This document shows positions 1-33,095 of a stretch of 33,095 bases of DNA, piece after piece. Every line of letters begins with the position of its first letter. Positions within the stretch are counted from its first letter, which is position 1. The stretch covers positions 1 through 33,095 of the forward strand of contig CAYPNL010000143.1 of the NCBI GenBank assembly GCA_964412045.1. The letters are read 5' to 3'. The stretch is from an uncultured Desulfobacteraceae bacterium. GTDB taxonomy: Bacteria > Desulfobacterota > DSM-4660 > Desulfatiglandales > B25-G16. Position numbers and translations under genes: made by a program. The notes under the pieces were generated by a model. It did not search any database, was not told the DNA's origin, and was given only the letters and a program-made list of their open reading frames with translations.

Positions 1-1
1 G

Positions 2-1024
2 TACGACGGGAAAGGCGGGGTCATAGTTCAAGCCAATGTTGAAGACACCAAGCTTGGGGTGCCTGAATACGTGATCGAGAAGCTGGGCGTGGAGATATGT
101 GAGATCAAGTGGGGACAAGGGGCAAAAGATATCGGTGGCGAGGTTAAATTGCCCAGCCTCGAAAGGGCCTTGCAGCTCAAAGAGCGAGGCTACATTGTGC
201 TTCCTGATCCCACAAATCCGGCTGTCCAGGGTGCATTTAGAGCAGGGGGGATCTCTGAATTCGAACGACACTCAAGGCTGGGCATGGTGGATGAGGATTC
301 TTTTCACTGGGCCGTGGAGCACCTGCGAAGTAAGGGCGCGAAGTATGTAACCCTAAAGACCGGTGCGTATCGGCCTGTTGATCTGGCCCGTGCTCTAAAA
401 TACTCTTCCGATGCGAGGATAGACTTGTTGACGATCGACGGTGCGGGCGGCGGAACGGGTATGAGCCCGTGGAGAATGATGAATGAATGGGGTATACCGA
501 CGGTCCAGCTGGAGAGCCTCACCTTTCGGATGTGCGAACGCCTGAGGGAAAAAGGCGCCTACATTCCTCCGATTGCGATTGCCGGCGGTTTATCATTGGA
601 AGATCATGTCTTTAAGGCTTTTGCCCTTGCCGCACCCTATATCAAGGCCGTTTGCATGGGCCGCTCTATAATGACCGCTGCCATGGTGGGAAAGACCCAC
701 GGCAGATTAATGATAGAAAAGACCAGCCTAAAAGGAGAAAGTCTTGAAGAAGGATATGTGAGGCTTTTTGCGGTTGGTGCACAGCTCAGAGAGCGATTCG
801 GAAAGGATTTTGCCACGCTTCCACCGGGAGCCATCGGCATGTTCTCATACCTTGACCGCCTCCGGCAGGGTTTGCAGCAATTTATGGCCGGCGCCAGGAA
901 ATTCGCCCTTCGGTATATTGATCGCAATGATTTGGTTGCGTTGACCAGAGATGCGGCAGATGTATCCGGGATTCCCTATGTTATGGAATCAGACCGTGAA
1001 GAGATAGAGAAGATTTTAGGATAA
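2..1024 (+). CDS. FMN-binding glutamate synthase-family protein (GltB central-domain-like), 5'-truncated by the window edge
   Basis: The frame is open from position 2 to the stop at 1022-1024, with no stop upstream of the listed GTG at 59, so the N-terminus lies off-window. It carries ..LLTIDGAGGGTGMSPW.., the glycine-rich FMN/TIM-barrel motif of glutamate-synthase-like proteins. Confidence 0.8.
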   Translation, partial: YDGKGGVIVQANVEDTKLGVPEYVIEKLGVEICEIKWGQGAKDIGGEVKLPSLERALQLKERGYIVLPDPTNPAVQGAFRAGGISEFERHSRLGMVDEDSFHWAVEHLRSKGAKYVTLKTGAYRPVDLARALKYSSDARIDLLTIDGAGGGTGMSPWRMMNEWGIPTVQLESLTFRMCERLREKGAYIPPIAIAGGLSLEDHVFKAFALAAPYIKAVCMGRSIMTAAMVGKTHGRLMIEKTSLKGESLEEGYVRLFAVGAQLRERFGKDFATLPPGAIGMFSYLDRLRQGLQQFMAGARKFALRYIDRNDLVALTRDAADVSGIPYVMESDREEIEKILG

Positions 1025-1048
1025 TCTTTTGAAGGCAAGGAGATTACG

Positions 1049-1255
1049 ATGCTCAATATTATCTGCAAACACAACTGCAAAGATTGCTATGCTCTCAGGG
1101 TGTGCGCCGTCCATGCTATTGAGGAGCACGGAGCAGCTATTTATCTGGATACCGATAAATGCATAGGATGCGGCTCGTGCAAAACAGCCTGCGTAGCGTT
1201 TGGCTATAAGGCCCTTGAAGACAAAACAACCGAATGGCTCATAGGCACTGCCTAG
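1049..1255 (+). CDS. small 4Fe-4S ferredoxin-like protein
   Basis: 68 aa. CIGCGSCKTAC is a CxxCxxCxxxC cluster motif, and there is a second, atypically spaced Cys group (CKHNCKDCYALRVC). AAGGAG lies 6 nt before the ATG, and the gap to the upstream gene is 24 nt. Confidence 0.7.
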   Translation: MLNIICKHNCKDCYALRVCAVHAIEEHGAAIYLDTDKCIGCGSCKTACVAFGYKALEDKTTEWLIGTA

Positions 1256-1273
1256 GGGTTTGAGAAGACCCCC

Positions 1274-1681
1274 ATGGAACTCGGGAAATCCAAAGAGTCA
1301 GGGGGAAAGGAGACGGCCGTGAACAGCAGAAAACTGGATACAATTCATGTCAGCGAATTCCGATGCCAAACGCCGCTTAGGTTCTATGAGCATTGCATCG
1401 CGTGTCCCAGATTCGATGATTGCCCCGATCTAGAGTTAGCGACAGAAATCTTACGAATGCGCAAGATGGTCAACTACGACAGGAATCTCTATTCGGCAAG
1501 AGGAGAACTGGAAGGGGCCAGACATAGTGTAGACGCTGTTGTATTTCATTGTCTTGCGCCGCTCAGCTATTTTGAGAATACTCGCATGAAATGCCCTCAT
1601 GAAGGACGATGCCGAGAAGAAGGCTTGCTTCTCGCCTTGCTAGAAGGGAGGAGAAAGCTAGACTACGCCGAGATCCCGTAG
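1274..1681 (+). CDS. hypothetical Cys-rich protein
   Basis: 135-aa ORF starting 18 nt after the ferredoxin gene, with Cys pairs (CIACPRFDDCP, CPHEGRC). No family recognised and no clear SD, so coding status rests on position and length only. Confidence 0.45.
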   Translation: MELGKSKESGGKETAVNSRKLDTIHVSEFRCQTPLRFYEHCIACPRFDDCPDLELATEILRMRKMVNYDRNLYSARGELEGARHSVDAVVFHCLAPLSYFENTRMKCPHEGRCREEGLLLALLEGRRKLDYAEIP

Positions 1682-1700
1682 GGGCCCCGGAGAGGCCTAC

Positions 1701-4367
1701 CTATTCCAAGAAACAGAGAGCACGGTGTGCCTGAGGGTCCGCCACAACCTGTGCATAGACCCCATTGGTTGTTTGAGGCATGTGAATGACGTGCACTATA
1801 TCCTCAAATTGTCCTGTTCCCGGCAGTAAATCGGTCAAGCTATTATGGGCGGACTGAAAAAATGCATCGTTGAACCAGGTCTCTGGGTCATCCGGGTATA
1901 CCGGTAAGTAAATTATCTTGGCCTCGACGAGATCCTGAAAGAAATGGGTGCCGTAAGATACTTCAGGTACATGACCGGAGTCTTCGCGGGCGATTTCAAC
2001 AAGAACCGCTGTGTTGTCAATATCTGCATAGCTAACGGTTACCCCTAAGTCGATGTTGCTGCTTCCCCATCTGCCCGGACCCATCATGAGGAATCTTCCT
2101 GCCACAAGGTGCGGATGCCTGTTGAGCTGCCCTACTATCCTGCCGACCGATCTCTTGAGCTCTACAGATGACATCTCCGCATACCGTCGGGGATCTATGT
2201 AGATAATATACTGGATCTTGCTTACTGCCCCGCCGCTGATAACCCTTACGGCCTTGAAAAGGGTGCGCTCTCTGGGGATATTGTGGGGGACCTTTAAGGG
2301 ACCTGATAATCCCGGAAGCCATAAAGGTCTGCATTGGAGTAAATTTACTTTGACGCTCCCGTTCGTGTCCACAAAAGCAGTAAACTCCGTGTCTACCGCA
2401 TGGTTGTATGCCTTGTCCAGGATCTGCAGCATAGCTCCGATGATTGTAGCGAAATCCGTGTCGCTGATAAGCTTGTTAAAGGTGAGTATGAGTTTCTCTC
2501 CGGAATCCGGACGGATCCTGCCGTAAGGATCATGGAGGTATTCGTCTTTCATTATTGACACAAGCAGCTGGAGATTCGGGTATTCATCATTGGATATGAC
2601 CTCTGTAGCAGGCAATGTGACGAATTGATTTTTCTCAAGATCAAGGAGGTCTATTTCATACTGAGAATACTTGGCAATTTCCATCCCTACCTCTGGCCTG
2701 AGCCGGGGATGGCTAATCGCAACCATTCTCGGGTAGTCGCCCCCTACACGGTTTACTGCGCGGGTTCCCAAGCCGAATACAAGGCGTATAAGACCTCTGT
2801 TCGGATCGATACGGTCGGTCCATGCATAGAGGTTTCGTGAAAACGCCACACCTGCAAGGCTCGGGAAAAAATAATGCCTATAAAGAATTCCTGATACCCG
2901 TTGAACCAGGATGGCCATCTGCTCGTCGCTCTCACCCAGCCCTCGCTTGCGCCGATAGGAAAGGGCATCAGGGCTCAAGGTGCTTGCATATACAAGTTTT
3001 ACTGCACGTAGAAAGGCCTCCAATCTTTCATCGGGACTGCCCTGGTTGACGCAAAATTCGCTTCGATATTTTCCGGCAAACGAGTTCCCGAAGCTGTCTT
3101 CCAGCAGGCTGCTCGATCTCACGATAATGGGGGCCTGGCCGAAGTAGTCCAGCATATTACGGAATTGATCCATGATGTCCGAGGAAAACCTGCCGGCAAG
3201 AAAGCTCTGTTCCACGTCTTCAAATTCTTCATGTGACAACTGAGAATCCCTGGATAGCTTTAGGCGAAGCCTGAACAGGTTGTTATCGACGAGAAACGTG
3301 AAAAATACATCAGAGCCGATATAGAATGAGTCATGGTTTTCAAGCAGCTGAGAGAAATCCATCTCTTCTCCCTTTTCCAGAAGAATGCGTCTGGCCAATA
3401 CCATCCCAGCAGCCTTGCCCCCGATCCTCCCGGATCCGATCAGACGATCCCTGATGCAGAAAAGATCTTCCATGGTAAAATAGGAATCTGCAAGCCTCGT
3501 AATCTCTGGATGATTCCCGATCAACATTCGTGAGAATTCTTGTTTCAGCGCGAGAATCTCGGGTGTTATCTTGCGAACGCCTCCGTTTGTTTCTCGATAT
3601 TGCAGAAGCTTGTTGTAGACGCTGTCCCACGGGGCAATGGAGCTTTCATCGGTTCTGAGGGGATGTTTGCGTGCCGTTGCTGATAGGGTAGCGGCCTCAC
3701 CGCTCTGGAAGACCGGCTGCCACTTTTGTTCAGCAACTTCATGGGGAAGGAACATCTGAGGGGAGTAGCGGTCCCAGACCTTCAAAGGGTGTACGTACAT
3801 CTTACCCTTAATCCGGTACACATCGATAAGAACCTGTGTGGTGTCCCGTATCCTGGCAACCGTACTGTTGGCATGATGGCCCCGGGTTAGTGCAAAATAA
3901 GCAACGGTATCCAACTCACGCAGGAACGGGCAGGTAATCTGGAAGAAATTAGCCAGCAGCTCATCGGTTGCCCATTCTTCTACAAGGGCCGACAAGCTAT
4001 CGAGCACGAAAAACTTCATCCCGCCCCACTCCTCAATCACCTGGTGTACCTCGGTGCTGAAGAAGTCGAAACCGTTCCCCGGATTTACCTCCTTGATAAT
4101 AAGGCCGGGACGAGATTCAATGATAGGTCGATGAGGCGCAAACCGCAGATACACGCAGTTTCCGCTTTCACGGATCGCCTGGTCAGCAAAAGGCTGCACA
4201 AAATATACGTAGTCCTCAAGATTGTCTACCTGCCACACCACATTATCCCCAAGACGAAGCCCTTTTAGGATTTGGTCCAGGGCAGGTATTCCGCTTTTTA
4301 TAACCTTTGATTCCATTTCAAACGGCATGTTTTTCGTGAGCGAGTCAGATTCCTGCACTAGACCCAA
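1701..4367 (-). CDS. KaiC/RecA-like N-terminal domain fused to a PEP/pyruvate-binding (PPDK_N-type ATP-grasp) domain
   Basis: 888 aa. The N-terminus ..[24 protein letters not shown].. resembles the start of KaiC/RadA-type ATPase domains but has no GxxxxGK[ST]. The centre ..[15 protein letters not shown].. and downstream region resemble the nucleotide-binding domain of PEP synthase/PPDK. No GGxTSHAA phosphohistidine motif was seen. The listed start overlaps the gdhA stop by 10 nt; an alternative ATG lies at 4328 (MPFEMESK). Confidence 0.75.
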
Positions 4368-5608
4368 CCGCGAAGCTTGCAGGCCTCGGCCACCCTGGCG
4401 ACAGACACGAGGTAGGCAGCCTGGCGCATATTGATCTTTTCGTTTTGACTCATTTCATAAACACTTTTAAAGGCACGGGTCATCTTTTCTTTCAGCCTCC
4501 AGTGGATTTCTTCTATCTCCCAGTAAAGGTTATAGGTGTTTTGGACCTGCTCCAAGTAGGAGACCGTAACGCCTCCAGCATTGGCCAGAAAATCGGGCAA
4601 TACAATTATTCCCTTATCAAACAAGATATCATCGGCTTCCGGCGTTGTGGGCCCGTTGGCCAATTCACAGCTGATTTTACACTGCAGCCTGGGAGCATTT
4701 TCTTTCACAATCACGTTTTCCAAGGCGGCAGGAAAAAGAACTCCAACCTCGAGCTCGAGTAGCTGTTCATTGCTAATCTCTTCAGCCTGGGGAAATCCAC
4801 TGACTTTGTTATTCTTCATCTTGTGTTCAATAAGCGCCTCCACGTCTATACCATTGGCGTTGTATATGCCTCCTTTGGAATCCGAAGCAGCCACTAGCTT
4901 GAGACCGAGAATTTTTTCTCCGAGCAAGGCAGCATTTTGCCCAGAATTGCCAAAACCCTGAACCGCCATACTTTGTCCCTTGAGATCTATACCGTAAGCG
5001 ATGGCTGCTTCCTGGGCTACATAGATCCCGCCCCGAGCCGTGGCATCACTACGCCCCTGGGACCCACCCAAGGGTATAGGTTTTCCTGTAATCACACCAG
5101 GATGTTTTTCACCCATGATCACTTCATATTCATCCATCATCCATGCCATGATTTGCGGGGTGGTATAAACATCAGGAGCAGGAACATCCTTGGTGACGCC
5201 GATAGATCTCGCGATAGCCCGAATGTAAGCACGAGCTAGTCGTTCCTTTTCGGTCTCGGACAATTCCTTGGGATTGCAGATTATCCCCCCCTTGCCGCCG
5301 CCTAAAGGGATGTCGACCACCGAGGTCTTCCATGTCATCCATGCTGCAAGAGCGCGTACCGTATCTATCGTCTCATCCGGGTGCCAGCGTATACCCCCCT
5401 TGGCAGGGCCCCGTGCGGTATTGTATTGAATACGAAAGGCATGGAAGATCTTTGTTGAGCCGTCATCCATCTTGACAGGGATGGTGACCTTCAGTTCCTG
5501 CATAGGCCAGCGGAGGAGTTCGTGGGTGGCCTTGTCAAGGCCGAGTTTTGCAGCAGCATCATCTAGTTGTTTCTGAGCGATACTGAAGGGATTTTGCTTT
5601 TCTTTCAT
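4358..5608 (-). CDS. gdhA: glutamate dehydrogenase (Glu/Leu/Phe/Val dehydrogenase family)
   Basis: 416 aa with the catalytic-lysine signature ..[11 protein letters not shown].., KGGIRWHP and the dinucleotide fold motif [18 protein letters not shown] lies 5 nt before the ATG. Confidence 0.95.
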
Positions 5609-5736
5609 TGTTGCTCCTTTCTCATATGAATCGCTAAGGTTTCGGTACTATGTGAACAACTACATGCTCGCTTTTCTCACGATGCTATCATTGCGGGATG
5701 TAAGGCCCATATACAACAGCAACGTCTCACGGAGCC

Positions 5737-5775
5737 AAAAAAAATCCACACATCTCACCCCTGAGATGCTGTGGA
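5737..5775 (-). terminator. rho-independent terminator closing the upstream minus-strand operon
   Basis: The minus strand reads TCCACAGCATCTCA-GGGG-TGAGATGTGTGGA (imperfect ~12-bp stem) followed directly by T8. It sits between the 575-aa ORF/repeat E1 and the gdhA promoter region. Confidence 0.6.
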
Positions 5776-5932
5776 CTTCTTTGTCTCTTTGCGCAATACG
5801 CCATTGTATTGCTATCTTTATGTCTTATCTACCAGTTCATTAATAAAAAGGTCAGCGTATGTCAAGCTTTATTCATCTCAAAAAATCACGTCCTCTGGCC
5901 GCAGTTAGAGACCCCAGCTCTGCAGATCATGG

Positions 5933-6117
5933 TTCTTTCTTTCACATGGAGCAATGGAGAATTGGAGTATTGGAGTATTGCAAAACATTGTAGCTGATAC
6001 GCTCCACAGAAGCTCCATTAAAGATGGTGCTGATAGGCTGTCCTGACTTCCAAAACCCTTTCTCAGATTCTATCCCATTACTCCATTAGTCCAATTCTCC
6101 ACTACTCCATTCCTCCG
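5933..6117. repeat. GGAG/CTCC-rich palindromic intergenic element, copy E1
   Basis: The left arm holds tandem 8-9-nt units ATGGAGCA ATGGAGAAT TGGAGTAT TGGAGTAT. The right arm holds the complement units (ACTCCATT AGTCCAATT CTCCACT ACTCCATT). GGAGAATTGGA at the left pairs with TCCAATTCTCC at the right. It is homologous to E2 at 12823-12936. Confidence 0.6.
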
Positions 6118-6152
6118 CCACACTGCCGACTTCAGCCGGCAGCATCGTGCCC

Positions 6153-7880
6153 TCAGCTCCATTGCTTTTTTTGGATCAGTCCTTTAAGGGCAGCCTTTTG
6201 CATGGCTTGTGTGACTTCCCACCGTTCTTGAAGGGGTTGAGGAATAACAATCTGGAAATATCCGGGCCTGAATAAACAGTTTTCAGGTTCTTCATCCCAG
6301 TCATACCTGTTGGTGCTGTCCAGATCGAAGGGGGTTCCCCTGAACCCTCCGGTTACGAGAGAGATCTGGGAGAATATGTGGCGATCCCGCACCCCTATAC
6401 AGTTAGGGAGTGCGTTGGGGCTGATACACCGTATGATGCTGGGGGGTATGGTATTTTGATACCACAACCCGGTTGAAGAGAAATAGGTTCCTTCCCTGAT
6501 CATACTCAAGGAATGAAGCTGGTAGGGATTCTTGATGAGTCCATAGGTGGGATCTTGCCGTACCTCAATGCCCGATTCCTCCAGTTCTTGGAGAAAGAAA
6601 AGAATATTTTCCAGATAGAGTATGAATTGGAAGAGCTCGTCACGGCCCAGTTCCATCGTATCGCCGATAGCTGCAAGGATATTGAATATGCGCTGGGAAA
6701 GAGGAGGAATCACGTAGAGCTCAAAGAGGGCTTGGAGATTGAATGTATGGAGGTTTTCCATGAATTCGGGAAGGATAACATAGTCTTCAGCGGAACGGGA
6801 GCGTTGCAGTTGCCCTTTGATAACCATGGACGCCGGTGTCCTTCCTTCGCTGACGAGGCGCATGGTATCGATGGCGTGCTGCTCGGTTTCAGAGAGAGAC
6901 CGGGTTACGACCTTGTCAACTTCACCGGGTATGTAATGGCGGCGGAACTCCTGCATGATCTTATAGGTCTGGCGATAGATGAACTTTGTCATGGGCGCTT
7001 CCGATGATAGGGCGGGGTCCTTTTCTATTTCATAGCGAACAATCCTGAGGATATCTTCGTTGTTGAAGCGCAGGACAAGAAAGCGCCCCACCGGGATTGC
7101 TTGTTCTTTGTCCTTTTCTTTCAGAAAACCGATGAATCGTCTCACCAGATTTGACAGGCTGTCCCTGTATTCCCTCTTGCTCCGTAATTCGTCGTAGGCA
7201 ATCCCGAACCATTTCAGGCTTATGAGATCCTTTTCCGGGATCCCGACATGTAACTCCAGGAGCTTTCGATAGATCTTTTGAAAGGCGGTAAGACTTTGGA
7301 AAAGGATCTGCTTTTCCTCCTCGGTGAGGTGGCCGGCACATGAGATAAAGATAAACAGGGCCTCGCTCTCGTAGTTGTTGACTAAGACCTCGCCGGCAAT
7401 CGATTTGATCACATGGCTAAAAGCCTGTCCTCGATCCGAGATGATTTGGAGAATAGGATTGATAGCAATCAAGAACTCCGGGCTTCTCAGATTGTAGTGG
7501 TTCAAGAGCTCGATGAACAATTGCGGGGAAACCTGGCTCCTGAATTTTCCCGAGGCCTCTTGCAATATCCCAGCAACGCAAATATCCAAGGATATTGTGA
7601 GATGAGGATGAGCGCTGAGGAAGATATTGTGCAGGCGGGGGACGATCGCAAGGTCTGATGGTGTATCGGGAAAAAGAAGCGAGGCCAGCTCTTTCGCAGA
7701 GCCTTTTTGTTCGAGCAGGGGTTCAAGGGCATCCCATTCCTTTTGAAAGGATTTGGAGATTGAGTTCACATCCAGATACGGAGATCGTGCAGGTGAGAAG
7801 ATAAACTCCAGGGAGTAGCTTTCTATGGCATCGATCTGAGCACGGATGGCTCGATAGATTTTCTCTGTCTCTCGTGACAT
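6153..7880 (-). CDS. hypothetical protein (575 aa, no recognisable family)
   Basis: Long uninterrupted ORF, same strand as and 126 nt downstream of the GlmS-like gene. No motif I can assign; the composition looks like a soluble, largely helical protein. Confidence 0.65.
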   Translation of the reverse strand: MSRETEKIYRAIRAQIDAIESYSLEFIFSPARSPYLDVNSISKSFQKEWDALEPLLEQKGSAKELASLLFPDTPSDLAIVPRLHNIFLSAHPHLTISLDICVAGILQEASGKFRSQVSPQLFIELLNHYNLRSPEFLIAINPILQIISDRGQAFSHVIKSIAGEVLVNNYESEALFIFISCAGHLTEEEKQILFQSLTAFQKIYRKLLELHVGIPEKDLISLKWFGIAYDELRSKREYRDSLSNLVRRFIGFLKEKDKEQAIPVGRFLVLRFNNEDILRIVRYEIEKDPALSSEAPMTKFIYRQTYKIMQEFRRHYIPGEVDKVVTRSLSETEQHAIDTMRLVSEGRTPASMVIKGQLQRSRSAEDYVILPEFMENLHTFNLQALFELYVIPPLSQRIFNILAAIGDTMELGRDELFQFILYLENILFFLQELEESGIEVRQDPTYGLIKNPYQLHSLSMIREGTYFSSTGLWYQNTIPPSIIRCISPNALPNCIGVRDRHIFSQISLVTGGFRGTPFDLDSTNRYDWDEEPENCLFRPGYFQIVIPQPLQERWEVTQAMQKAALKGLIQKKQWS

Positions 7881-8006
7881 TGGTCGCCCGTTAATTCATC
7901 TCAGAAAATCACATCCTCCAGCACTCCCCCGGGTACCTGGGGACAGACATTCGGCTTTTTTGGGAGCTCCAAACGAGGCCGCATCCTCTGGGCGTGAATT
8001 CTTTCG

Positions 8007-11000
8007 TTATCCCTTATCGAGGGAGGCATCGCCGGAGGAGCGCGATACTATAAATTCCGCTATCTTTTCGGCCGATCTTCCGAACAGATCCTCGATGGTG
8101 GGAAGATCAAGGAGCTCATCGGTCCAGGGCAGGCCCATCTCCTCAACGATATTTTTGATGTGGGTGTATTTCTCGCCGAGGGCCCTTACCTTTTTCCGCA
8201 GCTCTATATTTTTCTTAAAACCTACCTCCAACAACATGAGGTGGTCGACATGAGGCCCTTTTTTTATGAGTGGTATGATAACGATGCTCCTATCATCAAC
8301 CCTCCCCTTCCCGATAAAGACATTGCCACTCTTGACGATAATCCTCTTGGTTCCCTTGAGCTCCTGTTGCCCTTCGATGCGGGAGATAATTCCCAACGAT
8401 GTCCCCCTTTTTTGTATCAGCTTGATCTTTGAGTCATCCAGAGGCTCTCCGGTATAGGCGAGGCCGCTTATTTCATACAATGTCTCGCCCTTAACCTCTT
8501 CGATAATCTCCTGGAGATGGGTGAGCACCAGCACGTTCTTATTGGTGAGGTTGCCCGTATCGAAGCCGCTGACCGTAAGGCTATCGAATAGAATCCCTTG
8601 AACCGGCGCCCATATCCTGCTGGTGCCTACGGTTACTGTTTTGGCCTGATGACGTATCGCATCGATGGGTCTGGCAAGATCATTGACGGCCTCGCTCATG
8701 CAGGTAAAAAAGGCTGCAAACATGTTGGGTGCTGTACCGCTGGTGCCGAAATCCAGCTCAAAATCCGACGTAGGGAGCCGCCCAGCAAGGTACTTAAGCA
8801 GCAAGGTGAGGTCAGAAGCTGTGGTAGGGGCCATGGCAGCAGCGTATCGCTTTTCATGCAACCTCTGTTTGAATTGCGAGAAGAACTTGGCCGTTTTCTC
8901 CTGAAGGATGCGGTCCAACACAATGTGATATATATCAATGCCCTTGTTGAACGACTCGGACAGGTAGTCATTGATCTCCTTCCGAAAGTCGAAGAGAAAA
9001 CGAGATTCGTCATGCAGTGCCTTAGCAGCGTGATAGCCCCAAAGATGGCCTGCCATCGTGGTCAGGATGGGAGAGAAGCGTTCTTCGATCTCAGGCACAT
9101 AGATCAGCGAGTCCGCATACCTCCTGAACCCGTCTTCACCCTCTGTGGCGATCACGATGGTGGCGGCATTGTGGGCCTTGAATATCGCAGTATCCTTAAT
9201 AATATCATTGATCACGTCGCCCTTGTTCCCGGCTGCGCATACCACGATGAGGGGCTCGGAGGAGAGATCGATGTGCTTCTTATCCTCCACCATGTCAGAG
9301 GAGATGGTCTTATAGCAGAGTTCGCTCAGCTTTATCCTGATCTCATCCGCGCTTATCTTGTTATAGCCGCTGCCCACAACCGCCCAATAGTTCTTGGTGG
9401 GTGCGAAGGTCGTTGCGGAACGGGCAATTTCCTCTTCCTGTTCGAGCACCTTTCTCATGAGCGAGGGAATGCGCATGAGCCTTTGAACCTCTCCGAGTAT
9501 GAAATCGTCATCCCTCATTCCCAGTAGGTGCGCCAGGGCGAGCCCAAGCACGCCCCCGGCTGCAATCTGTGAATAATAGGCCTTAGTAGAGGCGACGGAC
9601 ATCTCAATGTCTCTGCCGGTACTCGTATACAGGACGCCGTCGGCCTTGAAGGTGACGTCCGAATCACGCCTGTTGACGATGGCTATGGTGTGGGCGCCGC
9701 GATTTCGTGCCATGTCGACGGCCATATTGGTATCCGTGGTTGTGCCGGATTGGGTGATGGCAACCAGCAGGGTGTCGGTGAGATCCTTCTGTCCGAGATA
9801 TCCGCTGAACTCGGATGCCTTGAGCGGCGCTATATGAATGGCGCTATCCGTAAGATAGACCTTGAGCAGCTCCGCACATCCACAAGCGGCGATTCCAGCC
9901 GTCCCCTGTCCAATGAACAGGATCCTTCGTATCCGGTTGTGCCGGAAGGCATCCTGTAAGGAAGGAGTGAAGACATCCTCCCCCAAGAGCAGCAAGGGAT
10001 GGGAACCGCTGTTTTTCTTAACGATGCTCCATCCGTTCCGAATTGTCTTTTCAACCGATTCAGGGGATTCAGAGATCTCTTTCAGGAAATAGTGGGGAAA
10101 GCTTTGTCGGTCAATATCCCTGGAGGTAATCTCGGTGTGGCGTATGCTTTCCCGGGTGAGAGAGAAGGGCTCTCCGTTATAGCGGAGCGTCTTGATTCCA
10201 TTGAACTCACCCTCTGAATCCTGGTCCAGAATAACGATCTGCCCCCCCTTTTTTCCGCCCGGGCCATCTGATTCCCTTTCCCCTTGCAGCTTTATGTATC
10301 GGGAGGTCTCCTCCACGAGACCGTAGATCTCTGAGGCGGTTATGTAGTGCTCCTCGCCTAAGCCAACATAGAGGGACTGTCCGCTTCCCTTCACCGCGAG
10401 AAATAGTTTGCCCGGCGCCAGATCTGTGTGCATGGCTATGGCATGAGAGCCCGTAAAGTCATTAACCGCCAACCTGAATGATTCTTCGATAGAGAAGCCG
10501 CTGCGGCAATAGCTCTCTATGGATAGCGGTATGATCTTGGTGTCCGTGGTGATCCGGCTTGGTATAGAACGGCCTGTGGTGCTTTCAAACCTCTCTTTTA
10601 AGGTCTCATAGTTATCGATATCTCCGTTGAGGCACACGTGAATAATCCCTGCAGAATTCCTGCAGGAATACCCGTTTCCATCGAGCTCGAGGATATTGTC
10701 GACGGGGTGGCAGTTGGCTTCGCTTATCTCCCCCACCGAGGCCCATCTCGTGTGCGCAAGTATGCTCTGGCTGCTGTTGGGGCAGGCGAGGAGGAGCTGA
10801 AAAATTTTGTCGTCATGGATCTGTGCTCTGAGGTAGCGGACATTGTCCCCTAGACGCCCAATTTGTTCGGCGATCTTGTAAGTAACGGCGATGGACACGG
10901 TCCCATTGCCGTGACGGACGGTTATGTCCCTATTGAGGAGCAGGCCCCCTTGTTGACGAGCATGAAATTCGTCGAGGAGATCTTGTTTCTCGAGGTTTCC

Positions 11001-11720
11001 TGCGAACGTTTCGTACTCCTCTTTCTCGAGTACAGTGATGACCGAAATCCCTGCCGAGTCTCTTCCCCGTACCTCCAACCGATCGAGGTTATTGAGGAGC
11101 GTGTTGATATGTTTCAGCCGGCGAAATACGGGAAAGCCGATCTCTTGTGTGCTCGAGCCGGAGAGGGCTTCTATCCTCTCCAGGTTCTTGAGTATCTCAT
11201 CGGTAATGCACCATTGCAGATCCTTGAGCTGTGTTATCCTGTTGATGACGACCTCGTTTTCCTCGGGAGACAGGAATGCCCCGCGTCGACTGCATTGATC
11301 TTGCACCTCGAGGATCAAGGCGCCGAGTATAGGGGAGACATCCTCGAGCTTCTCCCTAAGGGATTTGCCCTTAAACAGGGCCAAAAGGGAAGCAGGGGAT
11401 TTAAGAGAGAGGAGGTGATCCCTCAGTTCCCGGATAGAATTCTTTCCCGGCGACCCTTTCAGCTTCTGCAGGGCAAAGCTCCTCATATGGAGCACTACGG
11501 ATTCTATCCTTTCGAGAGAAATGGTTTTGGCAGCGGCTGCCCCCTTTTTGTAGGTTATGATGCCTGTGAGCCCACAGTTCAATCGGCACGTGTACACGGG
11601 GAGGAAGATGACGGCACCCACTTCGACGTCATGAACGCTCTTGGCGAGGTAGATCTTGGGGATATGCAGATGCCGCCGCTTCAAAAAGCCTTTTATCTTA
11701 TCGAATACCATGAATGTCAT
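8007..11720 (-). CDS. giant GlmS-like protein: class-II glutamine amidotransferase domain + two SIS domains with large insertions/extensions
   Basis: 1237 aa. GATase-II motifs: NCGLTGII (candidate nucleophile Cys49), RGRDSAGISV, AHTRWASVGE..NCHP, LNGDIDNY, TDTKII. SIS motifs: FIGQGTAG, ITQSGTTTDT, VASTKAY, and a second VVGSGYNK..EIRIKLSE. The GlmS-type tail AKTVTVG lies about 205 aa before the actual C-terminus. Confidence 0.8.
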   Translation of the reverse strand: MTFMVFDKIKGFLKRRHLHIPKIYLAKSVHDVEVGAVIFLPVYTCRLNCGLTGIITYKKGAAAAKTISLERIESVVLHMRSFALQKLKGSPGKNSIRELRDHLLSLKSPASLLALFKGKSLREKLEDVSPILGALILEVQDQCSRRGAFLSPEENEVVINRITQLKDLQWCITDEILKNLERIEALSGSSTQEIGFPVFRRLKHINTLLNNLDRLEVRGRDSAGISVITVLEKEEYETFAGNLEKQDLLDEFHARQQGGLLLNRDITVRHGNGTVSIAVTYKIAEQIGRLGDNVRYLRAQIHDDKIFQLLLACPNSSQSILAHTRWASVGEISEANCHPVDNILELDGNGYSCRNSAGIIHVCLNGDIDNYETLKERFESTTGRSIPSRITTDTKIIPLSIESYCRSGFSIEESFRLAVNDFTGSHAIAMHTDLAPGKLFLAVKGSGQSLYVGLGEEHYITASEIYGLVEETSRYIKLQGERESDGPGGKKGGQIVILDQDSEGEFNGIKTLRYNGEPFSLTRESIRHTEITSRDIDRQSFPHYFLKEISESPESVEKTIRNGWSIVKKNSGSHPLLLLGEDVFTPSLQDAFRHNRIRRILFIGQGTAGIAACGCAELLKVYLTDSAIHIAPLKASEFSGYLGQKDLTDTLLVAITQSGTTTDTNMAVDMARNRGAHTIAIVNRRDSDVTFKADGVLYTSTGRDIEMSVASTKAYYSQIAAGGVLGLALAHLLGMRDDDFILGEVQRLMRIPSLMRKVLEQEEEIARSATTFAPTKNYWAVVGSGYNKISADEIRIKLSELCYKTISSDMVEDKKHIDLSSEPLIVVCAAGNKGDVINDIIKDTAIFKAHNAATIVIATEGEDGFRRYADSLIYVPEIEERFSPILTTMAGHLWGYHAAKALHDESRFLFDFRKEINDYLSESFNKGIDIYHIVLDRILQEKTAKFFSQFKQRLHEKRYAAAMAPTTASDLTLLLKYLAGRLPTSDFELDFGTSGTAPNMFAAFFTCMSEAVNDLARPIDAIRHQAKTVTVGTSRIWAPVQGILFDSLTVSGFDTGNLTNKNVLVLTHLQEIIEEVKGETLYEISGLAYTGEPLDDSKIKLIQKRGTSLGIISRIEGQQELKGTKRIIVKSGNVFIGKGRVDDRSIVIIPLIKKGPHVDHLMLLEVGFKKNIELRKKVRALGEKYTHIKNIVEEMGLPWTDELLDLPTIEDLFGRSAEKIAEFIVSRSSGDASLDKG

Positions 11721-11763
11721 CCCAAGGAATGGCGATTCCTCTGATCAAAGGTGGGCTGCCCTG

Positions 11764-12726
11764 CTATCCGCTCATATCCTCGATCTCGATCCCCCGCGCT
11801 GAAATGGCTTCACGGTTGTCGAGGACTTTTTTGCCGGCAGCCTTATCGATCACATAGATCATGGTCCCGCCTTGTTGAGAGAATATCTGTCCGTAGGATA
11901 TGGGCACGAGCGGCGAAGGTTCATTGAGGAGGGATTCCGCTACCGGCTCTACCTTGCGCTCGCCGTTCGCCAGTAAAAGCACCGTTCGTGCACGGTACAC
12001 CAGCTCAACCCCCATGGAAACTGCATACTGAGGGCTCTGCTCTTTGCGTGCAAAGTGTCCATCCTTCACGGCATTTTCGACCGTGTTCTCATCGAGCTTT
12101 ACCAGAAGCATGCTGCTTCCCTCAAAAGGGATGCCTGATTCATGAAAGGCCACATGACCGCGTCCCCCTACCCCCACTACCTGAAGGTCGATACCTCCCA
12201 GGCTTGAGATTTTGTTCCCGTAAGCATCCACTATCTCCCTTCGAATCCAGGAGAGATACTCTGCTTGTGTGTTTTCCTTTATGAGTATAGCCTTTCCCTT
12301 ATCTGCTCCCTGTTCATTCCAGTCCTGGGGATGGGAGTTGAGTTCTGCCAGAAGACGGTCTTGGTCTACGAGCGTTCCCCAGGGTACATTCGTCTCTCTG
12401 AATTTCACCTCAAGCAGTCCGAAGAGCTCCTGCACCATAAAGAAGCTGTAGCTCTCAGGATGCAGGGTACGCTGCTGGGCGTTTTCCCCGGGCAGCCCTA
12501 TGTATTCATCCAGGTTGAAGCTCACGATCCGGGAGCAGTCGAACTCACCTTCATTCCCCGCCTGTGCGAGGTATTTGTAAAGCCCGGTCGGCGTGTTGCC
12601 GGTTGCCAGCCCCAGCACAAAGGCATCCTTTTCGATGAGGGTGCTCTTTATGCCTTCCACCACGATACGAGAGGCGACGTGGCTCATGTGATCGAAATCC
12701 CTGGTCACGATAGCCTTGAAGGGCAT
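11764..12726 (-). CDS. glucosamine-6-phosphate deaminase/isomerase-like protein (NagB family, extended)
   Basis: LGLATGNTPTGLY, NLDEYIG and VGVGGRGHVAFHE match NagB-type motifs. The preferred start is the ATG at 12726 (MPFKAIV), preceded by GGAGG; the ORF track starts at 12765. It is about 320 aa, longer than typical NagB, with an apparent internal insertion. Confidence 0.8.
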   Translation of the reverse strand: MPFKAIVTRDFDHMSHVASRIVVEGIKSTLIEKDAFVLGLATGNTPTGLYKYLAQAGNEGEFDCSRIVSFNLDEYIGLPGENAQQRTLHPESYSFFMVQELFGLLEVKFRETNVPWGTLVDQDRLLAELNSHPQDWNEQGADKGKAILIKENTQAEYLSWIRREIVDAYGNKISSLGGIDLQVVGVGGRGHVAFHESGIPFEGSSMLLVKLDENTVENAVKDGHFARKEQSPQYAVSMGVELVYRARTVLLLANGERKVEPVAESLLNEPSPLVPISYGQIFSQQGGTMIYVIDKAAGKKVLDNREAISARGIEIEDMSG

Positions 12727-12822
12727 GATCTTTTTCCTCCAATCCCTATGTATTTCCTGGCTCACTTACTATAAAAACGTGATCTCTACGTGTAGTCATA
12801 GATGATGCCCCTGACGGTCATA

Positions 12823-12936
12823 TTCTTTCCTTCTCACGGAGCGATGGAGTATGGGATAATTGGAGCACTGGAAAAGATCGTAGCGGATATTCAATATGAA
12901 ACCCTTACTCCAACACTCCAGTACTCCAACAAATCC
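12823..12936. repeat. GGAG/CTCC-rich palindromic intergenic element, copy E2
   Basis: TTCTTTCCTTCTCACGGAGCGATGGAG...ATTGGAGCACTGGAAAAGATCGTAGCGGATA aligns with E1 TTCTTTCTTTCACATGGAGCAATGGAG...ATTGGAGTATTGCAAAACATTGTAGCTGATA, about three quarters identical by eye. TTGGAGCACTGG pairs with CCAGTACTCCAA in the right arm. Confidence 0.6.
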
Positions 12937-13016
12937 TGGATCTGAAGGAAAGCCTCACGCTTTCAGCGAAAGTGTCATTTCGTATAAAACCGTGAACGTG
13001 GTGTGACGTTCATGTG

Positions 13017-14366
13017 CTAACCGATTTTCCCCATGATTACCTGGGAAATTTGCCTGCAGTACTGCTCCGTTTGCTCGTGTGTAGGTCCCTCTACCATGAC
13101 CCGGCACATGTTCTGGGTGCCTGAATAACGGACCAAGACCCTTCCTGAGTCGCCAAGTTGTGCCTCTACATCGGCGATGATCTGGGCAATATCGGGAACG
13201 GTAGAGAGATCCGGCTTGCTCTTCACATCCACATTGATGAGCTTTTGGGGGTAGACCTTCATTACCCGGCCAAGCTCCGAGAGGGGTTTTCCGGTCCTTT
13301 TTATAGCCGTGAGCACCTGCAGGGCGGTGATGATGCCGTCACCTGTCGTGTGGTGGTCCAGGAAGATGATATGACCGGAGTCCTCACCGCCGATTGAGGC
13401 CCCTTTTGCCTTCATCTCCTCCAGCACATACCGGTCGCCCACTTTGGTGGTGAGGCAGTTGATTCCGAACTCTCTTAAAGCGATGCCGAAACCGATGTTG
13501 CTCATCACGGTAGTTACCACCAGATTGTTTGCCAGGGTCCCTTCTTTTTTCATTTCTCTGGCACAGATAGCCATGATCTGATCACCTGTGAGGGCCGATC
13601 CCTTCTCATCAACGGCGATACATCGGTCACCATCTCCATCAAAAGCAAATCCAACATCAGCCTCCTGTTTGACAACCTCCTCGGCAAGGGCCTCAGGGTG
13701 CTGGGAGCCGCAGTTATCATTGATATTCTCCCCGTTGGGATCATCAAAGAGCGTGGCCACCTCTGCCCCCAACTCGAAGAAGGTCTCAGGCGCCACCTTG
13801 TAGGTTGCCCCGTGGGCGCAATCGAGGACTATCTTGGTGCCCTCCAGGGTACAGTCCTTGGGAAAGGCGCCCTTGAGAAATACGATGTAGCGACCCTTCA
13901 CATCGTCGATACGATAGGCCTTGCCCAGTTCATTGGGAGAGGGATGCATGCCGTCCATGTTGTTTGAGAGCACGAGATCTTCGATCTCGATCTCCTTTTC
14001 ATCAGGCAGCTTAAAGCCGTCGCTGGAGAATAATTTAATGCCGTTGTCCTGAAAGGGATTGTGGGAGGCAGAGATGACAATGCCTGCGTCAGCCCTCATG
14101 CTGGTTGTCGCAAAGGCAATGCCTGGTGTGGGCAAAGGCCCTACCAGAAGTGCGTTTACCCCCATAGAACAGATCCCTGCTACCAATGCATTCTCAAGCA
14201 TGTATCCTGAAACACGGGTATCCTTCCCGATAATGATGAGGGGCGTGTGCCCTTTTCGTTTAAAGAGGTGAGCGGTGGCCCTTCCAATCTTGAGAGCCAT
14301 CTCTGCGGTCATGGGGTATTCATTTGCAACGCCCCTCACCCCATCTGTTCCGAACAACGTTCCCAT
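13017..14366 (-). CDS. glmM: phosphoglucosamine mutase
   Basis: LFGTDGVRG N-terminus, phosphoserine loop ISASHNPFQDNGIKL, and DGDGDR metal loop. The start is taken at the ATG at 14366 (MGTLFGTDG), with GGAG 6 nt upstream; the ORF track extends to 14405. Confidence 0.93.
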   Translation of the reverse strand: MGTLFGTDGVRGVANEYPMTAEMALKIGRATAHLFKRKGHTPLIIIGKDTRVSGYMLENALVAGICSMGVNALLVGPLPTPGIAFATTSMRADAGIVISASHNPFQDNGIKLFSSDGFKLPDEKEIEIEDLVLSNNMDGMHPSPNELGKAYRIDDVKGRYIVFLKGAFPKDCTLEGTKIVLDCAHGATYKVAPETFFELGAEVATLFDDPNGENINDNCGSQHPEALAEEVVKQEADVGFAFDGDGDRCIAVDEKGSALTGDQIMAICAREMKKEGTLANNLVVTTVMSNIGFGIALREFGINCLTTKVGDRYVLEEMKAKGASIGGEDSGHIIFLDHHTTGDGIITALQVLTAIKRTGKPLSELGRVMKVYPQKLINVDVKSKPDLSTVPDIAQIIADVEAQLGDSGRVLVRYSGTQNMCRVMVEGPTHEQTEQYCRQISQVIMGKIG

Positions 14367-14499
14367 GGTAATCTCCTTTTCAATTTTGTGTGGCCTTTTT
14401 TCCACACTATGCTATGAAAAGCCTCTCGATGCAAGGGAGACACTCGATCTCTCAGCAGGGAGTCGTTCTTCTTTCATAGGCCTTGTTGCCGCGTCCTTT

Positions 14500-15126
14500 C
14501 TATACATCCCATTGACAGAAGTTTTTAAGGACGGTTAAGCCGCTAGGCCCGCTCTTCTCCGGATGAAACTGAACCGCGACAAGGTTCCTCTCGCCAACTA
14601 TGCTTGCAAAGGAGATACCATGCTCGGTGATCCCGATGATCGAATCCTCTGAGTCGGGAACCGGAAAATAGCTGTGGACGAAGTAGAACTCGTCCTCCGG
14701 TGTGATACCCCTGAAAACCGGATGCTCTTTTATCAAGCGCACCCGGTTCCAGCCCATGTGGGGAACCTTGAGGATATCCCCATGATCCGTGAGCAGTGGG
14801 GTGGGGAAACGGCTAACCTTTCCATAGAGCAACCCGAGACAGGAGGTATTATTTTCTTCGCTCTGCTGCAAAATGACCTGGCTGCCTAAGCAGATACCCA
14901 GGAGCGGCTTGCCGGATGCATAGACCTCATGCAGGGCCTTATCTATTCCCCTTCGCTTTAGATCGAGCATGGCCTGACCTGCGGATCCTACACCGGGCAG
15001 AATAACCCGATCGGCCTGGACGATTTGCTCTGCCTCACGGGTAACCTGAGATTGAAATCCGAGATGGCCGAGAGCCCTCGCCACGCTGGTGAGGTTTCCC
15101 GCCTGATAATCAATGATCGCTATCAC
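14500..15126 (-). CDS. hisH: imidazole glycerol phosphate synthase glutamine amidotransferase subunit
   Basis: 208 aa with the MIAIIDYQAGNLTSVARAL N-terminus, nucleophile elbow LLGICLGSQ and the VQFHPEKSG His/Glu motif. Confidence 0.9.
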   Translation of the reverse strand: MIAIIDYQAGNLTSVARALGHLGFQSQVTREAEQIVQADRVILPGVGSAGQAMLDLKRRGIDKALHEVYASGKPLLGICLGSQVILQQSEENNTSCLGLLYGKVSRFPTPLLTDHGDILKVPHMGWNRVRLIKEHPVFRGITPEDEFYFVHSYFPVPDSEDSIIGITEHGISFASIVGERNLVAVQFHPEKSGPSGLTVLKNFCQWDV

Positions 15127-15135
15127 TGTTCGGCC

Positions 15136-16665
15136 TTACTCCCATTCGATGGTGCTGGGCGGTTTTGAGCTGATATCGTAGACGACCCTGTTCACGCCCT
15201 TTACCTCGTTGATAATACGGTTTGAGATCCTGGCCAGCAAGGGGTTTGAGATCCTGGCCCAGTCAGCGGTCATCGCATCAAGGCTGGTGACCGCCCTGAT
15301 GACCACGATATGTTCGTAGGTTCTCTTATCCCCCATAATGCCCACTGTTTTGAGCGGCAGCAGGATCGCAAAGGATTGCCACAAGTTCCGGTAATAACCG
15401 CCTCTTTTTATCTCCTCGATCAGGATGCTGTCCGCCTCTCTCACCATGGAGAGCCGTTTGGGGATTACCTCGCCGACAATCCTTACTGCAAGCCCTGGCC
15501 CAGGGAAGGGATGGCGATATACCATATCATCCGGAAGCCCGAGTTCCTTGCCCAGCAGCCTTACCTCGTCCTTAAACAGGTGTTTTAAGGGTTCGATGAG
15601 CATGAGGTTCATCTTCTTGGGGAGCCCTCCTACATTGTGGTGGGATTTTATGACCGCTGATGGGCCGCCAAAGGTAGACCTGGACTCGATCAGATCCGGA
15701 TAGAGGGTACCCTGTGCCAGATACTTCACGTCCTTAAGCCTTCGGGCCTCCTCTTCAAAGACCTTGATAAAGGCCTTGCCTATAACCTTTCTCTTCCTCT
15801 CGGGATCAAGGACCCCTTGAAGAAGCTCGAGAAACCTCCCTCCGGCATTGACGATCCTCATGTTCAGCTTCAGGTAATCCTTGAATAAGCCCTTGACCCG
15901 GTGCCTCTCCCCCTTTCTCAGGAGCCCGTTGTCAACGAAGATACAGGTAAGCTGTCTGCCAATGGCCTTGTTCAGCAGAGCGGCTGTTACCGAGGAATCC
16001 ACTCCTCCGCTGATGCCGAGGATTACCCCGTTTCCCCCGACCTCTTCCCTGATCTCATCCACTGCCCTTCCGATAAAGGATTTCATGGTCCAGTTCCTGG
16101 CGCAGCCGCATATGCGAAACAGGAAGTTGCGGAGTATCCTCGTGCCCTCCGGCGTATGGGCAACTTCAGGATGGAATTGGAGCGCGTAGAGCCTCCTTTT
16201 GGGATTCTCGGCTGCGGCGATGCTTGTGTTTTCCGTGGAGGCCGATACGGCGAATCCCTCCGGCAGCTTTGCGGTAACATCACCATGGCTCATCCAGCAG
16301 GCGGTTTCAGCAGGAACCCCGGAAAAGATGCCCGAGTGTTCCAGGATACTCAGCGTAGCGAGGCCGTATTCCCTCTTGGTAGAGGGCTCCACCTTGCCGC
16401 CCAGGCTATCGATCATATACTGCATGCCGTAGCAGATGCCGAGAATGGGGATCCGGAGGTTAAAGATCTGAGGGTCGATCTTTGGGCTTCCCTTTTGATA
16501 GATGCTCGCCGGTCCTCCCGAGAGGATTACGCCCTGGGGCGAAAGCGATCGAATCCGGGATAGCTCGATGTCCGGGGGCTCAATCTGACAGTATATGTTC
16601 TGTTCCCTCACCCTCCTGGCGATGAGCTGATTGTACTGGGAGCCGAAATCGATAATCAAGATCAT
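15136..16665 (-). CDS. guaA: GMP synthase (glutamine-hydrolysing)
   Basis: 509 aa. [27 protein letters not shown], the ATP-PPase P-loop [10 protein letters not shown] and the C-terminal ..KPPSTIEWE are all classical GuaA features. Confidence 0.97.
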
Positions 16666-16839
16666 CTAAGCGTCCTCTTTCCTGCGTTAGGGGATTAAAA
16701 AAATTTATACTACATAAGTCTGTTTTCTTTCAAGGCAATGTTGATGGTCTCGGGAATCCCGGGGCCAACCCAGCAATGGTCTTGATCGTCTGCTTCAGTC
16801 AGCTCGCCCTGTGCAGCCCTTCCCTTTCCCTCTTTCCCG

Positions 16840-16868
16840 TTGACATTATGCGTGTGCTTGTTTAGTTT
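16840..16868 (+). promoter_or_regulatory. candidate sigma70-type promoter for the GT39 operon
   Basis: TTGACA (16840-16845), a 17-nt spacer, then TAGTTT (16863-16868), about 75 nt upstream of the GT39 ATG. The -10 is weak. Confidence 0.3.
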
Positions 16869-16943
16869 TTGCCGAGAGATATCCCTTGTTTTCGAAGATG
16901 CTCTAGCTCGTAAAGGAATCATACAGGAGGGAACGAGGCGACC

Positions 16944-18620
16944 ATGAAAGCCGTTATGGGCAGCTCATGGTGGAGATGGCTTGGCAATCACGAGGCCATT
17001 ATCATTCTTGCGGCCGGCATTCTGTTGCTGCTCCCCTGCGTGTGGTCCGAGACGAGCATCACCGGCCAGGATGAATACTGGTTGTCCCTGCGAACGCCCA
17101 TGGAAACCCTTGAACGGGGTGATTGGATCACCACATGGGTTAACGGCGAACCCCGCCTGAGGAAGCCGCCGCTCCTCTATTGGGCGATTATGGTGAGCTA
17201 CCGCATCTTGGGGATCAACCTGTTCGCCGCAAGAATCTGGGGCGTGTTGGCCGGTGCAGGTCTGGCAGCCTGTTCCTCCCTTCTTTATCGAGCCCTGTTC
17301 AAAAGGAGCGGCCTGCTCGCTGGCATGATCACCTTGGCAACCGTTGCGGTTGCCGTTGAAAGCCGCATGGCCATCCTGGACCTTCCCCTGGCTTTTCTCA
17401 CGTGCATGGCAGCGTATTTTGCCCTCAGGTGGGGGCAATCGGCACATGTGGGATGGGCTTTGGCCTCGGCCTTCTTTCTGGGGCTTTCGTTTCTTCTGAA
17501 AGGGCCTGTTGGATTTGTCTTCTTCACCGTGGCTGCCATTGGTGCGTTGTCCGTATTCGGATGGTGGCGCCTCCTGATATCATACTGGCCACACCTGGCT
17601 GGGGCATTCGTGGTACTGCTTGCTGTGTGCGTTCCCTGGCCCTTGGCCATGGCATACCTCTGGCCCGATTTCCTGGCGATCTTTGATCAGGAGATCGCAG
17701 CGAGGCAATTCGGCTTCCATGACCTCGGCGACATCCTTTCGACTGTGAGCGGTGCATTGGCCCTGGTTTTCCCATGGTCAATCGTGTTGATAGCGGCGCT
17801 TGCCTCAGTACTGAAGCATATGCGGGATCGCTCCGGCCGTGAAAGCCTCTGGCTTGCGATCTGGTTTTTCGGGGGGGTCATCCCCTTTTTCTTTATATAC
17901 ACCTTTGGCCGGTACATGACCCCGGTCATTCCCGCTGCATGTGTGCTGTGTGCATATTGGCTTGAAGAAGGCAGCAGGCCCTTGAGATCAAGCATGTTGA
18001 TTGTCGCCGTATCGTTGATCTCGGGGGTATGTGTTGCCCTCTGCCTGTTCTTCCTGTGGTTCGGCCATGGGATGCCCGCGGCCATCGCCTGCCTGCTCAT
18101 GGTCGGGCTGATCTTCCTGGTTACCCTCACGACCTACCATGCGCATCTCATTTCCAGTGCCGTGGCAGTCTTGCTGGCCATCACCATGGGAGGGCTCTAT
18201 CCGAGCCTGGGAATAAACGCCATGCCTGAGGGGATTGAGGAGATCGTAGGCGGCGCTCCGGTTGCCTCTTACAATAGCTCGCAACCATCCATGCTCTCCA
18301 TACGTCTGAAACGGAGCGCAATCCAGGTGGTCGGGGGCATAGAGCGATTCGACCGGGCGCTCGATGGCCTTGATGGATTCGTCTTTATGAGGGAAAGAGA
18401 CGTGGGGGGATTTGAGGGTCAGGCGAGGAGGCTGGGCATCCATTTCGAGCATGCCGGTCAATTCAAGACCTTGTATTCCAGGCACACCTGGGTCAGGTTT
18501 GCCCGGGAGGATGCCACCATCGATGACTGGAAGAGGGCAGCTAAAAGCCATTCCCTGGCGGACCTGCGATCCACCATTCACTACTATCGGGTACGCCCAA
18601 AGGATAATGCGGATGAGTAG
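16944..18620 (+). CDS. glycosyltransferase family 39 (ArnT/PMT-like polyprenyl-phosphate-sugar-dependent transferase)
   Basis: 558 aa and polytopic. The N-terminal loop ..GQDEYWLSLRTPMETLERGDWITTWVNGEPRLRKPPLLYWAIM.. is the characteristic DE..Y / KPPL.YW motif of ArnT-type enzymes. Many TM segments are followed by a soluble C-terminal domain. Confidence 0.8.
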   Translation: MKAVMGSSWWRWLGNHEAIIILAAGILLLLPCVWSETSITGQDEYWLSLRTPMETLERGDWITTWVNGEPRLRKPPLLYWAIMVSYRILGINLFAARIWGVLAGAGLAACSSLLYRALFKRSGLLAGMITLATVAVAVESRMAILDLPLAFLTCMAAYFALRWGQSAHVGWALASAFFLGLSFLLKGPVGFVFFTVAAIGALSVFGWWRLLISYWPHLAGAFVVLLAVCVPWPLAMAYLWPDFLAIFDQEIAARQFGFHDLGDILSTVSGALALVFPWSIVLIAALASVLKHMRDRSGRESLWLAIWFFGGVIPFFFIYTFGRYMTPVIPAACVLCAYWLEEGSRPLRSSMLIVAVSLISGVCVALCLFFLWFGHGMPAAIACLLMVGLIFLVTLTTYHAHLISSAVAVLLAITMGGLYPSLGINAMPEGIEEIVGGAPVASYNSSQPSMLSIRLKRSAIQVVGGIERFDRALDGLDGFVFMRERDVGGFEGQARRLGIHFEHAGQFKTLYSRHTWVRFAREDATIDDWKRAAKSHSLADLRSTIHYYRVRPKDNADE

Positions 18621-19776
18621 ACGATCGGTACGTATTGCCATACTTATCACACTTCTCCTGTATGCGGTGCCTGGGTGGCTGTGGCTCTGCTCTTTAAACC
18701 AAGCCCCACCGACATTTCACTTAAACCAGTCCTTTGATCCTGTCGATCAAGGCCTTCCACGGATGACCCAGGAGTTTATCAGCAGGGATTATGGGGCCGG
18801 CACGGTCCATGTGGCCTCCATCTGTGAGATGGCAGACGGAAGGCTCGCAGCCTCTTGGTACGGGGGCACCAAGGAGGGAGCGAGGGATACGGCGATATAT
18901 CTCGCGGTGCGCAATCCGGGGATACCCGGCTCATGGAGTGCGCCATGGGAAGTGGTGAACAGGGATTCCGCCTCGAGGGAACTGCGGCGATACGTGAAAA
19001 AGCTGGGCAATCCCCTGATTTTCACCGATTCCCAGAACCGTCTCTGGCTCATCTACGTCACCATCGCCGTCGGAGGCTGGTCAGGGAGCTCCCTCAATCT
19101 CAAGGTATCCGATGACGGCGGCAGGAACTGGACACCAAGCACACGGCTCACCCTGAGCCCGTTTCTCAATGTGAGCGAGCTCGTCAGGAATAATCCCCTT
19201 CAGATGAGCGACGGCTCCCTGGCCGTACCTATCTATCATGAATTCCTTGGGAAGTTCTCGGAGATCCTGTGGGTCAGGGAAGAGGACGGCGCATTCAAGG
19301 TTCGAAAGACAAGGATTGCGGGTGGCTGCAGTTTTATCCAGCCCTCAATCATTGCCCGCGATTCCAGCCGTGCAGCGGCCTTTTTTCGGAGTTGCTCCGA
19401 TGAGAGGGTTGTAGGGATGGCAACTACCCGGGATGCGGGAGCCACGTGGTCCGAACCGCATCACCTGGAGCTGCCGAACCCCGATGCAGCCGTCAATGCG
19501 CTCCGACTATCGGATGGGAGGATCCTGTTCGCCTTGAATGAGAGCCTCAGGGCCAGGGAGAATCTGCAACTCGCCCTTTCATCCGATAACGGTGCAACAT
19601 GGCAGCGAATCGCTCGGATCGAGGAAGACAAAGGGGCTGAATTCTCGTATCCCTATATGATACAGGATAGCCATGGACGAATACATCTCGTGTACACATG
19701 GAACAGAAGGCGCATCAAACATGTGGTGTTCAATGAAGGGTGGATCAACCTCAAGCTGCAGGGGGCCTCGGGGTGA
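18607..19776 (+). CDS. BNR/Asp-box repeat protein (sialidase-like beta-propeller), N-terminally membrane-anchored or secreted
   Basis: Three Asp-boxes: SDDGGRNWT, TRDAGATWS, SSDNGATWQ. The start is taken at the ATG at 18607 (MRMSRRSVRIAILITLLLYAV, a signal/anchor), overlapping the GT39 stop by 14 nt. The ORF-track start at 18412 lies inside the GT39 gene. Confidence 0.75.
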   Translation: MRMSRRSVRIAILITLLLYAVPGWLWLCSLNQAPPTFHLNQSFDPVDQGLPRMTQEFISRDYGAGTVHVASICEMADGRLAASWYGGTKEGARDTAIYLAVRNPGIPGSWSAPWEVVNRDSASRELRRYVKKLGNPLIFTDSQNRLWLIYVTIAVGGWSGSSLNLKVSDDGGRNWTPSTRLTLSPFLNVSELVRNNPLQMSDGSLAVPIYHEFLGKFSEILWVREEDGAFKVRKTRIAGGCSFIQPSIIARDSSRAAAFFRSCSDERVVGMATTRDAGATWSEPHHLELPNPDAAVNALRLSDGRILFALNESLRARENLQLALSSDNGATWQRIARIEEDKGAEFSYPYMIQDSHGRIHLVYTWNRRRIKHVVFNEGWINLKLQGASG

Positions 19777-20381
19777 TAAGCTTTGCCTTTTCCTTTCTCT
19801 TTCCCTGGCTCCTTGCACTGCTGGCAGCCCAATGGGCAACAGGGAAGGTGAAGAAGCCGCCCCAGGGGCGGCGGTTGACTGCGATCCTTGCAATCATGTC
19901 CGGCATCATTGCCTTTGTGCCTCTGGAAGGGCTTCCATTGGCGCGGTGGCTGATCGGAATACAGGCGAACTTCAGCTTCCCCCTGATAGCAGTCGTTTTT
20001 AACAAGGCCTGGGAGCATGCCTCGGGCAGCAGGCTGCTCGACCGCCGGGCATCTATGGCTTCCTGGGTTTTCGGCCTCTTCTCAGGGATTGCGCTCTACC
20101 CGATGGCGCTCGGGCTTGGCGACTTTGACCCGTATGCCTTTGGGTGGGGCTTTTCCTGGCTTTTCGTGTCCCTGGCGATCCTAACCATTGCGCTTTTTTT
20201 AATCAAGAACCGCTTTGCAGCGGTCCTGATGGCCTGTATCCTGGGCTATGACCTGAACCTGCTGGAGTCACAAAACCTGTGGGACTATGTTGTTGATCCC
20301 TTTTTCGTGCTCTTCTCCTTTGCTGCCTTGAGCACGTGGCTGATACGACTGGTGCGTACATCCTTCATGGGCGGGAAGTGA
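19773..20381 (+). CDS. hypothetical integral membrane protein
   Basis: About 200 aa with several hydrophobic segments. A GTG at 19773 overlaps the stop of the BNR gene (GTGA); the alternative ATG is at 19740. No family recognised. Confidence 0.5.
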   Translation: MISFAFSFLFPWLLALLAAQWATGKVKKPPQGRRLTAILAIMSGIIAFVPLEGLPLARWLIGIQANFSFPLIAVVFNKAWEHASGSRLLDRRASMASWVFGLFSGIALYPMALGLGDFDPYAFGWGFSWLFVSLAILTIALFLIKNRFAAVLMACILGYDLNLLESQNLWDYVVDPFFVLFSFAALSTWLIRLVRTSFMGGK

Positions 20382-20484
20382 ACAAATGATTGTTATTCGT
20401 CTCAGAAAAGGACATGCTCCGGGCGTGAATTTTTTTCTGTTTAATCTTGGCTGGTATGGTTATCCCTTTACAGAGATCCATTTT

Positions 20485-20513
20485 TTCACTATACATCCCT
20501 TAAAGAATATAAC
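20485..20513 (+). promoter_or_regulatory. candidate promoter/operator upstream of the GT2 gene
   Basis: TTCACT, a 17-nt spacer, then TATAAC. The -10 lies inside the palindrome CTTAAAGAATATAACGTTTTAAG. Confidence 0.3.
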
Positions 20514-20571
20514 GTTTTAAGAAGACAGGTTTTATCGCTGCGGGCGAAGCAATCCCGAGGAGACAATATCG

Positions 20572-21528
20572 GTGAGAAAAGGGGCGGATCCGGAGATCTC
20601 GATAGTCGTTCCCATCTTTAACGAGGCGCCGAACCTCAAGGCTCTCGCTGAAGGCGTGCTTGAGGTAATGAGGCGGCTGGACAGGACATTTGAGCTGATC
20701 TTTATCGACGACGGGAGCACCGATGAAGGCCTGACGATCCTCAGGGCCCTGAAAGCGGAAATCCCCGAGTTGCGCGTCGTGGTGCTCCGGCGGAACTTCG
20801 GCCAGAGCGCTGCTATGACCGCAGGCTTTGACTATGCGCGCGGCGAGATCATCGTATCCATGGACGGCGATCTCCAGAACGACCCCCACGACATTCCCCA
20901 CCTGATCGCTTCATTGGAAGAGGGATATGATCTGGTCAGCGGCTGGCGTAAAAAGAGGCATGACCCGTTTGTATCAAAGCGGCTCCCTTCCCTGGTTGCC
21001 AACTGGCTCATAAGCCGCGCAACAGGTATCAAGCTCCATGACTATGGCTGCACCTTAAAGGCCTACCAGGGGGATGTCGCCAGGGAACTTTTTCTCTATG
21101 GGGAACTTCACCGCTTTATCCCCGTGTTTGCGAGCCTGTATGGATCCCGCATCACCGAACGGGTGGTGACGCATCATCCTCGGAGCAAGGGAAAGAGCAA
21201 GTACGGAATCGGCCGCACCTATCGGGTGCTCCTCGATCTCCTCTTGATGGTATTTTTCCAGAAATTCGCCACCAGGCCCCTTCAGTTCTTCGGGTTGAAC
21301 GGCGGGATCCTGTTCGCGGTAGGTTTCGCGATCGAACTGTATTTAACATGGGTGAAGCTCGGTAGGGGAGAGGATATTGGAGGGAGACCTTTGTTGCTTT
21401 TCGGTGCGCTCTTGATTATCACAGGAATCATGCTTGCGGGCTTGGGCCTTCTGGGCGAATTGGTGGTGAGAACCTACTACGAGTCTTCAGGGAAAAGGGG
21501 CTATACAGTCCGTGAGGTTCTGGAGTGA
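20572..21528 (+). CDS. glycosyltransferase family 2, polyprenyl-phosphate glycosyltransferase type (ArnC/GtrB/DPM1-like)
   Basis: ISIVVPIFNE, FIDDGSTD and MDGDLQNDP (DXD), plus two C-terminal TM helices. GTG start with GAGGAG 9 nt upstream. Confidence 0.88.
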   Translation: MRKGADPEISIVVPIFNEAPNLKALAEGVLEVMRRLDRTFELIFIDDGSTDEGLTILRALKAEIPELRVVVLRRNFGQSAAMTAGFDYARGEIIVSMDGDLQNDPHDIPHLIASLEEGYDLVSGWRKKRHDPFVSKRLPSLVANWLISRATGIKLHDYGCTLKAYQGDVARELFLYGELHRFIPVFASLYGSRITERVVTHHPRSKGKSKYGIGRTYRVLLDLLLMVFFQKFATRPLQFFGLNGGILFAVGFAIELYLTWVKLGRGEDIGGRPLLLFGALLIITGIMLAGLGLLGELVVRTYYESSGKRGYTVREVLE

Positions 21529-22475
21529 GGCCGGATGTGCGTCGATGGGCCGGGTGGCTGGCCCGGCTCTGCGTCAGTGCGGGGCTTGTGTGGTGGCTTT
21601 TCTCTCGGTTTGAGCTTTCGGGCATCATCGCCTCCCTTCAGGAGCTCTCACCCCTTGTCTGGCTGATCGCTGTACTCATGTATCTGGCCGCTCAAGTCCT
21701 GAGCAGCCTTCGCTGGTTTCTCCTGTCGAATGCCCTTTCCTTCCCGGGGCCGTGGCGTACCTATCTTGTGTTCTATTTTGTGGGCATGTACTTCAATCTT
21801 TTCCTGCCTACCAGCGTGGGTGGAGACGTGCTTAAGATCCACTTTTTATCCCGTGGCGAGGGTCGGCGGTTGATGGCGGCCTGGAGCGTGGTAGGAGATC
21901 GCATCTTCGGGTTGCTCGCCATGGTGCTTCTGGGCGCCGGTGCAGCCGTTCTGAGTCCTGAGATCCTTCCCGGCCATTTCGTGACTGCGCTGTGGATCGG
22001 GGGCATCGTTACGGTATGCGGACTCCTTGGCCTGCCGTTTGTCCAAAGGATCTTGAGAGGCCTCTGGCCCACGCTCGCTGAACGCTTGAGAGGCGCGCTC
22101 GTGCTCTGGCAGATGCCGCGGAGAATCCTGGCAGTGCTCGCCTTATCGTTCTGCCTTCAGGCCCTGGGGATGGGCGCCGTTGCCCTGCTGGGAGGGGGAA
22201 TCGGCCTTAAGATCCCTCTCATCTTTTACTTTGCCAGCCTCCCCTTAATCAACATTGCCACGGCGATTCCCATCACCTTGAGCGGCGTGGGTGTGCGAGA
22301 GGGAAGCTTCGTGTATTTCCTGGGGCTCAAGGGGGTTCAGCCGGAACAGGCCCTCTGCCTTGGGATCCTCTTTTTCTCCATACAGGTGGCAACGAGCCTG
22401 CTGGGAGGAGTTGCCTATGCACTCGGCTTGCATCGGAGGCAAGTATGGACTCGGCGGCCTGGATTGACCGATTGA
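21525..22475 (+). CDS. flippase-like / lysylphosphatidylglycerol-synthase-TM-region family membrane protein
   Basis: 316-aa polytopic protein whose start overlaps the GT2 stop by 4 nt. The overall pattern and GT2 pairing are typical of the UPF0104/LPG_synthase_TM family. Assigned by resemblance, not by a strict motif. Confidence 0.65.
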   Translation: MRPDVRRWAGWLARLCVSAGLVWWLFSRFELSGIIASLQELSPLVWLIAVLMYLAAQVLSSLRWFLLSNALSFPGPWRTYLVFYFVGMYFNLFLPTSVGGDVLKIHFLSRGEGRRLMAAWSVVGDRIFGLLAMVLLGAGAAVLSPEILPGHFVTALWIGGIVTVCGLLGLPFVQRILRGLWPTLAERLRGALVLWQMPRRILAVLALSFCLQALGMGAVALLGGGIGLKIPLIFYFASLPLINIATAIPITLSGVGVREGSFVYFLGLKGVQPEQALCLGILFFSIQVATSLLGGVAYALGLHRRQVWTRRPGLTD

Positions 22476-22608
22476 GAAACCCCTGCTCGCTCGTTCCGAG
22501 ACCTGCTCGAGGGCTCACACGAAGATTGACGGACTAAGGAAATGAGCTGAAGGGGCTGGGGAATCTATGTGCCTCTGACGGCGTGGATTCCCGCTCACGG
22601 GAAACACA

Positions 22609-23289
22609 CTAAAACGGCATGTTCCATAAGGCAGGGATAAGGCTTTCACCATCAGTTTCTATTGTTTTTAGATGCTCGAGTATTTTCAAGAGGAGAAGTA
22701 CCCACATGAAAAAACCGGACCTGATTATCTCTCTCAACACCAGATAGGAGTTAATCTCAATAACGTCTCGGGACCAGTACTTCCTGGGATCGGGGAAAAA
22801 TCTGTGCACCCTGGAACAGTAGGTGGTGAATTCCGCTTTGAATAATTTCGACAATCGTTCTTCTTCGCTTCGTATCACAAAAAAGTAATAAATCCAGTAG
22901 AGCAGGGCTATAACCAGCAATACGAGATAGTGAGAACCAATCAACACGCCAACTAATCCCATGAAAGAAAAAACATAGGAAGGATTTCTGCAGACCGAAA
23001 AGGGGCCGTCCCGGACTAGTTCCATGTTCTTGTGCCCGGCTATGTAAAGGGCACACCATATTCTCCCCAATATGGCCAGGGTAACGAACAGGTACCCTGT
23101 CATCTCGACGGCCTTATAGATAGGTGACCCTCTATCAGGGGCCTTTGAAAAGAATATGACGAGAAAGAGCGCTATCCCTGCAATCCAGGTAATTGCTTTT
23201 CTGTGCTTTTCAGAAGGTTCTATCATCTGTATCTCCATAGGCTTCGGTACATTGACATCGGGCTGCTTTTTCTTTAGGTTTCCAGGCAC
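22609..23289 (-). CDS. isoprenylcysteine carboxyl methyltransferase (ICMT)/phospholipid methyltransferase-family membrane protein
   Basis: ..GPFSVCRNPSYVFSFMGLVG.. and ..EERLSKLFKAEFTTYCSRVHRFFP.. match the RHPxY / EE..L...FG..Y..Y...V.R..P signature of this family. Confidence 0.75.
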   Translation of the reverse strand: MPGNLKKKQPDVNVPKPMEIQMIEPSEKHRKAITWIAGIALFLVIFFSKAPDRGSPIYKAVEMTGYLFVTLAILGRIWCALYIAGHKNMELVRDGPFSVCRNPSYVFSFMGLVGVLIGSHYLVLLVIALLYWIYYFFVIRSEEERLSKLFKAEFTTYCSRVHRFFPDPRKYWSRDVIEINSYLVLREIIRSGFFMWVLLLLKILEHLKTIETDGESLIPALWNMPF

Positions 23290-23358
23290 GCTCGCTTGCC
23301 GTACGGCATTGCTTCTTCATCGACCAGGCAATGGTATCGAAGTAAGGGATGAATTACC

Positions 23359-24153
23359 ATGAAGAAGTTGGAAGGGGCAATCATTTTAGTAATTTTGTTG
23401 GTTTTTTCCCAGAGCATAGGTGCGGAGGGGAAGAGACAGGCTAGTGATAGAACAGACAGGATAGTACAGGCGGTATCGCAGGATTACCGATCCTTCTATT
23501 CGATAAAAATTGTACAGGATCTGGCCTTGGGGATAGGCGTCGCCGGGGTTCTGGCCAATACCTCGATTGACGGTGGGATCCAGGGCTGGGTCCAGGGATC
23601 CTTGAGGAACGAGGATACCGACGAGCTGAGCGAAGCAGTCAAGCTGCTAGGAGAAGGGGCGATTACCATTCCCCTCTATGGTATTGCAGCCCTTGTCGGA
23701 GAGGTGACTGAAGGCAATGGATGGGGCTCCACTACAGGTGAGTGGGGAAGAAGGTCATTGCGGGCGATTCTCGTGGGTGCCCCGCCAGCGCTTTTTTTAC
23801 AAAATGCCACAGGGGCTTCACGGCCAGAGGAGAATGATTCTCATTGGAGGCCTTTCAACGACAATAACGGGGTAAGCGGCCACAGTTTTATGGGGGCCGT
23901 TCCCTTCATTGCCGCCGCCAAGATGGCTGAAAACCCTTATCTTCGGTATTCCCTTTACCTGGGATCGATGCTCTGCGGATGGTCGAGGATAAACGATGAC
24001 CGTCACTATTTCTCGCAGGCGGCTCTGGGATGGTGGATTGCCTACCTCTCAGTTTCATGCGGCGAAAGCTCTGAAGCAAGGGAGAAAGACCTCATTATCC
24101 GACCCTACCCACTAGCAGGGGGGATCGGGGTCATAGCCGTGCTGAGCTTTTAA
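23359..24153 (+). CDS. PAP2-superfamily phosphatase-like protein with signal peptide
   Basis: Signal-like N-terminus MKKLEGAIILVILLVFSQSIGA. PAP2-like motifs: ..GASRP.., ..VSGHS.., ..SRINDDRHYFSQ.. (SRx5Hx3 with Q where D is usual). Confidence 0.7.
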   Translation: MKKLEGAIILVILLVFSQSIGAEGKRQASDRTDRIVQAVSQDYRSFYSIKIVQDLALGIGVAGVLANTSIDGGIQGWVQGSLRNEDTDELSEAVKLLGEGAITIPLYGIAALVGEVTEGNGWGSTTGEWGRRSLRAILVGAPPALFLQNATGASRPEENDSHWRPFNDNNGVSGHSFMGAVPFIAAAKMAENPYLRYSLYLGSMLCGWSRINDDRHYFSQAALGWWIAYLSVSCGESSEAREKDLIIRPYPLAGGIGVIAVLSF

Positions 24154-24176
24154 TAGCACCGAGGATAGAATGCCCG

Positions 24177-25055
24177 TCATGTGAGGACCCGTGAGGGTGG
24201 CGCCTTTTGCTCCGGATGCCGGGTGAAGAGTTCCCGCGAGATGATGCCTTCTGCAATCCGGGTGACCGGCCCTCTCATGGAGATCATGAACTCGCCTGAG
24301 ATGGCAATCCGGATGGTTCCTCCGGGCATGTGAACCGAAATGCGGGGGTCGCAGAGTCCGAGCTTGCGGGCGACGCCAGCAGCAGCACTGCTGCTTGTTC
24401 CCGAGGCAAGGGTATAGCCTGCCCCACGCTCCCAGATCTGGATCCGGATGTTCCTGCGGTCCAGGATCTTCATAAACTGCACATTGGTGCGGTTTGGGAA
24501 GCGAGGATCGACCTCAATCAAGGGGCCCCATTTCTTCGCCTCCTCAGGGCTCACTTCATTGCGGAGTACCACGCAGTGCGGGTTCCCGATCGTGGCCGCG
24601 CAGAAACGGAGTTCCTCGCCGTCAACGAGGAGCGTCTCGTTGATCACCTCACGTGGCGGTCCTTCCACGGGTATGAGGGCGCTGTCAAAGCTGAGCGCGC
24701 CCATGTCTATGGTGACATCCCTCCCTCCCTTGTGTACCTGGGCCTTTACCGTGCCCCCCAGGGTGCGTATGATGAAGGGGTCCCCTCGGACCATTCCCTG
24801 GTCCCAGAGATACCGGGAGAAGATTCGCAACCCGTTCCCGCTCTTTTCCGCCTCGCTTCCATCCGGGTTGAAGATGCGCACCGAGAAGGCCCCCTCCGAG
24901 CTCTCGAGCGGGCCGAGGAGAACCCCATCCGATCCCACACCATAGTTACGGTGGCACAGTAATCGCATCTGGGAGGGCGTGAGCTTCTTGCCGGCGTAAG
25001 CGGGGTCCCAGACGATATAGTCATTGCCGAGTGCATGATATTTTACGAACCGCAT
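24177..25055 (-). CDS. diaminopimelate epimerase-fold protein (DapF-like) with Ser at both catalytic Cys positions
   Basis: MRFVKYHALGNDYIVWD, FNPDGSEAEKSGNGLRIF, IGNPHCV and WERGAGYTLASGTSSSAAA align with the DapF motifs FNADGSE..CGNG.RC and ERG.G.T.ACG(S/T)G, but Ser replaces Cys in both. Confidence 0.8.
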   Translation of the reverse strand: MRFVKYHALGNDYIVWDPAYAGKKLTPSQMRLLCHRNYGVGSDGVLLGPLESSEGAFSVRIFNPDGSEAEKSGNGLRIFSRYLWDQGMVRGDPFIIRTLGGTVKAQVHKGGRDVTIDMGALSFDSALIPVEGPPREVINETLLVDGEELRFCAATIGNPHCVVLRNEVSPEEAKKWGPLIEVDPRFPNRTNVQFMKILDRRNIRIQIWERGAGYTLASGTSSSAAAGVARKLGLCDPRISVHMPGGTIRIAISGEFMISMRGPVTRIAEGIISRELFTRHPEQKAPPSRVLT

Positions 25056-25138
25056 GTTATAGACCTTTTTCTCAAGAGTTAAAGACGGTACGCCCGGAGT
25101 CAGAGATATCCCCGCTTTTCTTCGAGACTCCCTTTCGT

Positions 25139-25606
25139 TCAGGCGGTCTTATTCTTTTCGCTGAAAGGGCGTTTTCGAGGAAGCTTGAGCGCCGGCTTCC
25201 GCGCCCTCAGGCGTATCCAGTTGAGAACACGCAACACCGATTGTTGTTCGATAATCCGCCGCTCGAGTTCAATTTTTCCGGGGAAATTCACCAGCATGAG
25301 TCCGATCAAAAGGGTGATAACCCCTTGTCCGGGCAACACTAGCATCACGATACCGGAAAGGATAAAGATGATGCCGATGAGGTTTTTGAGCGCCAGGCCA
25401 AGGAGGCGAATCGCTGCATGCCCTTGAGGTAAGCTCTTCAAGGGTTTTCTGCGGCGGGTGAAATAGTCCGTGGGGATGTGAATTATCAGTATGGGAATGA
25501 CCACGATAGTTCCCAGAAATACTATGACCGAGAGCACTCCGATCAACCAGAGAGAAGCCTGGTGAACGCGGAGGAAATCAACTATTATTGTGGATCCGTC
25601 GAACAA
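25139..25606 (-). CDS. small integral membrane protein (PGPGW-like)
   Basis: 155 aa with 3-4 hydrophobic helices. ..LVLPGQGVITLLIGLMLVNFPGK.. resembles the PGPGW-type motif. Confidence 0.5.
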   Translation of the reverse strand: MFDGSTIIVDFLRVHQASLWLIGVLSVIVFLGTIVVIPILIIHIPTDYFTRRRKPLKSLPQGHAAIRLLGLALKNLIGIIFILSGIVMLVLPGQGVITLLIGLMLVNFPGKIELERRIIEQQSVLRVLNWIRLRARKPALKLPRKRPFSEKNKTA

Positions 25607-25668
25607 GTGTTTTTACACTACCAGTCAATCAGGCACGTATTGCCTCGCTTCGGTGCAGAGCAGTTCCT

Positions 25669-26205
25669 CTATCCTGATTTTATCTTTCCGAGAAGGCTGG
25701 TCAACTGGGCAACATGGCTTTGCTCTTCCCTTATGATATGGTCGATCCTCTCCCGGCCGTATTTTTGCGGAACCATGTCCTTGAGCCCGAGATAAAAGAG
25801 GACTGATTCCTTCTCAAGGCCAATGGCCGTATTGAGCACCTCCTCCATGGTCTCATTGCCGGTGAGTGAATCCGCTACAGACGGACTGCCCTCACCGCCC
25901 TGTGTGTCCGCCATCGCTGATAGGTACAGCGATACCTCGTCTTGCGGATCGAATACCGTTCCGCCTTTTTCCGTATCAGTAAGGGTGTTCCGCATCTCTG
26001 TAAATGTTGCTTTATGACCATCCTCCATCGCAGCCAATTTCTCGAAAAATCTACGGTTTTCCGTATCCGATTGCAATCCCGCGGCCTTGCGATAAAAAGC
26101 ACCGCCGTTTTCCTCGATTCGAATAGCCATCTCAAGCACCTCGTCCAGATTAAAACCTAAGGCCATCGCCCCTCCTTTCTGAGAGAGAGTAAGGTTGTCA
26201 TTCAC
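25669..26205 (-). CDS. ferritin-like/rubrerythrin-type diiron domain protein
   Basis: Two ExxH-type motifs (..AAMEDGH.., ..IIREEQSH..) within repeated helical halves (AIRIEENGGAFY / AIGLEKESVLFY). The likely true start is the ATG at 26166 (MALGFNL), preceded by AAAGGAGGGG. Confidence 0.75.
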   Translation of the reverse strand: MNDNLTLSQKGGAMALGFNLDEVLEMAIRIEENGGAFYRKAAGLQSDTENRRFFEKLAAMEDGHKATFTEMRNTLTDTEKGGTVFDPQDEVSLYLSAMADTQGGEGSPSVADSLTGNETMEEVLNTAIGLEKESVLFYLGLKDMVPQKYGRERIDHIIREEQSHVAQLTSLLGKIKSG

Positions 26206-26388
26206 GTATCAAAATATCTGAGTATTAAATCTATATCACAAGGGTTCACTGAAAAAAAGGCATTTATTGATATATGGTCGCTAGGAAACCAGCTTGGACT
26301 GCTTAGACGGGAACAGGCGGCAGGGGATCTGCTGAAAGGGGCGCTCAGGGCAAGCCACCGATCAGTGTGTCGTGAAAAAAGGGCAGTA

Positions 26389-26952
26389 TCAGACAGGCGC
26401 ATGGGTCACGCCACGCATCCTTTTGACCGAGTCGAGGCTGAGCTTGAATCGTTGTTCGTTGACCTCGGTGCCCCACATTGATCCCCTTCGTTGTTCCATG
26501 AGGGTGAAGCCGTTTTTCTCGTAGAGATGTTTCGCTGGATCGAGTCCCTCAAATGTCCAGAGGTATATTGCCTTGTAGCCTCTGTTACGACAAAAGCGCT
26601 TTGCCGCCCTAATGAGCCGGCTTCCTGTGCCTCTTCCGTGCAGGGAAGCGGATACGATGAACCAACGAAGATGAGCGCCCCGGTCCCCGGCATGAATCCC
26701 GTCAATCGCAATGGAGCCTATGATATTTCCCCCGAGAAGAGCTGTCCAGAAGCCATCCCGCTGATCATCATAGCGACCCATAAATTCGGCGAGCTCGCCG
26801 GCTACCTTTGCCTCAAAGAAGGCGCCGAAACCCCAGTGCTCATGGTAGTAAGTGCCGTGAAGTTCGGCAACCCGACCGATTGAACCCGGGATATAGCCTC
26901 TCTGAATCCGGATTTTTCCTATGGGTTCACGCCTCATATCCATTATTTGCAC
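26389..26952 (-). CDS. GNAT-family N-acetyltransferase
   Basis: The acetyl-CoA motif ..LHGRGTGSRLIRAAKRFCRNRGYKAIYLWTFEGLDPAKHLYEKNGF.. is present. The listed start is GTG; in-frame ATGs lie at 26943 and 26937. Confidence 0.85.
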   Translation of the reverse strand: MQIMDMRREPIGKIRIQRGYIPGSIGRVAELHGTYYHEHWGFGAFFEAKVAGELAEFMGRYDDQRDGFWTALLGGNIIGSIAIDGIHAGDRGAHLRWFIVSASLHGRGTGSRLIRAAKRFCRNRGYKAIYLWTFEGLDPAKHLYEKNGFTLMEQRRGSMWGTEVNEQRFKLSLDSVKRMRGVTHAPV

Positions 26953-27053
26953 ACATCAATCCCTTGGGCACCGGTGATACTGTTTAGCATGAATGCGAGG
27001 GTTTTGGCGATCAAATCCAGTTCCACGCCCAAGGCCTGCGCCGCGAGTTCCAC
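26943..27053 (-). other. 36-codon ORF/gene remnant wedged between the MBL and GNAT genes (YbaK/ProX-editing-domain-like fragment?)
   Basis: A GTG lies 3 nt after the MBL stop, in the same frame as MBL. It translates to (M)ELAAQALGVELDLIAKTLAFMLNSITGAQGIDVCK. Its TAA overlaps the GNAT ATG at 26943 (TAATG). It is below the ORF-track size cut-off. Confidence 0.3.
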
Positions 27054-27056
27054 CGT

Positions 27057-28001
27057 TTAGGGCTTGACGGTTGTAAAGAGCATCCCGTCTTTCCGCATGA
27101 CAATATCGCGGTGCAGGAAATCGCGCATGATGTGCTCATAGGTTTTCTGATACTCGCTCTTAAAGAAAAGATCAATAGTCTCCTTGAACCAGTGTGTTCC
27201 CATCAGATGGTCGAAGAAGGCCTTTTCATCCACCTGCCGGTGCATGAGAATCGTGTAGATTATGATCTTCTTGAGCAGGGAGTCGCCGGATTTTTCTCTG
27301 TGATTCAGGAACTCATGTGCCTTTTTCTTACTTTTGGAGATGGCCTCTTTGAAATTCGTAAATGGTCTCCCGTGCCCGGGATACACGATTTTCACATCAA
27401 GGGATTCGAGTTGTTCAAAGGAAGAAAGAAGATCAAAGAGACAGGTGCTTCCTTCCACCCGCATGGTAATCGTGGGTAGGTCATCTTCCCAGAGCGCGTC
27501 TCCGGAGATAAGGGCTTTTTCTTTTCTATTGTACAGGACGATACCGTCAGAGGCATGGCCCGGCGTGTGGAGAACCAGAAATTCGTGAGGGCCGATGGGG
27601 ATCACATCCCCGTCATCGAGGGCGATGGTGCAGGTGAAGAAGTCGGCCTTCTGGCTGTAATATCTCCACCAGGTGGCCCAGTCATCACGGGTGTCTATAA
27701 AATATTTCCCAAGCTTGTGCAGGGCGATATCGCAGCCGGATCTGTCTTGAATAATTTTATTTCCTCCGATGTGGTCGCAGTGGGTGTGGGTATTGATAAT
27801 GAGCCGGGTTTGTGAAAGATTGACGCCTCTATCCTCTATAAAGCGCTCTGTTATGTCAAAGTCAGAGAGGTAACCGGTGTCGACGAGGACCGGTTCTTCT
27901 GATCGATACACGAAGTGATTCGAATTCAGGTATCCCCTTTCGATAAAAAACAGGTCCTTCATGATTTCAAGAGCAGACATAGCGCTCCCCACAATTTTCA
28001 T
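27057..28001 (-). CDS. MBL-fold metallo-hydrolase
   Basis: Has the HTHCDHIGG (HxHxDH) motif plus downstream His/Asp ligands (HTPGHASDG, ISGDAL, PGHG). Confidence 0.85.
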   Translation of the reverse strand: MKIVGSAMSALEIMKDLFFIERGYLNSNHFVYRSEEPVLVDTGYLSDFDITERFIEDRGVNLSQTRLIINTHTHCDHIGGNKIIQDRSGCDIALHKLGKYFIDTRDDWATWWRYYSQKADFFTCTIALDDGDVIPIGPHEFLVLHTPGHASDGIVLYNRKEKALISGDALWEDDLPTITMRVEGSTCLFDLLSSFEQLESLDVKIVYPGHGRPFTNFKEAISKSKKKAHEFLNHREKSGDSLLKKIIIYTILMHRQVDEKAFFDHLMGTHWFKETIDLFFKSEYQKTYEHIMRDFLHRDIVMRKDGMLFTTVKP

Positions 28002-28079
28002 GTGTCCATAGGGTGGTCGCTGTTCTATGCCGTTGAGAAGCCGGTACTGTGCGGAAAGCTGTTCTCGAAGCTTCTCACG

Positions 28080-28511
28080 TTAATCTTTGCTGAATTTTTC
28101 TGAGAAGCTGTTGAGGACTCTTTTGAAAATTTCAAGTTCATCATCGGCAAAGCCTGATTTGATATTCCTATTCACTTCATTGATAACCACTTGGGCCCTT
28201 TTGCTTTCTTCCACGCCCTGGGGCGTTACATAGATACGAAACATCCTGCGGTCGCCTGAACTCAAATCTCGCCGCACAAAGCCGTTTTTTTCAAGCCGGT
28301 CAACAAGCCCTGTAATCGTTGAGTTATCGATGAATAAAGCCTGGCTCAATTCGGTCATGCTTTGGCCGTCTTTCCGCCTGAGCAAGAAAAGAATGCCTGC
28401 CTGTGTCACTGTGACATGAATTCCTCTCACGGTGAGGGCCTTTTTCAAATAGGCCCTCAGCCGATGCTGTGCCAGAAACACCTGATAGATAAGCCGATCG
28501 CTGGTTGGCAT
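28080..28511 (-). CDS. MarR-family transcriptional regulator
   Basis: 143 aa. The winged-HTH ..VTVTQAGILFLLRRKDGQSMTELSQALFIDNSTITGLVDRLEKNGFVRRDLSSGDRRMFRIYVTPQG.. is a classical MarR pattern. Confidence 0.9.
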   Translation of the reverse strand: MPTSDRLIYQVFLAQHRLRAYLKKALTVRGIHVTVTQAGILFLLRRKDGQSMTELSQALFIDNSTITGLVDRLEKNGFVRRDLSSGDRRMFRIYVTPQGVEESKRAQVVINEVNRNIKSGFADDELEIFKRVLNSFSEKFSKD

Positions 28512-28546
28512 TCAAAATACCTCCATTGCATCGCTCGGTTGTGCTA

Positions 28547-29029
28547 TTAGGATCTCAGATGCGGCCTGGGTCTGTCAGATTTTCCAGGCAGCGCTATCAA
28601 GGTCATCAGGGCTGCTGCGCTCATTGTCTCATATCCATCTTTAACCACAAAGACTTCAGGTCTACATATGGTCAAGGTACGCCCTGCCTTTATCACCTGT
28701 GCCCGGGCGATGAGAAGCTCCCCATCACCGGGAGCGAGGATGTTTAATTTATATTCAACAGTTAAGATAGATGCGCGAGGGGGCATTAACGTGAAGGCAG
28801 CATAGCCACCTGAATTATCGGCAAGCGTACCGATAACCCCTGCGTGAAAAAATCCATGCTGCTGAGAGAGTTCCTTCTTGTAGGGAAGATGGATTTCACA
28901 ATATCCGGGATGGACTTCGGCAAGCCTTGCCCCTATAAACTCCATAAATTTCTGCCTCTGAAAGCTTGATCTCACCTTTTGAACGTAATTCTTGTCCAAT
29001 GGCTCAAAGACCATAGTGTGCATCTCCAT
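28547..29029 (-). CDS. PaaI-family hotdog-fold thioesterase
   Basis: ..HGFFHAGVIGTLADNSGGYAA.. and ..TVEYKLNILAPGDGELLIARAQVIKAGRTLTICR.. are typical of PaaI/YbgC-like thioesterases. A start at the ATG at 29014 (MVFEPL) has GGAG 9 nt upstream. Confidence 0.85.
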   Translation of the reverse strand: MEMHTMVFEPLDKNYVQKVRSSFQRQKFMEFIGARLAEVHPGYCEIHLPYKKELSQQHGFFHAGVIGTLADNSGGYAAFTLMPPRASILTVEYKLNILAPGDGELLIARAQVIKAGRTLTICRPEVFVVKDGYETMSAAALMTLIALPGKSDRPRPHLRS

Positions 29030-29077
29030 TAATAATGGTATTCCTTTTCATCGTTTCCCCTAAGAGGGGCTTTCGCG

Positions 29078-29122
29078 ATATTGGGTTTATCAATATTTGG
29101 CATACCAAATAATATCTGTCAA
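29078..29122 (-). promoter_or_regulatory. candidate promoter/operator region of the thioesterase-MarR operon
   Basis: The minus strand has a perfect -35 TTGACA (29117-29122) with only a weak -10 (CAAATA/AAATAT). Two palindromes overlap it, ATTTGG-CATA-CCAAAT (29095-29110) and ATATTG-N7-CAATAT (29078-29096), and are plausible MarR boxes. Confidence 0.35.
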
Positions 29123-29131
29123 TCTTTTTGC

Positions 29132-29154
29132 GGTGAATCCGAACGGGGTTGGGC
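29132..29154 (-). mobile_element. terminal attC-like half-site (R''-L'' arm only)
   Basis: The minus strand reads GCCCAAC CCC GTTCGGATTCACC. The R'' box and flank (CAGCCCAAC) are identical to those of the methyltransferase cassettes. No matching L'/R' arm follows. Confidence 0.35.
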
Positions 29155-29371
29155 TGAAGTCACTCAGCGGACTGATGAGCTTGATATATACAAAAGGAGC
29201 ACAGAGGGATTGCCAGTCCGGGTTGATTCGTTTGTGAACCCCAGCATGTCGACTCCCCCATAATCGGGAGTGGTGCGGTTAGGGGTAGTTAGAATCCCCC
29301 TTGCCCGATCTTGCCGCCCTCCTATGGTGATGAATACACCGCCCTTGATGTTTTCGCCGTAGTGCATTTGT

Positions 29372-29665
29372 TTATCGGCTTTGGTTTCGGCAACTATACT
29401 TTTTTCGTTCATCGGTACATGACCACCACGGAAGAGAATCCCCGCCTTCCATAAAACGGATAACCGACATAAATACATCAATAAGGCAGGGGTCATTCTT
29501 CTTTCCTGATATGGCGGAAAGCTCCTCGTATAAGACAAATGGATCTTTTCCGATCAGCTTCTTTGGATGATCAATGCCGATCAGATGTAAATGAACCGCC
29601 ACCGCTTTTCCAATATTGGGAAGCTCTTCAAGCCGTGAAACCGTTTCTCTGTTTGGCGTTTTCAT
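29372..29665 (-). CDS. helix-hairpin-helix domain protein (Cdd1/TfoX-C-like)
   Basis: 97 aa. ..VSRLEELPNIGKAVAVHLHLIGIDHPKKLIGKDPFVLYEEL.. has the LPNIG HhH pattern. AAGGA lies 7 nt before the ATG. The gene starts 17 nt after a consensus GTTAGGC box. Confidence 0.65.
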   Translation of the reverse strand: MKTPNRETVSRLEELPNIGKAVAVHLHLIGIDHPKKLIGKDPFVLYEELSAISGKKNDPCLIDVFMSVIRFMEGGDSLPWWSCTDERKKYSCRNQSR

Positions 29666-29681
29666 CTATGTCCTTTGTTGC

Positions 29682-29770
29682 GCCTAACGTGCTCTGATGA
29701 TCCTTGCTTTATCACCCATGTCGGAACGTGAGACGACCTTGATTTGTCGACATAAGCAACCAAGTTCCGT
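29682..29770 (-). mobile_element. candidate long attC site upstream of the HhH cassette
   Basis: Read on the minus strand: ACGGAAC (R''-like), TTGG, the imperfect hairpin TTGCTTATGTCG / CGACAT[GGGTGAT]AAAGCAA, a 15-nt spacer, then GTTAGGC (the classical R' consensus). The arms are asymmetric. Confidence 0.3.
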
Positions 29771-29836
29771 ATTATATTAAAACCGATTCCAAATTTTCCG
29801 AACTTCGCAAGAAATAGCGCAAAGCGAAGCGAGGAG

Positions 29837-30310
29837 CTATTTCTCCTCAAGTGCATCCAATTCTTCGGCTTCCTTGAGCTTTTCAACATCAATTCTATCT
29901 TGCGGCCTCCCGCTTGCTTCCTTTGATCGAATAAGGTCAGACCGTGAAATGAATGGAATGTTAACATCCGCTAGTTGAACGACTTCACGGTTGTTCCAAG
30001 CCTCATCGAACTCTATTCCTGGAATCGACATCATAATATCAACTCTTAATGGGGGTCTGCCCATTTGATAGAAATATCCTTTATGTGCGAAGTCGTCTGA
30101 AGTAAGATTTTCCAGAGGTGCGCCAAATTCTTTCAAGGCTGAATACACGCCTTTTGTATTAGCTTGATCAGTCGCTATAAAAACATCAACGTCTTTTGTG
30201 AACCGTGGCTCACTATATTTCATAACGGCATATCCGCCCACTATGAGGTAGCGAACTTTATGCTTTTCGAAAATTTTCAACAGTCCTCTGAAGTCTGGGC
30301 TCGTCAGCAT
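29837..30310 (-). CDS. minimal nucleotidyltransferase-fold protein (module 1)
   Basis: 157 aa. ..VRYLIVGGYAVMKYSEPRFTKDVDVFI.. is the hGGxA..(x)..TxDxD pol-beta-type NTase motif. Homologous to the protein at 31563-32108. GAGGA lies 4 nt before the ATG, inside the upstream ORF. Confidence 0.75.
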   Translation of the reverse strand: MLTSPDFRGLLKIFEKHKVRYLIVGGYAVMKYSEPRFTKDVDVFIATDQANTKGVYSALKEFGAPLENLTSDDFAHKGYFYQMGRPPLRVDIMMSIPGIEFDEAWNNREVVQLADVNIPFISRSDLIRSKEASGRPQDRIDVEKLKEAEELDALEEK

Positions 30311-30455
30311 TTTGTCCTCGAATCAATAAATAGTCATTTAGCATTTCCGTCACTGCCTCGAAAATAGCAAGATCTCCTTGCGATTGCCAGAAACGAATAT
30401 CGAAAAAACGCTTATCATCTGTTATACGTTGATACTTTTCTTCAATTTTATTCAT
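30258..30455 (-). CDS. small partner protein of NTase module 1
   Basis: 65 aa with AGAGGA 7 nt before the ATG. Its 3' end overlaps the NTase gene by 53 nt in another frame. No family recognised. Confidence 0.55.
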   Translation of the reverse strand: MNKIEEKYQRITDDKRFFDIRFWQSQGDLAIFEAVTEMLNDYLLIRGQNADEPRLQRTVENFRKA

Positions 30456-30475
30456 TTTGTATCCTCTTGCACCGG

Positions 30476-30544
30476 GTAGGGTAGGGCGTTACCGCCCCTT
30501 TCCCCCCTAAGAACCCTGCGTGATAGTTTCCCATCACAAGGCTC
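30476..30544 (-). mobile_element. group II intron domain V + domain VI (3' stub, no ORF, no domains I-III)
   Basis: The minus strand reads GAGCCTTGTGATGGGAAACTATCACGCAGGGTTC (30544-30511). This is a 34-nt DV with the AGC triad, a 2-nt AC bulge and a GAAA loop. Then come TTA and GGGGGGAAAGGGGCG-GTAA-CGCCCTACCCTAC, a DVI with a GNRA loop and a bulged A 7 nt from the ..TAC 3' end. Confidence 0.75.
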
Positions 30545-30627
30545 AAGCATCCCAAAGATAAGCCCTTGTGAGGCAATCCGCTGATGAGAATTATATTCCT
30601 CATCAACTTTACGATACTGACTGACAG

Positions 30628-30687
30628 CTACAATGCCTTTCGGCAAGAGGTGCACCAGCTTTTTGCCATCGCCTTATGCCGTTGGGC
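30628..30687 (-). mobile_element. atypical attC candidate following methyltransferase cassette copy 1
   Basis: Read on the minus strand: GCCCAAC (perfect RYYYAAC), GGCAT, ..TGGCAA-N16-TTGCCG.., AAGGC, ATTGTAG. It is 60 bp with a 7-5-..-5-7 layout, but the inner pairing and the R' box are poor. Confidence 0.35.
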
Positions 30688-30752
30688 TGTTTTTGTCGGT
30701 ACTGCTTATTTCTCTCCCCGTATCATCGCCATAGTTCCCAAAATGAATGGAA
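30679..30752. repeat. 74-bp perfect direct repeat, copy 1 (3' end of methyltransferase gene + R'' box)
   Basis: Base-for-base identical to 33022-33095 (checked by eye), at an offset of 2343 bp. Confidence 0.9.
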
Positions 30753-31479
30753 CTTTTAATAGGTGCGGAATAAAGGGCGAATCTTTTGTTTGGATGAACT
30801 CCACCTTGGCTGTTCCCCAGGTCTTGATGGTAGCAACTAACGCGTCCGCGTCGCCGTATATCTTCTTAATGAGGAACTCATCCTGGAAAGCGAACGTACC
30901 GCCTTTCTTTAGGACGCGCAGCGCTTCACGAATAACCTCGCGCTTGTCATTGACGCCGCCCACTTCGTGGAAGACGAAATTGCTCACCACTGCATCGAAG
31001 TGCCCGTCATCGAATGGCAATGACGCGGCACTGCCTTTTTGGAAGGTCACACGATCACTTACTCCCTCGATCGTCGCGTTACGGTCACAGGCACTCATTG
31101 AGTACTCCCATCTCTTTCCCCAATAGTCAATCCCGAGGACTTCTGCGTTTCCGTGTTTCTGAGCGAGCTTGATGGCAAGGGCGCCGTTTCCACACCCTAT
31201 ATCCAAAAGTTTCCCTTCTCCGTTCCAATCCAAGAAATCTATCACCAGGTTCCAAATAGACTCTTGCACATTGCCCGATTGAGGAGAAAACTTGAAGCGA
31301 ATATACGATAGATAACCAGCTACCAACAGAAAGAACGCAGCGGGAATCAGCAGGAAAAGTGAGACAATGCTCGACGCCAGGAAAGCCAATCCTATTGCAA
31401 GAGAGACATAGATGATTCGTTTAGGAACCCAATTGCCATAATCGGGATACTCGTTGTGTTGCTCATTCATGCGCTTCAC
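30706..31479 (-). CDS. class I SAM-dependent methyltransferase with two N-terminal TM helices
   Basis: Motif I LLDIGCGNGALAIKLA, the acidic loop VLGIDY and post-I/II motifs (FDAVVSNFVFHEV, LKKGGTFAF). The hydrophobic N-terminus is IIYVSLAIGLAFLASSIVSLFLLIPAAFFLLVAGYL. The listed start is GTG; an ATG lies at 31470. Confidence 0.85.
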   Translation of the reverse strand: MKRMNEQHNEYPDYGNWVPKRIIYVSLAIGLAFLASSIVSLFLLIPAAFFLLVAGYLSYIRFKFSPQSGNVQESIWNLVIDFLDWNGEGKLLDIGCGNGALAIKLAQKHGNAEVLGIDYWGKRWEYSMSACDRNATIEGVSDRVTFQKGSAASLPFDDGHFDAVVSNFVFHEVGGVNDKREVIREALRVLKKGGTFAFQDEFLIKKIYGDADALVATIKTWGTAKVEFIQTKDSPFIPHLLKVPFILGTMAMIRGEK

Positions 31480-31499
31480 GCTTTCATGTTTCCGTGAAA

Positions 31500-31558
31500 G
31501 GCCAACGCTGCGGATCAGACGCGGCTATTTGCCGTCGCGTGCACCCGTCTTGTTCGGT
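31500..31558 (-). mobile_element. attC site (59 bp) between NTase module 2 and the methyltransferase cassette
   Basis: Read on the minus strand: ACCGAAC, AAGAC, a 35-nt imperfect hairpin (about 10 bp with single-base bulges), GCAGC, GTTGGCC. Confidence 0.5.
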
Positions 31559-31562
31559 GGTA

Positions 31563-32108
31563 TTACTTGTTGCCGCCATGTTCCTCGTCCTCCTCGCTGC
31601 GATACTCCTCCCCCAGTTGCCGCAAAGTTTCTTTAAGCACAGGTAGTCGCTGCTTGTCTTTGAAATCTGTAGAAGCTTTCTTGAGTTCGATTAACGTCTT
31701 TAGATCTAGCACTCGAAGGGTGTGACCTCTGAAATCAATTTCCACGGTATGGTTCAGGAGGTCCTCGTATGATCTTCCCCCTTCAATAACAGCTAAGACA
31801 TCCAGAGGGCCTAGTCGCGTCTTAAGAAGCAGGTGGCCCTTCCCGGATAGCTCGCGCTCTTTCGGTTCAATCAACTTGTCGTCCAAGCGACGATGAACAG
31901 CATCAACCGATTTAAGATAGGCGAGTAGTTTTCCTATGTTTTCGGGAGATTGGCTGTGAACGATATCCACATCCATCGTTGTGACCGGGGCTCCCTGGAT
32001 TACGGCTGCAAGGCCTCCTACCAGAATAAAATCGACGCCTGCCTCGAGCAGCCCCTCCAGAACATCACCTAGGTTTGCGCTTGTTGTTCTTCTGCCGCCT
32101 GTAGGCAT
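31563..32108 (-). CDS. minimal nucleotidyltransferase-fold protein (module 2)
   Basis: 181 aa. ..VDFILVGGLAAVIQGAPVTTMDVDIVH.. is an NTase motif. The C-terminal ..LKTLIELKKASTDFKDKQRLPVLKE.. parallels ..RSDLIRSKEASGRPQDRIDVEKLKE.. of module 1. GGAG lies 7 nt before the ATG, inside the upstream ORF. Confidence 0.7.
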   Translation of the reverse strand: MPTGGRRTTSANLGDVLEGLLEAGVDFILVGGLAAVIQGAPVTTMDVDIVHSQSPENIGKLLAYLKSVDAVHRRLDDKLIEPKERELSGKGHLLLKTRLGPLDVLAVIEGGRSYEDLLNHTVEIDFRGHTLRVLDLKTLIELKKASTDFKDKQRLPVLKETLRQLGEEYRSEEDEEHGGNK

Positions 32109-32241
32109 CCCTCAACTCCAGAATTGTACGAAATGCGTTGTCATTAGCCCGTAAACGCTCCTCGGGCGACATCCTTAAGAACATGGCGACTAATCCCTTA
32201 TCCACACCGGATTGATCATCGCTTTTTGTTTCTTTAGACAT
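32065..32241 (-). CDS. small partner protein of NTase module 2
   Basis: The preferred start is the ATG at 32241 (MSKETKSDD), with GAGAGG 8 nt upstream; the ORF track uses a TTG at 32265. It has a basic C-terminal tail. Its 3' end overlaps the NTase gene by 44 nt out of frame. Confidence 0.5.
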   Translation of the reverse strand: MSKETKSDDQSGVDKGLVAMFLRMSPEERLRANDNAFRTILELRDAYRRQKNNKRKPR

Positions 32242-32280
32242 GCTATGACCTCTCTTGAACGACAAGTATGAACCCTTTCA

Positions 32281-32350
32281 GCCGAACGAAAAGTTCACCG
32301 GGACCAAGGGCCGCCAGGCCCTTGGGATCAGGTGGAGCGACAGGTTGACC
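32281..32350 (-). mobile_element. attC site (70 bp) downstream of mazF
   Basis: Read on the minus strand: GGTCAAC, CTGTC, GCTCCACC, a 31-nt variable region with the perfect 9-bp stem CCAAGGGCC/GGCCCTTGG, GGTGAAC, TTTTC, GTTCGGC. L'' has one extra base relative to L'. Confidence 0.65.
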
Positions 32351-32359
32351 GTTCATGTC

Positions 32360-32671
32360 TCAGATATCAAGGGCAAAACCGATTGCACGCCCAACATCAA
32401 CCATCTTTGCTAGAGGTAAGGATGTGATCAATGATCCGATTTTTTCCTTTGAAACAGTCTGCAAGTGGTCACAATTGACAGCACAATCCTGGGGCATGCC
32501 GTCAGCTTTCGAGAGAAACACCTCAGACGGGATTTTTCGGACGGTAGTTGTGATAGGAGCGATAGTGACCTCACCAAGATATTCCAGCACAGAATCTCGT
32601 GTCAGAACAAGAACTGGTCGTTTCTTGTCAGGCCGTAAGAACTTGTAATAACGTATTTCACCGCGCTTCAT
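32360..32671 (-). CDS. mazF: type II toxin, MazF/PemK-family endoribonuclease
   Basis: 103 aa. MKRGEIRYYKF..KKRPVLVLTRD..VTIAPITTT..P.EV.L.....GMPQDCAVNCDHLQTVSKEKI is a typical PemK/MazF pattern. Its ATG overlaps the antitoxin stop (ATGA). Confidence 0.9.
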   Translation of the reverse strand: MKRGEIRYYKFLRPDKKRPVLVLTRDSVLEYLGEVTIAPITTTVRKIPSEVFLSKADGMPQDCAVNCDHLQTVSKEKIGSLITSLPLAKMVDVGRAIGFALDI

Positions 32672-32901
32672 TCATCCCCCCAAGCATGCTCGGTTTCCCA
32701 AACCGAAAACTCATCGGCAGCAACCGGGTGTTGTGCATAACCCAGGCGATGCTTGTGTTCTAGCTCTTCAAGCTTATAACGGGCGAGTGCGTCACGGAGT
32801 GCCTTTCTTGCAAAAGCAGAACGGCTTGTACGGAGTTCCTTTGAAACGCGGTCGACCGCTTTCACAAGGTCATCATCAAGGGTCATCTGAATAGTTTTCA
32901 T
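32668..32901 (-). CDS. ribbon-helix-helix (CopG/MazE-type) antitoxin
   Basis: 77 aa. The N-terminal RHH is MKTIQMTLDDDLVKAVDRVSKELRTSRSAFARKALRDAL. GAGGTG lies 6 nt before the ATG. Confidence 0.85.
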   Translation of the reverse strand: MKTIQMTLDDDLVKAVDRVSKELRTSRSAFARKALRDALARYKLEELEHKHRLGYAQHPVAADEFSVWETEHAWGDE

Positions 32902-32933
32902 ATCACACCTCTATAATGTGTATTGTTATAGCT

Positions 32934-32962
32934 ATAATAATCCACATTATGTGCCATGTCAA
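32934..32962 (-). promoter_or_regulatory. cassette-internal sigma70-type promoter with flanking operator repeats for copG-mazF
   Basis: The minus strand has TTGACA (32962-32957), exactly 17 nt, then TATTAT (32939-32934). The inverted repeats ATAATGTG / CACATTAT flank the -10. Confidence 0.55.
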
Positions 32963-32974
32963 ATCGATTGATTC

Positions 32975-33030
32975 GGCCAATGTCGAGTTCACCGGGAGCG
33001 TTAGCGATCTGGTGGAACGCCCCGTTGGGC
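32975..33030 (-). mobile_element. attC site (56 bp) downstream of methyltransferase cassette copy 2
   Basis: Read on the minus strand: GCCCAAC, GGGGC, GTTCCACC, 17 nt, GGTGAAC, TCGAC, ATTGGCC. L'' has one extra base, which is an extrahelical G on the plus (bottom) strand (GGTG[G]AAC vs GTTCACC). Confidence 0.65.
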
Positions 33031-33095
33031 TGTTTTTGTCGGTACTGCTTATTTCTCTCCCCGTATCATCGCCATAGTTCCCAAAATGAATGGAA
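33022..33095. repeat. 74-bp perfect direct repeat, copy 2 (cut by the window edge)
   Basis: Identical to 30679-30752. Confidence 0.9.
33049..33095 (-). CDS. 3' end of a second copy of the membrane SAM-methyltransferase gene (partial, continues off-window)
   Basis: The last 15 codons plus stop are identical at the DNA level to those of 30706-31479. The rest of the gene lies beyond the window. Confidence 0.6.
   Translation of the reverse strand, partial: PFILGTMAMIRGEK

Follow-up and report, generated by a model that had tools for sequence, protein, structure and literature searches.

A probable 5′-truncated, ORF-less relative of the UHB.I2 group II intron at a disrupted attC site in a putative Desulfobacteraceae cassette array

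What is the 3′ end of a group II intron doing, on its own, between two integron cassettes? The window analyzed here (a 33,095-nt stretch of a contig from an uncultured Desulfobacteraceae bacterium) carries such a stub on its minus strand, and a first-pass annotation, made from the letters alone, had left it as a decayed insertion, a marker of how the cassette was assembled, or a trans-acting fragment of domains V and VI (DV-DVI). The first of these options turned out to be the right one, with the stub being a truncated homolog of the domain IV-DV-DVI part of related introns. With a probability of roughly 85%, we read it as the inert 3′ end of an ORF-less IIB1/CL1 intron, from a lineage, little studied so far, that homes to the R′ core of attC sites; the 5′ part of the window copy would have been lost either at integration or afterwards.

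Structurally, the stub is a genuine group II DV-DVI. The covariance-model search proposed by the first-pass annotation gave a score above threshold rather than below it (Rfam RF00029, the group II DV-DVI model; 30476-30546 on the minus strand, 62.8 bits, E=2.9e-10, gathering score 40), and this was the sole Rfam family above threshold across the 33-kb window. A degenerate DV pattern matched once in the window and in none of 100 shuffles, and the stretch 30470-30700 folded far better than its shuffles (z = −5.2). As originally described, a 34-nt DV with an AGC triad, a 2-nt bulge, and a GNRA loop is followed by a DVI with a GUAA loop and a bulged A. Pair counts on relatives agree: 98% of cells were paired across the 14 pairs of DV, with compensatory changes at 3 pairs (seven relatives), and 97.8% across the DV-DVI alignment of seven sequences, with compensatory changes at 5 pairs.

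Relatives were sought with the DV pattern. In species-representative genomes the sole match was a Phormidium intron whose DVI is unrelated, and viral contigs returned nothing, while metagenomes yielded three true relatives, L014, L019, and L017 (two copies in L017), that share with the window both DV-DVI and 130 nt upstream of it (134 nt in the window), at 92% identity over 193 nt for L019 and 89% over 176 nt for L014. No IEP is encoded in any of the three. Contigs L015, L016, and L018 from the same scan were rejected as relatives, having only DV in common. The DVs of L013, L015, L016, and L018 are identical or near-identical to that of the window, with entirely different DVIs and flanks, and DV identity alone is therefore a poor guide to relatedness. 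The second copy in L017 is near-complete and ORF-less, starting with UUGCGAC and continuing through ~570 nt of DI-DIII (RF02012 D1-D4, 77.7 bits; family-profile match over intron positions 1-561) to an ATG and a few IEP codons, after which ~160 nt lead to DV. L014, L019, and the window represent three different 5′ truncations with one 3′ end: the cut falls at about position 339 of the DI-DIII profile in L014, at DIII/DIV in L019, and at about the IEP start in the window, and in each a start codon on the same strand follows the 3′ end after 15-30 nt. Judged by these alignments, the window copy appears to derive from the ORF-less sub-lineage of L014, L017, and L019. Two further observations concern these contigs. 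In L017, the two ORF-less copies (80-184 and 700-1493) flank one lipoprotein cassette, each just upstream of a cassette start, a pattern suggestive of more than one homing event, at consecutive attC sites within one array. In L014, a 30-bp perfect inverted repeat around ~110 nt (930-1100, MITE-like) abuts the truncated intron 5′ end, near a 68-aa ORF (510-716) whose first ~43 residues may resemble an integron integrase N-terminus.

Evolutionarily, the stub belongs with UHB.I2, a full IIB1/CL1 intron that Sonbol & Siam 2021 (Mob DNA 12:8; PMC7923331) described in a Tanatar-5 soda-lake array. UHB.I2 directly follows an attC and shares the orientation of the cassettes, with boundaries 5′-UUGCG..GU-3′ and a 3′ exon whose first 2 bases were noted as conserved, and the IEPs of its lineage are without an endonuclease domain (PMC7923331). 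Compared with the UHB.I2 sequence (taken from the supplement of PMC7923331 and from L025, contig LFIK01005957), the window is 84% identical over DV-DVI; for the family, identity to UHB.I2 amounts to 82-86% over DV-DVI and 68-78% over DI-DIII. The window also has the domain IV homology, the ..CCCGGU 3′ terminus, the cassette orientation, a 3′ end just upstream of a cassette gene, a 3′ exon starting with GC, and a soda-lake origin, and the ORF-less relatives have the UUGCGAC 5′ end and the EBS1 loop in common with UHB.I2. UHB.I2 differs in being full length with a 500-aa En-minus IEP, whereas the window copy has neither DI-DIII nor an IEP. Thus, by homology, and with its class taken from the published IEP tree for UHB.I2, the window copy is best assigned as a derivative of the IIB1/CL1 (UHB.I2) lineage. 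The remark in the first-pass annotation that the ribozyme core lies in the same orientation as the cassette genes is true of the stub, but this is normal for the lineage and no anomaly.

IEP homologs of UHB.I2 led to further full-length copies (L027, L028, and L030-L033). The full-length UHB.I2-like intron of L027 (~2200-3551) has a DVI that is broken right after the inner hairpin, with a DDE_5 transposase gene on the other strand; in L028, the same intron has no such break. L026 (5001-7499) encodes, near conjugation-like genes, an 832-aa product with two RT/maturase domain sets, which may be a twintron or a fused call, and its intron start, GTGCGAC, is canonical and differs from that of the UUGCG lineage.

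The 3′ end and branch point of the stub had to be moved (Table 1). Originally placed at 30476 and 30482, respectively, they fall at 30471 (...CCUACCCGGU↓G, where the arrow here and below marks a junction) and at a conserved bulged A at 30477 in the alignment with six relatives. An Enterobacter plasmid relative (L011), which interrupts umuD, supports this position of the 3′ end, since restoring the UmuD frame puts the 3′ splice site at the homologous ..CCUACCCGAU↓G. The GGU terminus is common to L014, L019, L028, L031, L033, and UHB.I2. Against the family DVI consensus, GGG-GGG-AAA-[GGGGCN-loop-NGCCCC]-UGA-CCU-A-CCC-GGU, the window has one C deleted and an altered internal loop, which reads UAC in the window, UGC in most population contigs, and UGA in the consensus. 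Position 30482, within this loop, is G in 8 of 11 population contigs and A in the window, L008, and L009; given these loop readings, the A is a derived SNP, with G ancestral, and not the branch point. We first took this A/G SNP for a branch-point mutation, an idea dropped once the family alignment placed 30482 in the internal loop.

Table 1 Features of the intron stub and the surrounding cassettes (positions in the window)
Feature	Position	Strand	Details and basis
5′-truncated ORF-less IIB1/CL1 (UHB.I2-like) intron remnant, ~208 nt	30471..30678	-	Domain IV remnant, DV, and DVI; assigned by homology
Domain IV remnant	30545..30678	-	IEP-start leftover (frame ..KAGAPLAER..) and 3′ domain IV hairpins; IEP ORF deleted
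Domain IV hairpin TGATGAG-N10-CTCATCA	30582..30605	-	Conserved in L014 and L019
Domain V	30544-30511	-	GAGCCUUGUGAUGGGAAACUAUCACGCAGGGUUC; AGC triad, AC bulge, GAAA loop; RF00029
Domain VI	30474..30507	-	GGG/CCC, branch A 30477, GGG/CCU, internal loop, GGGCG-GUAA-CGCCC; alignment and pair counts
Intron 3′ terminus GGU	30471..30473	-	Non-canonical ..GU end typical of the lineage
GC, first two 3′-exon bases	30469..30470	-	Probably the end of a split attC R′ core (GTTNN↓GC)
ACGG microhomology, left junction	30679..30682	-	Common to attC flank and intron domain IV
R″ box GCCCAAC	30687-30681	-	Disrupted attC of methyltransferase copy 2; L″, loop, L′, and R′ missing; comparison with intact copy
SAM-dependent methyltransferase, cassette copy 2	30706..31479	-	
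R′ GTTGGCC	31506-31500	-	Precedes methyltransferase copy 2
attC-like site of methyltransferase copy 1, intact	32975..33030	-	R″ GCCCAAC, L″ GTTCCAC, L′ GTGAAC, R′ ATTGGCC; by eye
65-aa ORF, first gene of downstream cassette	30258..30455	-	RBS AAGAGGA 30468-30462
R′ core GTTAGGC	29682..29688	-	Closes the fused methyltransferase + 65-aa/DUF6036 unit

Upstream of DV, the ORF-less arrangement of domain IV recurs in L019, L014, and L017 copy 2. The TGATGAG...CTCATCA hairpin, suspected from the start to be a domain IV remnant, is one, with a spacer of N10 and not N9; in L017 copy 1, a hairpin of different sequence replaces it. GTGCA (30655-30651), in contrast, is refuted as an intron 5′ end, since it forms part of AGCTGGTGCACC, a conserved stretch of domain IV that in the longer relatives extends further upstream. 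The plasmid introns L011 and L012 at first led us to see, in the peptide HKAMAKSWCTSCRKAL (ending in a stop), the final part of an HNH endonuclease domain. That reading was ruled out by the frame common to the relatives, ..AGAPLAER.., which matches the N-termini of related IEPs (..TGASRN../..KGSALRN..), and by the lack of an endonuclease domain in the IEPs of the lineage (PMC7923331). The frame of the ORFs that gene callers put across DV-DVI differs from one relative to the next, and these ORFs are best dismissed as artifacts; a sigma-70 promoter scan of 30300-30800 found 0 sites.

No ribozyme core accompanies the stub. The Rfam D1-D4 models had no match in the window, and a permissive Rfam scan of 26000-33095 added nothing relevant and again no D1-D4 match. 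Because these models also miss the full-length relatives L025 and L031, a family-specific DI-DIII nhmmer profile was built; it matched nothing in the window, nor in the extended contigs L001, L002, L003, L006, and L020 (~15 kb), and neither did blastn with the 5′ parts of L017, L011, and UHB.I2 in the window. The window contains no reverse transcriptase and no integrase, and the part of the host genome that was searched yielded no IEP-encoding parent intron. The earlier observation that there is no room for domains I-III or a reverse transcriptase is thus borne out. With no DI-DIII found, the element is a fragment and not a complete intron, and a remnant without these domains cannot be expected to catalyze splicing, so that it is predicted to be a relic rather than a working ribozyme.

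Where such introns insert can be read from relatives with intact ends, the 5′ end and R′ core of the window copy having been deleted. All intact 5′ junctions (7/7) read (A/C)CGTTNN↓TTGCGAC, and the six bases that end the 5′ exon are matched by a complementary DI loop (..NNAACG..), with compensatory changes among the EBS1/IBS1 pairs (AGAACG/CGUUCU, CGAACG/CGUUCG, and CUAACG/CGUUGG). The 5′ flanks of the relatives fold, as bottom strands, into attC-like hairpins, of which L031 is a textbook 57-nt example. The 3′ exon begins with GC in 6 of the 9 family copies, and the 3′ flank in the window, GC-AAGAGGA-N6-ATG, fits the same pattern. Taken together, the junctions, the EBS1 pairing, and the GC 3′ exons indicate that the intron splits the R′ core as GTTNN↓GC. 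Through EBS1-IBS1 targeting, it would therefore land 4 nt downstream of the G↓TT crossover and become the 5′ end of the downstream cassette.

The stub lies in a small attC cluster without a visible integrase in the window. On the minus strand, the order is a BNR protein, methyltransferase-attC, RHH/PemK-attC, a 58-aa + 181-aa nucleotidyltransferase-like pair-attC, methyltransferase-R″-stub-65-aa + DUF6036-attC, and then Cdd1, a thioesterase, and MarR onward; the remainder of the window holds housekeeping genes. Array features include R and L boxes (by eye) with an extrahelical base (a G in L′ GTGAAC of the intact site), toxin-antitoxin cassettes, and duplicated or reordered cassettes. Inspection by eye gave the attC sites in the window, whose predicted hairpins outdo shuffles only weakly (z −0.8 to −2.0), and a crude attC scanner performed poorly on the window. 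An exact-sequence look-up of the 257-aa methyltransferase gave no match. Downstream of the stub, the 65-aa ORF overlaps a DUF6036 nucleotidyltransferase ORF at 29837-30310. Its ATG at 30455 is just downstream of the stub, as was noted at first, but the gap is 15 nt from the corrected 3′ end. The layout of a 58- to 66-aa ORF overlapping a DUF6036/DUF2204-type nucleotidyltransferase ORF is seen in cassettes 29837-30455 and 31563-32265, which are possibly paralogous toxin-antitoxin-like pairs.

On its left side, the stub meets what remains of an attC. The first-pass annotation had placed it at a cassette junction, ~135 nt from the R″ box, with identity between the methyltransferase cassette copies breaking 2 nt after R″. 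Sequence comparison confirmed each point: R″ ends 134 nt before DV, 30679-30752 and 33022-33095 are 100% identical, their identity ends 2 nt past R″, and the attC beyond R″ is missing in copy 2. The duplicated segment takes in the 3′ end of the methyltransferase and GCCCAACGG. The sequence of the attC flank is CCCAACGG↓GGCG, domain IV of L019 reads ..AAGACGGCGGCCATTAGGC.., and the window reads CCCAACGGCATAAGGC, with ACGG as the overlap (the domain IV context is ..GACGGC.. in L019 and ..CACGGC.. in L014). This 4-nt microhomology is suggestive of how the junction formed and is not proof. With its 5′ end joined to R″ + 2 nt through ACGG, the stub lacks ~600 nt of the intron, and ~45 nt of the attC have gone. 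The lasting effect is on cassette structure, as the methyltransferase cassette, left without its attC, is fused with the 65-aa/DUF6036 cassette.

Ten Mono Lake contigs carry the stub junction as well, among them the MAG ‘delta proteobacterium ML8_D’. None of the sequences compared had, at this site, a full-length intron or an undisrupted attC, and for this reason we infer the order of events. The same population shows a second SNP in the methyltransferase tail (AAAAGTTCC vs AAAAATTCC), and a 2343-bp unit (methyltransferase - RHH/PemK - 58-aa/181-aa pair; 30679-33095) appears tandemly repeated. In L020, methyltransferase copy 2 leads back into the RHH gene, whereas in L006 and L008 BNR-methyltransferase is joined directly to the stub; these arrangements reflect either strain variation in copy number and order or assembly collapse.

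From these comparisons, we posit the following history. EBS1 (..NNAACG..) of the incoming intron would have paired with IBS1 (CGTTNN) in an attC R′ core, on the cassette-gene strand, and the intron would have inserted in front of the 65-aa/DUF6036 cassette. The 5′ ~600 nt (DI-DIII), along with ~45 nt of the upstream attC, would then have been lost, either at integration, through abortive target-primed reverse transcription with microhomology joining, or later, through replication slippage or deletion, with the join made through the 4-nt ACGG.

Several other readings could account for a DV-DVI standing alone. One is a split intron spliced in trans, of which the stub would be the 3′ half; a variant of this is a DV-DVI RNA that acts in trans by complementing a DI-DIII transcript from elsewhere. 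DV and DVI are indeed almost intact and strongly structured (z = −5.2), and organellar trans-spliced introns are split in domain IV, where the break in the stub also falls. We nevertheless consider this very unlikely, and the trans-acting role offered by the first-pass annotation is not supported, as Rfam, blastn, and the family nhmmer profile detected no DI-DIII partner in the window or, for the profile, in the ~15 kb of extended contigs listed above. Moreover, the downstream ORF, 15 nt past the 3′ end, has its own RBS and ATG and so is not an exon that needs joining, the differing 5′ cuts of the relatives fit random truncation and not a defined split, and DVI carries a 1-nt deletion and loop changes against the consensus. 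A different origin for the left junction alone would be recombination by an integron integrase between an inverse core (the bottom-strand G↓TTGGGC of R″) and a secondary site in the intron. The break does lie 2-3 nt from the predicted top-strand RYYYAA↓C cleavage position, but the relatives have no GTT/AAC triplet at the corresponding intron position (GACGGC or CACGGC), R″ is the wrong box, not being normally cleaved by the integrase, and the window contains no integrase. An integrase event is thus the weaker alternative to a microhomology event, and an unlikely one.

The class C framing of the first-pass annotation, under which the stub would be a remnant of an IIC-attC intron, was abandoned for the IIB1/CL1 type of the relatives. 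Full relatives have ~570 nt of DI-DIII and an EBS1 loop, a size larger than is typical of IIC ribozymes. What recommends class C is the location of the stub at an attC, the best-known integron introns being IIC-attC (PMC3001079, PMC7923331). IIC-attC introns, however, are oriented opposite to cassette transcription (PMC7923331), whereas the stub shares its strand with the cassette ORFs, its homologs in DV-DVI and domain IV are IIB1 introns of the UHB.I2 type, and its 3′ end is GGU. Orientation and homology already contradict class C, which we regard as highly improbable. Even harder to credit is a circular permutation, in which DV-DVI would stand upstream of DI-DIII and back-splicing would yield RNA circles: bacterial permuted group II introns exist (mentioned in PMC5737381), and here DV-DVI does stand alone upstream of genes, but neither the window nor the 10 kb of L001 has a DI-DIII downstream of the stub, and the longer relatives keep the normal order DIII-DIV-DV-DVI.

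A truncated, ORF-less UHB.I2-type intron, our preferred reading, accounts both for the odd intergenic structure and for two cassettes that are locked together. The kind of element is not new, having been described already in soda-lake integrons; what is added is the fixed R′-core site and the ORF-less and truncated derivatives. The comparison extends a single published example to IIB1 introns with UUGCG...GGU ends at one fixed R′-core position with EBS1-IBS1 covariation, in a lineage that has ORF-less derivatives and leaves 5′-truncated tails in soda-lake and sediment cassette arrays. More tentatively, and on balance doubtfully, the UHB.I2-type lineage, ORF-less copies included, could form a dedicated ‘sense-strand’ family that homes to attC R′ cores and, by landing 4 nt past the integrase crossover, travels as cassette 5′ ends, in which truncated copies erase the preceding attC (in the window, possibly in L019) and so provide a recurring route to fused, multi-gene cassettes. 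If true, this would be a second intron-integron partnership, mechanistically distinct, beside IIC-attC. The comparison is of use for integron annotation and for understanding how introns and integrons shape each other.

Among other known systems, the stub resembles in form H.ha.F1 and H.ha.F2, 5′-truncated IIB introns of a Halorhodospira halochloris CALIN for which the authors proposed incomplete reverse transcription at hairpins (PMC7923331). Like the stub, they keep DV-DVI and lie in an attC cluster without an integrase near toxin-antitoxin cassettes; unlike it, they belong to bacterial class E, retain part of the IEP ORF, and have a DV-DVI sequence unlike that of the window. IIC-attC introns (e.g., S.ma.I2; PMC3001079) are likewise group II introns that home to attC, but they are of class C, lie on the strand opposite the cassettes, and reportedly take the folded bottom strand of the attC for their upstream stem-loop (PMC7923331). 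Cassettes fused by attC loss (PMC4670013) offer the parallel of two cassettes joined with the first attC partly lost, the difference being that in the window the lost attC segment is replaced by an intron remnant.
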